From: Candidatus Eiseniibacteriota bacterium
GTDB taxonomy: Bacteria > Arandabacterota > Arandabacteria > Arandabacterales > Arandabacteraceae
Length of the DNA stretch: 62,719 bases
Reading direction: 5' to 3'
Assembly (NCBI GenBank): GCA_043810925.1
Contig: JBDRNT010000052.1
Location: 1 to 62,719 of the forward strand
In this document: positions 1 through 62,719 of the stretch, in pieces
Position numbering within the stretch: the first letter of the stretch is position 1
How the letters are laid out: every line of letters begins with the position of its first letter
Program-made: the position numbers and the translations under genes
The notes under the pieces: model-generated
What the model saw: only the letters and a program-made list of their open reading frames with translations
The model's database searches: none
What the model was told of the DNA's origin: nothing

Positions 1-153
1 TGCAGTGAGGCACTGACACCAAAACCTGCGAAGTCCCGGCAATGGCTGGACGCTGATCACTCAGTTATAAGGGGTGAGATCACCCCACCCCGAGGGCGGC
101 GTATGCCCTATTGACAGGTGCCTCTTAATGGGTGACCCCACTAGTTTGGATCG

Positions 154-180
154 AAACGCTTAATTTCAGGACCTGACCCC
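154..180. repeat. REP-like repeat, family B (AAACGCTTAATTTCAGGACCTGACCCC)
   Basis: 26/27 identical to the reverse complement of 23026-23052; core GGGGTCAGG also in the arms at 53586-53719. Confidence 0.8.
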
Positions 181-250
181 GAGGGTTCCAAGGGTTTTTC
201 CCACGGTTGCGCCGCTTGAATCTCGAGAGACCGGGTGTTACGGTGAGCGT

Positions 251-1279
251 ATGAGAGCTATGGTGCTAAAGGAGATCTGTGACCTTAGGAGCAACACCGC
301 TCCGCTTGAGCTTGTAGATATTCCTACGCCCGTGCCGGGAAAGAAGGACATCCTGGTCAAGATCTCCGCATGCGGAGTGTGTCATACCGAGCTAGATGAA
401 ATCGAAGGCCGGACTGCCCCGCCTCATCTTCCGGTTGTACCGGGTCACCAGGTAATAGGGCGAGTGGAAGCCGGCGGTTATGCTGGCGGTCCATTCAAAC
501 CCGGAGACAGGGTGGGTATCGCATGGATCTACTCGGCATGCGGCAAATGCAGGTTCTGTCTGGGCGGCAATGAGAATTTGTGCCCCGATTTCCAGGCAAC
601 AGGCAGAGATGTGAACGGTGGCTATGCTGAGTATATGATTGTTCCTGAGGACTTCGCCTATCGGATCCCTAAGGTGTTCTCGGACTCTGAGGCGGCGCCG
701 CTCCTGTGCGCCGGGGCCATCGGGTATCGATCGCTGAGGCTAACGGGTCTTAAGGATGGACAGAGCCTGGGGCTTACCGGGTTTGGGGCATCGGCACACC
801 TGGTGCTTAAGATGGTAAGGTACAAATACCCTGACTCAAGAGTCTTCGTGTTCGCAAGAAGTGAGAAGGAGCGGGGCTTCGCGATGGAACTTGGTGCGGT
901 CTGGGCCGGCGGCACCGACGAGGCTCCACCGGAAAGACTGGATTCGATCATCGATACAACTCCGGTGTGGAAGCCCGTTGTTGAGGCTTTGAAGCATCTC
1001 GAACCAGGCGGGAGGCTGGTGATCAATGCTATTCGCAAGGAGGATGCGGACAAGGACTACCTGCTCCGGTGTGATTACCCCGCCCATCTGTGGATGGAAA
1101 AGGAGATCAAGAGCGTTGCTAATGTTACGAGGGCGGATGTCGGTGAATTCCTCGAACTTGCCGCGAGGATACCACTAAGGCCCGAGGTTGAGGAATTCGC
1201 ACTCGAAGACGCAAATGCCGCTCTCGTGGAACTCAAACAACGGAAGATAAGAGGTGCGAAAGTCCTCCGACTGGCCTGA
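251..1279 (+). CDS. Zinc-dependent alcohol dehydrogenase (MDR, AdhP-like)
   Basis: CGVCHTE, GHQVIG, structural-Zn CGKCRFC...C, GFGASA Rossmann motif. Confidence 0.93.
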   Translation: MRAMVLKEICDLRSNTAPLELVDIPTPVPGKKDILVKISACGVCHTELDEIEGRTAPPHLPVVPGHQVIGRVEAGGYAGGPFKPGDRVGIAWIYSACGKCRFCLGGNENLCPDFQATGRDVNGGYAEYMIVPEDFAYRIPKVFSDSEAAPLLCAGAIGYRSLRLTGLKDGQSLGLTGFGASAHLVLKMVRYKYPDSRVFVFARSEKERGFAMELGAVWAGGTDEAPPERLDSIIDTTPVWKPVVEALKHLEPGGRLVINAIRKEDADKDYLLRCDYPAHLWMEKEIKSVANVTRADVGEFLELAARIPLRPEVEEFALEDANAALVELKQRKIRGAKVLRLA

Positions 1280-1305
1280 GCCTATGCAACCTGTGAGGTC
1301 ATCGT

Positions 1306-3357
1306 ATGAAGCAACGAGAAGCTCGTTCGGCAGTGGGACTTATCACCGGGGTGCTGGTCACTGCAATGATTGGCCTGGCGATGCCTAGCGGTGAATGCGC
1401 TCCCCGGAAACCGGGAGAGATCGCGGTTCATTCTCCGGATCAGAGACTTGAAGTCTCGTTCGATGTAGTCGAGGGGAGACCCCACTACGGAGTCACGTAT
1501 AACGGTGTCGAGGTGATCGCACCGTCATCGCTGGGGCTCGCCTTCCGGCGTGAACAACCCATGGATCGGGACTTCGCGATTGACGATGTCCGCAGGGCCG
1601 GTTCTGACGAGACATGGACACCCGTTTGGGGTCAGTCCAGCAAGATCAGGAGCAACTACAACGAGCTCACAGTTAACCTGATTGAGAAAGTGCCTCCGAA
1701 CAGGCGACTGTCGATCATCTTCAGGGTCTTTGACGACGGTCTTGGCTTCCGATATCATCTCCCGGAGCAGGCCGGCATGAAGGACTTCGAGATAATGTCC
1801 GAGGATACCCGCTTCTCGTTTACCGGCAATCACACCACGTGGTGGATTCCGGCCGACTTCGACAGCTATGAGCATCTCTATACCAAGTCTTCCCTCGCGG
1901 ATGTCCAGGCCGTAAATACCCCGGTCACGATGAAGACCGCAGATGGTATCTACATCAGTATTCATGAGGCCAACTTGACCGACTATGCGGGGATGACACT
2001 GGCCCGCCTGGGGAATCCATCGCACCCGCCGACGGCTCCACACGTACTGAAGTCCAGTCTCGTTCCCTGGCCGGATGGATCGAAGGTCAAGGCAACAACA
2101 CCACTGAGCACACCCTGGCGTACAATCCAGATAACCACCTGGCCGGGCGGTCTTGTTGAATCCAATCTCATTCTCAACCTGAACGAACCCTGCGTGATCG
2201 ACGATACATCATGGATAAAGCCTGTGAAGTACATCGGCATATGGTGGGGTATGCACATCGGCAAATACACCTGGGACGCCGGACCGCGACATGGGGCGAC
2301 TACCGAGAATGCGATGCGCCACATTGATTTCGCATCAAGACACGGGATTCCGGCTGTCTTGATAGAGGGCTGGAACACCGGATGGGACAGATGGGGCCAG
2401 CAAGGTGCATATGATTACGTAACACCGTACCCGGACTTCGACCTGGAGGGTGTGGTGGAGTACGCCCGCAAGCAAGGTGTGTCACTTGTAGGCCACCATG
2501 AGACGGGCGGGGATGTCCCGGGCTATGAAACGCAGATCGACGCGGCGTTCAGCCTCTATGAGAAACTGGGTGTGCCGGCCGTGAAAACTGGTTATGCCGG
2601 CAAAATCTATCCACGGGGGCAGTATCACCACGGCCAGTGGATGGTGAACCATTACCGCATGGTGGTGGAGAAAGCGGCCCGGCACCGGTTGATGCTCGAC
2701 GTACATGAACCGATAAAGCCTACAGGCATCAGTCGCACGTACCCTCACATGATGACGAGAGAAGGCGTGAGAGGAACCGAGTTCAATGCCTGGAGCGATG
2801 GAAATCCGCCGGAGCATACCACGATCCTGCCCTTTACCAGGATGCTTGCAGGTCCGCTTGATTACACGCCCGGGATATTCGACCTGACTTTTGATGAGTA
2901 CAAGAAGGAAAACAGGGTTCGATCGACGCTGGCCAACCAGCTCGCGCTCTTTGTGGTGCTCTACAGCCCGCTTCAGATGGCCGCGGATCTTCCGGAAAAC
3001 TACGAAGATAACCCGGCATTTGAGTTTATCGAAAAGGTCCCGGTTGATTGGGACGAGACCCGGGTTCTCAACGGAGAGATCGGGGACTTTGTCACGATAG
3101 CTCGAAGACATGGTGAGAGCTGGTACATAGGGAGCATTACGGACGAAGACCAGCGTACCTTGACGCTCCAATTGTCTTTTCTCGATAGTGACACGACGTA
3201 CACCGCCCGGATCTTCGCCGATGCTGAGGATGCCGATTGGGACGAGAACCCGGCCGCAATCAGTATCCGCGACGAAGCCGTAACCTCGGATACCATCCTC
3301 ACGGTCGGTCTTGCCCCCGGGGGAGGTCAGGCGATCATCATTTATCCCGCCGAGTAG
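1306..3357 (+). CDS. Exported glycoside hydrolase family 97 (SusB-like alpha-glucosidase)
   Basis: Signal peptide; YIGIWWGMH, LIEGWN, HHETGG, HEPIKPTG, REGVRGTE, GPLDYTPG motifs. Confidence 0.95.
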   Translation: MKQREARSAVGLITGVLVTAMIGLAMPSGECAPRKPGEIAVHSPDQRLEVSFDVVEGRPHYGVTYNGVEVIAPSSLGLAFRREQPMDRDFAIDDVRRAGSDETWTPVWGQSSKIRSNYNELTVNLIEKVPPNRRLSIIFRVFDDGLGFRYHLPEQAGMKDFEIMSEDTRFSFTGNHTTWWIPADFDSYEHLYTKSSLADVQAVNTPVTMKTADGIYISIHEANLTDYAGMTLARLGNPSHPPTAPHVLKSSLVPWPDGSKVKATTPLSTPWRTIQITTWPGGLVESNLILNLNEPCVIDDTSWIKPVKYIGIWWGMHIGKYTWDAGPRHGATTENAMRHIDFASRHGIPAVLIEGWNTGWDRWGQQGAYDYVTPYPDFDLEGVVEYARKQGVSLVGHHETGGDVPGYETQIDAAFSLYEKLGVPAVKTGYAGKIYPRGQYHHGQWMVNHYRMVVEKAARHRLMLDVHEPIKPTGISRTYPHMMTREGVRGTEFNAWSDGNPPEHTTILPFTRMLAGPLDYTPGIFDLTFDEYKKENRVRSTLANQLALFVVLYSPLQMAADLPENYEDNPAFEFIEKVPVDWDETRVLNGEIGDFVTIARRHGESWYIGSITDEDQRTLTLQLSFLDSDTTYTARIFADAEDADWDENPAAISIRDEAVTSDTILTVGLAPGGGQAIIIYPAE

Positions 3358-3377
3358 ACGTGTTATAATGGTGTGTA

Positions 3378-4490
3378 ATGAACCGAAGCGTTGTTGTGCT
3401 GGGACTGCTCTGTATTATGCTTGCCGGCTCGGCTCGCACATGCGTTACCAGCCGGAGCCGGTTACAGCAAGGGCCGGGTTTTATCAAAGGGGCGGATGTA
3501 TCTTTTCTCGACCAGATCGAGGACTCCGGAGGAGTATTCACTGAAGACGGAGTTGCCGGGGATGTCCTCGAGATCCTGAAGGATCACGGTTTCAATTACA
3601 TTCGTCTGAGAATCTGGCATACCCCCTCGGATCGGTACTGCAATCTCGACAGAACGCTCGCCATGGCCGCGCGTATCAACGATCTAGGCCTCGGGTTCCT
3701 GCTTGATCTCCACTACTCCGACACGTGGGCGGATCCCGGCAGGCAGACCAAGCCGGCCGCCTGGACAGGCGTCTCCTTCGACGACCTCAAGGACAGTGTT
3801 TACCACTACACACGTCATGTCATCGCAGCGCTGGACAGTCAGAACACGTTGCCCGACATGGTTCAAATTGGTAACGAGGTCATCTGCGGTATGCTCTGGG
3901 ACGACGGACGTGTATGCGGCCCGTTTGATACACCGGATCAGTGGGTCAAGTTTGCACGATTGGTCTCAGAAGGGATAAGGGGTGTGAGGGACGGCATGGG
4001 TCCGGGTGATTCGATCAGGATAATGATCCATATCGACCGGGGTGGTGACAGCGCCGGCAGTCAGTGGTTCTTCGATAACCTGCTTGCACACGGTGTCTAT
4101 TTCGATGTAATCGGTCTCTCCTACTATCCCTGGTGGCACGGGACCATGGATGATCTCCGCGCAAACCTCGAAATGCTCGCTGAGCGCTATGACAAAGACA
4201 TAATCATTGCTGAGACCGCCTACCCCTGGACGCTTGACTGGTTTGATAATACCCATAACATCGTTGGTCTCTCCGAGCAGCTTCATCCGGGCTACCCGGC
4301 GTCAGTGGAGGGCCAGAGACAGTTCCTGATAGACTTAATAGGCGTGATCGACACAACGCCCGGCAACCGGGGCAGGGGTTTGTTCTACTGGTCACCCGAG
4401 TATATCTCGGCACCGGCACTTGGCTCACCATGGGAGAACGTGACGCTCTTTGACTTCAACGGTCTCTGGCACAGCGGAAGCCTACATTGA
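3378..4490 (+). CDS. Exported GH53 endo-1,4-beta-galactanase
   Basis: KGADVS, LDLHYSDTWADPG, VQIGNE, SYYPWWHG, IAETAYP. Confidence 0.93.
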   Translation: MNRSVVVLGLLCIMLAGSARTCVTSRSRLQQGPGFIKGADVSFLDQIEDSGGVFTEDGVAGDVLEILKDHGFNYIRLRIWHTPSDRYCNLDRTLAMAARINDLGLGFLLDLHYSDTWADPGRQTKPAAWTGVSFDDLKDSVYHYTRHVIAALDSQNTLPDMVQIGNEVICGMLWDDGRVCGPFDTPDQWVKFARLVSEGIRGVRDGMGPGDSIRIMIHIDRGGDSAGSQWFFDNLLAHGVYFDVIGLSYYPWWHGTMDDLRANLEMLAERYDKDIIIAETAYPWTLDWFDNTHNIVGLSEQLHPGYPASVEGQRQFLIDLIGVIDTTPGNRGRGLFYWSPEYISAPALGSPWENVTLFDFNGLWHSGSLH

Positions 4491-5247
4491 AGTCAACCCA
4501 GTTGGGCGGCAACCCATTACGGTAGAACACCTTGCTGCATCCCGGACCCGTATGCCAGCCGCCGCCCCGGAACACGCGGAACTTGCCCTCATCCGGACCG
4601 GCGGGGTTCTTGTCGGGGCACGCCTTGTAATAGTCACCGGCATAGTAATCTGCTACCCACTCCCCGACGTTTCCTACCATGTCATGAAGACCAAAGCCAT
4701 TGGCAGGATAGCTCGCAACGGCTATGGTGCCGCCCTTGTCGGCCCGCGAGAAATTTGCAGTGCTCGAATCGATCTTGTCCCCGCCGGGGTAGTCCTTGCC
4801 GACCAACCCTCCCCTGGCCGCGTATTCCCACTCAGATTCACTCGGAAGACGCTTCCCTGCCCACTCCGCATAGGCCTCGGCGTCGTGCCAACTGATACCT
4901 GTTACCGGATGGTTGGGGAAGTCGGGGCCGGAACGGAAATGATCCATGCCCCAGAATTCAGGAAGATTCCTCTCGGTCGCTTCGCAGAATTCGGCATACT
5001 GGGCGTTTGTTACCTCATACTTATCCATGTAGAACTCATCGAGATAGACCATATGTGCCGGACCGTGATCGTCCTTGCCTTCTTTACCCATCTCGAATTC
5101 ACCGCCGGGGATCAAGACCATCTCCGATTTCGTGACGCCTCGTGTAGTGCTCGCCTGCTCGGGCTCATCTGCCCGTGGCTGCGCTGAGACCACAGGGCTA
5201 AGAAGAATGATTGCGATCACGACCACACTGCATAATCTTCTGAGCAT
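4456..5247 (-). CDS. FGE-sulfatase (SUMF1/EgtB/PvdO) domain exported protein
   Basis: KRLPSESEWEYAARGG, PANGFGLHDMVGNVGEW, RGGGW, GFRCA; signal peptide. Confidence 0.92.
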   Translation of the reverse strand: MLRRLCSVVVIAIILLSPVVSAQPRADEPEQASTTRGVTKSEMVLIPGGEFEMGKEGKDDHGPAHMVYLDEFYMDKYEVTNAQYAEFCEATERNLPEFWGMDHFRSGPDFPNHPVTGISWHDAEAYAEWAGKRLPSESEWEYAARGGLVGKDYPGGDKIDSSTANFSRADKGGTIAVASYPANGFGLHDMVGNVGEWVADYYAGDYYKACPDKNPAGPDEGKFRVFRGGGWHTGPGCSKVFYRNGLPPNWVDFNVGFRCARDR

Positions 5248-5483
5248 TGCTCCTCCCGCGGTTGATACTCACCACTCCACCTAACCATAGATGCACCACA
5301 GCATGCAGTCAAGTCCTCGCCCTCTCCGCCGGAGCGGTCTCCTGCGAAGTACGTATGCCATATCGCACGATACCACGAATCAGCTCTAAAGCCTGGCCTG
5401 TCATGCCGATACTCAATACGGAAGGTATATTCATCTCCTGAATTTGGAGGTCGTCAAATCTCAGCCACAAGGAGAGCATAGCT

Positions 5484-6050
5484 GTGCGCAGGGGATTAGT
5501 ATGCGTATTTCTGCTCACGTCTTCCTTGGCGGCAGTGTGCGCTGTGCCGGGGCCTATCAATGCTGAAGAGACCCAACCACCGGTTCCTATCGAATACCAG
5601 GTCAAGGCTGCATTTCTGTACCGGTTCATGCACTTCGTTGAATGGCCGGAGGAGCTGGCCCCGAAAATTGAGGGCGCGGTCATCATTGGCGTCATTGGGA
5701 ACGGGCCGATGCATGCTGCACTCGTGGCCATAACTGCCAGCAGCAAGTATCCTCAGAGGCTGGTGATCAAGCGTTTCGATGATCCACAGGACCTTGAATT
5801 CTGCCATATGCTCTTTATCAGTGCCTCTGCAGAGGGCCAATCCAAAGCCATCCTGAAACAACTCGGTGATCGCGGCACCCTGACGGTCGGAGAGTTTGAC
5901 GGGTTCGCCCGTCAGGGCGGCATGATCAACTTCATTATTGTCGACAAGGTGGTCCGCTTTGAGATAAATCCGGATTCTGCGAAACGAGCAAATCTTAAGA
6001 TCAGCTCCAAGCTCCTGAGGTTGGCGAAAATCGTGAACGGGGGCAGATGA
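5484..6050 (+). CDS. yfiR: YfiR/DUF4154 family periplasmic protein
   Basis: EYQVKAAFLYRFMHFVEWP, GGMINF, FEIN...LKISSKLLRLA. Confidence 0.9.
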   Translation: MRRGLVCVFLLTSSLAAVCAVPGPINAEETQPPVPIEYQVKAAFLYRFMHFVEWPEELAPKIEGAVIIGVIGNGPMHAALVAITASSKYPQRLVIKRFDDPQDLEFCHMLFISASAEGQSKAILKQLGDRGTLTVGEFDGFARQGGMINFIIVDKVVRFEINPDSAKRANLKISSKLLRLAKIVNGGR

Positions 6051-6072
6051 GCGACATGAGGGGAGACCGGCT

Positions 6073-8100
6073 ATGTTAAGGGTAGTGGCGGCTGCATTCT
6101 TTGTGGTGTCGCTGGCGGTGAGTTCGTGGGCAGGCAGCGCCGACGATGCTGACGATGGTCCGGGTGGGCTCTATCAGCTCAGTATCGAGGAGCTGATGGA
6201 GATCGAAGTCACATCGGTTTCGCGCAGGCCGGAAAGGCTCTCCGAGACAGCTGCGGCCGTATTTGTGATCACAGCGGAGGATATCCGGCGCTCAGGGTTC
6301 ACAAGTATCGCCGAGGCTTTGAGAATGGTCCCGGGACTCGAGGTTGCCCGGATTGATGCGAGCAAGTGGTCGGTGGCCAGCCGAGGGTTCAGTGGTCGGC
6401 TTGCAAGCAAACTGCTGGTGCTCATTGACGGACGGAGCGTGTACACACCGCTCTTCTCGGGCGTGTTCTGGAACAGACAGGATGTGTTGCTCGAGGACAT
6501 TAGCCGTATCGAGGTGATTCGTGGCCCGGGAGCGACCCTCTGGGGGGCGAACGCGGTTAACGGCGTCATAAATATCATAACCAAGGGTGCAGATGAAACC
6601 TGTTCCGTCATAGGAAGCATCGGTGGTGGGTCTGAGGAGCGGGGGTTTGGCAACTTCAGGTATGGGGCGAGGATCGGCGACGCGACATTCTACAGGGTCT
6701 ACGCGAAGTACCTCGACCGGGACGATTCCGTTTATCCTTCGGGCGCACGTGCGACGGACGGGTGGTGGGATCTCCGCAGCGGGTTCCGGGTGGACTCCGG
6801 CCTGGATGGCGGTGATCACCTGACAATTCAAGGAGACGTCTATGGCAGCAGGCTTGGCGAGACATTTACGAGAGGCGATCGTTCGAGCCCGCTTTACGTT
6901 GAGATCGTCGAAAATCAGGCGGAGGTTTTCGGGGTGAACCTGCTTGGCAGGTGGAAGCATGTCTCTGAGGGCTCGTCGGAGATGACCCTGCAGATGTACC
7001 TGGACCGCGCCACACACTCAAGCGAGTTCGTGGTGCACACGGATAGGATGTTCGATGTGGACTGCGAACATCAGATTATAATCGGCGGCAGACAGGAACT
7101 GATATGGGGTCTTGGGTATCGTCTTGTCGATAGCCGGACAGACGCTACTCTGAATACATGGTTCGAACCTGAGGACCGCCGGGTAAATATCTTCAGCGCT
7201 TTTGTACAGGACAACATCGGTCTGGCCGTCGACAGACTGCGGTTGACCGTAGGATCGAAGTTCGAACACAACGGCTACACGGAATATGAGATACAGCCCA
7301 ATGTGAGGCTGCTATGGACGCCGGGGCCCCGGCATACAGCCTGGGCGGCAGTATCACGGGCAGTAAGGACGCCATCGCGGGCTGATCGCGATGTCAATCT
7401 GGCCGCTGAGTTGATACCCGCCGGTGTGCTTTTTCCGGACACGCTGTACACGCAGAGTATCATCACCGCCAACCAGGATTTCGTTTCGGAGCGACTGGTT
7501 GCATATGAGTTCGGATACCGCATCCATCCGGTCGGGGCCGTGTCACTTGACTTTGCCGCGTTTCACAACCGCTATGACGACCTGCTCACCGTAGAGCAAG
7601 GGTTGCCGTATATCGAGATGTCTCCAGAACCCCACTATGTCCTGCCCATGGTGATAGCTAATAAGATGAGTGGATACACTTACGGGTTTGAGCTCGCGTC
7701 CGAGTGGGAGTTGCACAGATACTGGCGCTTGCGGTTGGGATACACTTATCTGAAGATGGAGCTTACACCCGATGATACGAGCACGGATGTGTTGTCTGAA
7801 GCCGCCGAGGGGCAAAGCCCCCGCCATCAATTCTGCCTCTACTCGAGGATGGATCTTCCTCGCGAGGTTGAGGTTGATTTTGGATTCCGCTATGTGGACG
7901 AGCTCCCGAACCTGGGGCTGGATAGCTACTCCAGCCTGGATGCCAGGATCGGCTTGAATTGCCTGGGGCCGGTCGGGATATCCGTTGTCGGTCAGAACCT
8001 GCTTGAGAGCCGGCACACGGAAATGACAAGTCTGTACCTGGATTCTGTTCCGACCGAGATCGAGCGCGGTGTATATGCGATGATACGATTCCGGAAGTGA
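6073..8100 (+). CDS. TonB-dependent receptor (YfiR-associated type)
   Basis: LSIEELMEIEVTSVS N-terminus, plug motif RIEVIRGPGATLWGANAVNGVINIITK, beta-barrel ending in aromatic residue. Confidence 0.93.
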   Translation: MLRVVAAAFFVVSLAVSSWAGSADDADDGPGGLYQLSIEELMEIEVTSVSRRPERLSETAAAVFVITAEDIRRSGFTSIAEALRMVPGLEVARIDASKWSVASRGFSGRLASKLLVLIDGRSVYTPLFSGVFWNRQDVLLEDISRIEVIRGPGATLWGANAVNGVINIITKGADETCSVIGSIGGGSEERGFGNFRYGARIGDATFYRVYAKYLDRDDSVYPSGARATDGWWDLRSGFRVDSGLDGGDHLTIQGDVYGSRLGETFTRGDRSSPLYVEIVENQAEVFGVNLLGRWKHVSEGSSEMTLQMYLDRATHSSEFVVHTDRMFDVDCEHQIIIGGRQELIWGLGYRLVDSRTDATLNTWFEPEDRRVNIFSAFVQDNIGLAVDRLRLTVGSKFEHNGYTEYEIQPNVRLLWTPGPRHTAWAAVSRAVRTPSRADRDVNLAAELIPAGVLFPDTLYTQSIITANQDFVSERLVAYEFGYRIHPVGAVSLDFAAFHNRYDDLLTVEQGLPYIEMSPEPHYVLPMVIANKMSGYTYGFELASEWELHRYWRLRLGYTYLKMELTPDDTSTDVLSEAAEGQSPRHQFCLYSRMDLPREVEVDFGFRYVDELPNLGLDSYSSLDARIGLNCLGPVGISVVGQNLLESRHTEMTSLYLDSVPTEIERGVYAMIRFRK

Positions 8101-8242
8101 CCGCCCCACCCAATACCTATCATTCCAATCATTGGTATTGATCACCGTTCATGAGAGATATACACTGGTCGTGCCCACTACATAAAGAATCGCTTAAAGC
8201 ACAAGGCCGGGTCCCGACGGCCCGGGAAGGAAAGGAGCTATC

Positions 8243-10303
8243 ATGGCGAAACGCAAGAGACGGCACATCACAGCGGAAGACCTTTACCGGTTCAGGCTGA
8301 TCACTGCTTCTGACGTCTCGCCGGATGGTCGCCATGTGGCATTCTGCCTCCAGCGGGTCGACAAGGCGACTGAGAAGAAACACTCGAACCTGTGGGTCGT
8401 ACCGACGCAGGGAGGCCGCCCGCGCCAGTTCACGTATGGCGACCAGGCTGACAGCCAACCGAAGTGGTCCCCCGATGGCAGGTGGATTGCTTTCCTTTCG
8501 AACCGGAAGGACGAAAGACAATCGCAAATCTATGTTATTCCATTTGCCGGTGGCGAGGCCCGACAGGTGACCCGCCTCGAGGGTTCATTCGCTTCATTTG
8601 AATGGTCACCCGACGGTAAGCAGATAGTCTGCCAGTTCCGAAAGAGAGACACGGATGAGATAGAGCGTGAGAAGGATGAGCAGAAGAAGAAGTTGGGAAT
8701 CGTATCGCGCCACATTTCGCGGGTCTTTTTCAAGCTCGACGAGGCCGGCTTTCTGCCCAGGGAACGCTGGCACATCTGGACGGTCAGTGTGGCAACCGGA
8801 AGTGCGAAGCAATTGACCGATAGCCCGGTCTTTGATGATGTCGAACCACGGTGGTCTCCCGACGGCCGGCAGATAGTGTTTTGCTCGAATCGCGCGAAGG
8901 ATCCGGACCTGGATCCCGATGCGGTGGATCTATTTGTGATCCGCCGGCGGGGAGGCACGGCGCGAAAACTCAAGACCAGCGTGGGATTCAAATTCATGCC
9001 GGCGTTTTCGCCCGATGGGAAATGGGTTGCTTACTATGCCTTGGAGGGTCGGGGTAAGTGGTGGAAGAATATAGGGTTGTGGGTCGTACCGGTTACAGGT
9101 AACGGCAAGGCCAGGAACCTGACCAAGAAGCTTGATTTCAACGTGAACAGCTGGACAATCAATGACCTTCCCGGGTCCCCCGCGATGATGCCACCCACCT
9201 GGTCGAGGGACGGCCGGAAACTTTACTTCCAGGTTTCACGTCACGGGAACACGGTTGTCTATTCGATCGGACTTGAGGGCACGCAGCGAAGCCTCGAACT
9301 CGTTCTTGGAGATGTGGGTGTTGTTGGTTCCTTTGGTCTCGACAGGGCAGAGTCAAAGATGGCGTACTTCCACGCCGACATGATGACTCCGGGGGATATC
9401 TGGGTCCGCGACCTGGCAGCTGGACGCACGAAGAGGCTCACGAACGTCAATGCACGTGTTCTGAATTCCCTGGATCTCGGCCAGATCGAGGAGGTCTGGT
9501 TTAAGGGTGCGGCGGGCAACGATCTTCAGGGCTGGATCCTAATGCCTCCGGGTTTCAGAAAGTCAGGCAAGTATCCTTCCATCCTGGAGATTCACGGCGG
9601 TCCCAGCGTGCAGTACGGTAACTTCTTCATGCATGAATTCTTCTATCTTGCTGCCCAGGGATACGTCGTCTACTTCAGCAACCCGCGTGGCGGTCAGGGA
9701 TATGGGGAGGGGCACTCCAGAGCGATCTGGAACAACTGGGGAACAGTAGATTATGAAGACCTGATGGCCTGGGCGGATCTGGTTGCAAGAAGACGTTACA
9801 TCGATAAGACCAGAATGGGTGTCACCGGTGGCAGCTACGGTGGCTATATGACAAACTGGATCATCGGACAGACCGACAGGTTTGCCGCCGCGGTGACCCA
9901 GCGCAGCGTAAGCAACATGATTAGCATGTGGGGCTCAAGCGACTTCAACTGGTCGTTTGAGATGGAGCTTGGTGGGAAGCCGCCCTGGGAGAATCATGAG
10001 AATTACTGGCGGCAATCACCTATGAAGCACATCGGCAATGCGAAGACGCCGACGCTTGTAATCCACAGCGAACAGGACCTGCGCTGCGCGATCGAGCAGG
10101 GAGAGCAAGTATTCGTGGCGCTTAAGCGGCTTGGTGTCGACACCGAGATGGTGCGGTTCCCCGACGAGCCTCACGGGCTTTCGCGTGGAGGCCGGACGGA
10201 CCGGCGTGTGGTGAGGCTGAAGCACATCGTGCGCTGGTTCGATCGTTACTTGAAAGGGCAGCGGGTTTCGCGAAAACGCGTAGCGAAGAAACGGGGGAAG
10301 TGA
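8243..10303 (+). CDS. S9 family peptidase (acylaminoacyl/dipeptidyl) with PD40 propeller
   Basis: WSPDG repeats, IHGGP, GGSYGG nucleophile, Asp (EQDLRC), His (EPHG). Confidence 0.95.
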   Translation: MAKRKRRHITAEDLYRFRLITASDVSPDGRHVAFCLQRVDKATEKKHSNLWVVPTQGGRPRQFTYGDQADSQPKWSPDGRWIAFLSNRKDERQSQIYVIPFAGGEARQVTRLEGSFASFEWSPDGKQIVCQFRKRDTDEIEREKDEQKKKLGIVSRHISRVFFKLDEAGFLPRERWHIWTVSVATGSAKQLTDSPVFDDVEPRWSPDGRQIVFCSNRAKDPDLDPDAVDLFVIRRRGGTARKLKTSVGFKFMPAFSPDGKWVAYYALEGRGKWWKNIGLWVVPVTGNGKARNLTKKLDFNVNSWTINDLPGSPAMMPPTWSRDGRKLYFQVSRHGNTVVYSIGLEGTQRSLELVLGDVGVVGSFGLDRAESKMAYFHADMMTPGDIWVRDLAAGRTKRLTNVNARVLNSLDLGQIEEVWFKGAAGNDLQGWILMPPGFRKSGKYPSILEIHGGPSVQYGNFFMHEFFYLAAQGYVVYFSNPRGGQGYGEGHSRAIWNNWGTVDYEDLMAWADLVARRRYIDKTRMGVTGGSYGGYMTNWIIGQTDRFAAAVTQRSVSNMISMWGSSDFNWSFEMELGGKPPWENHENYWRQSPMKHIGNAKTPTLVIHSEQDLRCAIEQGEQVFVALKRLGVDTEMVRFPDEPHGLSRGGRTDRRVVRLKHIVRWFDRYLKGQRVSRKRVAKKRGK

Positions 10304-10365
10304 GAAACTCCCACTGATGTATGATACGGGCTATGACCAAACCGGTGTAGCGAGGAGATCGAAAA

Positions 10366-11349
10366 ATGGCTGATCTGTCTACCGAGTACATGGGGCTTTC
10401 TCTGCGTAATCCTCTCATAGTTGCGAGCTGCAGCCTCGTGAAGACCCTCGACGGTGTCCGCAAGTGTGCGGATGCTGGTGCCGGGGCGGTTGTACTTAAG
10501 TCACTGTTTGAGGAGCAACTTCAGGCGGAGGTGAAGGACCAGGAGAAGCACCTCTGGCTCTATGGCCACAGCGAGGCGTTTGAATATGTGAGCAAGATGG
10601 CGATGCCCCTCGGGCCCCGGGAGTATCTGAAGCTGATAGAAGACGCCAGAGACGCGGTAACCATTCCGGTAATAGCCAGTCTCAACTGCATATCCCCGAG
10701 ATGGTGGGTAGACTATGCGAAACAGATCGCCGCTGCAGGGGCCGATGGAATCGAGCTCAATATATCGGCCATGCCGAGTGATCCCCGCCGTGAGGGTGAA
10801 GAGATTGAAGACCTGTACCTCAGCATCGTTGAGACCCTCAGAGCCAGCATCGACATACCGATCGCGGTCAAGATCGGACCTCACTTCACATCCGTGGCGA
10901 GGATTGCGGAGCAACTGTGCGAACGGGGCGCCTCTGCACTCGTTCTCTTCAATCGCTTCTACCAGATTGATATCGACATAGAGAAGATCGAGCTTACTTC
11001 GGGATACAAATTCAGCTCACCTGACGAGCTGAGTCTGCCGCTGCGCTGGATTGCGCTTCTGGCAGGGCGGATAGACTGTGATTTCGCGTCGTCAACCGGG
11101 GTTCACACCGGGGCCGACTTTATCAAACAGATTCTGGCGGGTGCAAACGCTGTCCAGGTTTGTTCCACGCTTTACCTCAATGGTATCGGGCAGATCGGAC
11201 GCATCCTGGATGATGTCAAGATCTGGATGAGCAAACACGGGTTCGGCACAATCGGTGAGGTCAGGGGCAAACTTAGCCGGATGCAGAGCGACAAACCCGA
11301 GCTTTACGAACGTCTCCAGTACATAAAACTCTTCACCGGTATCGACTGA
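10366..11349 (+). CDS. Dihydroorotate dehydrogenase-like flavoprotein
   Basis: GAVVLKSLFEEQ, IELNI, PIAVKIGP, LFNRFYQ, GANAVQV; lacks the canonical SCPN loop. Confidence 0.85.
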   Translation: MADLSTEYMGLSLRNPLIVASCSLVKTLDGVRKCADAGAGAVVLKSLFEEQLQAEVKDQEKHLWLYGHSEAFEYVSKMAMPLGPREYLKLIEDARDAVTIPVIASLNCISPRWWVDYAKQIAAAGADGIELNISAMPSDPRREGEEIEDLYLSIVETLRASIDIPIAVKIGPHFTSVARIAEQLCERGASALVLFNRFYQIDIDIEKIELTSGYKFSSPDELSLPLRWIALLAGRIDCDFASSTGVHTGADFIKQILAGANAVQVCSTLYLNGIGQIGRILDDVKIWMSKHGFGTIGEVRGKLSRMQSDKPELYERLQYIKLFTGID

Positions 11350-11399
11350 CGCAGGAGGTGCGGCGCCGGGTCTCTGCGCCCGACGCTCCCACCTGATGA

Positions 11400-12263
11400 T
11401 CAGTCAGCGGATGCCAGCTTGACCTTGGTCCAGAGCTCGAGGCGTTCGGGCATAATGCGGGAATCACCGCCGGGTTCGCGGCCTCCGCCCATTCCGCCAC
11501 CTCGCATCCCTCCTCCACGCTTGCCACCGCCGCCCGGGCCACGGCCAGGCATGTCCCCGCCGGGAACCGCGCCACGAGGCATTTTGCCGCCTGTGGCTTC
11601 ACGCATCTTATCCTGATCGATCTCGGCGGTTTCAAAGCCTAGCCCGACATATGAGCCTTCGTCCATTCCAATGCTATAGGGATGCTGGTCGGTTGATCGA
11701 AGAGGGATCTTAACCTCGTAAAGGAATCTTCCGTCCTGGTGGCCAAGCCGGACTTCCAGCCCGGCAAGTTGAGATGGAAAGAGTCTGATGACGTCATCCT
11801 CAGTTGGACCAATGATCTCAAGCTGTTCTACGGATGATTCCAGTTTCTCGAGGATCATGTCGGTGAACTTGTCGCGATCCTGTGTGATCTTGCTAAACTG
11901 CGAGGGATCATCCATCTCCTGTGGGGCGCCGATCGGGCAGCGGATCCCGAATGACTTCTGCTTCCCACCTTCGGGGTCAAGCCAGACCGTTAAGCCACGG
12001 GCCATGATCTGAGCTGCCACACTGCGCAGAGATGTCGATAGCGATACATAGAGGTAGTCATCGTCATTCATTATCCCAACAGCAACGGATGAGTCTTCGA
12101 CGTAAGTGGTGGTTCCCTGCCATTCCGTGGGAATCCCGTCAATCTTTACCTCACGATCGCGCCACACACTGCTCAATTCAAGGCCCCCACATCCGGCGAA
12201 GGAAGCGAGTGAGATCAAGACGAGACTGCCGAGCATCACGTCCCGTGGTCGGATCCTGCTCAT
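11400..12263 (-). CDS. Lipoprotein of unknown function with Gly/Met-rich loop; paralog of 36478-37326
   Basis: RBS AAGGAGG before ATG 12263; lipobox FAGC; IDG..EW and NDDDYLY motifs shared with paralog. Confidence 0.8.
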   Translation of the reverse strand: MSRIRPRDVMLGSLVLISLASFAGCGGLELSSVWRDREVKIDGIPTEWQGTTTYVEDSSVAVGIMNDDDYLYVSLSTSLRSVAAQIMARGLTVWLDPEGGKQKSFGIRCPIGAPQEMDDPSQFSKITQDRDKFTDMILEKLESSVEQLEIIGPTEDDVIRLFPSQLAGLEVRLGHQDGRFLYEVKIPLRSTDQHPYSIGMDEGSYVGLGFETAEIDQDKMREATGGKMPRGAVPGGDMPGRGPGGGGKRGGGMRGGGMGGGREPGGDSRIMPERLELWTKVKLASAD

Positions 12264-12322
12264 CGGTACATCCTCCTTTCGAGCGGCAGGCCGGGTGCGT
12301 TCCCGGTCGCTGCCGTCGTCTC

Positions 12323-12362
12323 GCATCGCATCGGGGTCGGGGCCCCTGACCCGATGCGATGC
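12323..12362. terminator. Strong GC-rich hairpin between repeat-protein gene and lipoprotein gene
   Basis: GCATCGCATCGGG / CCCGATGCGATGC perfect 13-bp arms plus inner GTCGGGG/CCCCTGAC; no clear U-tract. Confidence 0.55.
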
Positions 12363-12378
12363 CGTAACCTGCGGGGTG

Positions 12379-13080
12379 CTACTTGAAGCTCTCCTTGATC
12401 AACCCCCAGGTTGCCGGCTCTTCGTTCTCTGATGAGAGTGTGGATGCATCTGCCTCACTGTCACTGCTCCGTGGTGGCAATTCGATGCCCCAACCCTTGA
12501 GCATCTGATCTACCGCTTGGTGGATCTCCTCACGTGACGCACCTGCCTTTCTCATCTCCATGACTTTGTCATGAACCACCTCGCGCTGCTCTTCTGTGAG
12601 CAGTTCGCCGAGTTTGCCGTGGGGACCCGGATGTTCGGGACCATGCTCGGGCGGTTCAATGCCCCACCCTTCGAGCATCTCTCGAACGGCCTCGTGGATC
12701 TCCTTGCGTGACGCACCGGCTTCCCTCATCTCCGTGACCATGTCATGAACCGCTTCACGCTGCTCTTCTGTGAGCAGTTCACCGAGTTTGCCGTGGGGAC
12801 CGGGGTGTCGGGGACCATGCTCGGGCGGCTCGATGCCCCACCCTTCGAGCATCTCTCGAACGGTCTCGTGGATCTCCTTGCGTGACGCACCGGCTTCCCT
12901 CATCTCCGTGACCATGTCATGAACCGCTTCGCGCTGCTCTTCGGTGAGCAGTTCACCTAGTTTGCTATGAGGGCCGGAATGTCCGGGTCCGCCGGAAAGG
13001 GAGCCGGACCGTCCGGCGTAGCTCAGGGCGGTAGCTCCAATCACTGCGATCAGTACGATCATCAGACCGAATCTCTTCAT
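12379..13080 (-). CDS. Exported His/Met/Glu-rich helical repeat protein (3 x 58 aa) with C-terminal TWGLIK motif
   Basis: RBS GGAGGTG, signal peptide MKRFGLMIVLIAVIGATALSYA, repeats KLGELLTEEQRE...GWGIE. Confidence 0.85.
   Translation of the reverse strand: MKRFGLMIVLIAVIGATALSYAGRSGSLSGGPGHSGPHSKLGELLTEEQREAVHDMVTEMREAGASRKEIHETVREMLEGWGIEPPEHGPRHPGPHGKLGELLTEEQREAVHDMVTEMREAGASRKEIHEAVREMLEGWGIEPPEHGPEHPGPHGKLGELLTEEQREVVHDKVMEMRKAGASREEIHQAVDQMLKGWGIELPPRSSDSEADASTLSSENEEPATWGLIKESFK
12470..12970 (-). repeat. Intragenic tandem repeat, 174-bp period, about 3 copies
   Basis: GAGCAGTTC recurs at 12598, 12772, 12946. Confidence 0.92.
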
Positions 13081-13121
13081 CTCTTGTTCACCTCCTTCCG
13101 GTCTTCCGGGTTTCATAACGG

Positions 13122-13150
13122 TTAGACAACGATTCACCGGGTCCTATTCC
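13122..13150 (-). promoter_or_regulatory. ECF sigma promoter GGAATA-N16-TGTCTAA for the repeat-protein gene
   Basis: Both boxes and spacing identical to the site upstream of the sigma gene (14649-14677). Confidence 0.8.
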
Positions 13151-13232
13151 CAGATTCCGAAAGAAACGGGTGAGCCGGCATCGCCGGGGTGAGATTGGAG
13201 GACGAAGAGAAAGTAAGTCCTGAATTCGCTGG

Positions 13233-13625
13233 TTACTCTGGTGGCCTGCGGGGCTTCATGTGATCGCGCATCCTGCGCAGGTGCTCATGCCTGTTGTCAA
13301 GGCGCTCCTTCTGTTCGTCTGTAAGGATGGGATCGAGATCGTTTCTCATTGAATCCATGACGGCGGAAATTTCAGACCGGAATTCGGAGCTTATGTCGGA
13401 AAAGCGTTCTGAATGCTCGGCGAGAATACTACGCACTGCTTCGACCTGGTCGGGCTCGGGATCGATCAGCATCTCAATTGCGGACGCGAAGCCGTCCGGG
13501 CGCCCGCCGGGGAAGGGTGGCCTCAAGTGTCGGTGTAGCACGGGACCCGCGAGGAAAAGCCCGATCAAGATACCGATCACCAGTGTTGCAACAACGATAA
13601 GCGTGGTCTGCGATCGCGTGCTCAT
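13233..13625 (-). CDS. Membrane-anchored helical periplasmic protein (Spy/CpxP/heavy-metal-sensor-like)
   Basis: N-terminal TM, ILTDEQKERL motif, coupled to anti-sigma gene. Confidence 0.7.
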   Translation of the reverse strand: MSTRSQTTLIVVATLVIGILIGLFLAGPVLHRHLRPPFPGGRPDGFASAIEMLIDPEPDQVEAVRSILAEHSERFSDISSEFRSEISAVMDSMRNDLDPILTDEQKERLDNRHEHLRRMRDHMKPRRPPE

Positions 13626-14056
13626 GATAATGCCTCCATCACCGATTCAAACGGCGTTTCGATTACTTCTTCAATCGTGACCTTGGGTACACCCAGGGCG
13701 GCGGTTGCGGATATAGTGTTACTGCTGACGATATTGAAGATCGCCAGAGCGACTACTGCGAGAGCCCCGGCGAAGGCCGCCCGGCGAAACACATATGATA
13801 ACGATTCGAGAAATGTTTCTGCTCCGCGGTTCTCACCGGCGTTCGCCGTGAGCCGGCTCATCACCCGCTCGGCAAAGAACGGCTTGAAGGATTCCGCCGC
13901 ACTCACCGCCAACGACCTGCGGATCGCCAGGATTCGCACTCTCTCTTCGCGGAGTGCCTCCGACCGGGCCAGCGCCTCATCAAGTCGATGTTGCTCGGCG
14001 GGATCAAGATCCTCGTCAAGTGACCGGTAGAGCAGATTGAGCATTTCTTCATTCAT
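13622..14056 (-). CDS. Putative anti-sigma factor (single TM)
   Basis: Follows ECF sigma; cytoplasmic N-domain, FAERVM motif, one TM. Confidence 0.75.
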   Translation of the reverse strand: MNEEMLNLLYRSLDEDLDPAEQHRLDEALARSEALREERVRILAIRRSLAVSAAESFKPFFAERVMSRLTANAGENRGAETFLESLSYVFRRAAFAGALAVVALAIFNIVSSNTISATAALGVPKVTIEEVIETPFESVMEALS

Positions 14057-14058
14057 CG

Positions 14059-14616
14059 TTAGCCCCCATAAACATGCGGCAGTGCCTGCCTGAGTCTTCT
14101 CTGGGCCCTCGAGAGACGGGACAGCACCGTCCCAAGTGGTATCCCCAGGATATCTGCCGTCTCCGCGGTGGAGTACCCATCGATCAATCTCAGGACAACC
14201 ACAGCCCGGAAATCATCATCAAGTTCCTGAACCGCACGCTCGACGATCTCGGGATCCACTCCCTCCTCGGCGCGCGTCTTTGGATCGGCAATATCGTGAA
14301 ACTCCTCCACGGGTTTCTGCGAGAACAACAGTCGTTTCCGCTTTCGGCGTTTGATCTCGTTCAAGGACAGGTTTATTGCAATCCTTGTCAGATAGGTCTT
14401 GAGGCTCGATTCTCCCCTGAAGCTCTTAAGGGCCTTGTAGAAGCGGATGAACGTCTCCTGCCCTACGTCTTCCGCCTCTGCACAGTTTCCGAGCATGCCG
14501 ATCACCGTTGCCGCTACAACAGGCTCATAACGCCTGACGAGCTCCTTAAAAGCACGGTTGCTACCTTCACGGGCATTCCTGATTAGAGCTTCATCTATCA
14601 AGTGTTCTCTTTCCAA
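14059..14616 (-). CDS. ECF sigma-70 factor
   Basis: AEDVGQETF, region 4 TAETADILGIPLGTVLSRLSRA. Confidence 0.95.
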   Translation of the reverse strand: MEREHLIDEALIRNAREGSNRAFKELVRRYEPVVAATVIGMLGNCAEAEDVGQETFIRFYKALKSFRGESSLKTYLTRIAINLSLNEIKRRKRKRLLFSQKPVEEFHDIADPKTRAEEGVDPEIVERAVQELDDDFRAVVVLRLIDGYSTAETADILGIPLGTVLSRLSRAQRRLRQALPHVYGG

Positions 14617-14648
14617 TCAACGAACCCTCACCCTACCCTTCTACTCCA

Positions 14649-14677
14649 TTAGACACGTGGGCATCAAGGTATATTCC
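14649..14677 (-). promoter_or_regulatory. Autoregulatory ECF promoter GGAATA-N16-TGTCTAA
   Basis: RpoE-like boxes just upstream of the sigma gene; duplicated at 13122-13150. Confidence 0.8.
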
Positions 14678-14773
14678 ATAAGGGGATGAATTGGGCGTGA
14701 CCAAGGCACGCGCGGTGCCTCCGGGCGGTCTTTTGACCTTGAATTAAGTGTCGTGTCACCTTAATTTTGAGCC

Positions 14774-16543
14774 ATGATGAGAGTTTTGTTCCTCTGTTCC
14801 AGGAATGCATGCCGCAGCCAGATGGCCGAGGGGTTTGCGCGTTCGAGAAACGAGCCGGGCGTCGAGATAGCAAGTGCAGGTACTGTTGCGACAAGCGTTC
14901 ACCCGCTGGCGATCCGGGTGATGTCCGAGGCGGGCATCGACATTGCCGACCAGGCCTCGAAGTCCCTGGGTGAGCTTAAGTTGCTTGATTTCGATGTTGT
15001 GATTTCACTGTGCGATCAGGCAGCCAGGACCTGCCCCGTCCTTCCCGGTAATCCGGAGGTGGTCAACTGGGACCTTCCGGACCCGGCTGAGGAAGCTGAG
15101 GCCGCGAGATCCGGCAAAACACCTGAAAATGGAGATGAAGCCGCACTCAACGTTTTCAGGGCCTCGCGTGATGAGATTCGCCGGCTTGTCGATGACTTGT
15201 TCGAACGGGGTTATCTTAAGGCGCTCGCCGAGGCGAAGAGCGTTGCAGGCCTTGTCCTCAGCAATATCTCCGATGGCATCATCGCGCACGACATGGACCG
15301 GCGGGTATTTTACTTCAACAAGGCGGCCGAGGAGATTACGGGGTACACCCGAGCGGAAGTGATAAACCGTGACTGTCATGAAGCGTTTCCCGGAAGGTTC
15401 TGCGGGGGCAAGTGCCACTTCTGTGAGGATGCTCCGCCCGTGTCGGACTTCCTCAGGCAGGAGCTCGATATCACGACGAAGAGTGGAGAGCAGCGATTTG
15501 TCGAGATGTCGATCAGGGCCATGACCGGCGGCACGGGCGAGAAGATAGGCGTGCTAGTCTCCTTCAGGGACCTTACGCGGGAACGTCGTCTTGCCCGGCG
15601 GTTGGGTGAGGTCGATAGTTTTGCGGGGATCATCGGGCGAGACAGCAAGATGCTCGAGGTTTTCGATCTGATCCGGGATCTGGCGGATTCACAGGCGCCG
15701 GTGCTGGTCCAGGGGGAAAGCGGCACAGGCAAGGAACTTGTGGCTGCGGCGATTCACAATGAAGGGCAGCGTGCCAGCAGCCTCTTTGTACCAGTTAACT
15801 GCGGCGCCCTCCCCGAGTCTCTGCTTGAGAGTGAGCTCTTCGGCCACGTTAAGGGCGCGTTCACAGGGGCGATCCGCGATAAGAAAGGCCGGTTTGAGCT
15901 TGCCGACGGGGGGACCATCTTTCTGGATGAGATCGGTGACATCCCGCCTGCCACCCAGGTGAGGCTTCTGAGGGTGCTGCAGGACGGCACCTTTGAGCGG
16001 GTCGGCAGCGAGAGAACGGTCAAGGTCGATGTTCGTCTGATAAGTGCGACGAACAAGAATCTGACGGAGGAGATTGCCGCCGGCAGATTCAGGGAGGACC
16101 TCTTTTACAGACTCAGTGTCGTTCCTGTTGTCTTGCCGCCACTTCGTGACCGGCGAAACGATATACCGCTGCTTGTAGACCATGTCCTGAGGCGGGAAAC
16201 CGAGAGAATGAACCGGGGGGAGATCACGATCTCGCCGGAAGTGATGGGTATCTTGCTGTCCTACGACTGGCCGGGCAATGTCCGGGAGCTTCAAAACTGG
16301 ATCCAGTTCGCACTTGTCAAGTGCAAGGGTGAGGTGATCAAGGCGGAGCACTTGCCCCCACGAATCGGTTCACCCCCCCTTCCTGCCGGGAGAGCAAGAC
16401 GACCCCGCAGCCGGAAGCTCAATGCCATCTCGGTACGCAGCGCGCTCGCTGAAACCGGAGGCAACAAGGTCGAGGCGGCCCGGCGTCTGGGCGTATCGCG
16501 CGCGACCCTCTACCGGTTCCTCGACGAGGTCGGCGATCTGTAG
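14774..16543 (+). CDS. Sigma54 enhancer-binding protein: ArsC/LMW-PTP - PAS (CX8CX3C) - AAA+ - Fis HTH fusion
   Basis: CSRNACRSQMAEG, LCDQAARTCP, DP; PAS with CHEAFPGRFCGGKCHFC; GESGTGKE, GAFTGA, WPGNVREL, LGVSRATLYR. Confidence 0.93.
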   Translation: MMRVLFLCSRNACRSQMAEGFARSRNEPGVEIASAGTVATSVHPLAIRVMSEAGIDIADQASKSLGELKLLDFDVVISLCDQAARTCPVLPGNPEVVNWDLPDPAEEAEAARSGKTPENGDEAALNVFRASRDEIRRLVDDLFERGYLKALAEAKSVAGLVLSNISDGIIAHDMDRRVFYFNKAAEEITGYTRAEVINRDCHEAFPGRFCGGKCHFCEDAPPVSDFLRQELDITTKSGEQRFVEMSIRAMTGGTGEKIGVLVSFRDLTRERRLARRLGEVDSFAGIIGRDSKMLEVFDLIRDLADSQAPVLVQGESGTGKELVAAAIHNEGQRASSLFVPVNCGALPESLLESELFGHVKGAFTGAIRDKKGRFELADGGTIFLDEIGDIPPATQVRLLRVLQDGTFERVGSERTVKVDVRLISATNKNLTEEIAAGRFREDLFYRLSVVPVVLPPLRDRRNDIPLLVDHVLRRETERMNRGEITISPEVMGILLSYDWPGNVRELQNWIQFALVKCKGEVIKAEHLPPRIGSPPLPAGRARRPRSRKLNAISVRSALAETGGNKVEAARRLGVSRATLYRFLDEVGDL

Positions 16544-16562
16544 GACTGTCCCGCAGACATCC

Positions 16563-16609
16563 TGTCTCAAAGTGTCTCATTGTCTATTCCTGCGCCTCCA
16601 AATGAGACA
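16563..16609 (+). promoter_or_regulatory. Candidate upstream activator sequence (TGTCTCA x2, TGAGACA)
   Basis: TGTCTCA at 16563 and 16573, TGAGACA at 16603; mirrored at 23365-23414. Confidence 0.7.
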
Positions 16610-16695
16610 GATCCAAGTATTCCGCCGGCAGAATGTCCTACGTAATTGCCTTTGCCATAAAGAGTTAGCCCATTCCTGCCAGACTACACCAAGAT

Positions 16696-16712
16696 TGGCA
16701 CGAATCGAGCAT
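16696..16712 (+). promoter_or_regulatory. Sigma54 -24/-12 promoter TGGCACGAATCGAGCAT
   Basis: TGGCACG with GG-N10-GC spacing, directly downstream of the EBP gene. Confidence 0.75.
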
Positions 16713-16745
16713 GAATAATTCGGTGTCTTGAATAATTCGGTGTCT
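16712..16745 (+). repeat. 17-bp tandem duplication TGAATAATTCGGTGTCT x2
   Basis: Exact direct repeat; contains the TAATTCGGTG end of repeat family A. Confidence 0.9.
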
Positions 16746-16775
16746 GCTTACAAATTAGGGGAATCGGGGACAGTT

Positions 16776-16979
16776 ATGAATCAAGCGCGTAATGATTACA
16801 TCAAAAAAGCTCTGGAGTTGGCGCGCACGCTGACCATCCTGGCAGATGAGGGTGAGGCCGTAAGCCGGGATGACGGCTGCATAGTCCTCTACAGCGTGAT
16901 CAGGGATTGTGCCTACAGAATTCGCACTGAGGCTGAGCGGGAACGGGATGCGCACAAGGCGAAAGGCGTGTGGGCGTGA
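16776..16979 (+). CDS. Small helical hypothetical protein (67 aa, two Cys)
   Basis: GGGGA RBS, first ORF after the sigma54 promoter; LADEG...GC..LY...RDCAY pattern. Confidence 0.75.
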   Translation: MNQARNDYIKKALELARTLTILADEGEAVSRDDGCIVLYSVIRDCAYRIRTEAERERDAHKAKGVWA

Positions 16980-17092
16980 GCGGAACGGCGTCTGGGCTGA
17001 TGGGATGGAGAAAAGGAGGCTTGAGCATCTTAGCATGGTACACCGGCCTCATCACAATTGAATCGCGGTGGAAACAGGAAAGGACGGGTGAG

Positions 17093-17683
17093 ATGAGTTC
17101 GAAGAGAATCGCAGTTGCATTATTGTTGGGCGTCATCATAAGTGTGTTCGCAGTGACTACTGTGACAGCGGGAACTGGTTGTTCGAAGAAGTGTGCCAGC
17201 GCCTGCGGCGCCGCGGAGAAGAAGGCGGAATCTCCGGAGGCCACGGTCATAAAGGCTCAGACGATCTGCCCGGTGATGGGCAATGAGATCAACAAGAATC
17301 TTTACGCAGACGTGGACGGTAAGCGTGTATATGTGTGCTGTCAGGGTTGTATTGCAGCCGTCAAGGCGGATCCTGAGAAGTACCTGGCATTGATCGCGGC
17401 CAGGGGCGAGACGGTCGCGGAGACGCCACCGATACTCTGCGGTAAGTGCGGCCAGCTCAAGGGAACCGAGGAATGCTGTATGAAGGACGCGGTCAGGTGC
17501 AAAGATTGCGGCATGGCGAAGGGATCGCCCGGGTGCTGCATCATGCCTGAAGCGGGCAAGGACGTCGATCTATGCACGAAGTGTGGTGAGATCAAGGGAA
17601 GCGATGACTGCTGTGGCAAGGACATGCAACATTGCAAGAAGTGTGGACTGGCAAAGGACTCACCCGGTTGTTGCAATATCTAA
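17093..17683 (+). CDS. Exported YHS-domain protein with four CxxCG..K....CC repeats
   Basis: Signal peptide from ATG 17093; QTICPVMG...VYVCCQGC...DPEKY YHS motif; Cys-rich tail. Confidence 0.85.
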
Positions 17684-19974
17684 GCGCCGAGGCCATCACG
17701 GCGGCGGAGAGGCGAGGTCGCGCCCGGCCTCGCCGCTTCCGCAACCCCGGGGCAAGGGCCACTCGATCAGGAACAAGTGGCCCGGTCCTGATACTGCTTG
17801 CGGTGGCGATGGCGTTCTTGTGGTCTGGATGCAGCACGGAGAGAGGTGATGAGACGGTGGTGACCGAAGACAAGACCGGCGTGCACGTCAACAGACTCAT
17901 AAACGAAGCGAGCCCCTATCTTCTCCAGCATGCCCATAATCCGGTGGACTGGTATCCGTGGGGAGAAGAGGCCCTGGCCAGGGCTCGCCATGAAACCAAA
18001 CCCATATTTCTTTCAATCGGTTACTCTGCCTGCCACTGGTGCCATGTGATGGAACTTGAATCCTTTGAGAATGATGAGATTGCCGGGATCCTCAACCGGG
18101 AGTTCGTATCGATCAAGGTGGACAGGGAGGAGCGTCCCGATCTCGACGAGATCTACATGAATTCGGTCCAGTTGATGACCGGAAGCGGCGGCTGGCCTCT
18201 TTCGGTGTTCCTGACCCCCGACCTCAAGCCTTTCTTCGGCGGTACATACTTCCCGCCGGAGGATCGCCTCGGTCTGCCGGGATTTAAGAGCGTGCTTATG
18301 CAGGTGGCGGCGGTGTGGATGGAAAGACGGGGAGATGTCCTCAACAGCGCCGAACAGATCACCCAGGTCCTGCGAACACGTCGGCAAATGTCATCCGGAG
18401 ACGGGGAGATCGACAAGGACATTCTGAGCGAGACTGTAAAGCAGCTCACCTATTCATTCGATCAGAAATTCGGCGGGTTCGGCGACGCTCCCAAGTTTCC
18501 ACCCTCGGGTGCGATCGGTTTGCTCCTTCGGCGGTATCTGCAGACACGTGATGAAAACCTCCTTCGCATGGCGACTCTTACACTCGATAAAATGGCCGGG
18601 GGCGGAATGTATGATCAGATCGGCGGGGGCTTTCATCGCTATTCCGTAGACCGGACGTGGCTGGTTCCGCACTTCGAGAAGATGCTTTACGACAATGCAC
18701 TGCTGAGCGTCACCTATCTTGAAGCCTACCAGTTGACCGGAAAGCCGCTTTATCGCAGGATTGCCGCTGAAACACTGGATTATGTCATCCGCGTGATGAG
18801 CGCCCCGTCGGGCGGGTTTCACTCCACCCAGGATGCCGACAGCGAGGGAGAAGAAGGCAAGTACTATGTCTGGGGCGCAGGTGAGATTGCCGACATCCTC
18901 GGTCCGGCGGATGCCACACTCTTCTCTGCCTACTATGATGTTACCGATGAAGGTAATTTCGAAGGGAAGACCATTCTGAATGTTCCGGTTACGGCCGGCG
19001 AGTTCGCCGGTACGCATGACATGACGGAAGAAGATCTGTTGGTGCGCTTCGCACCACTGAGGAAGAGACTACTCCAGGCACGGGCCGGGCGGGTTCCACC
19101 GGCCATGGACGACAAGGTCATTGCATCGTGGAACGGGATGATGATATCCGCGCTCGCACGAGGCTACCAGGTGCTCGGCGAAAAGCGCTTCCGTACAGCG
19201 GCCGAAGGAGCGGGCGACTTCATCCTGGCCTCCATGATGGAAAATGGAGAGATCTTCCACACCTACCGCGCAGGGCATGCGAGGATTCCCGGCTACCTCG
19301 ATGACTACGCTCACATTGCGAATGCGATGGTGGACCTCTATGAGACAACATTTGATGTCAGGTGGATAGAAGCATCCAACGGGTTGGTTGCGAAAATGAT
19401 CGATCTCTTCCGGGATGACGACCAGGGGGGATTCTATTTCACCTCTTCACGCCACCAACACCTTCTGACGAGGACCAAGCCCTATTTGGACGGCTCGGTA
19501 CCCTCCGGTAATTCGACCGCGGCACTTGTTCTTCTACGGTTGGGAAGACTTACCGGCAACAACGCTTACCTTACCAGGGCCGAACAGGTCCTGAGAGCGG
19601 CCATGCCGATGCTCAAGGCGCACCCTACGGCGCTCACCCACATGTTGGGTGCGATGGATTCCTATCTATCTCCCGTCAAGGAGATAGCGATCGCGGGGAG
19701 GATAGATGAGCCCGAGACCCGGCAGATGCTGGCTACGGTTCGCAGCGGGTTTCTGCCCAACAAGGTCGTCGCTTTCATTGATCCTGATGACGCCGGCGCC
19801 CAGCAGGCCCGGGAGCATATCCCCTTGCTTGCCGGAAGGTCGGTATTGTACAATACGGCAACGGCCTACGTGTGCGAGAACCAGGCGTGCGATAGGCCTC
19901 TCAACGATCCCGATGAATTGGCCAGGAAACTCAATCTCGACACCAGGGTAGATCAGGGAGGATCCGACGAATGA
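17632..19974 (+). CDS. yyaL: YyaL/SPATA20 thioredoxin-domain plus alpha/alpha-barrel protein (start uncertain)
   Basis: [45 protein letters not shown]. Confidence 0.92.
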
Positions 19975-21164
19975 ATACATCGCTTCGAGACGGCATCGAC
20001 TGGGTTGGCTATGTCGATTGGACGATCAGGGATTTTCACGGATACCGCACAGAGCGGGGTTCGACCTACAATGCCTACCTCGTCCGCGATGAAAAAACGG
20101 CACTTATAGATACGGTCAAGCGTCCTTATGCAGACAGGCTGCTGGCCAATGTCTCGGCTCTGAGCGATATATCGAAAATCGATTATGTGGTCTGCAATCA
20201 TGCCGAGCCGGACCATTCGGGCAGTCTCCCGGTTGTGTTGAAGGCGTGCCCGAATGCCCGGATAGTGTGTGATGCCAAGTGCAAGGACACCCTGAGCAAG
20301 TATTACGACACCGAAGGCTGGAATTGGAAAGTTGTCGCCGGCGGGGACACCATCTCCCTGGGTAAGCGTACGCTCACATTCGTTGAGACGCCGATGGTCC
20401 ACTGGCCGGAGTCGATGTTTACGTACGTGCCGGAAGAGAAACTTCTCTTCTCAATGGATGCCTTCGGTCAGCACTATGCCTCGGCCCACAGGTTTGATGA
20501 TGAGGAGCCGCTTGATGTCGTGATGGCTGAGGCCAAGATCTACTACGCGAACATAGTAATGCTCTATGGGAAGCCGATCTCGCAGGTTCTGGACAAGGCG
20601 GCCGGGCTCGATATTGAGATCATCGCACCAAGCCACGGTGTGATCTGGAGGAAGAACCTGGACACTATAATCTCTGCGTATAAGTGCTGGGTAGTGTGCA
20701 AACCGGCCGCGAAGGTTCTCGTTGTCTATGACACAATGTGGCAAAGCACCGAGAAGATGGCTCTCGCGATTCTTGAGGGAGCAAGTCAGTGTGGTGTGGA
20801 TGTGAAACTGATCAACATACGTACGAGCGGGACGACAATGCTTGCCGCCGAGACCCTCGATGCCGCGGCCATTGCGTTTGGATCTCCAACACTCAATATG
20901 ACGCTCATGCCGCAGATGGCAGCCGGTCTTACGTATCTTAAGGGACTCAAGCCCGTGGGTAAGGCGGGTTTTGCGTTTGGCTCTTACGGGTGGGCCAAAG
21001 GTGGTGCCAAGGATATCGAGACCTACCTTAAGGATATGAAGTTTGAAATACTGCGCGAACCGCTTCAGGCACAGTTCGTGCCGGGTGGGGATGTACTTGA
21101 TGAATGCCGCGCCGCGGGGAAGATGCTTGCTGAAAAGGCGCTCGCGGTTGTATGCGAAAAATAG
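19971..21164 (+). CDS. fprA: Flavodiiron protein (O2/NO reductase)
   Basis: [23 protein letters not shown], flavodoxin TMWQST and FGSYGW. Confidence 0.95.
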
Positions 21165-21189
21165 GGATAGTAACCAGGGAGGAAGCAGC

Positions 21190-21762
21190 GTGAATCTTAA
21201 AGGAAGCAAAACGGAGAAGAACCTGCTCACCGCTTTTGCGGGTGAGTCCCAGGCACGAAACCGATACACCTACTTCGCAAGCAAAGCTAAGAAAGACGGT
21301 TACGTACAGATGTCGGCCATATTCGAGGAGACGGCCGCCCAGGAGAAGGAACATGCCGAACGTCTGTTTAAGTTTCTTGAAGGCGGTGCCGTTGAGATAA
21401 CCGGTTCCTTCCCCGCGGGCGTCATCGGTCCCACGGTTGATAATCTAAAAGGGGCTGCCGCGGGTGAGAACTACGAATGGACCGAGATGTATCCCGGCTT
21501 TGCGAAGGTGGCGAAGGATGAAGGTTTCGGCGACATCGCCGAGGTTTTCACGAGCATTGCCGTGGCGGAGAAGTTTCATGAGAAGCGTTACCTGGCACTT
21601 GCAGCCAATATCGACGCGGGACGTGTCTTCAAGCGCCCGGACAAGGTAGTCTGGAGATGCCGCAACTGTGGTTATCTCTACGAGGGAACGGAAGCACCCG
21701 ATGAGTGTCCGGCGTGCGCGCACCCGAAGGCTCACTACGAGCTGCTGTGCGAGAATTGGTAA
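21190..21762 (+). CDS. rbr: Rubrerythrin
   Basis: GTG start after [32 protein letters not shown]...CPAC. Confidence 0.96.
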
Positions 21763-21814
21763 AGCCGGACCTGATTAGAAAGGTCTTTTAACACATTGGA
21801 GAGGGGGATCACGG

Positions 21815-22189
21815 ATGGCTGAGAGACTCGAGGTTTACAAGTGTGAAGTGTGCGGCAACATAGTCGAAGTGCTCCACGGAGGCCAGGGCGAGCTCGTCTG
21901 CTGCGGGCAGCCCATGAAGTTACAGGCTGAAAACACGGTTGACGCGGCCAAGGAAAAGCACGTGCCCGTTGTCGAGAAAACACCGTCGGGCGTCAAGGTC
22001 AAGGTCGGCAGTGTGGCCCATCCGATGGAAGAGAAGCACTATATTGAATGGGTACAGATTATCGCCGGCGGCCGTGCATACAGAATCTTCCTTAAACCCG
22101 GCGACGCTCCCGAAGGTACCTTCGATGTCGCTAAGGGTGATGTAATAGCGAGGGAGTACTGTAATCTTCACGGCCACTGGAAAGCATAG
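21815..22189 (+). CDS. dfx: Desulfoferrodoxin (2Fe superoxide reductase)
   Basis: CEVCGN, CCGQPM, EKHVP, HPM, HYIEW, CNLHG. Confidence 0.96.
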
Positions 22190-22283
22190 ATCGACTCAGT
22201 CGGTCTTTTTGTGAAGGGGGAATGAGGTCTGTGTTCATTCCTGCGCTCGCCGGGCCGGGTATCTGAGGGAGGTAGGCGGCAAG

Positions 22284-23006
22284 ATGGACTTGACTGCTCT
22301 AAATATGTGCAGCTATGGCCTTTACATCCTGACCTCGAAGAAGGGTGACAAGGTAAACGGCCAGATCGTCAATACGGTCTTTCAGGTGGCGGCCGAACCT
22401 CCGACCATTGCAGTGAGTGTGAATAAGCAGAACCTCACGCATGAGTTTATCTCAGAAAGCAAGGTCTTCACGGCCTCCATCCTTTCAACGGAGGCACCGA
22501 TGACCCTCATTGGAAAATGGGGTTTCAAATCGGGACGGGATACCGACAAGTTTGAAGGTACGAATCACAAACTCGGTGAGACAGGGGCGCCCATAATTCT
22601 GGATAGTACGGTCGCATATGTCGAAGCCCGGGTGGTGAACACCGCCGATGTCGGCACGCACACGATATTCATCGGCAAGGTTGTTGATTGCGGCGTGATC
22701 CGGGATGGTGAGCCGATGACCTATGCTTATTATCACAATGTCAAGAAAGGCAAGACGCCCGAAAGGGCAGCAACATTTGTGAAGGAAAAATCCGACAAGA
22801 CTGGGACCGGCCCCGCGGGGGGCGCCATGAAGGAGGCAAAGGAATTGAAGAAATACACATGCTCGGTTTGTGGTTATGTCTACGATCCTGCAAAAGGTGA
22901 TCCCGATAACGGTGTAAAGCCGGGGACAGCATTTGAGAGCCTTCCGGATGACTGGGTTTGCCCGGTATGTGAAGCGACCAAAGACCAGTTTTCGCCTGAA
23001 GAGTAA
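22284..23006 (+). CDS. Flavin reductase-rubredoxin fusion (high-molecular-weight rubredoxin)
   Basis: [21 protein letters not shown]-terminal CSVCGYVYD...WVCPVC. Confidence 0.93.
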
Positions 23007-23025
23007 ACACCTCGGGAAACCCCCG

Positions 23026-23052
23026 GGGGTCAGGTCTTGAAATTAAGCGTTT
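23026..23052. repeat. REP-like repeat, family B
   Basis: GGGGTCAGGTCTTGAAATTAAGCGTTT, inverse of 154-180. Confidence 0.8.
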
Positions 23053-23150
23053 TCAAAGACGGTTTCCGAGGTGCCATCTACGCTCAGGTTGCCCATTTCG
23101 GGAATCCTCAGGTGTTCTCCCTAAAATCGTGAACTCGGGCTTCGCCCGGT

Positions 23151-23241
23151 TGTTACTGCGAGCTCCCGAAGGGAGCGTGGCAACCTCCTGGGAGGTGCAT
23201 ACGAAGAGACTGCTTGGTCGCTGGCGCTTCTCGCAGTGACA
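23151..23241. repeat. Branched palindromic element (family C)
   Basis: TGTTACTGCGAG / CTCGCAGTGACA outer arms, inner GCTCCC-GAA-GGGAGC hairpin. Confidence 0.7.
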
Positions 23242-23364
23242 CAATACGGTCACTCCGCCATCTTCCTGACAGTCGTCCACATGAGGGTTCTCTCTCCTCA
23301 TGAGCAAATTAGCTTCAAAGAGTTTCGTGAACGACCTCATGCGCATGACGGGCACCATGTCTTA

Positions 23365-23414
23365 TGTCTCACCGGCCCTTGTGGCGGCGCCGGCTTGCGA
23401 GACATTGTGAGACA
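23365..23414 (+). promoter_or_regulatory. Candidate upstream activator sequence for hcp operon
   Basis: TGTCTCA 23365, CGAGACA 23398, TGAGACA 23408. Confidence 0.7.
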
Positions 23415-23502
23415 CTTGCCACTGCACCAACATCATGCGATAATGATGTATCTCATTGGGGTTATAGCGACATACGGTAACCCTGAGAACGATGACACCG
23501 GC

Positions 23503-23518
23503 TGGCACGTATCCTGCC
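23503..23518 (+). promoter_or_regulatory. Sigma54 -24/-12 promoter TGGCACGTATCCTGCC
   Basis: Near-consensus TGGCACG-N4-CTGC, about 55 bp before the hcp ATG. Confidence 0.8.
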
Positions 23519-23573
23519 ATAGATGGTTCATGTAGTGTAATCGTCGGGTTGAAACCAGGAGGAGGAAGGATTA

Positions 23574-25226
23574 ATGTTTTGCTACCAGTGTGAACAGACC
23601 GCCAAGGGAACCGGCTGTGACAAGTTCGGTGTATGCGGTAAGTCGCCGGAGGTGGCTAACCTGCATGATGTCCTGGTCCATGCGACTAAGGGCATAGGCA
23701 TGTACGCCCACCGGGCAGGGCAGCTCGGTGCCCGCGACCATGATGTCGATGTCTTCGTACTTGAAGCCCTCTTCTCGACAGTGACAAACGTGGATTTCGA
23801 TCCTGACCGGATCGAGGGTTTCATCCGCAAGGCCGCCGGGATCAAGGACAAGGCCAGGGCGCTTTACGAAAGTGCCTGCAAGAAGGCCGGGAAGACTCCG
23901 GAGGAACTCTCGGGGCCCGCGCAGTGGGTACCCGGCTCGAGCCGAGAAGAACTCGTCATCGAGGGCGAAAAGGTCGGTATCAATGCTGCGCGGCAGGCCT
24001 CGGGTGATGATATCGCGGGGCTCCAGTATCTTCTCATCTATGGCCTTAAGGGCACGGCTGCTTACGCCGACCATGCCATGATCCTCGGTAAGGAGAACGA
24101 TGGGGTATATGCGTTCTTCCACGAGGCCCTCGACTACCTTGCAAAGGGTAATCCCACTGTAGATGAACTCCTCGGGCTTTGCCTGCGCTGCGGTGAGGTG
24201 AATCTCCAGGTGATGGGCCTGCTCGATGCCGCCAACACGGATGCATACGGTCATCCCGAGCCCACACAGGTGAGGGTGGAACCGGTCAAGGGCAAGGCCA
24301 TACTGGTGTCCGGACATGATCTTAAGGATCTCGATGGACTCCTCAAACAGACCGAAGGCAAGGGAGTCAATGTCTACACTCATGGTGAGATGCTGCCTGC
24401 TCATGCTTATCCCGGACTCAAGAAGTACAAGCACCTGGTCGGCAACTACGGCGGTGCCTGGCAGGACCAGCAGCGCGAGTTCGAAGATTTTCCGGGTGCG
24501 ATATTGATGACAACCAACTGCATCCAGAAGCCAAGAGAAAGCTACAAAGCGAGGATCTTCACCTGCGGTCTCGTCGCCTGGCCGGGGGTCCCGCACATCG
24601 CAGATAGTGATTTCACCCCGGTGATCGATGCGGCACTCAAGGCGGAGGGTTTTGCTGAAGACGGTCCGGACAAGACGATCACCGTCGGTTTCGGCCACAA
24701 TGCCGTGCTCGGGGTTGCGGACAAAGTGATTGAAGCTGTGAAATCGGGCAAGATCAAGCATTTCTTCCTGATCGGCGGGTGCGACGGCGCAAAGAGCGGG
24801 CGGAACTATTACACCCAGTTCGCCGAGGCTGTGCCTCGCGATTCGGTGATTCTGACACTGGCGTGCGGTAAGTACCGTTTCAACAAACTCGACTTCGGTG
24901 ACATAGATGGTATTCCGAGACTGCTCGATATCGGCCAGTGTAACGATGCTTACTCGGCGATTCAGATTGCGGTGGCTCTTGCCAAGGCATTTGATACGGA
25001 TGTCAACAGCCTGCCGCTTTCGATGATACTCTCATGGTACGAGCAGAAGGCTGTATGCATACTCCTGACTCTGCTCCATCTCGGTATCAAGAACATCAAA
25101 CTCGGTCCGAGTCTGCCGGCGTTTGTTACCCCGGCGGCACTCAAGGTGCTGGTCGATAAGTTCAATATCGCTCCGATTTCGACGGTCGAAGAGGACCTCA
25201 AGTCGGCGCTCGGTCAGGCTGTGTAG
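23574..25226 (+). CDS. hcp: Hybrid cluster protein (hydroxylamine/NO reductase)
   Basis: MFCYQCEQT...C...GVCGK, SGHDL, THGEM, TTNC, GGCDG, LACGK, GQCND, SWYEQK. Confidence 0.97.
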   Translation: MFCYQCEQTAKGTGCDKFGVCGKSPEVANLHDVLVHATKGIGMYAHRAGQLGARDHDVDVFVLEALFSTVTNVDFDPDRIEGFIRKAAGIKDKARALYESACKKAGKTPEELSGPAQWVPGSSREELVIEGEKVGINAARQASGDDIAGLQYLLIYGLKGTAAYADHAMILGKENDGVYAFFHEALDYLAKGNPTVDELLGLCLRCGEVNLQVMGLLDAANTDAYGHPEPTQVRVEPVKGKAILVSGHDLKDLDGLLKQTEGKGVNVYTHGEMLPAHAYPGLKKYKHLVGNYGGAWQDQQREFEDFPGAILMTTNCIQKPRESYKARIFTCGLVAWPGVPHIADSDFTPVIDAALKAEGFAEDGPDKTITVGFGHNAVLGVADKVIEAVKSGKIKHFFLIGGCDGAKSGRNYYTQFAEAVPRDSVILTLACGKYRFNKLDFGDIDGIPRLLDIGQCNDAYSAIQIAVALAKAFDTDVNSLPLSMILSWYEQKAVCILLTLLHLGIKNIKLGPSLPAFVTPAALKVLVDKFNIAPISTVEEDLKSALGQAV

Positions 25227-25282
25227 GTGTGTGGTGTTCGGTGATGGGTGGAGTTTGAGTGTCCCGGTAGGGGAGGTGCCCG

Positions 25283-26092
25283 ATGGCGAAGCGCAAGATC
25301 ATAAACATTGATGAGGACCTGTGCACCGGGTGTGGTGAGTGTATAACCGGGTGTGCGGAAGGCGCGCTCGCTCTGGTCGCCGGTAAGGCCAAGCTGGTCA
25401 AAGAGCAGTTCTGTGACGGTTTCGGTGATTGCATCGGCACCTGCCCCACGGGGGCCCTCAAGATCGAGGAGCGCGAGAGCGACGAATTCGATAGCGAAGC
25501 GACGAAGCAATATCTCAGGCAGACCCAGGGCGATGAAGCGGTTCGTAAGATGGAAGACGCAGCCCGGGCCCATGAGGAAGGAAGGCATCCGGGGAAGAAG
25601 CCCGACAAGGCACCGGGGCCGGCTCCGGGTGGTTGTCCCGGCAGCAGGATGAGAACCAATCTCAAGTCCGGAGGCGGCAGCCAGGCGGTGCCCGCATCGG
25701 GAATGCCGGGTCATGTCAATGAATCCGAACTCGACCAGTGGCCCGTCCAGCTCCACCTGGTTCAGCCGGGAGCCCCGTTCTTTGAGGATCGTGAACTTGT
25801 GGTTCTGAGTACGTGCTCCCCAATTGCGTCTGCGGACGTACACTGGCGCTTCATGCGTGGACGGGCGGTTGTGGTCGGCTGTCCCAAACTGGACCGGACG
25901 GAACCCTATGTCGGGAAACTTGCAGCGATATTGAGCGAGCCGACGATACCCAGGGTGATCGTCGTCCGGATGGAGGTTCCGTGCTGCGGAGGGCTCACGG
26001 CAATGGTGCGGGAAGCCGTCAAGCAGAGTGGTCGCAAAGACCTCGGGTTCGAGGAGGTCACAATCGGTATCAACGGCGACATAGCAGGATAG
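25283..26092 (+). CDS. Hcp-associated 2x[4Fe-4S] ferredoxin-domain protein
   Basis: CTGCGEC...C, CDGFGDCIGTCP, GGCPG, QWPVQL, GCPKLD, MEVPCC. Confidence 0.9.
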   Translation: MAKRKIINIDEDLCTGCGECITGCAEGALALVAGKAKLVKEQFCDGFGDCIGTCPTGALKIEERESDEFDSEATKQYLRQTQGDEAVRKMEDAARAHEEGRHPGKKPDKAPGPAPGGCPGSRMRTNLKSGGGSQAVPASGMPGHVNESELDQWPVQLHLVQPGAPFFEDRELVVLSTCSPIASADVHWRFMRGRAVVVGCPKLDRTEPYVGKLAAILSEPTIPRVIVVRMEVPCCGGLTAMVREAVKQSGRKDLGFEEVTIGINGDIAG

Positions 26093-26104
26093 TCCGGCAC
26101 TTGG

Positions 26105-26157
26105 TAATTTGGTGTCAGGCACCTGATTCTCCGAATTAGTAAGTTGGTACCAAATTA
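26105..26157. repeat. Family A inverted pair (compact)
   Basis: TAATTTGGTGTCAGGCACCTGATT and inverse arm TAATTTGGTACCAACTTACTAATT. Confidence 0.65.
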
Positions 26158-26176
26158 GATGATGGGAGATCATGAG

Positions 26177-26494
26177 ATGGATGAATTCAAGAGCAAGTCT
26201 GTGGACCTGGCAGCCGCGATTGACTATGCGGAGGGTTCGATTGTCAGTAAGACCCTGATTGATAAGAAGGCCGGAACCCTTACACTTTTCGCTTTTGGAG
26301 AGGGGCAGGCCCTGAGCGAACACACGGCACCGTTCGATGCGACCGTGTTAATCTTAGACGGTGAGGCCAAACTGACGATCGGGGGCAAGGACGTTTCCGC
26401 AAAGACAGGCCAGATGGTCATCATGCCGGCCGATGTCCCGCACGCCGTGCGTGCCGTTACGCCCTTCAAGATGCTGCTCATCATGATACGGTAA
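26177..26494 (+). CDS. Cupin domain protein
   Basis: LFAFGEGQALSEHTAP, MPADVPHAVRA. Confidence 0.9.
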   Translation: MDEFKSKSVDLAAAIDYAEGSIVSKTLIDKKAGTLTLFAFGEGQALSEHTAPFDATVLILDGEAKLTIGGKDVSAKTGQMVIMPADVPHAVRAVTPFKMLLIMIR

Positions 26495-26614
26495 CGCTTG
26501 CCTATCGGGCCCATTCGTTCGCTGTCCGAAATCCATTGCTGCGTGCCAAGGTCCTTGGTATAGTATTAGCGGAGCTATCCCGGCTTATTCACAAACCTCG
26601 CTAGAGGACGCGTT

Positions 26615-29600
26615 ATGCGAAGAGCCCTGCTATTGATCATTATAGCAATCCCCGTGTTTTCAGTGCCTGCCTCAGCCCGCACCTGGTACGTCACCCCTGA
26701 TGGTACGGGCGAAGCTCCGACCATCCGAGCAGCGGTTGATTCTGCAGCGTCAGGAGATACCCTTCTCTTAAGCGATGGCGTCTATACCGGTGAGGGGAAC
26801 AGGGACGTTTGTGTTCACGACAAGTATCTTGACATCTGGTCGGAAAGCCAGGACCCCGAAGCCTGTGTGATCGACTGTGAGGGTTTCGCGGGCAGCTGCT
26901 TCTACTTCGACTGCTGCTACTACGAGAAGTCGACCCTCCCCAATCCCGGGGGTTTGGTGCGCGGGATAAGGATCAGGAACGCGGAAAGCGCTGTTACAGC
27001 TTATTTGTCCGTCGGTGTTTATGTCAGGGACTGCATTATCGACGGTCACTCCGGTACTGCCTTGGACGCGGTCGGGCAGTATGGCAGTGGGTATCCTATC
27101 CTGTGGGCGAGCGGGTGCACCTTCCAGGGGAATCCAGCTGGCGCGATACGCTGTGGGTACAAGTCCAATGCCGGTGCTTCGGGCTGCACTTTCCACCACA
27201 ATGGTTGTGTGCTGAAGGTTCTCGACATGGGCAGTGGTGCATTGCGCGGGTGCACGGTCGTAGCCAACTCGGGTGGTACCGAGGGTGTGATAAGGGGCAG
27301 CTGGTACTCAGACATCAGCCTTGAGAACTGCGTGATTGCCTTCAATACCGGGAGCCTTGTCGTATGCAACAACGCCGTCCTGAGCGTTGATTGCTGTGAT
27401 CTATACGGCAATGCCGGGGGCAACCATATCGATTGTATTGCGGGCCTGAACGGTGTAGACGGGAATTTCTCGCTTGATCCGGTCTTCTGCGACCGACTTG
27501 CCAAAGACTACACGCTGGACGTAAGTTCCCCCTGCGCACCGGGAAATCACCCCGATGGGGCAGACTTTGACTGTGGGCTGATAGGCTCACTGCCCGTGGC
27601 TTGCGGTGGACCGGAGATCATCTGGGAGGAAGACTTCAAGGCATTCCAGCCTGCCTCCTACCACATGCAGAGGATAGGAGCAACGGACGAAGCTGCGTAC
27701 TGGGATTCGGCAGGGCAGTGCTTTGTGCTGACGGTGGCCGAGGAGAATAAGGCCGGTCGGCTCTTCTTTGACGAGATGTGCTTGATGGACGCATGGGATG
27801 CCGAGTTCGACCTACGCATTGGCGGCGGGACTGGTGCGGATGGAATGACATTTGCGTTCTGTACGCCGGCCTACTTCCCATCACATCGCGGATCATGGCT
27901 GGACTTCAATGGGGCGACCGGATATGCTATCGAATTCGACACCTACTACAGTGCCGGCGATGTGATTTCCGAGCCGACCACCTCGGATCATGTGGCAGTG
28001 CTTAAAAACTCTGCATCGCATCATGTGTGTCATTCACAAGTCGATACCCTCGATGACAACGAGTGGCACCATGTGCTGGTGGAATTCCGGTGCGGGAGCG
28101 TCCGGGTCTGGCTGGACGGACAGCAGCGACTCACATGCGAGATCCCGGAGTACGAACCTTTCGAAGGTCGTTTCGGCTTCACGGCATCCACCGGCAACCA
28201 TACAAATGCTCATGCTGTCGATAACGTGAGCATATACAGACCCAGACGCGTCTCGCGTACCTGGTATGTCACGGCCGATGGCCTGGGGGATGCTCCCACA
28301 ATCCAGGCCGCGCTCGACTCTGCAACAGGGTGTGACACGGTTCTAGTGGCTGCGGGCACGTACTACGAGCACGACATTGCAATGAAAAACGGCGCTTGCC
28401 TCATGGGTGAGTGGTTGCCCCGCTTGGTCACTATCGACGCCAAGGGACTGGGGGCGGGGATCCGGTGCCTTAATGCGCGCAACCCGTTGACGAGGATAGA
28501 AGCATTGACCATAGAGAATGCGAGTGAGTGCGCCATCGACTGCCGGTACTCGTCGCCGCAGATAGTAGGTAACAGGCTGGTACACAATGAGGGAGCACGG
28601 GGGGCTGCGATCAACAGCTATGGAGGTTCCCCTGTGATCGAAGCCAATGTGTGCAGGCTCAACTCGGCCTCTGAGAATGGTGGCGCAATCTGCTGTAATC
28701 GGGGTCGCCCCACAATCAAGGGGAATACAATTGACTCCAACTCCGCAGATCTTAGCGGTGGAGGTTTGCACATCGTTGCCTGTATCGCAGCCGTTGAAGG
28801 TAACAGGATTGAATACAACTTGTGCGGAGATTTCGGTGGTGGGATTCATATAGAATCTTACGACACCCCTCACAGCAGTACCTGTGCGCACGTCAGTCTC
28901 ATCGGTAATGCGATCTTGCAGAACTCTGCGCGAGATGGTGGAGGTGTCTGGATCGCCGGAGAGTGTGCCTATGCAACTGCCGAAGGCAACCGGATAGATG
29001 AGAACAGCGCGAGTGGGGATGGCGGCGGGCTCTGGAACTCGGGCGACCTCATACTTGTCCGAAACGACGTAACCTCAAACAGTGCCGGCGACAGAGGTGG
29101 CGGTCTGCGGCTCGGTAACGGCAATGCCTCGGTCGACAGCAACCTTGTTGCTCGGAACTCTGCTGTTACTGGGGGCGGGATATACTGTGATGGTTCCGCG
29201 GCCTATATCGGGATGACATATAACACTATCTGTCTCAACACGTCCAACGGGGGTGCCGGCATACACCTGAACTCTGCGGGGAACGAGATAGCCTATAACA
29301 TAATCGCACTCAATATGACGGGCTTGGGAATGTCTTGCGAGGGCTACGCTTCTCCGAGCGCGACCTGCAACGATATCTGGCAGAATGAGGGCGGTGATTA
29401 TGTCTGTGGCATCAACCGGGGCGGTAATTTCTCTCAAGACCCGCTCTTCTGCAGAGTGAGCGATGCCGACTTCGGGCTGGGGCCGCTATCGCCCTGTCTC
29501 GACCACGAAGTATGCGGACGCGTGGGTGCATATGGGCAGGGTTGCGATGATGCGAGCCCGCCGGCATCGGTTACTAATCTCTCGATAGCGGCGGGGGACA

Positions 29601-30802
29601 ACGAGAACGAGTTGGTGTGGGAAAATCCACCGGACTCTGATTTCGAGGGGGTCCTCATCCTGTACGCAACCGATGTATTCCCCGGTAAGCCGTCGGATGG
29701 GCAACCTGTGGAGAATGGCGCCTCGGGACACATCTACAGCGAGCCGGGGTTATGTGACAGTTTCATCCATACGGGGCTCCGCGACGGCACGACGTACTAC
29801 TATAGCGTGTTCGCATTTGATGAAGCGCTCAACTATTCCAAGCCAGCCAGTGATAGCGGTACCCCCTGCGACTACTCGGCGCCCGGCTTTTCTATCTCGG
29901 TGCTTCAGAATCCGTACATCACCAATCACCTGGACATATATGTTATCCCCTCGGAAGAGGTGACCGACTCCACGGTCTGCTGCAATGTTGACGGCGGTTG
30001 GATGGATCTTAAGGAGATCGACACCGAAGCTCATGTCTACCGGGGTGACTACGACCTCTACGGAGACGGCGACCTTTTGATCGAGGCCTGCGGCACGGAT
30101 GTTTGCGGCAATGCCGGTTGTGAGACTCGAAGCGTCTCGGCTTCGCTCATCTCATCTGCCTCGGGCGGCTCAGCGATCAGCGTCGATGGTAGATGCGAGA
30201 TTGCGATTCCTCCCCGGTCACTGCTAAGGGATGCATTCCTGCTTATCCTCGATGCGGAGAACACTGTCGATCCTCTTCACCCCGCCTATGAGGTATCGCC
30301 GTCGTTTCTCGGGCTCACACATGCAGCGGACCTCAAGATATCTTATACCGACACGGTAAGTCGGCCTGAGCAATTGAGCATAGCCAGAGTTGTCGATGCC
30401 GGGCCGATGCGCCTTGATTCGTATCTTGACCGGGACAATCATGCGATCACCGCAGCTGTAGATTCACTGGGCACGTTCATGCTGATGTGGGGCCGGGATA
30501 CTCAAACCCCCGACATCGGGCATGGCGACATAGCGAATGTCCGGGTCCATCCGGTCCCCTTCTCCGGCACCGCCCGGATCTCGTTCAATACATACAGGCC
30601 GATGCCGGTGCGAGTGCGGATTATCTCAGTGGAAGGGAAGGTCGTGAACGTTCTCCTCGACGATCACCTGTCTGCAGGCAGCCACAGTATCGAGTGGGAC
30701 GGCACCGATTCGCGTGGAATGAACATAGGCAGCGGAGTCTACTTCTACAGTATCGACTGCGGCTCGAAGCACCTCACCGGTAAAGTCACCCACCTGCGCT
30801 GA
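26615..30802 (+). CDS. Large secreted modular protein: beta-helix - L-type lectin - beta-helix - Fn3 - FlgD-Ig/T9SS-like C-terminal domain
   Basis: Two RTWYVT.DG.G.APTI.AA.DSA..GD starts; GADGMTF, AIEFDTY, FGFTASTG lectin motifs; WDGTD..G..SGVYFY tail. Confidence 0.85.
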   Translation: MRRALLLIIIAIPVFSVPASARTWYVTPDGTGEAPTIRAAVDSAASGDTLLLSDGVYTGEGNRDVCVHDKYLDIWSESQDPEACVIDCEGFAGSCFYFDCCYYEKSTLPNPGGLVRGIRIRNAESAVTAYLSVGVYVRDCIIDGHSGTALDAVGQYGSGYPILWASGCTFQGNPAGAIRCGYKSNAGASGCTFHHNGCVLKVLDMGSGALRGCTVVANSGGTEGVIRGSWYSDISLENCVIAFNTGSLVVCNNAVLSVDCCDLYGNAGGNHIDCIAGLNGVDGNFSLDPVFCDRLAKDYTLDVSSPCAPGNHPDGADFDCGLIGSLPVACGGPEIIWEEDFKAFQPASYHMQRIGATDEAAYWDSAGQCFVLTVAEENKAGRLFFDEMCLMDAWDAEFDLRIGGGTGADGMTFAFCTPAYFPSHRGSWLDFNGATGYAIEFDTYYSAGDVISEPTTSDHVAVLKNSASHHVCHSQVDTLDDNEWHHVLVEFRCGSVRVWLDGQQRLTCEIPEYEPFEGRFGFTASTGNHTNAHAVDNVSIYRPRRVSRTWYVTADGLGDAPTIQAALDSATGCDTVLVAAGTYYEHDIAMKNGACLMGEWLPRLVTIDAKGLGAGIRCLNARNPLTRIEALTIENASECAIDCRYSSPQIVGNRLVHNEGARGAAINSYGGSPVIEANVCRLNSASENGGAICCNRGRPTIKGNTIDSNSADLSGGGLHIVACIAAVEGNRIEYNLCGDFGGGIHIESYDTPHSSTCAHVSLIGNAILQNSARDGGGVWIAGECAYATAEGNRIDENSASGDGGGLWNSGDLILVRNDVTSNSAGDRGGGLRLGNGNASVDSNLVARNSAVTGGGIYCDGSAAYIGMTYNTICLNTSNGGAGIHLNSAGNEIAYNIIALNMTGLGMSCEGYASPSATCNDIWQNEGGDYVCGINRGGNFSQDPLFCRVSDADFGLGPLSPCLDHEVCGRVGAYGQGCDDASPPASVTNLSIAAGDNENELVWENPPDSDFEGVLILYATDVFPGKPSDGQPVENGASGHIYSEPGLCDSFIHTGLRDGTTYYYSVFAFDEALNYSKPASDSGTPCDYSAPGFSISVLQNPYITNHLDIYVIPSEEVTDSTVCCNVDGGWMDLKEIDTEAHVYRGDYDLYGDGDLLIEACGTDVCGNAGCETRSVSASLISSASGGSAISVDGRCEIAIPPRSLLRDAFLLILDAENTVDPLHPAYEVSPSFLGLTHAADLKISYTDTVSRPEQLSIARVVDAGPMRLDSYLDRDNHAITAAVDSLGTFMLMWGRDTQTPDIGHGDIANVRVHPVPFSGTARISFNTYRPMPVRVRIISVEGKVVNVLLDDHLSAGSHSIEWDGTDSRGMNIGSGVYFYSIDCGSKHLTGKVTHLR

Positions 30803-30897
30803 TAATTCAGTGACAGTTTACTGATTCCCGTAACATGCCAGCAGTGACCGGGCTAAGGCTTGCAGGTGTGAGGAATCGTCATGGTGTCACTGGCTTT
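30803..30897. repeat. Family A element abutting a stop codon
   Basis: TAATTCAGTGACAGTTTACTGATT at 30803; degenerate inverse arm at 30874-30897. Confidence 0.7.
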
Positions 30898-30900
30898 GCT

Positions 30901-33309
30901 TTATCTCAGGATTGTGCACTTGCTGATCCGCGACCGGCCCTGGAATGAGATGACGGCGAAATAGACTCCGGTGGCCACGTTGTCCCCGGTGGAGTTTCTG
31001 CCGTCCCAGGTGACGTGGTGCCGTCCCTCTGACAAGTGCCGCTGACACAAAGTTTTCACCCTTTGACCCTGAACATCGTAAATCAACACTTCAACATGGG
31101 CTGACCGGGTGATCGAGAATGATATTACCGTCTCAGATGTAAAGGGGTTGGGTCGGGTCTGATAGGAAACCAACCTCGGACCCGGAGCGGAATCGCCAGG
31201 CCTATGCGCCACGGGTTCGGAGACGAGTGTCATGGTCTCCGTGTCGAAGAGGAACACCTGATTACCGCTCCAGCTTCCCCAGTCGATATTCCGCTTGGCC
31301 GTGTACTGGGTACCGCCTGATGTCACGTAGCGGATGGTGAGACGCCCGGGCTGTGAGTCGGTTCCTCCCGTTTTGGGGTTGGGTACCGAGGCCCATTGCC
31401 GCGCACCCCGGAATGCGCCATCGACCACCGGGATCGAATCTTCTGCGGGGTATCCCTCGTGATCAATGAAGATGTGCCCGCCGCCGGCATTCATTATGCC
31501 CCCGAAGATCCCGGTGGTGTTTCTCAATTCCTCTCCGATCACACGGTAGATTCTTGCAGAAGCTGTACCGAAGCCGATGTCGAAGTGATACAACCCGAAG
31601 CCGGTCATATTGAGGACGTAATCGGCCGGGTCGTCGGCCGGCCACGGTTCGGTATCCGAATCGGTCGAGAAGTTCCTTGTATCGCTACCGTATCCGAAAT
31701 AGACGGGCGGGTTTTCAACAGGTTCAATCAGAAGCCCATCCTGCCACACGACCGAGTCGTTGTATGCGTACACGGTCCCGGTTCCCACGCTTCCGTTGGA
31801 GTTGTAATAGACCCATTGTGATCCGTCCCAGTATGCCCAGTCACTTCCATTGGAGAAGGTCTCATAGTGATAAATGTTCTGAAAGATGAAGTACTCCTGC
31901 GAGCCGGGATAGTGCTGCGTCGAGACCCATATCTTCTTACCCGGTACGATCGTACAGTCGAAGACACGCTGTCTTCCGATCCACTCGGCTGTGGGCAGGC
32001 CCTCGACTTCGGAGAGTATTGTCCCGAAGATATCGACCATGAGATCGCGACTGGTCGTGAGATCGTGATCCGCATTAAGACGGGAGTAATACTCCTGGTT
32101 GAAGTCGGATAATACATCAGCGTCCTCGAGATACATCTTGCGTATTGCCGCTGCTCCAAGCTCGTAACGCGTCCAGGCAAGCCATGTCCCGCCGTAGTCA
32201 CTCCAGAAATCCTCGGTCGTGATCGCTGGGACATTCTGGTAGTCATAGTCCCAGTCTTTGCTCGAGCCGAAGAGGTAAGTCGAATCGACAACCTCGTCGT
32301 CGGGGTAGAGATCGACGTAACGGTTCATACATACATAGCTTACGCCCTGGGCAAAAGCCTCTTCGAAACCACTCAAACGCGGGTGGTAATTCCACTCGTC
32401 ATCGGTTGAGAGGATCACGTTGTCTCTATAGGCATGGATCAATTCGTGTGTCAGGAGCTGGGGGTACACATCTTCCGACATGTGGATCTCGTTATCACCC
32501 GGGAAGAAAATGTTCGTACCGGTGTAATACAGGTTCTTGACGAGTGTCACCGTGTAGGAGTGTGACGGCGGCCCGTAAGTGTCCTTGATTATGGGGTTCA
32601 TTCTCGACAGGAAGTGATCGAACAAGGCAATCTGTTCGGCACTCCAGCCGGCGATTCTATTGGTGCCGGTTGAGTCGTAGCCGTAGTCTGCGTATGCTAT
32701 CGTCAGGTTGTAAGCGGGAAGACCCAGGTCCTGCCACTCGAACCATGCCGAGTCCGAGAACACATCCTGGCTGTAGAGACCGGCGTTGTTTGCAGCATGC
32801 ACCCCGAAGTAGAACTTCTCTCCCTCGGCGACGCCCATCTCCTCCAGGCTCAGCGAGTATGACCGGGTGCTGCGCCCAACACTTTGCCACCAGCTTATGT
32901 CTGCAAGTCCGGGTTGGGTCCCGATCGCGTATGCGTAACCGTCTATGCCCGATTCGGGATCTTCGGAAGCGGACCACTGCGCGTAAGCGCTGTGGATGCC
33001 GTCCACGTAAACCGTCAGATTGGAGGGATCTGAGGGTGGAGTTACGTCATCCAGGCTCTTTCTGGCAGTCATCCGGATCGAGTCCGGCAGAACATAGACA
33101 TCCTGAATGGGACAGTCGATCCGGACACGGGGATCGGGCAGGCCGCTTCTTATGGACTCCAGGATCCTACCGGTGCGTTCGATGGTATGGCGGTGAGCCT
33201 GGGGTTTTGCCGGATAAAAAGGGCCACCGGCCTGCGCGGGCCCAACAGTCCATGCTCCAAGCATGCCGACAACGAATGCGGCTGTTGCTATCCGTCTCAG
33301 AACTGTCAT
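30901..33309 (-). CDS. Secreted Fn3 + HExxH zincin-like protein with FlgD-Ig/T9SS-like C-terminal domain
   Basis: Signal peptide from MTVLRR; DPESGI.GY.YAIG Fn3; LTHELIH plus distal EEAFA; PNPF...WDGRNSTG..VATGVYF. Confidence 0.8.
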   Translation of the reverse strand: MTVLRRIATAAFVVGMLGAWTVGPAQAGGPFYPAKPQAHRHTIERTGRILESIRSGLPDPRVRIDCPIQDVYVLPDSIRMTARKSLDDVTPPSDPSNLTVYVDGIHSAYAQWSASEDPESGIDGYAYAIGTQPGLADISWWQSVGRSTRSYSLSLEEMGVAEGEKFYFGVHAANNAGLYSQDVFSDSAWFEWQDLGLPAYNLTIAYADYGYDSTGTNRIAGWSAEQIALFDHFLSRMNPIIKDTYGPPSHSYTVTLVKNLYYTGTNIFFPGDNEIHMSEDVYPQLLTHELIHAYRDNVILSTDDEWNYHPRLSGFEEAFAQGVSYVCMNRYVDLYPDDEVVDSTYLFGSSKDWDYDYQNVPAITTEDFWSDYGGTWLAWTRYELGAAAIRKMYLEDADVLSDFNQEYYSRLNADHDLTTSRDLMVDIFGTILSEVEGLPTAEWIGRQRVFDCTIVPGKKIWVSTQHYPGSQEYFIFQNIYHYETFSNGSDWAYWDGSQWVYYNSNGSVGTGTVYAYNDSVVWQDGLLIEPVENPPVYFGYGSDTRNFSTDSDTEPWPADDPADYVLNMTGFGLYHFDIGFGTASARIYRVIGEELRNTTGIFGGIMNAGGGHIFIDHEGYPAEDSIPVVDGAFRGARQWASVPNPKTGGTDSQPGRLTIRYVTSGGTQYTAKRNIDWGSWSGNQVFLFDTETMTLVSEPVAHRPGDSAPGPRLVSYQTRPNPFTSETVISFSITRSAHVEVLIYDVQGQRVKTLCQRHLSEGRHHVTWDGRNSTGDNVATGVYFAVISFQGRSRISKCTILR

Positions 33310-33398
33310 AGTGGCCAGTGAAGAGGCACATGGCCTCGGAGATCCGTAACCGCCTGAATTTATCTGCATCGTTCCACCGATACCCTATAGATCGGGGG

Positions 33399-33483
33399 AA
33401 ATCCGGTGACAGTTTACTGATTACGAGACCGCTCCTTTTGGTATCCGAAACTCGGTTAGAAATCCGGTGACAGCTTGCTGATT
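33399..33483 (+). repeat. Two direct family A arms
   Basis: AAATCCGGTGACAGTTTACTGATT (33399) and AAATCCGGTGACAGCTTGCTGATT (33460). Confidence 0.8.
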
Positions 33484-33586
33484 CCCAGAGTGCTCCAGCC
33501 GCTGACCCGCCCTCGCGACTGCGTCACTGAGCCACGCAGTTCTTAAAACATCAGAGTCATTCGCAGAGCCCCGGCTCTTGCCCTCA

Positions 33587-34305
33587 TCAGCGTCCGGGAC
33601 CATGCCTCCGGAGGCGCCGGCGAGTAGAATGCAGCTCCTGCTCGGTATCGGTTAAGAGCTCGTTCATGATTTCCCGAACGGACGTCTCACCAGTGACCAG
33701 CCCTACGGATTGGCCGGCCATGAGCGAACCATGGTCCACGTCGCCGTCGACTACCGCCGAGCGCAACCGGTCCATCCAGAATTGCTCCACCTGTTCCTGT
33801 GCTTCCCGGGGGCCGACTGTTCCCTTCTCCATCTTTCCGATCAGCTCGATCTGGAGTCTCCCGAAATCATCTGTTGCCAGGTTGCGTAGCGCCCGTACGG
33901 CAACGATGGGCAGGGGACTGTCGAACTGTGGGGTGGATACAGCATCTCGCGCTTTGGCCCGGAGAAACGCCTTCTTGAAGTTGGGATGAGCGCAGCTCTC
34001 CGTGGCTACCGCAAATCGTGTTCCAAGTTGCACACCTGAGGCTCCCATCAGAAACATATGGGCGCAAGCCTTACCGGTTGCGATTCCGCCGGCGACGAAG
34101 ACGGGCACCTGGGAAACCTCAAAAAGAACCTGCTGAAGCAAGATCACAAGGCTGACACGCGCCCCACGTGGCCACCGGCGTTGGATACGGCCGCAACAAG
34201 TTCGGGATTGCTCACCCACGTCATTGCGCCACAGATGAATGGATACCTTACGCCCAGAAACTCTCGCCCGCGCGCAGAAACACGATCCAATAGATCAGTA
34301 TTCAC
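33587..34305 (-). pseudogene. Nitronate monooxygenase/FabK-family pseudogene (internal deletion plus frameshift)
   Basis: RBS+GTG 34305 gives LGVRYPFICGAMTWVS...SNAGG joined directly to HVG, stop at 34144; other frame continues VAGGIA, GVQLGTRF, MAGQSVG. Confidence 0.85.
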
Positions 34306-34351
34306 CCTGGCCTCCCTCCATAGCGGATTGCATCAGCGCGTTGCGCCTCAA

Positions 34352-35437
34352 TCAGCCAAGTTTCTTATCCGTGGCCTGTTTCATGGCTCCCCAGAAGGGA
34401 TCGACGCGCGGGTGCTCAAGCGGCTTTCGTTTGCCGTCCTCGACAATCCAGAAACCTTGATCCCCGGAAAGGAGTTTCCCGATTGTTTCGGCCGGTATTC
34501 GAGCGCGACTCAAGGTTGAGAGCAGCTCCTGAGTCTTGGCTTCCTTCACGCATATGAGCAGCGTGCCTTCGCTTATTGATATGAGTGGGTCTATCCCGAA
34601 GTAGTCACAGATGGCTTTGACCGGCGGGAGCACAGGTATTCTGTCCTTGTCTATGATTATACCCGCACCGGAAGCCTGAGCTATCTCAAAGAGCCCCCCG
34701 ATCACCCCGCACTCAGTCGCATCGTGCATTGCCGTCACACCATCGTCCCTGACGCCGATGCTGACCGCGGCCAGCGCGTCGTCAACGGTGGACATCTTGA
34801 AGAAGAGCTCCTGCCCCTCCCGAAGAACATCCTCGCCGAGTTTGCTCTTCACGGTTTCGGGAAAAGCACAGGCAAAGATACCAGTCGCCTCAATCGCAGC
34901 CCCCTTGGTGACGACGACAACATCACCAGGGGAAGCCATGCCGGGATGAAGATATTTGTCTTCGGGTCCCACCGCAATGAAGGTGGCCCCGCCGACCATC
35001 GGGTAGTCGGTGCCCGCATACCTTGCCGTGTGCCCTGCGATAACGGCAGCCCCGCACTTGCTGCTCTCATCATGGAAGACCTGCCACATGGCGGCGAACT
35101 GCTGCTCCGTCATGCTCATGGGCAAATTGAAATCGACAATCACGTACGCAGGCGGAAACCCGCAGGTCGTGACATCAGATGCAAGGATGTGCCAGGCAAA
35201 CCATGCGGAACGTGCAAACCCGTATTCAGGTACGATGAATATCGGATCGGTGGTTACCGCCATGACCCGGCCGTCCCCGATCCTGATGATCCCGCAGTCG
35301 AATCCATGCTGTGGTGAGATCAGGACGTCGTCGCGCCTGGCTCCAAGACGCGGGTATATGATCTCATCAAAGAACTCGGGTGAAATCTTGCCGACTTCCG
35401 GGAATTCTGCGTGGACCTTTATGTCCGTCTCGGCCAT
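34352..35437 (-). CDS. AIR synthase-related (PurM/HypE-like) protein
   Basis: TTDPI, GHTARY, PGDVVVVTK, MHDATECG, SEGTLL. Confidence 0.88.
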   Translation of the reverse strand: MAETDIKVHAEFPEVGKISPEFFDEIIYPRLGARRDDVLISPQHGFDCGIIRIGDGRVMAVTTDPIFIVPEYGFARSAWFAWHILASDVTTCGFPPAYVIVDFNLPMSMTEQQFAAMWQVFHDESSKCGAAVIAGHTARYAGTDYPMVGGATFIAVGPEDKYLHPGMASPGDVVVVTKGAAIEATGIFACAFPETVKSKLGEDVLREGQELFFKMSTVDDALAAVSIGVRDDGVTAMHDATECGVIGGLFEIAQASGAGIIIDKDRIPVLPPVKAICDYFGIDPLISISEGTLLICVKEAKTQELLSTLSRARIPAETIGKLLSGDQGFWIVEDGKRKPLEHPRVDPFWGAMKQATDKKLG

Positions 35438-35504
35438 GTTGTACCTCCCATTGCTCTTCGATGTGACAGGCTCTATTCAGATATGAATCACGTTCGGTTT
35501 CGGG

Positions 35505-36434
35505 CTACTCTTCGTGGAAGAGTTCCGTGGATAGATATCGCTCACCGGTATCACAGAGGATGACAACGATCATCTTGCCCTTGTTCTCCTCACGTTTGGC
35601 CACCTCGATTGCCGCCCAGGCCGCAGCCCCTGCGGATATGCCCACAAGCAAGCCCTCTTCACGGGCGAGACGCCGCGAAGTGTCTATGGCATCCTCATTG
35701 CTGACCTGGATTATCTCATCTATGAGGTCAACCCTCAGAATGTCCGGTACGAACCCGGCCCCGATACCCTGGATCTTATGCGGTCCGGGCTTGCCCCCGG
35801 AAAGTACCGGCGAGGCCTCGGGCTCGACTGCGATTGCCTTGAAGTCCGGTTTCTTCTTCTTGATTGCATCGGCAATACCGGTGATCGTTCCGCCGGTGCC
35901 CACGCCTGCGACGAGGATATCCACCTTGCCGTCGGTGTCTTTCCAGATTTCCTCTGCGGTGGTCCTTCTGTGAATCTCCGGATTGGCCGGGTTCTTAAAC
36001 TGCTGAGGGATGAGATAGCGTGAATCGTCTGCGGCCAGTTGCTCCGCTTTCTTGACCGCGCCCTTCATACCCTCGCTTCCGGGCGTGAGAATCAACTTCG
36101 CGCCGAGTGCCTGCAGGAGAGTCCGTCGTTCAAGACTCATCGTATCGGGCATTATGAGACTGATCTTGTATCCCCTCGCGGCACAGACAAAGGCAAGACC
36201 GATGCCGGTATTGCCGCTTGTAGGCTCCAGTATGATCGTATCCTTGCCGATAGAACCCTCTTTCTCGGCGGCATCGATCATGCTCACAGCGATCCTGTCC
36301 TTCACGCTGGACAGAGGATTGAAGTACTCCAGTTTGCCGAGCACGGTGGCGCCCAGACCGGAGGCCAACCTGTTGATCTTGACCAAAGGAGTGTTTCCGA
36401 TCAGATGCGTCACATCATCTGCGATTCTTGTCAT
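35505..36434 (-). CDS. cysK: Cysteine synthase A
   Basis: IGNTPLV, SVKDR PLP lysine, [28 protein letters not shown]. Confidence 0.97.
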
Positions 36435-36477
36435 GATGCACCTCCCCTTTTTCGATGCGGAGTCAGCGTGCAGCGGT

Positions 36478-37326
36478 TCAATGACGTTGCTTCTCATCTG
36501 AAATTGCAGCCGTGGCGAGGATCAATCTGGCCCAGATGTCGAGCCCCTCAAGATCGTGAGGTCCACGAATTCCCGGCCCCGGAGTCATGCCGCGCCCGCG
36601 GTCACCTTCCATTCCTCCCGTACCGTCACCGTCCATCGGCTCACCATCGGATGGTATGTCTCGCCCGATGGCCTCTCGTATCTCCTCCGGGTCGACCTCG
36701 GGCGTCTCAAGCCCCACGCTGATCTGGCGGCCGGGTTTGCTTCCTATGGCGTAAGGCTGGTCCTCACCCCGCTGAAGAGGGACCCTCATCTCATAGACGA
36801 AATTCCGGCTTGCGTAACCCGGTCTCACCTCAATCCCCTGCCCCGCGATCGGGAGAACAACCGGCTCATCCTCATCTGACCGGAGCACCTCCATGACTTC
36901 CCCCGCGGACTCAAACATGTTTATGATCGTCTGCCTGATTTCGGTTCGATCCCCCAAAGCCTCTCTCGCCATCAGCGGGCTGTCGGTTCCGAGAGGATAG
37001 TGAATCCCCAAGGCCTCATCCTCACGACCCTTTGGGTCGAACCAGACCGTGAAACCCCTGGTCAGCATCTGAGCTGCCAGGTTGCGGTCCGGTGATGACA
37101 GCAAGAGGTAGAGATAGTGATCGTCGTTGACTGCGCGGATGGCGATGTTCGGCGCCTCGACGTAGGTCGGAGAGATCCCCTCCCAATCCGCCGGGCTACC
37201 ATCGATGACGATCTCGCGGCTTCGCCACACACTCTGGGTCTCAAGACCTCCACACCCGGCAAGCCGGACCGCACAGAGTAAGGCGATACCTGTCCAGACG
37301 AAATGTATCCTGCGATTGATCCTCAT
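36478..37326 (-). CDS. Lipoprotein, paralog of 11400-12263
   Basis: Lipobox LAGC; GCGGLE..SVWR.RE..IDG, NDD.YLY, RG.TVW.DP.G, YE...PL shared. Confidence 0.8.
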
Positions 37327-37474
37327 GCGAACACCCTCGTTCTTATTCAAGTGACCCTGGACTTCGGTATACCCGGTTATCCACCGGGACCATGCTCTCC
37401 GAACAGTCTAATTGTCCAGCGCGGGATATGGTAGTCCAATCTGGGGTGAGTGGTGGAACGGTTATGGTGGGATA

Positions 37475-38359
37475 CTACCTGGCGGGGCGTGGGCCGAATT
37501 GCAGCCCATAGAAGAAGGCGGTCTTACCATCAAGATCGGGGTTGTTCGAGAAGAGCCTCAAACCCGAGCCAATCTCAAGAGCACACCAGCTGTTCAGGTA
37601 AAGCATGCCTGAGATCCCCGTGACACACTGTTCAACGCCGAGTCTCTTTACCTCCTCATGGTCGGTGAAACCGAAGCCGACTATGCTCTTCACCATAAGA
37701 GCCGCCCGCGGCCGGTCGAGATCATGCAAACGGTAGGAGACCTCGGCCGCAGGTCCCTGATAGAATCCCGTGGACAGAGTGAACCGGTCGATGGAAACCA
37801 GATCGAGCATGATCTTATATTCATCCATACGCTCCGGCTGCTGTGACCACACATAGAGGCGGTGCACCGGGCTCTCTGCGATCTGACCGCCGGCATCATC
37901 ATCCGCATCAAATCCGTCTCGCTTATGGAGATAGAGGTGCTGGTACATGTCGTCCAGCTGGATCAAACCGCCCGAGGAGAACAGCAGTCTGGCACCATAG
38001 GGAAGGCTCCGGTAAAACGATGGAAATCTATGCTTCAAGACAAAGCCCATGCCGTATAGACCGTAACCCAGGTGAAGATGCTCAGCCCAGGGCTTGATCT
38101 TCTCATTGCCAACCCATTTCCCGTAAGAGTCGCTCCGGTTGCTCAGGATGTCGTATGTGGTGACGCCCCACCCGATGGAAAACGGGACGGCTACCATGGG
38201 TGAGAAGACGGCATTTTCCATTTGCTCGAAGCGGCTGATCTGAAGATCGTCCCGGGTGACATCCGTTGCCGGCTGGACCGGAGCCCCTGCTTGAACGGGA
38301 CCGATCCATGGGCTGGACAAAACCAGGACGAGAGATACAACTGCAAGGTTTGATAGCAA
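37475..38359 (-). CDS. Exported hypothetical protein with beta-strand-rich C-terminus (possible outer-membrane protein)
   Basis: Signal peptide ending VQA; long ORF filling the gap; C-terminal FFYGLQF strand. Confidence 0.65.
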   Translation of the reverse strand: MLSNLAVVSLVLVLSSPWIGPVQAGAPVQPATDVTRDDLQISRFEQMENAVFSPMVAVPFSIGWGVTTYDILSNRSDSYGKWVGNEKIKPWAEHLHLGYGLYGMGFVLKHRFPSFYRSLPYGARLLFSSGGLIQLDDMYQHLYLHKRDGFDADDDAGGQIAESPVHRLYVWSQQPERMDEYKIMLDLVSIDRFTLSTGFYQGPAAEVSYRLHDLDRPRAALMVKSIVGFGFTDHEEVKRLGVEQCVTGISGMLYLNSWCALEIGSGLRLFSNNPDLDGKTAFFYGLQFGPRPAR

Positions 38360-38503
38360 GATGCGCGTACCCGACCTCCGCTAACACCCACCCGCCATGC
38401 TCGCACGCGCAACCAGTTTTATACGCAGATTCCATTATACCACAAATCGATGGGCCGAATCAACTGGAAATGTTTCCTAGGGAGACTTATCCCGGAGGTG
38501 AAC

Positions 38504-38569
38504 CTAGATCAGGTACTTACCGAGCAGAAAAATAGCAACAATCGCAATGACAACGACAAGAATGTTCAT
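38504..38569 (-). CDS. Putative 21-aa single-TM small protein MNILVVVIAIVAIFLLGKYLI
   Basis: GAGGG RBS upstream of ATG, wholly hydrophobic ORF in an intergenic gap. Confidence 0.45.
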   Translation of the reverse strand: MNILVVVIAIVAIFLLGKYLI

Positions 38570-38707
38570 AGTATGGCCCTCGCAATTTGCACCATCTATG
38601 GTCGGCACCGTTTGCGCAGAGCTTAACCAAAAATGCACTGTCGCATGATGTTTTGCGAGACTGCTTTGTGGGATAGGCAAAGGAGTCAACGGTTTTTCCG
38701 AAGCCCC

Positions 38708-38736
38708 TTGACACAGGGAGTTGTGCATGGTAGCAT
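38708..38736 (+). promoter_or_regulatory. Sigma70 promoter TTGACA-N17-TAGCAT for Rrf2 gene
   Basis: Perfect -35, 17-bp spacer, TG extension. Confidence 0.65.
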
Positions 38737-38799
38737 GGCAAGTAAGGTAATTGAATCAGTAGGTAGCGAGTTCGATTTTGACCTGTGGAGGTGAGAGCA

Positions 38800-39243
38800 A
38801 TGAAGCTGTCTACCCGAGGCCGTTACGGGGCCAGGATGATGCTTGACCTCGCAGTCCACCACGGATCGGGGTATCTTCTCCTCAAAGATGTTGCCGCACG
38901 GATGGACGTTTCGGAGAAATACCTGGGTCACTTGATCCCAGCGCTCAAGCGGGTTGGTCTGATAAAGGCAAGCCGTGGAGCACATGGAGGGTATCTCCTG
39001 GCGATGGAACCTGCCGAAATAAGTCTGGGAGAAGTGGTTCGAGCCGTCGAGGGGGACATCAGCGTTGTCGAATGTGTCACATCGCCCGATGTTTGCCATC
39101 GCGCCGCCGTATGCGTGACCCGGGCCAAGTGGGTCGGTCTGAGGCTCAAGTTGATGGAGTTCCTCGATGCTTTCACGCTTGAGCGGATGGCTGAGGAACA
39201 CGCCGAGATTGTCAGAAGCCAGCCACTGATGTGGTACATCTGA
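38800..39243 (+). CDS. Rrf2-family regulator (IscR/CymR-like, three Cys)
   Basis: MKLSTRGRYG, SRGAHGGY, C-X6-C-X5-C, C-terminal MWYI. Confidence 0.93.
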   Translation: MKLSTRGRYGARMMLDLAVHHGSGYLLLKDVAARMDVSEKYLGHLIPALKRVGLIKASRGAHGGYLLAMEPAEISLGEVVRAVEGDISVVECVTSPDVCHRAAVCVTRAKWVGLRLKLMEFLDAFTLERMAEEHAEIVRSQPLMWYI

Positions 39244-39367
39244 CCTGCTGTCGGGAGCAACGCAATTCCGGGTGGGTGCCAAAGTCTCACGAATGGGATG
39301 CAGGTGCCGATGGAATTTGGTATGATGCTGGGTGGATGGCGATGGGTACCGAGGAGGAGAACCGCCG

Positions 39368-40219
39368 ATGGCCTTGAGCACCTCGAGACTGCGTGAATTC
39401 AACAGGTTGACCTCGCGGATCCCTCTGATTCTTACGACTCTGGTTCTGGTCGGGGGAACAGGTCCGGTTGTCATCGCAGGCACCGACTCGGTGGACGTGT
39501 ACCGGCCGATTGCAGTCACCGTGGATATCCGCCCCGGGCTTTGCCCGAATCACCTCAGGCTTGAAAGCTACCTGACGATTCCGATTGCTGTGCTTGGTTC
39601 ATTGGACTTCGATGCGGCAAACATAGACCCTGAGACGATACGGCTCTCGCGAGATGGTGCGGAGGAATCGGTCGCGCCGGTGGGCTGGGTTCGTGAGGAC
39701 GTTGGAACGCCGCTGGTGGGTGGGCTCTGTGCTTGTCATAAACTGCGCGGTGACGGCGTTGACGATCTTAATCTGAGTTTCTCTATCGACGAAGTCGCTA
39801 CGACACTCGGGCTTGACGATAATATAGGCGAGACCGTCCCGCTCATCTTGAGCGGGAATCTCATAACCGGTGAAGCCATTGCCGGGGTGGACTGTGCCGT
39901 GATGATAAGCGGGATGTGGGACAATGACGAGTTGGGAGACGAGATCGGGATGCTGACTTGCCCGGAAGAAGGGGCGGGTACGGAGCAGTTCGAATTCGCC
40001 TATTACACCAGTGTCAGTGACCGGGTCACCTTCGCGATCTACGACCTCCGGGGCCGGGTGGTGGCCAAACTTGCAGACATGGACATGGCTCCCGGAATCT
40101 ACCGCGCGACATGGAATGGAACTGGCATCGGCCTCCAGAAGGTTCCGGCGGGTATCTATTTCGCCAGAGTCAGCAACAGCTGGGCCAGCGAAACAAGGAA
40201 GATAGCAGTACTGCAATGA
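39368..40219 (+). CDS. Secreted protein with DIRPG.CPN domain and FlgD-Ig/T9SS-like C-terminal domain
   Basis: RBS GAGGAG; hydrophobic leader; IYDLRGRVV...WNGT...PAGIYF. Confidence 0.75.
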   Translation: MALSTSRLREFNRLTSRIPLILTTLVLVGGTGPVVIAGTDSVDVYRPIAVTVDIRPGLCPNHLRLESYLTIPIAVLGSLDFDAANIDPETIRLSRDGAEESVAPVGWVREDVGTPLVGGLCACHKLRGDGVDDLNLSFSIDEVATTLGLDDNIGETVPLILSGNLITGEAIAGVDCAVMISGMWDNDELGDEIGMLTCPEEGAGTEQFEFAYYTSVSDRVTFAIYDLRGRVVAKLADMDMAPGIYRATWNGTGIGLQKVPAGIYFARVSNSWASETRKIAVLQ

Positions 40220-40891
40220 CATCTCCAGTCGAACCTTGAAGCGCTGAGCGACTCCAGTTCATCCTACTACGCAACGTGGAGCAGGGACGAGCAGATATCT
40301 TTCTGGCTGAATGCATACAATGCGATCACGATCTACGCGATAGTCAGCAACTACCCGATTGAGCCTGGTGTATGGCTGTCCCGGGTCAGGTTCCCGAAGA
40401 ACAGTATCAGGCAGATCAAGGATGTGTGGAGTACGGAGTACTTCGATCTTGCGGGGAAACCCCGTAGTCTTAATCAGATTGAACACGAGATCCTTCGGAG
40501 GGAGTTCGGGGAACCCCGGATCCACTTCGCCCTTGTGTGCGCATCAGTGGGTTGCCCGCCGCTAGCGAATGAACCATATGCCGGGGATAGGCTCGAGGCA
40601 CAGCTCAAGCGAGACGCGCACGGATTCATCAATGACCGAGACAAGGTTTACGTGGACAAAGAGGAGAACATCCTCTATGCGTCATCTGTATCCAGGTGGT
40701 ACGCGGAGGACTTCGAGACCGTCTCTGACGCAGCCTGGCTCAGAGAATATGGCCGCGGTGATAGGGGCTTCTTAGAGTTCATAGCCCGCTACATAGACGA
40801 TGATAGCCGGGACTATATTGCCGCGAATGTTCCGAGGATCGTCTATCTTGACTACGACTGGTCCCTCAACGAGCTGGTAATCAGCGGCTGA
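40220..40891 (+). pseudogene. 5'-truncated DUF547 gene
   Basis: Open frame from 40220 reads WSRDEQISFWLNAYNA, IEHEILR, PRIHFALVCASVGCP, YDWSLN, with no start/RBS/signal peptide before the first motif. Confidence 0.75.
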
Positions 40892-40903
40892 AACAATTCG
40901 ATG

Positions 40904-40997
40904 GAATTCGGTGCCATTCTACCAACTAAAGATGTGCTCCCGCCGAGTGCGCGTAATCTTCGCGGCCGCGAAGAGTTTCTAGACTGTCACCGAATTA
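40904..40997. mobile_element. 94-bp MITE/REP-dyad, family A copy 1
   Basis: 24-bp imperfect inverted arms; aligns without gaps to the reverse complement of 41435-41528. Confidence 0.75.
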
Positions 40998-41005
40998 CCG
41001 CCTGC

Positions 41006-41314
41006 CTATACGGGACCCCGCGTTGTGGCTGTGAAATCCCTAATGATATCGAACTGTTTCGCGGAGATGTCGCTGAGCGCCGGGTGAGCCATCAATCCGG
41101 CCACTATTGGTCCCCCGATGTATTTCTGAAGCGAGGCGTCGTCGTTAAACAGATAAATGCCTCCGGCTTCATTTTCGTCCTCGTTTATGATCCACACTTT
41201 CCAGCGAAGACCGGGAGTAGCGGCGATATCGTCGACAAGAGGCGCGAACGCGTTCGCGAGGTCGGCGGTGGGGACGTTAAACTTGAAGTTGATCTGTAGT
41301 ACTCTCGCAGCCAT
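41006..41314 (-). CDS. YdhR-family putative monooxygenase
   Basis: LQINF, PGLRWKVW, EAGGIYLF; RBS GGAGGAG. Confidence 0.88.
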   Translation of the reverse strand: MAARVLQINFKFNVPTADLANAFAPLVDDIAATPGLRWKVWIINEDENEAGGIYLFNDDASLQKYIGGPIVAGLMAHPALSDISAKQFDIIRDFTATTRGPV

Positions 41315-41434
41315 GACTCCTCCTCCTTCTGCAGGTCTGACCACAGCTCTTATGGGTGCCCGACGGCACACATCTACTGATATCAGACAATCACCCGGGA
41401 TACAAGTATTTTCTGGTCTTTTGCGCACCATGAA

Positions 41435-41528
41435 GAATTCGGTGACAGTTTGGAAATTCCTCGCGGCCGCGAAGATCACTACGGCGACGCGGGAGTACTA
41501 TCGTAATTAGTAAACTGTCACCGAATTA
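41435..41528. mobile_element. 94-bp MITE/REP-dyad, family A copy 2
   Basis: GAATTCGGTGACAGTTT...AAACTGTCACCGAATTA; terminal TAA doubles as DUF885 stop. Confidence 0.8.
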
Positions 41529-43166
41529 GCCGAGGAGGCGACGGCGCATGAGTTTTGGCGGAAGTGAACCGCAAGCCATGATCGCATCGTGCATCTGCTT
41601 CAGCGAGGCGTCCGGATTGGCCTTCCGATAAGCTTCGACCAGATCAAGGATCGCGAGCTTCCCCATGAGATACGATTGGGGCTGAGTCGGCGAACTGGTA
41701 TAGCGGCGTACCTCCGCCAGAGCATTGCTCGGCTCGAGCCGGCACCTCTCCACCAGGAAATCCACCGCCTCCTTAACCGGCATGCCCCTGGTGTGGAGTG
41801 ATACGTCGAGAATGATGCGGGCTGCGCGCCACAGCTGATCGGTCAGACGGCCTAGACGTTGCACCGGCTTGGCGATATAGCCCAGATGCTCCATAAGCTC
41901 CTCGCAGTAGAATGCCCAGCCCTCTATGAAGAGCGTCGAGAGATAGGAACCCATACGTCTGGGTATCGTCTTCTGTCTGTTGGCCCAGACGAGCTGGAGG
42001 TGATGCCCCGGATATGCTTCGTGGAGAGCAGTAACGGGGAGCTTTGCATTGTTCTGGCCCTTGAGCTTCTCTTCCTGCTGTTCCGGAGGCGCCTGAGGAT
42101 CTACGGGTGTGACGAGAAAGATCCCGTCCTGTTGCTCCTCGAGAATTCCCGGCGGCAGGTAAGCCGCATAGGGGAGGACGGGTCTGAGGTATACAGGCGT
42201 CTCGACAATGCGCAGTGTCTCGTCCTCAGGGATCGTTACAATGTCCTTGTCGATCACGTACTGTCGCGCGGACTGCATGAAATCCCTGTAAGCGGTTAGC
42301 AGGCCATCCGCCGTGGGATGATCGGCCTTGGCTTCCTCCAGTAGTTCCTGGACGGACTTATCAGGGTTGATCTCGGCGGCGACGGCCTTCATCTCTTCCT
42401 CGGTTTCACGGAAGAGCCGCCATCCGGTCTCCAAGAGCTCCTCAGCGTCGTAGTCGACCATGTGATCCTCACGCAGGATCTCATCAAAAAGTCCGCGTCC
42501 CGCCGCGAAGTCACCTCTGGCCTTCGGTAGTACTTCTTTTTCGAGGAAGTCGACATAAGCCTGGACTGCCTTGGCGGCAACCTCTCCGGCGACAATGAAA
42601 TCGGTTTCAAGTTCGGGGGCCGCTTCGCCGGCCATCGACGGCAGCATGCCGGCAAGAAAGCCGGGTGCCTGTTTTGCCTGTTCAAGAGCCACCTCGGCCC
42701 ATACGCGCGGCACTTCCCCGGGGACTATGTTGGCCTGGGCCTCCGACAAGACTCTCGGGACCTCCCGAACCCGCCCGAGAACGGATTTGAGACGTTCCGG
42801 AAGCGGCGCGAATTCTTTCAGGATAAGGAGCATCACGCCGCTCATCACCTCGTCGACGTAACGACCGGGATTGCGTCTGTGGGACCGGACTTTCTTGTAA
42901 TCCCGGATGAGGGACTTAATAATCTGCACGACCAGCGTGTGGTCTATTGATGCATCGAGTTCGAAGCCGGCAGTGTCCATGGCCTCGAATTCCGCCAGTG
43001 CGCGCAGCATCTCCCGGTGCTGTTTCTCAATGGCCTCGCCGGACATGTCTGCGAGCTGTGTGTCCCAGCGATGATCACCCGCCTGGGTGGCTTCTACCGG
43101 ATTGAGCTCAAGGACACGATACAACCACTCGTCCGCCTTTTTATAGAAAGCCTTCTCGTTACTCAT
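41526..43166 (-). CDS. DUF885 family protein (putative metallopeptidase)
   Basis: HEAYPGHHLQ, EGWAFYCE, RAARIILD, EVRRY, SYLMG. Confidence 0.92.
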   Translation of the reverse strand: MSNEKAFYKKADEWLYRVLELNPVEATQAGDHRWDTQLADMSGEAIEKQHREMLRALAEFEAMDTAGFELDASIDHTLVVQIIKSLIRDYKKVRSHRRNPGRYVDEVMSGVMLLILKEFAPLPERLKSVLGRVREVPRVLSEAQANIVPGEVPRVWAEVALEQAKQAPGFLAGMLPSMAGEAAPELETDFIVAGEVAAKAVQAYVDFLEKEVLPKARGDFAAGRGLFDEILREDHMVDYDAEELLETGWRLFRETEEEMKAVAAEINPDKSVQELLEEAKADHPTADGLLTAYRDFMQSARQYVIDKDIVTIPEDETLRIVETPVYLRPVLPYAAYLPPGILEEQQDGIFLVTPVDPQAPPEQQEEKLKGQNNAKLPVTALHEAYPGHHLQLVWANRQKTIPRRMGSYLSTLFIEGWAFYCEELMEHLGYIAKPVQRLGRLTDQLWRAARIILDVSLHTRGMPVKEAVDFLVERCRLEPSNALAEVRRYTSSPTQPQSYLMGKLAILDLVEAYRKANPDASLKQMHDAIMACGSLPPKLMRRRLLG

Positions 43167-43264
43167 CTGCTTGCCTCCTCAGTATGTATACATGGTTCTG
43201 ACTGTCAAAAAGATATCACAAAACGTGGAAGCACCGCACCGATTTCCAAAATGGGATCCCGCCG

Positions 43265-45154
43265 CTATGCTTCCGAAGATGGAAAGAGGGTCAGGTCGGT
43301 GTGGGGCAGAAAGAGTGCGCCTGTGTATTCATTCATATAGGCGGGGTCGGTGTTGAGTTCGACGTAGGTGATCTTCTCCGAAAGTTCGTCGACCATCGCT
43401 CTGTTTTCATCCGAAAGCAGAATGAGATACGCACCAAAGAGCGAACTATTGCCGAGATAGCGGAACCTGCTTCGCTTGAGATCGGGCAGGAGACCGATGC
43501 GGATCGCATTCTCGATACCCAGATGTTGCCCGAAGCCGCCTGCGATATAGAGAGCATCAATCTCATCAAAGGTAAGCCCCACATTCTTAAGCAGGAGCGA
43601 ACATGCTGAGAACACCGCGGCTTTCGTACGGATGAGCGTGGCGATATCCTTCTCGGTTATCACAAGGTCTTTACCCCAGTAGCAATTCGCCCCCTTTTCT
43701 ACAAGGAATCCGGTACCGTGCTGGGGCCGCTTAAACTTGCCCTGCCGGTCGATATAGTCGTGACGCAGCAATTCCGCAAGTAGATCGACCAGCCCCGAAC
43801 CGCATATGCCTCTCGGCATCTTGCCGTCTATCACCTCGTACTCGATCTTCCCGTCGTCGCGGATCTTGACGGATTCTATCGCTCCCTCTGTGGCCGGCAT
43901 GCCGCATCGCACTCCACCACCCTCGAAAGCGGGGCCTGCCGAGCAGGCGCATGTCATCTGCCAGTCCTTGTTGCCGATGACCAACTCACCATTCGTACCG
44001 GCATCGATGAACATAGAGACCTTTTCAGAATCCCGGAGCATTGGTGTTGCAAGCAAGCCCGCGGTTATGTCACCGCCTACATAGCTGCCTACAGCGGGGG
44101 CGCAATGCACTCGTGCCTCGTGGTTGATCTTCAGACCAAGGTCACGGCCCAGAACGAACGGCACACGATTGACCGTAGGGACGTAGGGCTCCTCACGGAT
44201 GTGGCGCGGGTCGAGGCCCAGCAGAAGATGGATCATTGTGGTGTTACCTGAGATCGAGACATAACAGATGTCGGAAGGCGAGATCCCGGCATCCTCTGTG
44301 GCCATTTCAATGAGGTTATTCATGGTTGCTACAATAAGTTCATGCAGCTCTTCGAGCCGGCCCGGCTTCCCGGCATAGTTGATTCTCGAGATGATGTCTT
44401 CGCCGCACTTTATCTGCCGGTTAAGTCCGATCGCGGTCTCGAGGATATCGCCGTTTTCGAGATTGACCAGGTTAAGTGCTACGGTTGTCGTGCCAATGTC
44501 ACAGGCGACACCGTAGATTCCTTTTCTCTCTCCGCCGGGTTTCACATCGATGATCGTCCACTCGCGGCCGGGTGTGAATATGACAGTGGAGATCGCTCCA
44601 CTCTTTTCACGAATGCTACGCGCGAGATTCTTCAGCACCGAGTACTCGCACTTTACTTCGGTCACTTCACCGTGTGTACGGAGCTCCCGCTTGACGCGCC
44701 TGAGATCACTGTAGTTGTCTTCGAGGCTGGGCAAGGGAACCTCGAGTTCAACCTTACGCATAACGGGGTCAAACCGGCACGAGGCGGATACGTTCTCATT
44801 TCGGACATCTTCGAGCCTGAAGGATGCCACGGTTCTTATATAGAGCTCTTCGAAGTGAGGCAGATCGACCGAGAGGTTGTCCCTGACCTCGGTTACACAG
44901 GCGAGGGCATATCCCTGTTTGATCAGGTGTTCGGGAAGGGCGGCCGACGGCCGGGTCTCATACGTCCCCTCGATGATCTTAACAACACAGGTGCCGCACG
45001 TGCCTTCGCCACCGCATGCGGCCTTCAGGGGAAGGCCTGCCTTGCGTACGGCGTCGAGGACAGTCGTACCGGGTGCAACCGTGACACTCGTGTCAAACGG
45101 GAAGAACCTGATTGTCAGATTATCTTTGTCGCCAGATGGACTCTCTCTAACCAT
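43265..45154 (-). CDS. acsV: Reductive activator of corrinoid protein (RACo/AcsV; 2Fe-2S + ASKHA)
   Basis: CGGEGTCGTC...LAC, DIGTTT, GNTTM, DAGTNGE, AGPAFEG, GICGSG, AGGFG. Confidence 0.93.
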   Translation of the reverse strand: MVRESPSGDKDNLTIRFFPFDTSVTVAPGTTVLDAVRKAGLPLKAACGGEGTCGTCVVKIIEGTYETRPSAALPEHLIKQGYALACVTEVRDNLSVDLPHFEELYIRTVASFRLEDVRNENVSASCRFDPVMRKVELEVPLPSLEDNYSDLRRVKRELRTHGEVTEVKCEYSVLKNLARSIREKSGAISTVIFTPGREWTIIDVKPGGERKGIYGVACDIGTTTVALNLVNLENGDILETAIGLNRQIKCGEDIISRINYAGKPGRLEELHELIVATMNNLIEMATEDAGISPSDICYVSISGNTTMIHLLLGLDPRHIREEPYVPTVNRVPFVLGRDLGLKINHEARVHCAPAVGSYVGGDITAGLLATPMLRDSEKVSMFIDAGTNGELVIGNKDWQMTCACSAGPAFEGGGVRCGMPATEGAIESVKIRDDGKIEYEVIDGKMPRGICGSGLVDLLAELLRHDYIDRQGKFKRPQHGTGFLVEKGANCYWGKDLVITEKDIATLIRTKAAVFSACSLLLKNVGLTFDEIDALYIAGGFGQHLGIENAIRIGLLPDLKRSRFRYLGNSSLFGAYLILLSDENRAMVDELSEKITYVELNTDPAYMNEYTGALFLPHTDLTLFPSSEA

Positions 45155-45175
45155 GATGGCGCGCTGATCTCCTGC

Positions 45176-46513
45176 CTATGTGAGTTCCACATTCTTGACG
45201 AAACTCGGTATATCCGAAGCCTCCTGTGGCCCGACGATAACCTCCCAGCCGGGGAGGCCGTCCTCAAGGTCACCTTGAATCTGAGCGACAAAACCGGGAA
45301 TAACGACCTTCCGTGTCTTGATCTCGTCTTCCACCTTCGCGTCTTTAAAGAACTTCGCGACCGTCTCGCCGACGAACTTGCCGGCTGCCCACGCCGTGAG
45401 CACCGACTGGCCTTCGGCTTCCGCCACAACAAGGTGAGCGGAAATGCCGGAGTTCTCGATTTCCCCCGACACCATGAAATAGGTAAGCGAGAAGTTGGTT
45501 GTCAGAAAGACGGGTGATTCGGGAGTGGGTTCTCCGATCGGATAGACCTTGGCATCGACCTGTATCGGTTTCTGCGGATCGGTGTAGATGTTCTGGCGAA
45601 GCGTAAACAGGGTGTAGAGCAAGGCTTTGTCAAAGCCGGACAGCACAATGATGGAATCATACTTGCAGAGGAGGAGAGACGCCCGTGCTACAGCGTCGAA
45701 CCCATCCTCGGCGTTTACATATGTAAACAGTGGAAACCCGAATGGCTTATAGTTGTTGCGAAGCGCGCTTCTCCGCATGATCGTGTTATCCTGAAGCTCG
45801 CTACCGAGATTGCCGGTATCGATTCTTAAGATAAGATTGTCGGCTCCGGCCTGTCTGGCCTTGTCGGCCTGCCCGGCCAGCGTACGGAGGGAATCTCCGG
45901 TGAGAATCAAACTCGCCGAGAAGGTTCTGGCAAGATCGATGTCAGCCTCCGACACTTGCCCCCGAAGCAGAATAGCAGGCCGCAGATCCTTGATGAGTTC
46001 AAGCCCGGCCCTGAGGGCTGCCGGGTCGTTACAATCGAGTATCAACTTCTTTGAAGAGTTCCCCTTCGCGAGCTCTATTGTGCTGGTGAAATCCTCGGCC
46101 TTCTCGGAGTCATGGGTGATGAGGAACAGGTCCGCCTTGAGCTCCTCTCCGACCCGCTCGACCGCGTAGGCCTCGATCTCCTTGATTACGGCGAGAAGAA
46201 TGTCTGTACCCCGCGACGTTTTGAGTTCGACTCCTATTCCCGGCTGATTGAAGAAGGTCTTCTCGTGGCGGAACATCACGGTCTCACTCCCGATCTCAAG
46301 TGGGTCGGTGCCGCCCAGTTTGATCAGCTTGATCGGCGGTTCGCTCGCGGCGCCCAGGGCGGCCGTGGCCTCCTCGGAGGCATGGGGACACTGGCTGAGC
46401 TCGGCCTGCTTCTGGGCAAGTTTCATGGCAAATGCCATGCATGTGGGAACACCGCAATCTCCACAGTTGGTCTTGGGGAGCAACTTGAATATATCGAGTC
46501 CGGATAGCGCCAT
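45176..46513 (-). CDS. acsC: Corrinoid iron-sulfur protein large subunit
   Basis: LPKTNCGDCGVPTCMAFA...CP, IYTDPQKP, TTNFSLTY, SVLTAWAAGKF. Confidence 0.96.
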   Translation of the reverse strand: MALSGLDIFKLLPKTNCGDCGVPTCMAFAMKLAQKQAELSQCPHASEEATAALGAASEPPIKLIKLGGTDPLEIGSETVMFRHEKTFFNQPGIGVELKTSRGTDILLAVIKEIEAYAVERVGEELKADLFLITHDSEKAEDFTSTIELAKGNSSKKLILDCNDPAALRAGLELIKDLRPAILLRGQVSEADIDLARTFSASLILTGDSLRTLAGQADKARQAGADNLILRIDTGNLGSELQDNTIMRRSALRNNYKPFGFPLFTYVNAEDGFDAVARASLLLCKYDSIIVLSGFDKALLYTLFTLRQNIYTDPQKPIQVDAKVYPIGEPTPESPVFLTTNFSLTYFMVSGEIENSGISAHLVVAEAEGQSVLTAWAAGKFVGETVAKFFKDAKVEDEIKTRKVVIPGFVAQIQGDLEDGLPGWEVIVGPQEASDIPSFVKNVELT

Positions 46514-46515
46514 CT

Positions 46516-47493
46516 CTACACTCTTTCCTTGGAGTCGTACATCTCTGCGATGCTCTTCTTTACGGTACGCAGTGCTTCGGGATGGTGCATGATCAGAAGG
46601 TCCGCCCCGGCAGCGAGAAGACTCATCGCGGTCGAGATCTCCCAGTACGCACCACGCAGGTCCGGTGGGCCCCACTCAGGATAATCCGCTTCGGGGACCC
46701 TTGCTTCCTTGACACGCGCGCTCTCGTACCCGGGATTTACGAGCATCGGAAATGCCAGCATCTCGTCTCCGCCCAGCCCGTCGTTTCTGATGCGCTCCAT
46801 TATCGAGTAAGTGTATTCGATGCCGTAACCGAGCGTGCTCGTCAGTGGATCTATAACGATTCTCTCGCGGGGGAACTCCATGTCTGATAGCAGGATGTTG
46901 AGCTGCTTGGCCAGGTTGACATCGATCGGCGACTGAGCAACAACGGTGTGGCCATAAGCCATGCACGCAGCTGCGATCGTCTTATAGTTATCAGTCTCTA
47001 CATAATTTATGAGGCAGTTCTCACCGGCAGCGGCCTCACAGACTTTCTTCATCACTTCGTTTATCTTTTCGAAGTGGCTGTGCCCTGTGACTATTACCGG
47101 TACGGTGACGCTCTCAAGAACGGCCCTGACGATATCGGCGGCCTGCTCAGGTGTCCTGTCTCCCTTCTCAGGATGCGTACCCTCAAGCCTCACGCTTATA
47201 AGTTCCGCCCCGAACTCTTCGACACACTTCTTTGCCATGTCGGCGGGGCTCTCTAGCACATCACGAAAACGGTCGATCAGTGAGGCCGGATACTTGGCCG
47301 GGGCCTTGTCGAAGACCTCCATGGCGACCACCGGGTAGTGTGGGTGCTCGCCTTCGAAGAAGTGAAATGGAAGAGACGTGCCGCCCCCGATGGTCACGGT
47401 GCCGGCCCGGGTGCCGCCCGCATCGGCGGTGGCGCCGATCGTGACCTCAACGACCTTACCGGCATTGGATTGCTTCGGGATCTCGAAATCCAT
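46516..47493 (-). CDS. acsD: Corrinoid iron-sulfur protein small subunit
   Basis: AMEVFD, SPIDVNLAKQLN, LGYGIEYTYSIMERIR, MHHP. Confidence 0.96.
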   Translation of the reverse strand: MDFEIPKQSNAGKVVEVTIGATADAGGTRAGTVTIGGGTSLPFHFFEGEHPHYPVVAMEVFDKAPAKYPASLIDRFRDVLESPADMAKKCVEEFGAELISVRLEGTHPEKGDRTPEQAADIVRAVLESVTVPVIVTGHSHFEKINEVMKKVCEAAAGENCLINYVETDNYKTIAAACMAYGHTVVAQSPIDVNLAKQLNILLSDMEFPRERIVIDPLTSTLGYGIEYTYSIMERIRNDGLGGDEMLAFPMLVNPGYESARVKEARVPEADYPEWGPPDLRGAYWEISTAMSLLAAGADLLIMHHPEALRTVKKSIAEMYDSKERV

Positions 47494-47507
47494 GGTCTAT
47501 CCTCTCT

Positions 47508-48263
47508 TCACCGGGCCATGAGCTCTTTCATAATCCTGCCCAGCGCCCGATAGGCGGATGAGCAGGTCAACGCCTCCCATATCGGCTCGCCGGCACGGTC
47601 ACGCGATAATAATCTATCATCCTGTGGAAGTGAACCCAAATGCTTCAGCCCCTCATCTGCTATTGCGGCTTTGAGAGCATCCGATGGCGGTTCGATTACG
47701 CGATTGAGGATGAGATACCTCTCTCCCACCCGGGCGTGAAGCTCCTCAAGCAGCCTGCTTATCTTGCCTGCCGTACGGATACCCCTGACGATTGGATCGG
47801 ACACCATGAGCATATAATCAATGGCCTGTGCGGTTCGCCGGCTCAAGTGTTCCATGCCGGCTTCATTATCGATAACGACGTAGTCATAATTCTTGCTCAA
47901 GGTATCGAGGATATCGCGAAGCACGTTGTTGGCATAGCAGTAGCACCCGGGTCCCTCGGGGCGCCCCATTGCAAGCAGGTCGAACTCGGGTGTTTCAACC
48001 AGGCCGGATTGGATCTTGTAATCGAGGAACTGCTGCTTTGTCATTCCTCCAGGAAGATCATTGACAAGGCGCTTCATCTCTTCTCTGACAGCACCGACCG
48101 TCTCGGGAACAGCGATACCGAGCATATCGTTGAGGCTGACGGTGGAATCGGCGTCAACGGCGAGAATGGACTTCGAGCGGTTGTCGGCCAGCCAGCGTAT
48201 AATCATTGCGGCGGTCGTTGTCTTACCGGTTCCGCCTTTTCCCGATATCGCAATGGTTTTCAT
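47508..48263 (-). CDS. cooC: CooC/AcsF nickel-insertion ATPase (ACS-adjacent)
   Basis: GKGGTGKT, GPGCYC, DNEAGMEHLSR. Confidence 0.93.
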   Translation of the reverse strand: MKTIAISGKGGTGKTTTAAMIIRWLADNRSKSILAVDADSTVSLNDMLGIAVPETVGAVREEMKRLVNDLPGGMTKQQFLDYKIQSGLVETPEFDLLAMGRPEGPGCYCYANNVLRDILDTLSKNYDYVVIDNEAGMEHLSRRTAQAIDYMLMVSDPIVRGIRTAGKISRLLEELHARVGERYLILNRVIEPPSDALKAAIADEGLKHLGSLPQDDRLLSRDRAGEPIWEALTCSSAYRALGRIMKELMAR

Positions 48264-48282
48264 GGTTTAGGGGTCACACCAC

Positions 48283-50487
48283 CTAAAACAGCGGGGGCAT
48301 GGTGAGGGCCGGATGGTTCTTCCTGGTTATGTATTCGAGCACCTCTTCTTCGGTGACGGCAACCGTCTCGTCGGCGATCATATCGATGAAACCTTCTATC
48401 CCTTCCCGCTCACCGATCTCGCACAGTATCGATTTCATTTCCTCTTTGAGTCCACTATCCATCCAGACGATGCGTTTGGCCCCACCCTCGGCGCTTATGA
48501 ACTTGTTGCTCCCGATGTAGTGTTTGCTGTGTCCGATAAAACCCGGTGTCTGCACACCTCCACCTACAACTCCTGCCAGAGTCGAAAACTTCATCCCGCA
48601 GGGCGTCATCTCCGGGTACTCGCGGTAGACCGTCATGATCCCGTTGGTCGATGGAAGCACGCCTGAAATACACTCAAAGCAGCCGCATGAAGTCATGGGA
48701 AGCTCGATTATGCTATACGCGTTGAACGCTTCGAGTGTCCTGTGAGATGTGCCGTAGACGAACTCGTTTATGCCCTGCCACTGGCCTTTTACGTCATCGA
48801 TTGCCTTTTCCTTCTTCACAGGCTGGTTGGGACCGGTCGGATTTATCTGGTGTGCGGCCTTACCGTCAAGCCAGTTATATGCACCGCAAAGACCTGAGCG
48901 CTCCGGAGTAATAATGCAGACATGATTTGGCGCGAATGACTGGCACAGTGTGCATGAGTAGAACGTATCAATCGATTCATCCGTCATGCCTGCAAGCCGG
49001 TCATCGCGCTCATGGTAGACCGCGCGTGCATGGTCGATAAGCTCGAGGACTTCCTTCTCACGGGTGTAGATCTTGAACTGGACCTTGTCGAAGATCTTGC
49101 CGAACTCCCCGTGGAACTTGGCATGAAGGATCGAACCGAAGTGTTTGAACTTGAAACCCTTCTCCTTGGCTTCTTTGCTGATGCGTACCCAGTTGATATC
49201 CCGCTGGCCCATGTGCCAGATGCCGTGCGCACAGTTTATGAGATCGTGCATGTGGCGCTCGAGTATGGGCTCGAAATCGGGCTGCATCTCGCGTCCTGCC
49301 ACCTCGACCCAGACTGCCAGTGGGAGGTGGGTACCTTCCTCTACGTCGTCGATCTCAGGGCCGATCACTTCGATCTTGCCGTCCTCCACCTCATCGAGCG
49401 GCCTGGTCGTCAGGAACTCAAAGCCGGGCATCGTCTGGCCGGCGAGCTCGACATACATGTCTTCCTTCCGGACACGTTCACCCTGAAACGCCGGTCCGTA
49501 GGGTACCGGTATGGGAACCTTGGTGACCGTGATCTTAAGCCCACGCACCTCGATGGCCTTTGCCACGATGTTAACGTGTTCAACCGGCGAGACAACATGC
49601 TCATACGTGCATATCCCCGAGGGCAGAATCTGGTCGATGTCGGTGTCCGCGATTGTGGGGAATCCGTAATTGATCGCACCGGCTGCCTGGGCATGTTTCT
49701 CATCATCAACGGGCCCGAGGGCCAGAACGAATGCGAACACACGGTTCTTGTTGTATTTTAAGACCCTCTGGAAGTCTCCCGGCTGGGAACCTCCGAAGGA
49801 AAGCGCTACCTTGGTTGCAAAGCCAAGCGAGTGAACCGTGGCGGTGACGTCGTCGCCGAATGGAACAAGCCGCGTCTCCCACCCCATCTGGATGCCCTCT
49901 TCGCGCAGTTGCTGGGCCATGCTCTTTCCGTCCGTCGCGGCAGACATGAAGACATAGAGATTCTTCTCCTGAAGTTCGCGCGCGATATTTACGGCAATCT
50001 CATTTGTCGGGCAGTAGCCTACACAGGCGGCGAAACCGGGAGCGGTACCGTCCACAAATTCGATTCCACGTTCGCGCAGGATCACATCATTGGCGGCGCC
50101 GATCCACAGTTGATCATCGCTCGGGTTGGTTTCCGTAAGGTATGGTGGCGGATTCCGGGTGTACTTGATTGCTTCTATTATCTCATCTACAAAGAGGGTG
50201 GCCATGCCTGCATCCAGCGTATGCCCCAGGTACGGCACCCAGAGGTGCTCATCGGGAATCGCCGGGAGCAGTCTTCTTGCCTCTTCGAGAAGCTGCGTGA
50301 GACCACGGAGCGTGTCAATCTTAAGGCCAAGCATTCCATGAGAGATCGGCAGGTAATAGCCAGTGTTCGGGAACTCGACTTTGGTGTCCGGACCCTTCTC
50401 GTCGATAGCGGCCTTGAGTTCCTTCTCGGCACGCTTGAATAACTTGTGCGCTCCCCGGATGGCTCGTGTGGCAATCAGTTTCGACAT
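48283..50487 (-). CDS. acsB: Acetyl-CoA synthase (bacterial type)
   Basis: FPNTGYYLP, CTLCQSFAPNHVC, GLCGA, SCGCFE A-cluster motifs. Confidence 0.97.
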   Translation of the reverse strand: MSKLIATRAIRGAHKLFKRAEKELKAAIDEKGPDTKVEFPNTGYYLPISHGMLGLKIDTLRGLTQLLEEARRLLPAIPDEHLWVPYLGHTLDAGMATLFVDEIIEAIKYTRNPPPYLTETNPSDDQLWIGAANDVILRERGIEFVDGTAPGFAACVGYCPTNEIAVNIARELQEKNLYVFMSAATDGKSMAQQLREEGIQMGWETRLVPFGDDVTATVHSLGFATKVALSFGGSQPGDFQRVLKYNKNRVFAFVLALGPVDDEKHAQAAGAINYGFPTIADTDIDQILPSGICTYEHVVSPVEHVNIVAKAIEVRGLKITVTKVPIPVPYGPAFQGERVRKEDMYVELAGQTMPGFEFLTTRPLDEVEDGKIEVIGPEIDDVEEGTHLPLAVWVEVAGREMQPDFEPILERHMHDLINCAHGIWHMGQRDINWVRISKEAKEKGFKFKHFGSILHAKFHGEFGKIFDKVQFKIYTREKEVLELIDHARAVYHERDDRLAGMTDESIDTFYSCTLCQSFAPNHVCIITPERSGLCGAYNWLDGKAAHQINPTGPNQPVKKEKAIDDVKGQWQGINEFVYGTSHRTLEAFNAYSIIELPMTSCGCFECISGVLPSTNGIMTVYREYPEMTPCGMKFSTLAGVVGGGVQTPGFIGHSKHYIGSNKFISAEGGAKRIVWMDSGLKEEMKSILCEIGEREGIEGFIDMIADETVAVTEEEVLEYITRKNHPALTMPPLF

Positions 50488-50511
50488 ATTTGCTGTCTGC
50501 TCACGAAGGGG

Positions 50512-52440
50512 CTACTTAAGTTCCCTTCTCATCTCCATGTCAAACAGGACACGCTCCCGGCCTTTGCTTATGCCGAGTTTCTCCCGCTTTGAGTTTATGT
50601 GATCGATTATTCGTGTTGCCATCTTGCCTGGATCGGTCTCGACACCCCACATACCTCCGAAAATACCCTCGAATTCCTTGAAGATATGCTCTGAGAAGAT
50701 CTCGCTTCCTTCGACCGGTAGACCGACACCGAAGATGGTATAGACACCTGAGGCGACAAAGTACTGTCCGATTGCGATCGCCTTTTCACTCATCCACTCG
50801 GGTGCGGCGCCTGCCACGGGAAGTTCGCTTATGTCACTTCCGAGTCCGCCGATCCGGACCATCTCCGAAAGGGCGATCAGGATACGGCTGTTATCCACAC
50901 AGGAGCCGGAGTGAAGCACGGGTGGCATCCCCACGGCTTTGCACACCTCCGCGAGGCCCTTGCCGGCGTACTTTTCAGCGGATTCGGGTCTGAGGAAACC
51001 GGCCTTTGCACACGCGATAGCGGAGCAGCCGGTCTGGACAACAAGTATGTCATTGGCGATCAGTTCTTCCGTGAGACTTACATGTGCCTGGTCGTGCGTC
51101 ACTTTGGGGTTTGAGCAGCCCACGACACCGGCCACCCCCTTGATCCGTCCGTTTATCACATTGTCATTGAGCGGGCTATACGATTCGCGGAACGATCCAC
51201 CGAGCATATAGTTGATCGCCTCATGACTGAAACCGGCGATCAGGTCCATCTTTTCATCGGGGATATCGACCTTGTCGCGGTTTGGGAAGTTCAAGATCGC
51301 TTCTTTCACAATCGCCTTTGCCGTATCAAGCGGCCGCTTACCCGAGAGATCGAAATGCTTGGCTCCGGAGATGCGGCCCTTCGGCGAGGTTGTGATTAGA
51401 CGTGTGTGATAGCACTTGGTGACCTCAGGCAGTGACGGCATGATGCACTGGACGTCGACGATCATGGCCTCGACGGCGCCCGTCCAGATTGCGAGTTCCT
51501 GCTGGAGGATGTTCCCCGCAACCGGCAGGCCGTGACGGATGAGAATCTCATTGGCCGTACAACATATACCTGCGAGGTTTATACCGGTTGCACCGTTGGT
51601 CCTGGCCAGCGCAATGAGCTCCGGGTCCTTCGCTGCAACCACAAGCATCTCCGAAAGCACCGGTTCATGCCCATGGACGACGATGTTGACTTCGGTCTTG
51701 GAAAGCACCCCGAGGTTTACCTGACCTCGCACCGGGGAAGGTGTGCCGAAGAGGATGTCCTGGAGCTCTGTGGCAATCATCGAGCCGCCCCATCCATCTG
51801 CAAGGGCTGCCCTTGCACCCTGGAGTATGATGCTCCGATGATCCTGATCCACACCCATGGTTGTCCGGTGCATCACCTCGACGATCTCGCGATCGATGCC
51901 GCGGGGGACGATATCAAGATTGCGCCACAGGGCCTGGCGTGGCTCGGGTGCACGATGCGTGAATGCGATCTCGCCTTCCTGCCGGCCGAAGTCAGCCAGC
52001 GCGGTTTCTGCAACCTCCGCTGCGATCTCTTCACTCGTCCTATCCTTGGTTTCGATCCCGAGTGTCCGGGCGACCTTATTGAGTTTGTTCTCATCCCTGA
52101 TCGTGTAACCTGAATCCGGGTCTGTGGCCGCGAGAAGCAGCGTTTCAGCCACATCGCGCCCGTGATCGGAGTGGGCCGCGGCGCCTCCGGCAATCATACG
52201 CGCGAAGTTCCGTGCAACGATCACCTCGGCAGTGGCCCCGCAAACACCGCGTTCCCGCTTCTTGCTGCCCGGCTTGACCCGGCATGGGCCCATATAGCAG
52301 GCCCGGCAGCAAAGACCCTGCTCACCGAAGGTGCAGTGCGGTTTCTGGTTATCCGCGCGGTCCCAGATGGTCTCCGGACTATCGGGGGTCTTACGGTCGA
52401 GCATGTGCTCAACGGACTTGTCTATGCTTCGCTTAGCCAT
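50512..52440 (-). CDS. cooS: Ni,Fe carbon monoxide dehydrogenase (AcsA/CooS)
   Basis: CCRACYMGPC, HSDH, HGHEP, GICCT, DVQC, VGCSN, TGCS, GSCVD, MSEKA. Confidence 0.97.
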   Translation of the reverse strand: MAKRSIDKSVEHMLDRKTPDSPETIWDRADNQKPHCTFGEQGLCCRACYMGPCRVKPGSKKRERGVCGATAEVIVARNFARMIAGGAAAHSDHGRDVAETLLLAATDPDSGYTIRDENKLNKVARTLGIETKDRTSEEIAAEVAETALADFGRQEGEIAFTHRAPEPRQALWRNLDIVPRGIDREIVEVMHRTTMGVDQDHRSIILQGARAALADGWGGSMIATELQDILFGTPSPVRGQVNLGVLSKTEVNIVVHGHEPVLSEMLVVAAKDPELIALARTNGATGINLAGICCTANEILIRHGLPVAGNILQQELAIWTGAVEAMIVDVQCIMPSLPEVTKCYHTRLITTSPKGRISGAKHFDLSGKRPLDTAKAIVKEAILNFPNRDKVDIPDEKMDLIAGFSHEAINYMLGGSFRESYSPLNDNVINGRIKGVAGVVGCSNPKVTHDQAHVSLTEELIANDILVVQTGCSAIACAKAGFLRPESAEKYAGKGLAEVCKAVGMPPVLHSGSCVDNSRILIALSEMVRIGGLGSDISELPVAGAAPEWMSEKAIAIGQYFVASGVYTIFGVGLPVEGSEIFSEHIFKEFEGIFGGMWGVETDPGKMATRIIDHINSKREKLGISKGRERVLFDMEMRRELK

Positions 52441-52458
52441 ATTGAAATATCTTTTCCA

Positions 52459-53520
52459 TCATTCTTTAGATGCCGCGAACTCCTGCCTGAGACGCGTGCT
52501 TACATCGTGCAACCGCCTGATGACCTCCTCGGACAAACCGACGGGAATCGAACCGGTACCGCAGCTGGGTGTTATCAGCGACTTCTCCCAGATCAACTCC
52601 CTGTCGATTCCTTTATCGGCCAGATTGTCGACACACTCCTTGAGTTTCTCAACCAGGGACTCCGGACTCTCGCCGGTGACCCGGTCTGAGGATGGAACGA
52701 TTCCCCAGGCCAGGACACCACCACCCTCGAGGAATTGCTTCACCTGCTCGGGATAGTAACCGATGGTCTTGCCGAATTCATAGGCATCGAAACTGATAAT
52801 ATCCACACCCGCGTCGATCAGTATCGTCCATTCGGTGTTGCCGCAACAATGGGTCGCCGCAAGCGCATCTTCCTTACGGATTGCCGTGAAAACTTCCTTC
52901 AAGACTCTCACGATGTCCGATCGCTCAACGCTGACATACGTGGAGGATCCGAATGCCGAGAGAATGGGTTCGTCGACAAAGCAGATCTGGGGGCAGCCCA
53001 GGAAGCTGAACTTCTTCAGAAGCCACCGCGCCTTCATCTCGACTCCCTTGACGATGACGTCTCTGAAGACATCATTGTAGTAGATCGCCCGCTTGTCCTG
53101 ATCCACCCGGCCGAGACCCATTGTGATCGGGCCCGTCACATGTTGCTTGAAGAACCTGGGAGCAGGCCGTCCGGGTTCTTTGAGTTGCCGCTCCATCTCA
53201 TAGACACCGCGGCTATACTCCGGTGATATCCTGAAGTAGTCGGTAGTCTCCGCCAGGTAGTTCTCATAGAATTCTGCGAGGGCAACCGAGGTATCACCCC
53301 CCGTATTGAAATACATACGTTGCTTCTCTTCATCGAGAACAACACAGGGAAGCCCCTCGCTGTACTGAGATTCCATACCTTCCCTGAAATCGATGGCCGG
53401 AAGCTGCGGCCAGGTAGGGATGTCCGGAAGGCTCTTGAGGATAAGATCGCAAGCAACCTGCGGATCCTTATGCGGGAAACTCCCTATGGCAGTCGCGAGG
53501 CATTGAGGACTGAAAGCCAT
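52459..53520 (-). CDS. Core-MetE / MesB-like cobamide-dependent methyltransferase (folate-independent methionine synthase family)
   Basis: 353 aa single barrel; IGSFPH, WPQLP, VTGPIT, DEP, HCC Zn motif, SFDA, TPSCG; no N-terminal folate barrel. Confidence 0.8.
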   Translation of the reverse strand: MAFSPQCLATAIGSFPHKDPQVACDLILKSLPDIPTWPQLPAIDFREGMESQYSEGLPCVVLDEEKQRMYFNTGGDTSVALAEFYENYLAETTDYFRISPEYSRGVYEMERQLKEPGRPAPRFFKQHVTGPITMGLGRVDQDKRAIYYNDVFRDVIVKGVEMKARWLLKKFSFLGCPQICFVDEPILSAFGSSTYVSVERSDIVRVLKEVFTAIRKEDALAATHCCGNTEWTILIDAGVDIISFDAYEFGKTIGYYPEQVKQFLEGGGVLAWGIVPSSDRVTGESPESLVEKLKECVDNLADKGIDRELIWEKSLITPSCGTGSIPVGLSEEVIRRLHDVSTRLRQEFAASKE

Positions 53521-53585
53521 GGTTTGTCTCCTCCCTTATCAAGAACAATAAGCTATTTCCCAAAGACTAAGAAGATATTTCTAAA

Positions 53586-53719
53586 TGATGGGGTCAGGCT
53601 TTGAATTCTGGAATTCTGCACTGGGGGAGTTCACTCTTGAGCAAAGCAGCGTCGGGACTCCTGCGCGGAGTGTGCGGTCTGCGCAACAGAATTCCAGAAT
53701 TCAAAGCCTGACCCCATCA
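53586..53719. repeat. 134-bp element with perfect 33-bp inverted arms (family B-related)
   Basis: TGATGGGGTCAGGCTTTGAATTCTGGAATTCTG (53586-53618) and exact inverse (53687-53719). Confidence 0.92.
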
Positions 53720-53723
53720 ACCA

Positions 53724-54491
53724 TCAGCGGCAGGCTTCATATATCTTGAGGAATTCCGCTTTGAGGCTTCTGTCCAGCTCGTCGATCAATGGGTGCTGCT
53801 CCCGGTCTGCGTTGAGAATCATCTCACTGTAGGGAATCATGCCGATAACTTCCGCAGCAGGCAGCTTGCTCACGATCCATTTGCTCTGCCCGGCATCCTT
53901 GACCTTGTTCGCGATTATGCCGAATGACGTGACCCCGATTTCGCCGGCCAGTCTCATGATGGTCGTTGCGGTGGCTATGCTTCTCATGCCTGGCTCGACC
54001 ACTATCAGCATCTTATCGATTGCCTCGAGGGTGGCCCTACCCAGGTGTTCGATACCCGCTTCCATGTCAACGATGACCACCTCGTCGCGGTTGAGCACAA
54101 TCTCGGACAGGAGACTCTGAACGAGCACGTTCTCTGCACACGCGCAGCCTCCTCCTCCCGTCTGGATAGCGCCCAACACAAGCAGTCTGATTCCACGAAA
54201 ATCGATAGAGTACTTCTCAGGAATGTCGTCCACGGTGGGGTTCATCTTGAACATCTGCCCGAACTTGGCGGGATCGGCACCGGTACGTTCTTTTATCAAC
54301 TCACGCATCGCCGAAATCGGGACTATCGAGGCGACCTCTTCAGACGGAACCCCGAGTGCGCTGCCGAGGTTGGCATCGGGGTCTGCATCTACAGCCAGCA
54401 CGCGGTAACCGTCGTTGTTGAAGTAGTGAGCCAGAACACCGGCCACCGTAGTTTTTCCGGTTCCACCCTTACCGGTTACGGCGATCTTCAT
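53724..54491 (-). CDS. cooC: CooC nickel-insertion ATPase (second copy)
   Basis: GKGGTGKT, DADPDANL, GGGCAC, DMEAGIEHLGR. Confidence 0.94.
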   Translation of the reverse strand: MKIAVTGKGGTGKTTVAGVLAHYFNNDGYRVLAVDADPDANLGSALGVPSEEVASIVPISAMRELIKERTGADPAKFGQMFKMNPTVDDIPEKYSIDFRGIRLLVLGAIQTGGGGCACAENVLVQSLLSEIVLNRDEVVIVDMEAGIEHLGRATLEAIDKMLIVVEPGMRSIATATTIMRLAGEIGVTSFGIIANKVKDAGQSKWIVSKLPAAEVIGMIPYSEMILNADREQHPLIDELDRSLKAEFLKIYEACR

Positions 54492-54515
54492 CCTGCTTAT
54501 GCCTCGCTATGAATG

Positions 54516-55574
54516 TCACTCTGAATCCGGGAGCGGGTCAGGCCCGTAGGTTATGCTGTCACAGTATATGTCCCCGTCGCGAAACTCGGGGGCGAAGTCG
54601 AGGAGCGCAATCGAAGCGACAACCGTATTGTGGATTCTGGAACCTGTGACCTCTTTGTCGCTGCCCCAGCTACCGTCGGGATTCTGCTCTTCCATCAGCC
54701 GCTGGTACATCCTCTCCATCCTGGGATCAGCCGGCACACGCAGGAGCTTAAGACAGGTCAGTGCCTCGGATGCCACGTCCAGTTCCGTGGAGGTCATGTC
54801 TTCCAACGCCAGGAAGTCTCTCAAGGCTTTGTCAAAACCCGCGATCTCCACAGCGAATCCCGCAGGATCGAGATAGTGGTCATAGTAACCGGAGTTCGTC
54901 AGAACGACATGTGTGAGCGCATAGAGATAGAATACATAATGATACGATCTTGGCTGATTCAGCAGGTCCGCCTGTGATCTGACCTCCTCCACCACCGAGT
55001 CGTAGAGTTCGTCCGCAACACCCAGTCTTTTCAGCAAGTAAGCCGCCACGACCTTCTTGCTGAGATCCATGGTGCTCAGGAAAAGCCGGTCCCAGTAGAA
55101 ATCGCGAAGATCCTCGATCGGGCGTAAATCCGTCTCAAACACTTGATTGACGCATTTGTTGCGGACGAGCTCGATCAACACGGGCCGGAGCTTGTGCCAG
55201 CGCCGCGAATCCCGGTCATGAATATCAACTGCGATATTGACCTGCGGGAGAGTGGGCTCGGTTTCCTCGATGATCTCGAGCAGTCTCGCCGCCAGACTGT
55301 CATCAGCTGTAACCCTGTAGATCTTCCTGAATGTCGTAACTGCAACAGCGGGAGAGATGGCGTCTTGATTGGCGATCAACCATTCGATCCCACGCATCGC
55401 AGCCGCGGTCATATCGCTTGCAGGCGTACAGGTGGTATCTCCAGAGTCGCCGGCTCCGGTCGACCGGGCAATCCCGCCCATAAGGAGCACCACACAAACT
55501 GCGCAACAGCAAACTGTCCTAAAACGCATCAAGCCGATACCCGCACTTTTCTTGATAGGGTCCATATTGTGCAA
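54516..55574 (-). CDS. Exported helical protein with prenyltransferase/squalene-cyclase-like QxxDGSW repeat
   Basis: Hydrophobic leader; GIEWLIANQ, YALTHVVL, EEQNPDGSWG. Confidence 0.6.
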   Translation of the reverse strand: MHNMDPIKKSAGIGLMRFRTVCCCAVCVVLLMGGIARSTGAGDSGDTTCTPASDMTAAAMRGIEWLIANQDAISPAVAVTTFRKIYRVTADDSLAARLLEIIEETEPTLPQVNIAVDIHDRDSRRWHKLRPVLIELVRNKCVNQVFETDLRPIEDLRDFYWDRLFLSTMDLSKKVVAAYLLKRLGVADELYDSVVEEVRSQADLLNQPRSYHYVFYLYALTHVVLTNSGYYDHYLDPAGFAVEIAGFDKALRDFLALEDMTSTELDVASEALTCLKLLRVPADPRMERMYQRLMEEQNPDGSWGSDKEVTGSRIHNTVVASIALLDFAPEFRDGDIYCDSITYGPDPLPDSE

Positions 55575-55671
55575 TGCCTGATTATAGGCGACTTCCGGGT
55601 TACAGTCAACCGCAGGCGGATCGTGGTTAAGATAGGACCTTGCCGGATCGTCAGGTGGGCAGATGAGAATA

Positions 55672-55727
55672 ATCCGGGGCGACCACCGACTGACCGGCTC
55701 ATGCGCCGGGTCGAGGTCACCCCGGAT
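55672..55727 (-). terminator. Long hairpin after the outer-membrane protein gene
   Basis: ATCCGGGGCGACC / GGTCACCCCGGAT arms 10 bp past the stop. Confidence 0.5.
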
Positions 55728-55736
55728 AGGTGTAGA

Positions 55737-56927
55737 CTATTTCAGGCGGTAGCTGAGGCTACCCCGAATCGCCCAGTCCGATATCGCATCGCCCATACCG
55801 TCATCCACGTAACTGTAGATGAATGACGGATTGAAGCTCAGCCGGTTCTCGATGTAGAGAATATAGGTGCTCGTGAAGTTCAAGGTCATCATATTCTCAG
55901 CACCAGCGAGCGTCGGCATCAGATACTCGACCTGGAGCGTATTATCCCAGTCGATACGATTGGTGACTTCGTAGTAGATCTGGAATATGTCACCGAACCG
56001 ATGCACCGGGTCATCCTCGAATACCGTGCTGTAGTAGGCGTTGTTATTCAACTGGAGCGCCAGGCTTACGGGACGTGCCCAGTCGAGGTCGGCCGTCAGA
56101 AGCGGATCGCCGGCCTCGCCGTCGAAGTCGGAGATCACCACGCCGACGCCGACGCGAGCCTCCCAACCGTAGAATCTGCGGCCTGTCGGCTCAGCGAGCA
56201 CTTCCTGGATCCGCAGTACGCCGATTGCTCCGAGTCCACCCTCGACAAGGACGCCTGCGTTCTTCAAAACCTCTTCCATCGCCTCGTACCAGTACTTCCG
56301 GTACTCCACCGGGCCGTACTGCGAACGGAACTCGCCCTGGCGGTCGATGACGCGGGCCAGTTCGATCAGGATATTCTCCGGAATGTCCTTGTTGGTAACC
56401 CCGAAGCGCTTGAAGTCCTGGGCCATCCGGTATGCCTGCTTAAGAACCGTAGCATCGATCGAGCGGCCGTAGCCAAGCCCCGCGGTCACATCCCAGTAAG
56501 GATCGTCCGCTTCGTCCTGAAAGGACAGCTTCCGGTATTCGAGTGTCGACGAACCGAAACCGAAAATGTTGGACTGATCGCTGAAGTACCTGTTCGCCCT
56601 GGTGTGAACCCACACATCGTATGCATCACGGCTCTCGGCGTCCATTTCCTGAGCCTTGCTCTTCGAGAAATTGCCCACCGCGTTCAGGTTGTAGCTAAAC
56701 GGCAGAGACCGATAGAACAAGTCATAGGATGCGTCACCCCCGAAATTGTAGCCCGTCTCGAGGGAGTCAATGGATGTACCATTGACGTTGAATGTGCCGT
56801 TCAAATACGCCTCTTGTGAGGTGCTGACCGGGAAGGTGTACTTGGTCAGGTCGATAGCCTGAGCCGCCCCCCCATACAGACAACCGCACAAGAACACCGC
56901 GACTACCAGAACAGCGTAACTCTTCAT
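55737..56927 (-). CDS. Outer-membrane beta-barrel protein
   Basis: Signal peptide AQA, alternating aromatic strands, C-terminal GSLSYRLK. Confidence 0.75.
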   Translation of the reverse strand: MKSYAVLVVAVFLCGCLYGGAAQAIDLTKYTFPVSTSQEAYLNGTFNVNGTSIDSLETGYNFGGDASYDLFYRSLPFSYNLNAVGNFSKSKAQEMDAESRDAYDVWVHTRANRYFSDQSNIFGFGSSTLEYRKLSFQDEADDPYWDVTAGLGYGRSIDATVLKQAYRMAQDFKRFGVTNKDIPENILIELARVIDRQGEFRSQYGPVEYRKYWYEAMEEVLKNAGVLVEGGLGAIGVLRIQEVLAEPTGRRFYGWEARVGVGVVISDFDGEAGDPLLTADLDWARPVSLALQLNNNAYYSTVFEDDPVHRFGDIFQIYYEVTNRIDWDNTLQVEYLMPTLAGAENMMTLNFTSTYILYIENRLSFNPSFIYSYVDDGMGDAISDWAIRGSLSYRLK

Positions 56928-56997
56928 GCCTAACCTCCTCTCCTATGCCACCTGGATTCCTGCCCGTCACCCAGCCGTGGCACCTTAGGTTTCCGGG

Positions 56998-57026
56998 AAT
57001 GTATACCCGATAGCAAAACAAGTCAA
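56998..57026 (-). promoter_or_regulatory. Sigma70 promoter TTGACT-N17-TACATT
   Basis: Correct spacing, 70 bp upstream of the OMP start. Confidence 0.55.
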
Positions 57027-57160
57027 GTCCATAATACAGCTGCAAGTTGGTATGAACAGAACGCTTTTTGCGCCGAAACAGTGCCGATCTGCAATACCTG
57101 CCGCGCCGTAGCAATACTTGTGCTGCTTCGGGTCCACGTGCCCGACTGCAGTCTATGTGT

Positions 57161-57655
57161 CTACTCTTTGCCCGTCGTTACTATGATCTGAAGCCCTTCA
57201 TCGTTCGGCGCGAAATTGATACCGGTGATGCGCCCGTCTTTTTTGTAAGTAAACATCATGTTCTTGCCCATTGACATGACGGCCTCTTCTGTCCACCCTT
57301 TTGCTCCCATCTCACGCTTGTAGGCATCCACTACCTTTGTCTTATCGTCTTTAGTGATCAGGGAGACCGAGTGGCCATCGGGAACCTTCATTGCCATCAT
57401 GGTCTTAGAAGGGCTGTACAAGAACACATCATCGGGGAAATCATCCGGGATCTCGGTTTCTTCCCCGGTGGTAAGTGCGAACTCGCCTTCCTCTGTCTCG
57501 CCGGTGATCTTCACACCCTCTTTCGAGAGGTCAACATCGGCGTCTGATCCGGTTGCCTCCTTGATCTTCTTCTCCATCGCCGCTTCCTTGGCCGATTCTC
57601 CGCATGCGCCAACAAGGAGAACCAGGCATAGCAGGCAGAACACGAATATCCTCAT
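57161..57655 (-). CDS. Lipoprotein of unknown function
   Basis: Lipobox VGAC; IPDDFPDDV and Y...M...GW pattern; RBS GAGGAGG. Confidence 0.8.
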   Translation of the reverse strand: MRIFVFCLLCLVLLVGACGESAKEAAMEKKIKEATGSDADVDLSKEGVKITGETEEGEFALTTGEETEIPDDFPDDVFLYSPSKTMMAMKVPDGHSVSLITKDDKTKVVDAYKREMGAKGWTEEAVMSMGKNMMFTYKKDGRITGINFAPNDEGLQIIVTTGKE

Positions 57656-57717
57656 TTCACCCTCCTCTCATAAGAACCGAACCCACACCTAAGTCAAATA
57701 CCAGATTCTCCCACCCC

Positions 57718-57769
57718 TGTCACCAAATTTCGGTGACACCATACCTAATTCTGTGCCAGCTTACTAATT
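57718..57769. repeat. Cluster of family A arms
   Basis: TGTCACC-N7-GGTGACA palindrome, then TAATTCTGTGCCAGCTTACTAATT. Confidence 0.7.
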
Positions 57770-57942
57770 AGCAACACATGAGTAGTCACTGGACTGCAGC
57801 GGAATTACCCGTTTTCTCTTCAATCTGAGTGGAGTATGCTACCGGTATGGGTGAAATGGCCATGGTTGGTAACCCACATGGTAGAGGTATGTGACCACAT
57901 ACCATCCGGCCGGACCCGGAAACAGCGAGAGAGTTGGCGGCG

Positions 57943-59088
57943 ATGATCAGCAACAGTGAGTTTCGAAGGATCTACGTGATCCAGGTGATGATGGCCGTGG
58001 CCGACGCCATGGCCATGAGTTTCATGATGCTCTATCTTGTAACCCGCGGTTTCCGCCTTGAGCAACTGCTTCTTGCAACCACACTTGCCTTCTCTGTCCC
58101 GGTCCTTGCCATCGCGGCCATGGGGAGGGCAAGAGCCAAGGCCTCGTTTTCTATCGCGTTCGTCGTGAAAATCATTGCATACCTGATCGCCTTGTTCTGG
58201 ATCGGCCCGGTGACTGTGAACTTCATATATATCATGAATGCGCTCGTTCTCGTCTTCTTCTGGGTGCCGTACAATCTCGAGTTCTTCTCCTATGCTACGG
58301 AGAAGACCCATGCCTACTCGGGAAGTGTCGCCATCGTGATATATCCTCTGGTCGCCATGGCCGTACCGCCGGTTGCCGCCTACATCTGGCACGGGCACGG
58401 TTTTGCTCTGAACATGCTGATTTCGATTGCCATTCTTGCCGGCCTGATCGTCTACGTCCTTAAGAGCAGTTCAATCAAGTTCCGCAGATTCGACTATCGT
58501 ATCGCAGAGTCGCTGCGAAGCCTCAAGGGATACAGGACACTGTTCGCAGTCCAGGGTTTCTGGGAAGCATCCTCGTTTGTCGGCGTACCGGTGTTCACCC
58601 TGCTGTTTATCGGGACCGAGCTTCATCTCGGATTCTTCTTCTCGTATCTCGGTGTCCTGAGTGTCATAGCGACGGTCACGCTTGCGCGGCTCTCCGACCG
58701 GCACCGAAGGCGGACTGCCTACCTCTACCCGACAGTCATCCTGGCGGCAGGCGCGACTATCGCGCTGGCCTTTGCCCGAACGACCGTCCTATGGGTGACG
58801 CTTGTCGGGTTGCTGAGCTTCACATCGATTATGACGACGCCTTTTCTGATAGCGGTGGCTCTTGATGCCAAGGTCAAGGGGATCAACATGTGGGCCGGCC
58901 GCGAGCTCTTGCTCAACCTGGGCAGAGCCCTCGGATCGTGTTTGATCCTCCTTATATACAGGGGAGGTCTGGATTACCGGCTCGCATTCGTTGTGTTGGG
59001 CGGAGCGCTGTTCCTCTATCCGCTTCTGCTTCATGTCAAGCGGATCTATGCTGAAGCTGAGATCATTCCCGCGCAGCCCGCCAGATAG
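57943..59088 (+). CDS. MFS transporter
   Basis: About 12 hydrophobic segments, ARLSDRHRRR loop motif, RELLLNLGR. Confidence 0.85.
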   Translation: MISNSEFRRIYVIQVMMAVADAMAMSFMMLYLVTRGFRLEQLLLATTLAFSVPVLAIAAMGRARAKASFSIAFVVKIIAYLIALFWIGPVTVNFIYIMNALVLVFFWVPYNLEFFSYATEKTHAYSGSVAIVIYPLVAMAVPPVAAYIWHGHGFALNMLISIAILAGLIVYVLKSSSIKFRRFDYRIAESLRSLKGYRTLFAVQGFWEASSFVGVPVFTLLFIGTELHLGFFFSYLGVLSVIATVTLARLSDRHRRRTAYLYPTVILAAGATIALAFARTTVLWVTLVGLLSFTSIMTTPFLIAVALDAKVKGINMWAGRELLLNLGRALGSCLILLIYRGGLDYRLAFVVLGGALFLYPLLLHVKRIYAEAEIIPAQPAR

Positions 59089-59252
59089 TAATTCGGTAAC
59101 AGTTTACTAATTACTATGAATTGCGGTGACACCGCACTGAATTCCTGCTTCTGATCATAGGCGTTACTGTCATGGGCGGTAGTCAAGTATGGTGTCACCG
59201 GGGCTCTCACCGGAATTTCCCGCACCGGAATCTGTAAACTGTCACCGAATTA
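59089..59252. repeat. Nested family A element
   Basis: Outer arms 59089-59112 and 59229-59252; inner GGTGACACC/GGTGTCACC pair. Confidence 0.8.
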
Positions 59253-59277
59253 GCACCGAATCAGATTCCCTGCCGCT

Positions 59278-59303
59278 TGAATAAATTCCCCGCCCAAGTC
59301 GTA
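59278..59303 (+). promoter_or_regulatory. SigW-like ECF promoter TGAATA-N16-CGTA
   Basis: Matches TGAAAC-N16-CGTA spacing directly upstream of the second ECF gene. Confidence 0.6.
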
Positions 59304-59322
59304 CTCTGTTATGGAGGGTAGA

Positions 59323-59931
59323 ATGAGGCAGGTTCAAGTGGTAGGATACCGGACAGTGCATGTCGCACAGACTGTGGCACCGGTAATGGAGCGAAGAGAC
59401 CTTTCAGACAGCGAGGCCATCCACGCCATAAGGGCTGGCGACAGGGAGGCCTACAAAGCAATCGTAGAGCGCTACATGAGGCGCGCCTACGGTATCGCCA
59501 TCACGTTTGTCCGGAACCAGCAGGATGCCATGGATGTATCCCAGATGGCATTCATCAAAGCTTACAGGAATCTCAGGCGATTCGACACGGAGCGCCCCTT
59601 CTTTCCCTGGTTCTATAGAATCCTTAGGAACATCTGTCTTGACCATCTCAAGCGGGCAAGCCGCACGCGGGAGATCCCTCTCGAGGATGCCGGTGTTCTT
59701 AAGACCGAAGCTCAGAACCACGAGATGAAGCAGATGCTCTGGCAGGCAATAGAAGACCTGCCGCTTGAACAGCGAGAGGCGATAGTGCTCCGTTATTTCG
59801 AGGGCATGTCTTACAGGGAGGTAGCCGAGACCCTCGAGATGCCCATAGGTACGGTCATGTCGTCACTCCACTATGCAAAGCGAAAGATGAAAAAGGCAAT
59901 CAGTGGTTTTCTCGATGGGGAGGAAAAATGA
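59323..59931 (+). CDS. ECF sigma-70 factor (second)
   Basis: DAMDVSQMAF, FFPWFYRI, SYREVAETLEMPIGTVMS; start uncertain (59311/59323/59386). Confidence 0.93.
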   Translation: MRQVQVVGYRTVHVAQTVAPVMERRDLSDSEAIHAIRAGDREAYKAIVERYMRRAYGIAITFVRNQQDAMDVSQMAFIKAYRNLRRFDTERPFFPWFYRILRNICLDHLKRASRTREIPLEDAGVLKTEAQNHEMKQMLWQAIEDLPLEQREAIVLRYFEGMSYREVAETLEMPIGTVMSSLHYAKRKMKKAISGFLDGEEK

Positions 59932-60392
59932 ACGGAGGGCGAGGAATGGATCACGAGAAGATTGACGAGCTGATCTCCTCATACCTCGACAATGAGCTGG
60001 ATGAGGATCAGCGAAGACTGGTCGAAGAGCACATCGAGAAATGTCCCGAATGCCGAAGAGAGTATGGAGAAATGACCCGGTTCGAGGAGGTGATGCGGAA
60101 GATGACACTCAAACAACCACCCAGGGAAGCATGGCAAGTTTACTCGGAATCAGTCTATAACCGCGCGGAAAGAGGAATCGGCTGGATACTGCTTTCCATC
60201 GGCGCGATGATCATCCTCTTTTTCAGCGGTTATCAGATCGTGAAGGGCTTCATTCAAGATCCCACCATCCCCGTCATTGTCAAAGCAGGGATTCTACTGG
60301 GAATGGGCGGCGTTGTGATCCTCCTGGTCTCGGTCGTACGAGAGAGGGTCTTTGTCGGCAAACACGAGCGATATAAGGAGATTCAAAAATGA
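59928..60392 (+). CDS. Zinc-finger (zf-HC2) anti-sigma factor, two TM
   Basis: YLDNEL, HIEKCPEC, two TM helices. Confidence 0.9.
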   Translation: MNGGRGMDHEKIDELISSYLDNELDEDQRRLVEEHIEKCPECRREYGEMTRFEEVMRKMTLKQPPREAWQVYSESVYNRAERGIGWILLSIGAMIILFFSGYQIVKGFIQDPTIPVIVKAGILLGMGGVVILLVSVVRERVFVGKHERYKEIQK

Positions 60393-60703
60393 TGATCGTA
60401 ACTTCTGATTCGATTCCTGGAAAGACCATCACAAAAAGCATCGGTCTCGTCCGGGGTAACACGATCCGTGCCCGTCACCTCGGACACGACGTGATGGCGA
60501 AGCTCAGGCACCTTGTCGGCGGCGAAATCACCGACTACACTAAGATGATGGCAGAGTCCCGGGAGCAGTCGTTGGACCGGATGGTTGACGAAGCCAAGTC
60601 CCTGGGTGCCAACGCCATCGTGTGCGTTCGCTTTTCGACCTCGATGATCATGGAGAGCGCCGCCGAGATTCTGGCTTACGGGACTGCCGTCGTCGTGGAG
60701 TGA
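60389..60703 (+). CDS. ybjQ: YbjQ/UPF0145 family protein
   Basis: GLVRG, GGEITDYT, GANAIV, AYGTAV. Confidence 0.93.
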   Translation: MMIVTSDSIPGKTITKSIGLVRGNTIRARHLGHDVMAKLRHLVGGEITDYTKMMAESREQSLDRMVDEAKSLGANAIVCVRFSTSMIMESAAEILAYGTAVVVE

Positions 60704-60889
60704 CAGCTGGGTCTTTGGAGCCTTGGGGAGGACATACTCCGAGAACTCGTCCATCATCATCCACCCACGTCACTTTCGCTGGATTTCGTTCCGGCCACTT
60801 GTCGAATTTCAGCCGCGGGCGCAGGCCATCGCGCAAAGCCCGTCCTTTTTGCACACATCCGGGTTGATTGTGATTTCGGGTAGTGTGGT

Positions 60890-60918
60890 TTGCCATTCCC
60901 CGCGAAATGTGATAAAAT
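60890..60918 (+). promoter_or_regulatory. Sigma70 promoter TTGCCA-N17-TAAAAT
   Basis: Correct spacing plus TG extension upstream of the GH13 RBS AGGAGG. Confidence 0.6.
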
Positions 60919-60937
60919 AAAGGACTAGGAGGCCCGT

Positions 60938-62719
60938 GTGAGAACCATTCTATCTACTCTGGCACTGATAGCACTTATGGCGCCGGCCGCACACTCAGCC
61001 GGGACGGACAACACCGTCGAGTGGAGTGGGATCTCTCACATTGCGCTGCTCGACCGCACCCCGCTTTGCCCGCTCGCCGGCCAACCGTTCGCGGTGCGCG
61101 TCCAGAGCTGGGCGAACGACCTCACGTCGGTCCGGGTCCGCATCGAAGACGGTGGCGTCACCTTCGTGAACGCGAGCCTCGTCGGGAATCGCGGGCCTTA
61201 CGATGTCTGGGAGGCCCAGGTTCCGGCACCGGCCGGGAGTGCCATAGAATTCGTCTTCGAACTCAATGATGGCACCGATACGGACTACCTCGGTCCGGAC
61301 GGTGTCTCGGACGGTCTGCCGTCCCCAGGTTTTACGATGGACTTTGCGACCCTATCCCACGCACCCTACGGCTCGACGCCGACCGAGGGCGGAGGCGTGG
61401 TCTTCAAGGTCTGGTCGCCGAACCGGACGGTTTGCCATGTCCGGGGTGAGTTTAACGGCTGGGGCACGTCGGACCCGATGAACCGGGTCGGCGAGGACTT
61501 CATCCTCCATGTGCCCGCGGCCGGCGACCGCGACATGTACAAGTACTACTTCCAGAATACCACCTGGAACACCGATGCACGCGCCAGGGCCTTAAACCCC
61601 GGCAATAACTATAATGCCATCGTTGAGGATCCGACTCGCTACGACTGGCAGGTGGACGACTTCGATGTACCGGATTTCGAGGAGATGGTGGTCTACCAGC
61701 TCCATGTCGGTACGTTTGCAGGCCTCAACGATCCGTATGGCTCGGCGCCGTTCCCGGCCAAGTACGTGAATGTGACCGAGCGGGCCGACCACCTGGCGGA
61801 GCTCGGCATCAACGTGGTTCAGCTCTGTCCCATCACCGAGTTCCCCTACGACTACTCGGCCGGCTACAACCCGGTGACGCAGTGGGCGCCGGAGTCATAC
61901 TACGGCGACCCGGACGACGTCCGTGCGATGGTTGATGCGCTCCACGCGCGTGGCATCGCGGTCACCCACGATATCGTATGGAACCACTTCTCACACAGCG
62001 ATAACTTCCTCTGGGACTATGACGGGACGCAGTACTACTTTGACGATCCCGTTGTCGACACGCCCTGGGGCAGCCAGGCTGACTTCGACCTGGCCGGTGT
62101 TCGCCGGTGGTTCATCGAGAGCGCCCATATGTGGCTCGGTGAATACCGTATGGACGGGTTCCGGATGGACGCGACCGACTTTATGAACATCTACCCGCAG
62201 GAGGCATCCGGCTGGAGCCTCATGCAGTGGCTCAACGATGAGATGGACCGCCGCTGGATCGATAAGATCAATATCGCCGAGCAGCTGCCCGATGACTCGT
62301 GGGTAACCCGCCCGACGAACCTCGGGGGCGGCGGGTTCGACTCGCAGTACTACGACCACTTCACGGACCGGCTCCGCGAGGAGATCCTCGATGCCGCCTC
62401 CGGCGACCCGGAGATGTGGGTGATCGCCGATATCCTCGACGGCAGCGGCGGCTACTTGTCCGGCCGTTACGTCACAAACTACTTCGAGCTCCACGATGAG
62501 GCCTGGCCATCGAGTGGCGGGCAGCGGATGGTGAGAACCATCGACACGACCGCCCCGTACGACGACCAGTACGCGAAAGGCCGTGTGAAGCTCGCGCAGG
62601 GTATAGTCCTCACGGCCCCCGGCATCCCGGCTATCCTCCAGGGCACCGAGTGGCTCGAGGATAACAACTTCGGGACCGACGCCGGGAACCGTATAGACTG
62701 GTCGCACAAGACAACCTAC
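60938..62719 (+). CDS. Exported GH13 (CBM48 + alpha-amylase/branching-enzyme-like), partial, runs off window
   Basis: Own translation: MRTILSTLALIALMAPAAHSA leader; FKVWSP..RGEFNGW, YQLHVGTF, GYNP, DIVWNH, GFRMDA, IAEQ, ELHDE. Confidence 0.93.
   Translation, partial: MRTILSTLALIALMAPAAHSAGTDNTVEWSGISHIALLDRTPLCPLAGQPFAVRVQSWANDLTSVRVRIEDGGVTFVNASLVGNRGPYDVWEAQVPAPAGSAIEFVFELNDGTDTDYLGPDGVSDGLPSPGFTMDFATLSHAPYGSTPTEGGGVVFKVWSPNRTVCHVRGEFNGWGTSDPMNRVGEDFILHVPAAGDRDMYKYYFQNTTWNTDARARALNPGNNYNAIVEDPTRYDWQVDDFDVPDFEEMVVYQLHVGTFAGLNDPYGSAPFPAKYVNVTERADHLAELGINVVQLCPITEFPYDYSAGYNPVTQWAPESYYGDPDDVRAMVDALHARGIAVTHDIVWNHFSHSDNFLWDYDGTQYYFDDPVVDTPWGSQADFDLAGVRRWFIESAHMWLGEYRMDGFRMDATDFMNIYPQEASGWSLMQWLNDEMDRRWIDKINIAEQLPDDSWVTRPTNLGGGGFDSQYYDHFTDRLREEILDAASGDPEMWVIADILDGSGGYLSGRYVTNYFELHDEAWPSSGGQRMVRTIDTTAPYDDQYAKGRVKLAQGIVLTAPGIPAILQGTEWLEDNNFGTDAGNRIDWSHKTTY

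Follow-up and report, generated by a model that had tools for sequence, protein, structure and literature searches.

A sigma-54 activator of uncultured anaerobes, fused to an ArsC-like domain, probably senses oxidation through an Fe-S domain and turns on adjoining O2-defence genes

The activator gene and its family

The stretch of DNA analysed here (the window) comprises 62,719 nt of contig JBDRNT010000052.1 (GCA_043810925.1) from a Candidatus Eiseniibacteriota bacterium, and all positions are given on its forward strand. One reading frame joins an ArsC-like domain to a PAS-AAA+-HTH activator:

14774..16543, + strand, sigma-54 activator gene, ArsC-like, PAS, AAA+ and Fis HTH domains, 589 aa (uninterrupted ORF, Pfam, AlphaFold)
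14774..15205, + strand, thioredoxin-type ArsC/LMW-PTP domain with C8, R14, C80, C87 and D103 (codons 14795, 14813, 15011, 15032 and 15080; Pfam, alignment, TIGR02691)
15254..15577, + strand, PAS domain with OrpR-type C201-X-E203...C210-X3-C214 and C217, a putative Fe-S site (Pfam, motif comparison)
15629..16129, + strand, AAA+ sigma-54 interaction domain with complete GAFTGA (Pfam, fold search, motif)
16442..16516, + strand, Fis-type helix-turn-helix (Pfam)

Pfam places LMWPc at residues 4-107 (E 9.5e-18), PAS at 161-268, Sigma54_activat at 286-452 and HTH_8 at 557-581, in agreement with the four-part frame that a first-pass annotation had read at this position. The P-loop C8-SRNAC-R14, the pair C80-X6-C87 and D103-P104 are present as described there, and C8, C80 and C87 align with C10, C82 and C89 of Staphylococcus aureus ArsC (PDB 2cd7). 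The PAS domain contains C201-X8-C210-X3-C214 plus C217, and Sigma54_activat with GAFTGA (361-366) together with the C-terminal HTH identifies the protein as a sigma-54 bEBP. In the AlphaFold model all domains are folded (mean pLDDT 87.8), and the connection between ArsC and PAS consists of helices 117-144 and 147-163. A fold search with the full model returned AAA+ activators only, and an Atlas search with residues 1-280 PAS clusters only.

The fused domain scores 112.6 bits against TIGR02691, below the cut-off of 174.3. This miss carries little weight, because the stand-alone arsC genes of related genomes miss the cut-off as well (above it in 0 of 42 genomes). ArsC matches range from E 1e-22 to 1e-15 and the YwlE match is 7e-10 and weaker, so the domain is not nearer to LMW phosphatases. 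C13 of the window copy is replaced by Ser even in the same-genus copy.

The ArsC-PAS-AAA+-HTH fusion is genuine. A search with residues 1-280 found 273 proteins among 8000 candidates, the best 120 of which match across the ArsC-PAS join; Verrucomicrobiota, Kiritimatiellae, Lentisphaerae, Planctomycetota, Sumerlaeia and Bacillota are represented among the matches, and a profile search brought in dozens of remoter proteins, each representing a 50% cluster, of which 47 were inspected. The activator has a syntenic copy of 88% identity in a same-genus genome, and a 151-nt public contig, whose source sample is possibly that of the assembly, is identical to 15180-15330. An assembly chimera is ruled out by the relatives that match across the join, the syntenic copy and the contig over the junction. 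Within the host phylum, 2 of 18 genomes carry the fusion. It was also found in 36 of 251 genomes from the class of a Kiritimatiellia record (70 of 401 in a larger set), in 5 of 251 from the phylum of a deltaproteobacterial record and in 2 of 251 from another class (that around G020), but in none of 83 from a further one (around G022). Three of the 80 loci in a GTDB-wide scan were fusions, the rest being dominated by ordinary ArsC, while a metagenome scan gave 8 loci and viral scans no relevant match. Public sequencing runs share less than 10% of words and match only in short pieces; an RNA-library contig matches 16919-17100, which provides no evidence of expression.

N-terminal truncation of 41 of 121 relatives was considered as true loss of the P-loop and rejected. 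The loop lies upstream in frame in all four cases with DNA, so these relatives have mis-called starts, and their rows were excluded from site counts. Leaderless transcription was likewise discarded as a family trait, a -10-like box standing at the right distance in only 5 of 46 starts; the promoter scan of the window locus listed no leaderless-type -10 box. The architecture had been flagged as apparently undescribed, and a literature search, covering mainly open texts, returned no paper on it or on its enhancer. The available text of sigma-54 regulon surveys, searched by term, mentions neither arsenic nor rubrerythrin.

Enhancers, promoters and downstream genes

Downstream of the activator lies a candidate regulon that was absent from the first-pass annotation, with two sigma-54 promoters, a common enhancer and a dedicated 67-aa gene:

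16563..16609, no strand, candidate enhancer 1 with TGTCTCA (16563), TGTCTCA (16573) and TGAGACA (16603) (same-genus conservation, family-wide enrichment)
16696..16710, + strand, candidate sigma-54 -24/-12 promoter 1 (motif, same-genus conservation)
16776..16979, + strand, 67-aa orphan protein, predicted helical hairpin with conserved Cys/Asp, first gene of the regulon (conservation, predicted fold)
17093..17683, + strand, Cys-rich protein with hydrophobic N-terminus, no Pfam or NCBIfam match (ORF, Pfam, NCBIfam)
17632..19974, + strand, DUF255 thioredoxin-domain protein, start codon uncertain (Pfam)
19971..21164, + strand, flavodiiron protein, FprA type, O2/NO reductase family (Pfam)
21190..21762, + strand, rubrerythrin, presumed GTG start (Pfam)
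21815..22189, + strand, desulfoferrodoxin (superoxide reductase) (Pfam)
22284..23006, + strand, flavin reductase-rubredoxin fusion (Pfam)
23365..23414, no strand, candidate enhancer 2 with TGTCTCA (23365), CGAGACA (23398) and TGAGACA (23408) (conserved islands in same-genus genome)
23503..23517, + strand, candidate sigma-54 -24/-12 promoter 2, 5' of hcp (motif, same-genus conservation)
23574..25226, + strand, hybrid cluster protein (Hcp) (Pfam)
25283..26092, + strand, 2x[4Fe-4S] ferredoxin-domain protein (Pfam)

Both enhancer-promoter sets form conserved islands in the comparison with the same-genus genome, where enhancer 1 is unaltered apart from one change in the second TGTCTCA copy. The ordered pair TGTCTCA…TGAGACA occurs at three places in the 3.85-Mb genome, two of which are these sigma-54 promoters, and the host genome contains an rpoN-like ORF with an RpoN box. 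Across 56 loci, the enhancer hexamer is found at 3.8/kb directly 3' of the activator gene versus 0.28/kb elsewhere; matches to -24/-12 show the same distribution (0.68/kb versus 0.024/kb). Among 49 loci that extend 1.5 kb or more past the gene, which are kin and not independent, 23 have both the stress operon and the heptamer, 21 have neither, 3 the operon only and 2 the heptamer only.

Recurrent neighbours in the family are genes for thioredoxin-like/DsbD proteins, G6PD, ferritin, dfx, DUF255, fprA, rbr, cydAB and hcp. None of the 108 neighbour proteins scanned (of 169 listed) is an ars product, and none of the scanned window genes is either, which bears out the earlier remark that ars efflux genes are missing nearby. 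Exceptions to the stress-gene context are glnA-gltBD downstream in three loci and cytochrome c3/hmc-like genes in two (L008 and L010). An adjacent stress operon is absent from 21 of 43 fusion loci, and many of these genomes have the operon elsewhere. The regulon thus composed points to oxidative-stress defence and not to arsenic.

The small gene is present in 31 of 36 fusion genomes versus 2 of 215 other genomes, and in all 25 heptamer loci. Fifteen further small-gene loci were inspected; the heptamer occurs in 13 of them, in 13 the small gene is followed by Trx/DsbD, ferritin, rbr, dfx, fprA or G6PD genes, and in two the C-terminus of an activator lies directly upstream. The predicted fold is a helical hairpin, without a Pfam, NCBIfam or fold match at E<=0.001 and with unnamed Atlas clusters only. 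The 67-aa protein may serve as a feedback partner of the activator.

The PAS cysteines and the ArsC site

The PAS Cys triad is kept in 129 of 133 full-length fusions, with D/E at +2 in 108. The spacing C201/C210/C214 equals that of C52/C61/C65 in OrpR, the CX8CX3C motif correctly named in the first-pass annotation (PMC8359166), and E203 matches D/E54 of OrpR. The fourth cysteine that had been named with the triad is less constant, C217 being present in 96 and absent from 37 of the 133. According to the accessible part of the OrpR study, D/E54 was proposed as the fourth ligand of a [4Fe-4S] cluster that was demonstrated by UV-vis and EPR; OrpR is switched off by oxidation, and becomes constitutively active when its cysteines are changed to Ser or its PAS domain is deleted (PMC8359166). 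Since Cys-less OrpR is constitutively on, activation by cluster loss is plausible for the PAS domain described here.

Of the 133 fusions, 50 have the full ArsC set C8/R14/C80/C87, 6 a partial one and 77 a broken one. In a PAS-AAA+ tree, built without duplicates, end-truncated rows and seven loci, intact and dead states interleave, and branches with at least 95% support force at least 11 changes; repeated loss is therefore the simplest reading. Three PAS-only activators are nested within the fusion family. One precedes hcp; the other two retain heptamer, small gene and rbr, to which one adds cydAB and the other dfx. Because the site has been lost repeatedly and PAS-only relatives keep enhancer and targets, ArsC chemistry does not appear to be the core switch of the family; judged from these comparisons, it is dispensable for regulon control at the family level, and so is even the ArsC domain. 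The first-pass annotation had proposed a dual-input sensor. Its redox role and OrpR-type Cys-PAS are supported, while the gating of the activator by ArsC is weakened by the 77 lost sites. Arsenate as the signal fares poorly, because the targets are O2/peroxide/NO defence genes.

In the window's own lineage the ArsC site looks functional. Within a 14-member clade, C8 and C80 are present in all members and R14, C87 and D103 in 13 each. Outside the four defining positions, N11 is found in 49 of 50 intact versus 32 of 77 dead copies and D103 in 48 of 50 versus 33 of 77. At matched AAA+ divergence, ArsC identity without the four positions is 0.57/0.36, 0.51/0.30 and 0.45/0.26 for intact versus dead pairs, and PAS identity differs little (0.53 versus 0.48), the pairs not being independent. 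W99, G146 and Y147 of the junction motif are near-invariant even in dead copies. In a FastTree of the ArsC domain, built from few columns with 40 of 77 stand-alone ArsCs sampled, the fused domain clusters with those of other fusions (local support of 97% for the nearest three), apart from stand-alone ArsCs. This grouping suggests that the fusion is old; recent capture of a stand-alone arsC by the window gene was rejected on the same basis.

A role as the missing arsenate reductase is suggested by the distribution of stand-alone arsC. The gene was absent from 6 of 7 intact-site genomes versus 3 of 34 others in a first set, from which the idea arose, and from 5 of 8 versus 9 of 27 in a replicate that was not significant (p=0.22) or, among acr3 carriers, from 2 of 5 versus 1 of 16 (p=0.13); the genomes are incomplete and related, and the counts exclude three whose genes were cut. 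A complete arsR…acr3 operon lacking arsC is present in one intact-site genome, and three other acr3 loci stop at contig edges. A working arsenate reductase normally requires Acr3. In the host genome, which is 91.7% complete, neither Acr3 nor another ArsC-like gene was found, the second LMWPc protein (on C72) being YwlE-like. The genome has a weak ArsB-family match in an unrelated context, an arsR-led permease/thioredoxin operon without arsC on another contig, and Trx and TrxR motifs. Given the non-significant replicate, the acr3 loci at contig edges and the absence of Acr3 here, the proposal that the fused domain is a reductase standing in for a missing arsC is suggestive and not established. 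The constraint on the intact domain fits an enzymatic and a sensing role equally well. Because the domain has decayed in many relatives, it may have a second job instead of being the main sensor.

Taken together, the best explanation, to which we assign a probability of about 0.6, is an Fe-S redox activator with a working ArsC enzyme domain that exerts sigma-54 control over O2-defence genes. The activator would bind at TGTCTCA…TGAGACA, ~90-140 bp upstream of the -24/-12 promoters, and its targets here would be the small-ORF-DUF255-fprA-rbr-dfx-rubredoxin operon and hcp-ferredoxin. As primary sensor, the PAS Cys triad would hold a [4Fe-4S] cluster which, when intact, restrains the AAA+ domain. 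Oxidation, NO damage or cluster loss would release this inhibition by the PAS domain and open the sigma-54 promoters, a polarity opposite to that of OrpR in the physiological sense. The ArsC domain would be an ancient fusion whose fold is kept family-wide and whose chemistry is optional for the switch. In the window lineage this chemistry would be under selection, most likely as a thioredoxin-coupled reductase that possibly replaces stand-alone arsC. Of this picture, the architecture, its conservation and the joint occurrence of enhancer, promoter and operon are observed, while DNA binding, the cluster, the polarity and ArsC activity are all predictions from sequence and model.

Less probable, at roughly one chance in five, is a dual-input trigger enzyme, in which a C80-C87 disulfide, formed by arsenate turnover, peroxide or exhausted thioredoxin, co-gates the AAA+ domain through helices 117-163 together with the Fe-S cluster. 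The constraint on the whole ArsC domain in intact lineages, its near-complete site in the 14-member clade, the junction residues preserved even in dead copies and the Trx and TrxR motifs would all be in line with such gating, as would family regulons rich in thiol-redox genes and G6PD. Stress operons lie downstream of 6 of 8 intact versus 13 of 32 dead copies, and the redox helix of ArsC unrolls upon oxidation, according to the accessible text on that enzyme (PMC2714181). However, the site has been lost repeatedly with enhancer and targets kept, PAS-only members occur, and the neighbour proteins scanned include no ars gene. In its boldest form, which we hold to be improbable to a similar degree, the protein would be a bifunctional trigger enzyme: the sole thioredoxin-coupled arsenate reductase of the cell, whose disulfide state and Fe-S cluster jointly control the sigma-54 O2-defence regulon. 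If true, this would couple arsenate or thioredoxin load directly to O2-defence transcription in anaerobes.

An OrpR-like polarity is unlikely. The activator would then be active with the cluster intact and the cell reduced, pre-loading defence enzymes anaerobically, and off upon oxidation. OrpR, the nearest characterised relative, behaves in this way, and the family has as its sister group the orp-linked activator of this genome (97% support, 45% identity), but the need for the targets (scavengers of O2, superoxide, peroxide and NO, ferritin, DsbD, G6PD and cytochrome bd) is greatest under oxidation. It is slightly less likely still that the PAS cysteines are ligands of zinc or mononuclear iron, or that they form disulfides, with PexR-like activation by metal release. 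C217 would permit a Cys4 site where present, and PexR is described in the available text as a peroxide-activated bEBP that works via metal loss (PMC12754779); yet C217 is missing from more than a quarter of the fusions, and the triad spacing with the +2 acid is that of OrpR and its spectroscopically observed cluster. Very improbable, finally, is an arsenic-response regulator whose ArsC domain detects arsenate and switches on resistance genes: the site is intact, but no ars gene lies near the loci scanned, the enhancer pair with a sigma-54 promoter precedes only the two stress operons in this genome, and its arsR-led permease operon is on a different contig.

In anaerobes, regulation of the oxidative-stress response is usually attributed to PerR/OxyR-type factors. 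On the reading preferred here, an Fe-S redox activator of O2-defence genes, the family would constitute a sigma-54 regulon that spans several phyla and covers rubrerythrin, superoxide reductase, flavodiiron protein, Hcp, ferritin and DsbD; with its binding site and promoters predicted and a marker gene at hand, this regulon is ready for testing in a heterologous reporter. The family also offers a natural series inside one regulator, from intact enzyme through pseudo-enzyme to domain loss, in which the window copy is the catalytically complete form, best suited for asking whether the enzyme domain doubles as a sensor. New in this analysis are the enhancer-promoter-small-gene regulon, the contrast in constraint between intact and dead domains and the partial link to missing arsC. 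Few redox-sensing sigma-54 activators have been characterised, those named in the available text being OrpR, AdhR and PexR (PMC12754779).

Comparison with known systems

OrpR (DVU2106) of Desulfovibrio vulgaris Hildenborough shares with the activator its sigma-54 bEBP class, the PAS triad CX8CX3C with D/E at +2, the PAS-AAA+-HTH order and a position beside its targets (PMC8359166, in the text accessible). The two differ in the extra N-terminal ArsC domain, which OrpR lacks, in the candidate site (TGTCTCA…TGAGACA versus GGGCGYRTTTTGCGCCC) and in the targets, which are stress-defence genes here and orp genes for OrpR. The host genome encodes an orp-type paralog (C161:30994), a tandem-PAS activator beside orp-like ATPase genes; its orp naming comes from sequence reading, and it stands in for DVU2106 in the tree. 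As judged from this tree position and from its stress-gene neighbours, the activator is not an OrpR ortholog, the orp-linked activator being separate, and its family is sister to OrpR-like Fe-S activators.

ArsC of S. aureus pI258 and Bacillus subtilis has the LMW-PTP fold, CX5R, C-X6-C and DP in common with the fused domain (PMC2714181, open portion; PDB 2cd7, 1jl3; TIGR02691). Its three redox cysteines C10, C82 and C89 form the relay of thioredoxin-coupled ArsC, as the first-pass annotation had stated (PMC2714181). Unlike these two enzymes, the fused domain is joined to an activator, lies outside an ars operon, scores below the family cut-off and groups apart from most stand-alone ArsCs. Spx of B. 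subtilis has a glutaredoxin-type ArsC (thioredoxin) fold and not that of LMW-PTP. With this ArsC-named fold, Spx acts as a thiol-stress regulator and offers a precedent by analogy; it differs from the activator in being, in the excerpt available, a binder of the RNA polymerase alpha-CTD and not an ATPase (PMC2801614).

PexR of Myxococcus xanthus is a sigma-54 oxidative-stress activator released by an N-terminal metal sensor, as proposed here, but it uses a GAF Zn/Fe site to control ahpC/katB in an aerobe, and its available description includes neither a PAS Cys triad nor an ArsC domain (PMC12754779). In the ArsRC fusion of Paracoccus sp., an arsenate-reductase domain is likewise joined to a regulator; there, according to the accessible text, an ArsR repressor senses As(III) and controls ars genes, whereas the fusion described here ends in a PAS-AAA+ activator with predicted non-ars targets (PMC11672702).

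Activator start and divergent genes

The stretch preceding the fused ArsC-PAS-AAA+-HTH activator (14739-14774) contains no Shine-Dalgarno sequence, and a weak TTGAAT-17-TAATTT element, conserved in the same-genus genome, ends 6 nt upstream of the activator ATG. The activator mRNA may therefore be leaderless. In many database relatives, the start is mis-called at Met17. Divergently oriented lies:

11403-14616 (-), ECF sigma factor gene, followed by genes for a putative anti-sigma factor and exported proteins

Synteny of this region is limited to the same-genus genome, and one of the exported proteins contains three internal repeats.

The small gene and its upstream interval

The gene opening the inferred stress regulon (fprA, rbr, dfx, rubredoxin) and the elements preceding it are:

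16657-16669, AT-rich stretch between the enhancer and promoter 1
16711-16746, duplicated 18-nt stretch 3' of promoter 1
16776-16979, 67-aa helical hairpin with conserved Cys/Asp/His

The hairpin could be assigned to no named family, and its gene is a near-perfect regulon marker, present in 31 of 36 genomes encoding ArsC-fused activators versus 2 of 215 other genomes. The protein is possibly a feedback partner or a metal binder. Judged by the IHF consensus, the AT-rich stretch may be an IHF site. The 18-nt duplication is missing in the same-genus genome.

Fusions in other contexts

Fusions that have lost the ArsC catalytic set (dead-site fusions) at loci L008, L010 and L171 are accompanied by the same small gene, with cytochrome c3/hmc-like or other redox genes downstream; the TGTCTCA/TGAGACA heptamer occurs in L008 and L010. 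At L153, L155 and L161 (also L156, L163), dead-site fusions directly precede glnA(III)-gltBD or adjoin a PPDK-like gene. Those facing glnA(III)-gltBD have a candidate -24/-12 promoter and no heptamer, and the small-gene stress operon of these genomes is located separately from the fusion. A PTS enzyme I-like gene recurs within stress operons (L137, L138, L162, L093, L236, L242-L244), and genome G021 encodes three fusion paralogs.

Tandem ArsC-like stretches, two or three each, are present in profile matches P0134, P0147, P0149, P0162, P0171, P0184, P0186 and P0196. Possibly another ArsC fusion is encoded at L196:1513-2484, where a flavodoxin-like protein includes a segment weakly resembling ArsC. 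Protein P0168 has a family-like N-terminus, yet its AAA+ domain clusters with unrelated activators, and a domain shuffle is a possible origin.

Other redox and arsenic systems of the host

The host genome (G000) contains an arsR-permease-small thioredoxin-like-DsbD-like operon lacking arsC and acr3 (C148:33144-36659). On contig C161 (30994-36827), a tandem-PAS activator with two CX8CX3C motifs adjoins orp-like ATPase genes; this locus is the host's OrpR-like system.

Follow-up and report, generated by a model that had tools for sequence, protein, structure and literature searches.

A shared TGTCTCA enhancer and candidate sigma-54 promoters suggest a two-operon oxidant-defence regulon in a Candidatus Eiseniibacteriota bacterium

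The window analysed here is a stretch of 62,719 nucleotides from an uncultured anaerobe, a Candidatus Eiseniibacteriota bacterium (contig JBDRNT010000052.1). It holds the gene of a sigma-54 activator and two predicted transcription units for defence against oxygen and nitric oxide, each preceded by a cluster of TGTCTCA heptamers and a candidate -24/-12 promoter (Table 1). Operon 1, which an earlier note on this DNA had given as fprA-rbr-dfx-hrb, overlooking the first three genes, comprises seven genes predicted to be co-transcribed, for a one-Cys protein, a Cys-rich exported protein, a DUF255 protein, FprA, rubrerythrin, desulfoferrodoxin and a flavin reductase-rubredoxin. The small one-Cys protein has no match in Pfam or NCBIfam; it belongs to a family of 422 representative clusters in which C35 and D44 are invariant across 55 sequences, and its gene comes first behind the promoter in all 8 module loci (see below). 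The Cys-rich exported protein probably starts at an internal ATG before MSSKRIAV, and shares 43% identity (E 1e-42) with the product of the first gene after a second enhancer in a Victivallales genome. FprA matches the flavorubredoxin type of NCBIfam at 1.4e-117, under the family cut-off.

Table 1. Positions of genes and candidate regulatory elements in the window.
Feature	Position	Strand	Remarks
Sigma-54 activator, 589 aa	14774..16543	+	ArsC/LMW-PTP-like, PAS, AAA+, Fis-type HTH
Enhancer 1	16555..16609	.	TGTCTCA 16563 and 16573, degenerate TGTCTAT 16581, inverted TGAGACA 16603, AGACA 16555
Candidate sigma-54 promoter 1	16696..16711	+	TGGCACGAATCGAGCA, GG-N10-GC; start site predicted
Tandem duplication in 5' leader	16712..16745	+	17-nt unit TGAATAATTCGGTGTCT
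67-aa protein, first gene of operon 1	16776..16979	+	invariant Cys (DDGC)
Cys-rich exported protein, without family	16970..17683	+	second gene of operon 1
DUF255 thioredoxin-like protein, lipoprotein-type leader	17632..19974	+	PF03190 at 3.7e-78; start tentative
Flavodiiron protein (FprA-type O2/NO reductase)	19971..21164	+	Pfam ODP and Flavodoxin_1
Rubrerythrin	21043..21762	+	PF02915 and PF21349; true start 3' of 21043
Desulfoferrodoxin (superoxide reductase)	21815..22189	+	PF06397 and PF01880
Flavin reductase-rubredoxin fusion (Hrb-like)	22284..23006	+	PF01613 and PF00301
Enhancer 2	23358..23414	.	TGTCTTA 23358, TGTCTCA 23365, CGAGACA 23398, TGAGACA 23408
Sigma-70-like promoter, TTGCCA-17-GATAAT, extended -10 TG	23416..23444	+	10/12 matches
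Candidate sigma-54 promoter 2	23503..23518	+	TGGCACGTATCCTGCC
Hybrid cluster protein, hcp	23574..25226	+	PF03063 at 2.5e-171
4Fe-4S ferredoxin-domain protein, 3' of hcp	25283..26092	+	Fer4 families

The heptamers have the extended consensus TGTCTCAT and form clusters about 90 to 140 bp 5' of the two promoters. Relative to the T of TGGCA their centres lie at -130, -120 and -90 in enhancer 1 and at -142, -135, -102 and -92 in enhancer 2; heptamers 30 bp apart do not suit a single Fis-type DNA-binding dimer. On re-reading of the sequence all heptamer and -24/-12 box coordinates given earlier are exact, and so are the distances of 133/93 and 138/95 bp. The three heptamers claimed for each site are all present, although degenerate copies had been missed (TGTCTAT, AGACA and TGTCTTA), and the description of the two sites as mirror images holds roughly, with inner spacers that differ (23 versus 26 nt).

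Taken one by one the elements are at chance frequency in the window, with 8 heptamers against 8.5 expected and 3 occurrences of TGGCAC-N7-GC against 2.24 expected, and two unrelated places in the genome also carry heptamer pairs within 60 bp, as could be expected if unrelated intergenic regions just happened to have short repeats and a GG-N10-GC in common. The signal is, however, the combination of heptamers and promoter, not either element alone. The 3.85 Mb genome contains 489 heptamers, at least two of them within 60 bp at only 4 places, and site 1 is its sole heptamer triple. A genome-wide scan for heptamers with a -24/-12 box, of the kind that the earlier note had proposed, finds the combination at the two sites only: among the 401 sites that match the sigma-54 consensus at 9 or more of its 11 positions, no others have at least two exact heptamers 50-200 bp upstream (3 and 2 at these two, 1 at the next best), and an architecture scan of the genome gave no further site at which a good promoter is joined by exact heptamers. 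Comparison with relatives, also proposed there, gave a footprint in G001, a genome of the same genus with an activator that is 92% identical. The blocks of enhancer 1 are identical at 26/27 and 15/15 positions (spacer 4/8), those of enhancer 2 at 18/18 and 20/24 (spacer 4/21, upstream 38/108), and promoters 1 and 2 at 14/16 and 16/16, so that heptamer blocks and promoters are conserved while the spacers in between diverge; being so closely related, G001 counts for little as independent evidence. Against this uniqueness, the footprint, and the recurrence across phyla with fixed geometry, a chance resemblance is extremely improbable.

That recurrence was seen beside orthologous activators in lineages of Lentisphaerota and Verrucomicrobiota, where 6 of 12 readable loci have the module of heptamers, GG-N10-GC promoter and small one-Cys gene immediately past the activator stop codon. 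The full downstream module is absent from the other six (L164, L167, L168, L241, L169 and L244); only 137 bp are readable in L168, L169 has one exact and one near heptamer without a promoter match, and in L244 a heptamer pair stands 5' of the activator rather than downstream. TGAGACA was the top 7-mer in an unbiased k-mer count, with 14 copies spread over 8 of 8 regions, a result that none of 1000 shuffles attained (maximum 5), the regions having been selected after promoters had been noticed there. In 12 of 13 sites the inverted heptamer nearest the promoter has its centre between -94 and -80 (about 90 bp before TGGCA), and a forward heptamer lies about 120 bp before TGGCA. Cargo at the loci of other lineages includes FprA, Rbr, Dfx, rubredoxin, ferritin, DsbD and G6PD. 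A predicted regulon core of the small protein and O2/ROS/thiol defence is common to several phyla, and hcp looks like a recruit specific to this genus or lineage. No published description of this control module was found, and the enhancer motif and the predicted two-operon regulon are new here.

The heptamers could also be the operator of a different regulator, the -24/-12 boxes being served by another activator or one of them being present by chance. At least 17 regions of the genome match sigma-54 activators, the -12 elements of both promoters are weak (GAGCA and CTGCC), and protein and motif are linked by adjacency and co-occurrence only. We nevertheless regard this as unlikely, with the heptamers accompanying this very activator gene in different phyla, always equally far from a sigma-54 promoter, and marking second sigma-54 promoters in two further genomes, one ahead of ferritin (G041) and one ahead of homologues of the window's thiol-redox genes 2 and 3 (G042). 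The recognition helix GV[SG]RATLYRFL, moreover, is conserved in the activator family and differs from that of an OrpR-like paralogue in the same genome.

From its AAA+ domain (PF00158, E 3.9e-71, residues 286-452) with a readable GAFTGA loop, its C-terminal HTH (PF02954 HTH_8, E 1e-08, residues 557-581), the rpoN gene in the genome and the GG-N10-GC targets, the activator is predicted to be a bacterial enhancer-binding protein. A lack of rpoN had been named beforehand as grounds for giving up the proposal; the gene was found as a 471-aa open frame on contig C37 (PF04552 at 207 bits). The PAS domain, also matched in Pfam, contains C201-X8-C210-X3-C214-X2-C217, and the three cysteines of the CX8CX3C triad are kept in 34/34, 34/34 and 33/34 members of the activator family. 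The N-terminal domain, about residues 1-140, is ArsC/LMW-PTP-like (PF01451). Its best matches are solved ArsC structures (E 5.5e-22 to 1e-16, aligned over residues 1-106), and it retains the P-loop C8-X5-R14-S15, C80, C87 and a WDLPDP stretch; C80 and C87 we take, from the ArsC literature, to be the downstream redox cysteines. It thus resembles the thioredoxin-coupled ArsC of the LMW-PTP fold (pI258 / B. subtilis type) in P-loop and both redox cysteines, and differs in being fused to a transcription factor, in the loss of cysteines in part of the family and in that no ars genes are under the activator's predicted control here. Membership in the thioredoxin-coupled ArsC family TIGR02691 was rejected (108 bits, cut-off 174.3). 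Since 5 to 11 of 34 members lack the ArsC-type cysteines, the domain cannot be a universal sensor.

Three known types of sigma-54 activator invite comparison. OrpR (DVU2106) of Desulfovibrio vulgaris Hildenborough has a [4Fe-4S] PAS redox sensor and is active when reduced (PMC8359166). It shares with our activator the PAS-AAA+-HTH core, the CX8CX3C spacing (C52/C61/C65 in OrpR), an acidic residue at the second position past the first Cys (E203 here, with C201, C210 and C214), and a regulon, predicted in our case, of two promoters adjoining the regulator gene. Over residues 161-583 our activator is 40% identical to an OrpR-like protein, with the Cys triad aligned; two published OrpR palindromes flank the latter. 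Our activator differs by its extra N-terminal ArsC-like domain, by its recognition helix and predicted TGTCTCA motif, and by its predicted targets, which are O2/ROS/NO defence genes instead of orp genes; the OrpR palindrome GGGCGYRTTTTGCGCCC has no match in the window at up to 3 mismatches. By sequence the protein is a distinct relative of OrpR with an added arsenate-reductase-like domain. A separate OrpR-like paralogue is encoded on contig C161, next to a gene whose product, by eye, has a start resembling that of the NifX/NifB-type proteins found in orp operons. The logic of OrpR, active when reduced, runs counter to the needs of a stress regulon.

NorR and NorR2 respond to NO and control norVW in E. 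coli and hcp-hcr in Vibrionales (PMC1274295). Three tandem sites ahead of a sigma-54 promoter, with a flavodiiron NO reductase and hcp among the targets, recall the present system, whereas NorR senses NO at non-haem iron in a GAF domain and binds GT-N7-AC palindromes. In Myxococcus xanthus the H2O2 sensor PexR, a GAF-type activator with ahpC and katB as its targets (PMC12754779, December 2025), likewise governs oxidant defence in place of OxyR/PerR from repeats 5' of two separate promoters, with a dual sigma-70/sigma-54 layout at one target that may be shared here. Its sensor is a Zn/Fe GAF domain, unlike the ArsC-like and predicted Fe-S PAS domains of our activator, its repeats are CACCG-N6-CGGTG palindromes, and its targets are peroxiredoxin and catalase rather than the rubrerythrin/desulfoferrodoxin/FprA/hcp set of anaerobes. 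The Pfam scan of our activator gave no GAF domain, and the sensor type of NorR and PexR is thus lacking. NorR itself was ruled out, with NF003451 at 322 bits (cut-off 476) matching only the AAA+ and HTH part.

With identical repeats, distance and promoter type at both clusters, the neighbouring activator is most likely what switches them on. That it binds the TGTCTCA clusters and drives both units through sigma-54, as the earlier note had proposed, we consider probable, and the presence of rpoN, the uniqueness of the combination, the G001 footprint and the recurrence across phyla with second sites all speak for it. The activator would assemble on the heptamer sites, a step well supported by the comparisons, and using ATP would open the sigma-54 polymerase complex, which is the established mechanism of enhancer-binding proteins, so that two units would be co-transcribed, the seven genes of operon 1 and hcp with its ferredoxin gene. 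Reasoning from sequence only, the OrpR-type PAS probably has a [4Fe-4S] cluster bound by C201/C210/C214, and the ArsC-like domain ahead of it keeps a whole thiol cascade (C8, R14, C80, C87); this sensor module would restrain the AAA+ domain until O2, peroxide or NO changes the cluster or the thiols. That the activator is on under oxidant stress is guessed from the cargo, and could with equal probability be right or wrong.

Control of hcp by sigma-54, likewise claimed before, is supported here as unit 2, and has a precedent in NorR2-hcp of Vibrionales (PMC1274295). The sigma-70-like promoter between enhancer 2 and sigma-54 promoter 2 raises a further thought, an addition to the main reading and no substitute for it: unstressed transcription of hcp may come mainly from this promoter, which the bound activator would occlude, firing the sigma-54 promoter on signal. 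Its -35 begins 2 bp past the heptamer at 23408-23414, a near-heptamer, TATCTCA, is located around its +1, its -10 with the TG and the 17-nt spacing are retained in G001, and PexR at ahpC offers a repressor-activator precedent (PMC12754779). Sigma-70-like matches are, however, no commoner in the region than chance would give, with 5 observed against 6.1 expected from shuffles, the conservation is weak evidence because the entire enhancer-to-promoter stretch is fairly conserved in G001 (61/82), and no comparable promoter was found at site 1. We hold this dual control to be rather doubtful.

A wider picture, which with all its parts taken together we think rather less likely than not, is that in many strict anaerobes, of the PVC group and of other lineages, the activator serves as the master switch for oxidant stress; these would then control oxidant defence without OxyR or PerR. 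A sigma-54 activator would integrate an Fe-S PAS sensor and an enzyme-derived ArsC thiol cascade and read a phased TGTCTCA enhancer; the small one-Cys protein would always be transcribed first and feed back on it, followed by whichever O2/ROS/NO/thiol defence genes the lineage possesses. In this genus the usual FNR-type control of hcp would have been displaced, and the activator may also repress the sigma-70 promoter there, as a dual repressor-activator.

The 17-nt repeat in the leader of operon 1 probably reflects a recent duplication rather than an operator, as the unit is present in a single copy in G001.

The heptamers and sigma-54 promoters listed in the earlier note were all found at both sites, and sequence comparison gives good support to the reading that the 589-aa activator occupies the heptamers at each enhancer and drives transcription from the two promoters. 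The claim that this ArsC-PAS protein, encoded next to site 1, controls fprA-rbr-dfx-hrb together with hcp via sigma-54 is upheld by the uniqueness of the site pair, by a footprint in a genome of the same genus, by recurrence across phyla and by the presence in the genome of rpoN, on which the claim had been made to depend. The first operon had however been described as four genes, and we find seven on the same strand behind promoter 1. The 7-bp elements of the enhancers are spaced by about 10, 20 and 30 bp; their reading by Fis-type domains lies outside the mechanism proposed here.

Positions of the regulator gene, the two enhancer-promoter sites and the genes behind them
Feature	Position	Description
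Activator	14774-16543	LMW-PTP/ArsC-like domain, PAS, AAA+ with GAFTGA, Fis-type HTH
Site 1 heptamers	16563, 16573; 16603	TGTCTCA (twice); TGAGACA
Site 1 weaker copies	16555; 16581	AGACA; TGTCTAT
Site 1 sigma-54 promoter	16696	TGGCACGAATCGAGCA
Operon 1, gene 1	16776-16979	67-aa protein, no family
Operon 1, gene 2	16970-17683	Cys-rich exported protein, no family
Operon 1, gene 3	ends 19974	DUF255 thioredoxin-like protein, lipoprotein-type leader
Operon 1, gene 4		flavodiiron protein
Operon 1, gene 5		rubrerythrin
Operon 1, gene 6		desulfoferrodoxin
Operon 1, gene 7	ends 23006	flavin reductase-rubredoxin fusion
Site 2 heptamers	23365; 23398; 23408	TGTCTCA; CGAGACA; TGAGACA
Site 2 weaker copy	23358	TGTCTTA
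Site 2 sigma-54 promoter	23503	TGGCACGTATCCTGCC
hcp	23574-25226	behind promoter 2
Gene after hcp		ferredoxin-domain gene

The combination of heptamers and promoter exceeds chance, but the single elements do not: the window has 8 heptamers where 8.5 are expected, and 3 matches to TGGCAC-N7-GC where 2.24 are expected. The own assembly (3.85 Mb, 91.7% complete) holds 489 heptamers, at least two of which lie within 60 bp at four places. Site 1 is the only triple, and the two places other than our sites, one in apparent coding sequence and one just before an ORF, have no promoter match. Among 401 sigma-54-like sites, defined by at least 9 of 11 consensus positions, the genome-wide scan found at least two exact heptamers 50-200 bp upstream only at the two reported sites (2/401). 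A relaxed, geometry-based scan of 41,995 GG-N10-GC sites gave 60 hits and no third site with a good promoter and exact heptamers; all hits besides the reported sites had poor promoters or one-mismatch heptamers only. Pure chance as the origin of heptamers and promoters together is in our view scarcely credible. The exact pattern TGTCTCA-N3-TGTCTCA was also searched for in genome contigs and set aside, as the 120 loci came from mixed taxa, were essentially what chance would give, and included none with a third heptamer and a convincing promoter.

Within the phylum the fused activator was found only in the own genome and in the same-genus genome G001 (2 of 18 species genomes), and G001 had the only full-length match among 40 relatives, so that footprinting inside the phylum rests on this one genome. 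Its activator is 92% identical and both sites are present, with conserved heptamer blocks and diverged spacers. At site 2 the two blocks are identical in 18/18 and 20/24 positions and the promoter in 16/16, against 4/21 in the spacer between the blocks and 38/108 in the DNA upstream of the enhancer; the blocks of site 1 are identical in 26/27 and 15/15 positions and its spacer in 4/8. Directly 3' of the -12 element, in the leader of operon 1, a 17-nt unit stands twice in perfect tandem (16712-16745), with TGTCT inside each copy. G001 has the unit only once, so the duplication is probably a recent accident.

The activator architecture is widespread, with at least 120 protein clusters among those listed, and their source names include Verrucomicrobiota, Kiritimatiellae, Lentisphaerae, Planctomycetota, Sumerlaeia and Bacillota. 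Seventeen loci, 11 genomic and 6 metagenomic, were retrieved for a product that matches over the entire N-terminal half; the metagenome scan gave 80 loci, mostly plain arsC genes, and only these 6 matched the whole half, of which 4 ran off the contig. DNA downstream of the activator gene could be read in 12 of the 17, and in six of these (L160, L161, L162, L166, L170 and L240) the stop codon of the activator gene is immediately followed by TGTCTCA-type heptamers, a GG-N10-GC promoter and a homologue of the 67-aa gene, in that order. The downstream module is absent from L164, L167 and L241; L168 has no full module in its 137 bp of readable downstream DNA, L169 shows one exact heptamer, a second near copy and no promoter match, and L244 has its pair, TGTCTCA-N17-TGAGACG, on the upstream side of the activator gene. 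In a k-mer count over eight enhancer regions, chosen after the promoter had been seen in them and otherwise unbiased, TGAGACA/TGTCTCA ranks first with 14 copies in 8/8 regions, and none of 1000 shuffles exceeded five regions. The geometry is also kept: the centre of the promoter-proximal inverted heptamer lies 80-94 bp upstream of the T in TGGCA at 12 of 13 sites, and a forward heptamer lies near -120, usually with another copy 10 or 19 bp further upstream. It is improbable, we think, that a protein other than the activator reads the heptamers, with full modules standing directly behind activator genes in half of the readable loci; covariation of the recognition helix with the DNA motif gave no clean pattern, L241 having the same helix without a nearby motif and L161 a Gly variant with it. 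That the inverted repeat is a terminator of the activator gene was also considered and dismissed, since neither site 2 nor the unlinked sites of genomes G041, G042 and G047 come after an activator gene.

A scan for heptamer pairs in five genomes with orthologous loci gave two additional sites; two other hits (L444 and L447) looked chance-like. In the Lentisphaerales genome G041 the sigma-54 promoter TGGCATGAATCTAGCA stands before a ferritin gene, and in the Victivallales genome G042 the bipartite layout matches that of its activator-adjacent enhancer, and the genes behind it code for a homologue of the exported Cys-rich protein of operon 1 (43% identity) and for a thioredoxin-like protein. A Fibrobacterota genome has the activator without an adjacent enhancer, and its small gene lies elsewhere, preceded by near-heptamers and a sigma-54 promoter; the start of the next frame resembles that of a rubrerythrin when judged by eye. 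Multi-promoter regulons bearing the heptamer enhancer are therefore a recurring feature. The orthologous promoters are followed by genes for thioredoxin-like proteins, FprA, rubredoxin, rubrerythrin, desulfoferrodoxin, ferritin, DsbD, glucose-6-phosphate dehydrogenase and 6-phosphogluconolactonase, a cargo that is a defence set against oxygen and ROS and for thiols, with its NADPH supply.

The control of hcp is a different matter. Three other genomes with the activator have four hcp genes between them, none with the heptamer enhancer, and three of these genes (L451, L452 and L454) have instead a TTGAC-N4-ATCAAG palindrome, as CTTGAC-N4-ATCAAGG about 90-100 bp before hcp, which makes this a case of regulatory rewiring. 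The palindrome is an FNR/CRP type of box, which we take to be linked to HcpR. The box given for DNR in PMC1274295 resembles it. No TTGAC-N4-ATCAA within two mismatches was found before the window's hcp (23006-23574), and from these two observations we read hcp as a gene that the regulon has recruited within this genus. A sigma-70-like promoter, TTGCCA-17-GATAAT with a TG-extended -10 (23416-23444), lies in addition between enhancer 2 and promoter 2; it is kept in G001 and could give hcp a second promoter that the activator represses. Such dual control, by analogy with the repressor-activator arrangement of PexR, would be an addition to sigma-54 control by the activator, and we hold it to be rather doubtful in spite of the conserved promoter that speaks for it. 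Terminator-like hairpins follow desulfoferrodoxin directly (22188-22206) and lie about 130 bp past the last gene of operon 1 (23135-23149), and in the region such hairpins are no more numerous than by chance. Rfam gave no family at gathering score within 14000-26500.

The PAS domain of the activator carries C201-X8-C210-X3-C214(-X2-C217) with E203 present, and the three first cysteines are conserved in 34/34, 34/34 and 33/34 aligned family members, the fourth in 27/34. An OrpR-like protein from a Nitratidesulfovibrio genome, located by two flanking published palindromes, shares 40% identity with the activator across residues 161-583, and the cysteines of the two align. The own genome has a separate OrpR-like paralogue (contig C161, 30994-32802) with two CX8CX3C PAS domains and a recognition helix unlike that of the activator, and the activator therefore represents a sister subfamily to OrpR, not OrpR itself. 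The paralogue is followed by a promoter-like GGCACG-N4-ATGC site and, from about 33030, by a gene whose product starts NifX/NifB-like (by eye), as in orp operons. The N-terminal domain matches solved arsenate reductases of the LMW-PTP fold (E 5.5e-22 to 1e-16) and retains the P-loop and, further on, two cysteines. Its score does not reach the cut-off of the ArsC family, and of 34 relatives only 23 to 29 keep the ArsC-type cysteines.

The 67-aa protein belongs to a large family without a name (422 representative clusters at E<=0.001) and with no model in Pfam or NCBIfam, in which an Asp and the Cys of a DDGC motif are invariant. Members occur at the six full-module loci and at L448-L450, and the gene accompanies rubrerythrin and desulfoferrodoxin genes even without an adjacent activator. 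A predicted complex of activator and 67-aa protein scored 0.24 and 0.26, against a mark of 0.32. The exported protein has two copies of a C-x2-C ... CC ... C-x2-C ... GCC repeat, in the window as in the Victivallales homologue (L446, 1633-2121), and both genes have the same enhancer type and an adjoining thioredoxin-like gene.

Going by the mechanism of the family, the activator would oligomerise on the phased sites and then open the closed complex in an ATP-dependent manner. The PAS domain may carry an Fe-S cluster as the primary sensor, with a thiol cascade in the ArsC-like domain as a putative second redox input in this protein. That oxidants or NO turn the switch on, as in NorR and PexR, is a guess, argued from the cargo; OrpR, in contrast, is active when reduced. 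The sensor domains of NorR and PexR are inhibitory as long as the signal is absent (PMC12754779). Sigma-54 activators of nitrosative and peroxide defence (NorR, NorR2, PexR) and an Fe-S PAS activator (OrpR) are already known. PexR (December 2025), the sensor of which differs from that of our activator, is to our knowledge the only peroxide-sensing one in print, and we know of little on when rubrerythrin, superoxide reductase, flavodiiron proteins and Hcp are induced in strict anaerobes beyond model clostridia and Desulfovibrio. Literature searches, supplements of the cited papers aside, returned no description of the ArsC-like/Fe-S-PAS subfamily or its regulon, of the TGTCTCA enhancer or of the small one-Cys protein, and no case of rubrerythrin, desulfoferrodoxin or FprA under sigma-54; a term search of a sigma-54 regulon survey (PMC12316311) found rubrerythrin, desulfoferrodoxin and hybrid cluster protein unmentioned. 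New from the window are the motif of the enhancer and its fixed geometry, together with the second operon and the capture of hcp. The locus offers a concrete and testable regulon, with a defined protein, a 7-bp element of fixed geometry, two promoters and matched examples in other phyla, and the fused ArsC-like domain, the small one-Cys protein and the OrpR-type Fe-S PAS domain are amenable to biochemistry in E. coli.

On the minus strand (12379-14616), an ECF-type sigma factor gene (14059-14616) is divergent from the activator gene and is followed by two ORFs without family and by a gene for a protein with a Metal_resist (Spy/CpxP-like) domain, and these genes are possibly an envelope-stress unit beside the redox regulon.
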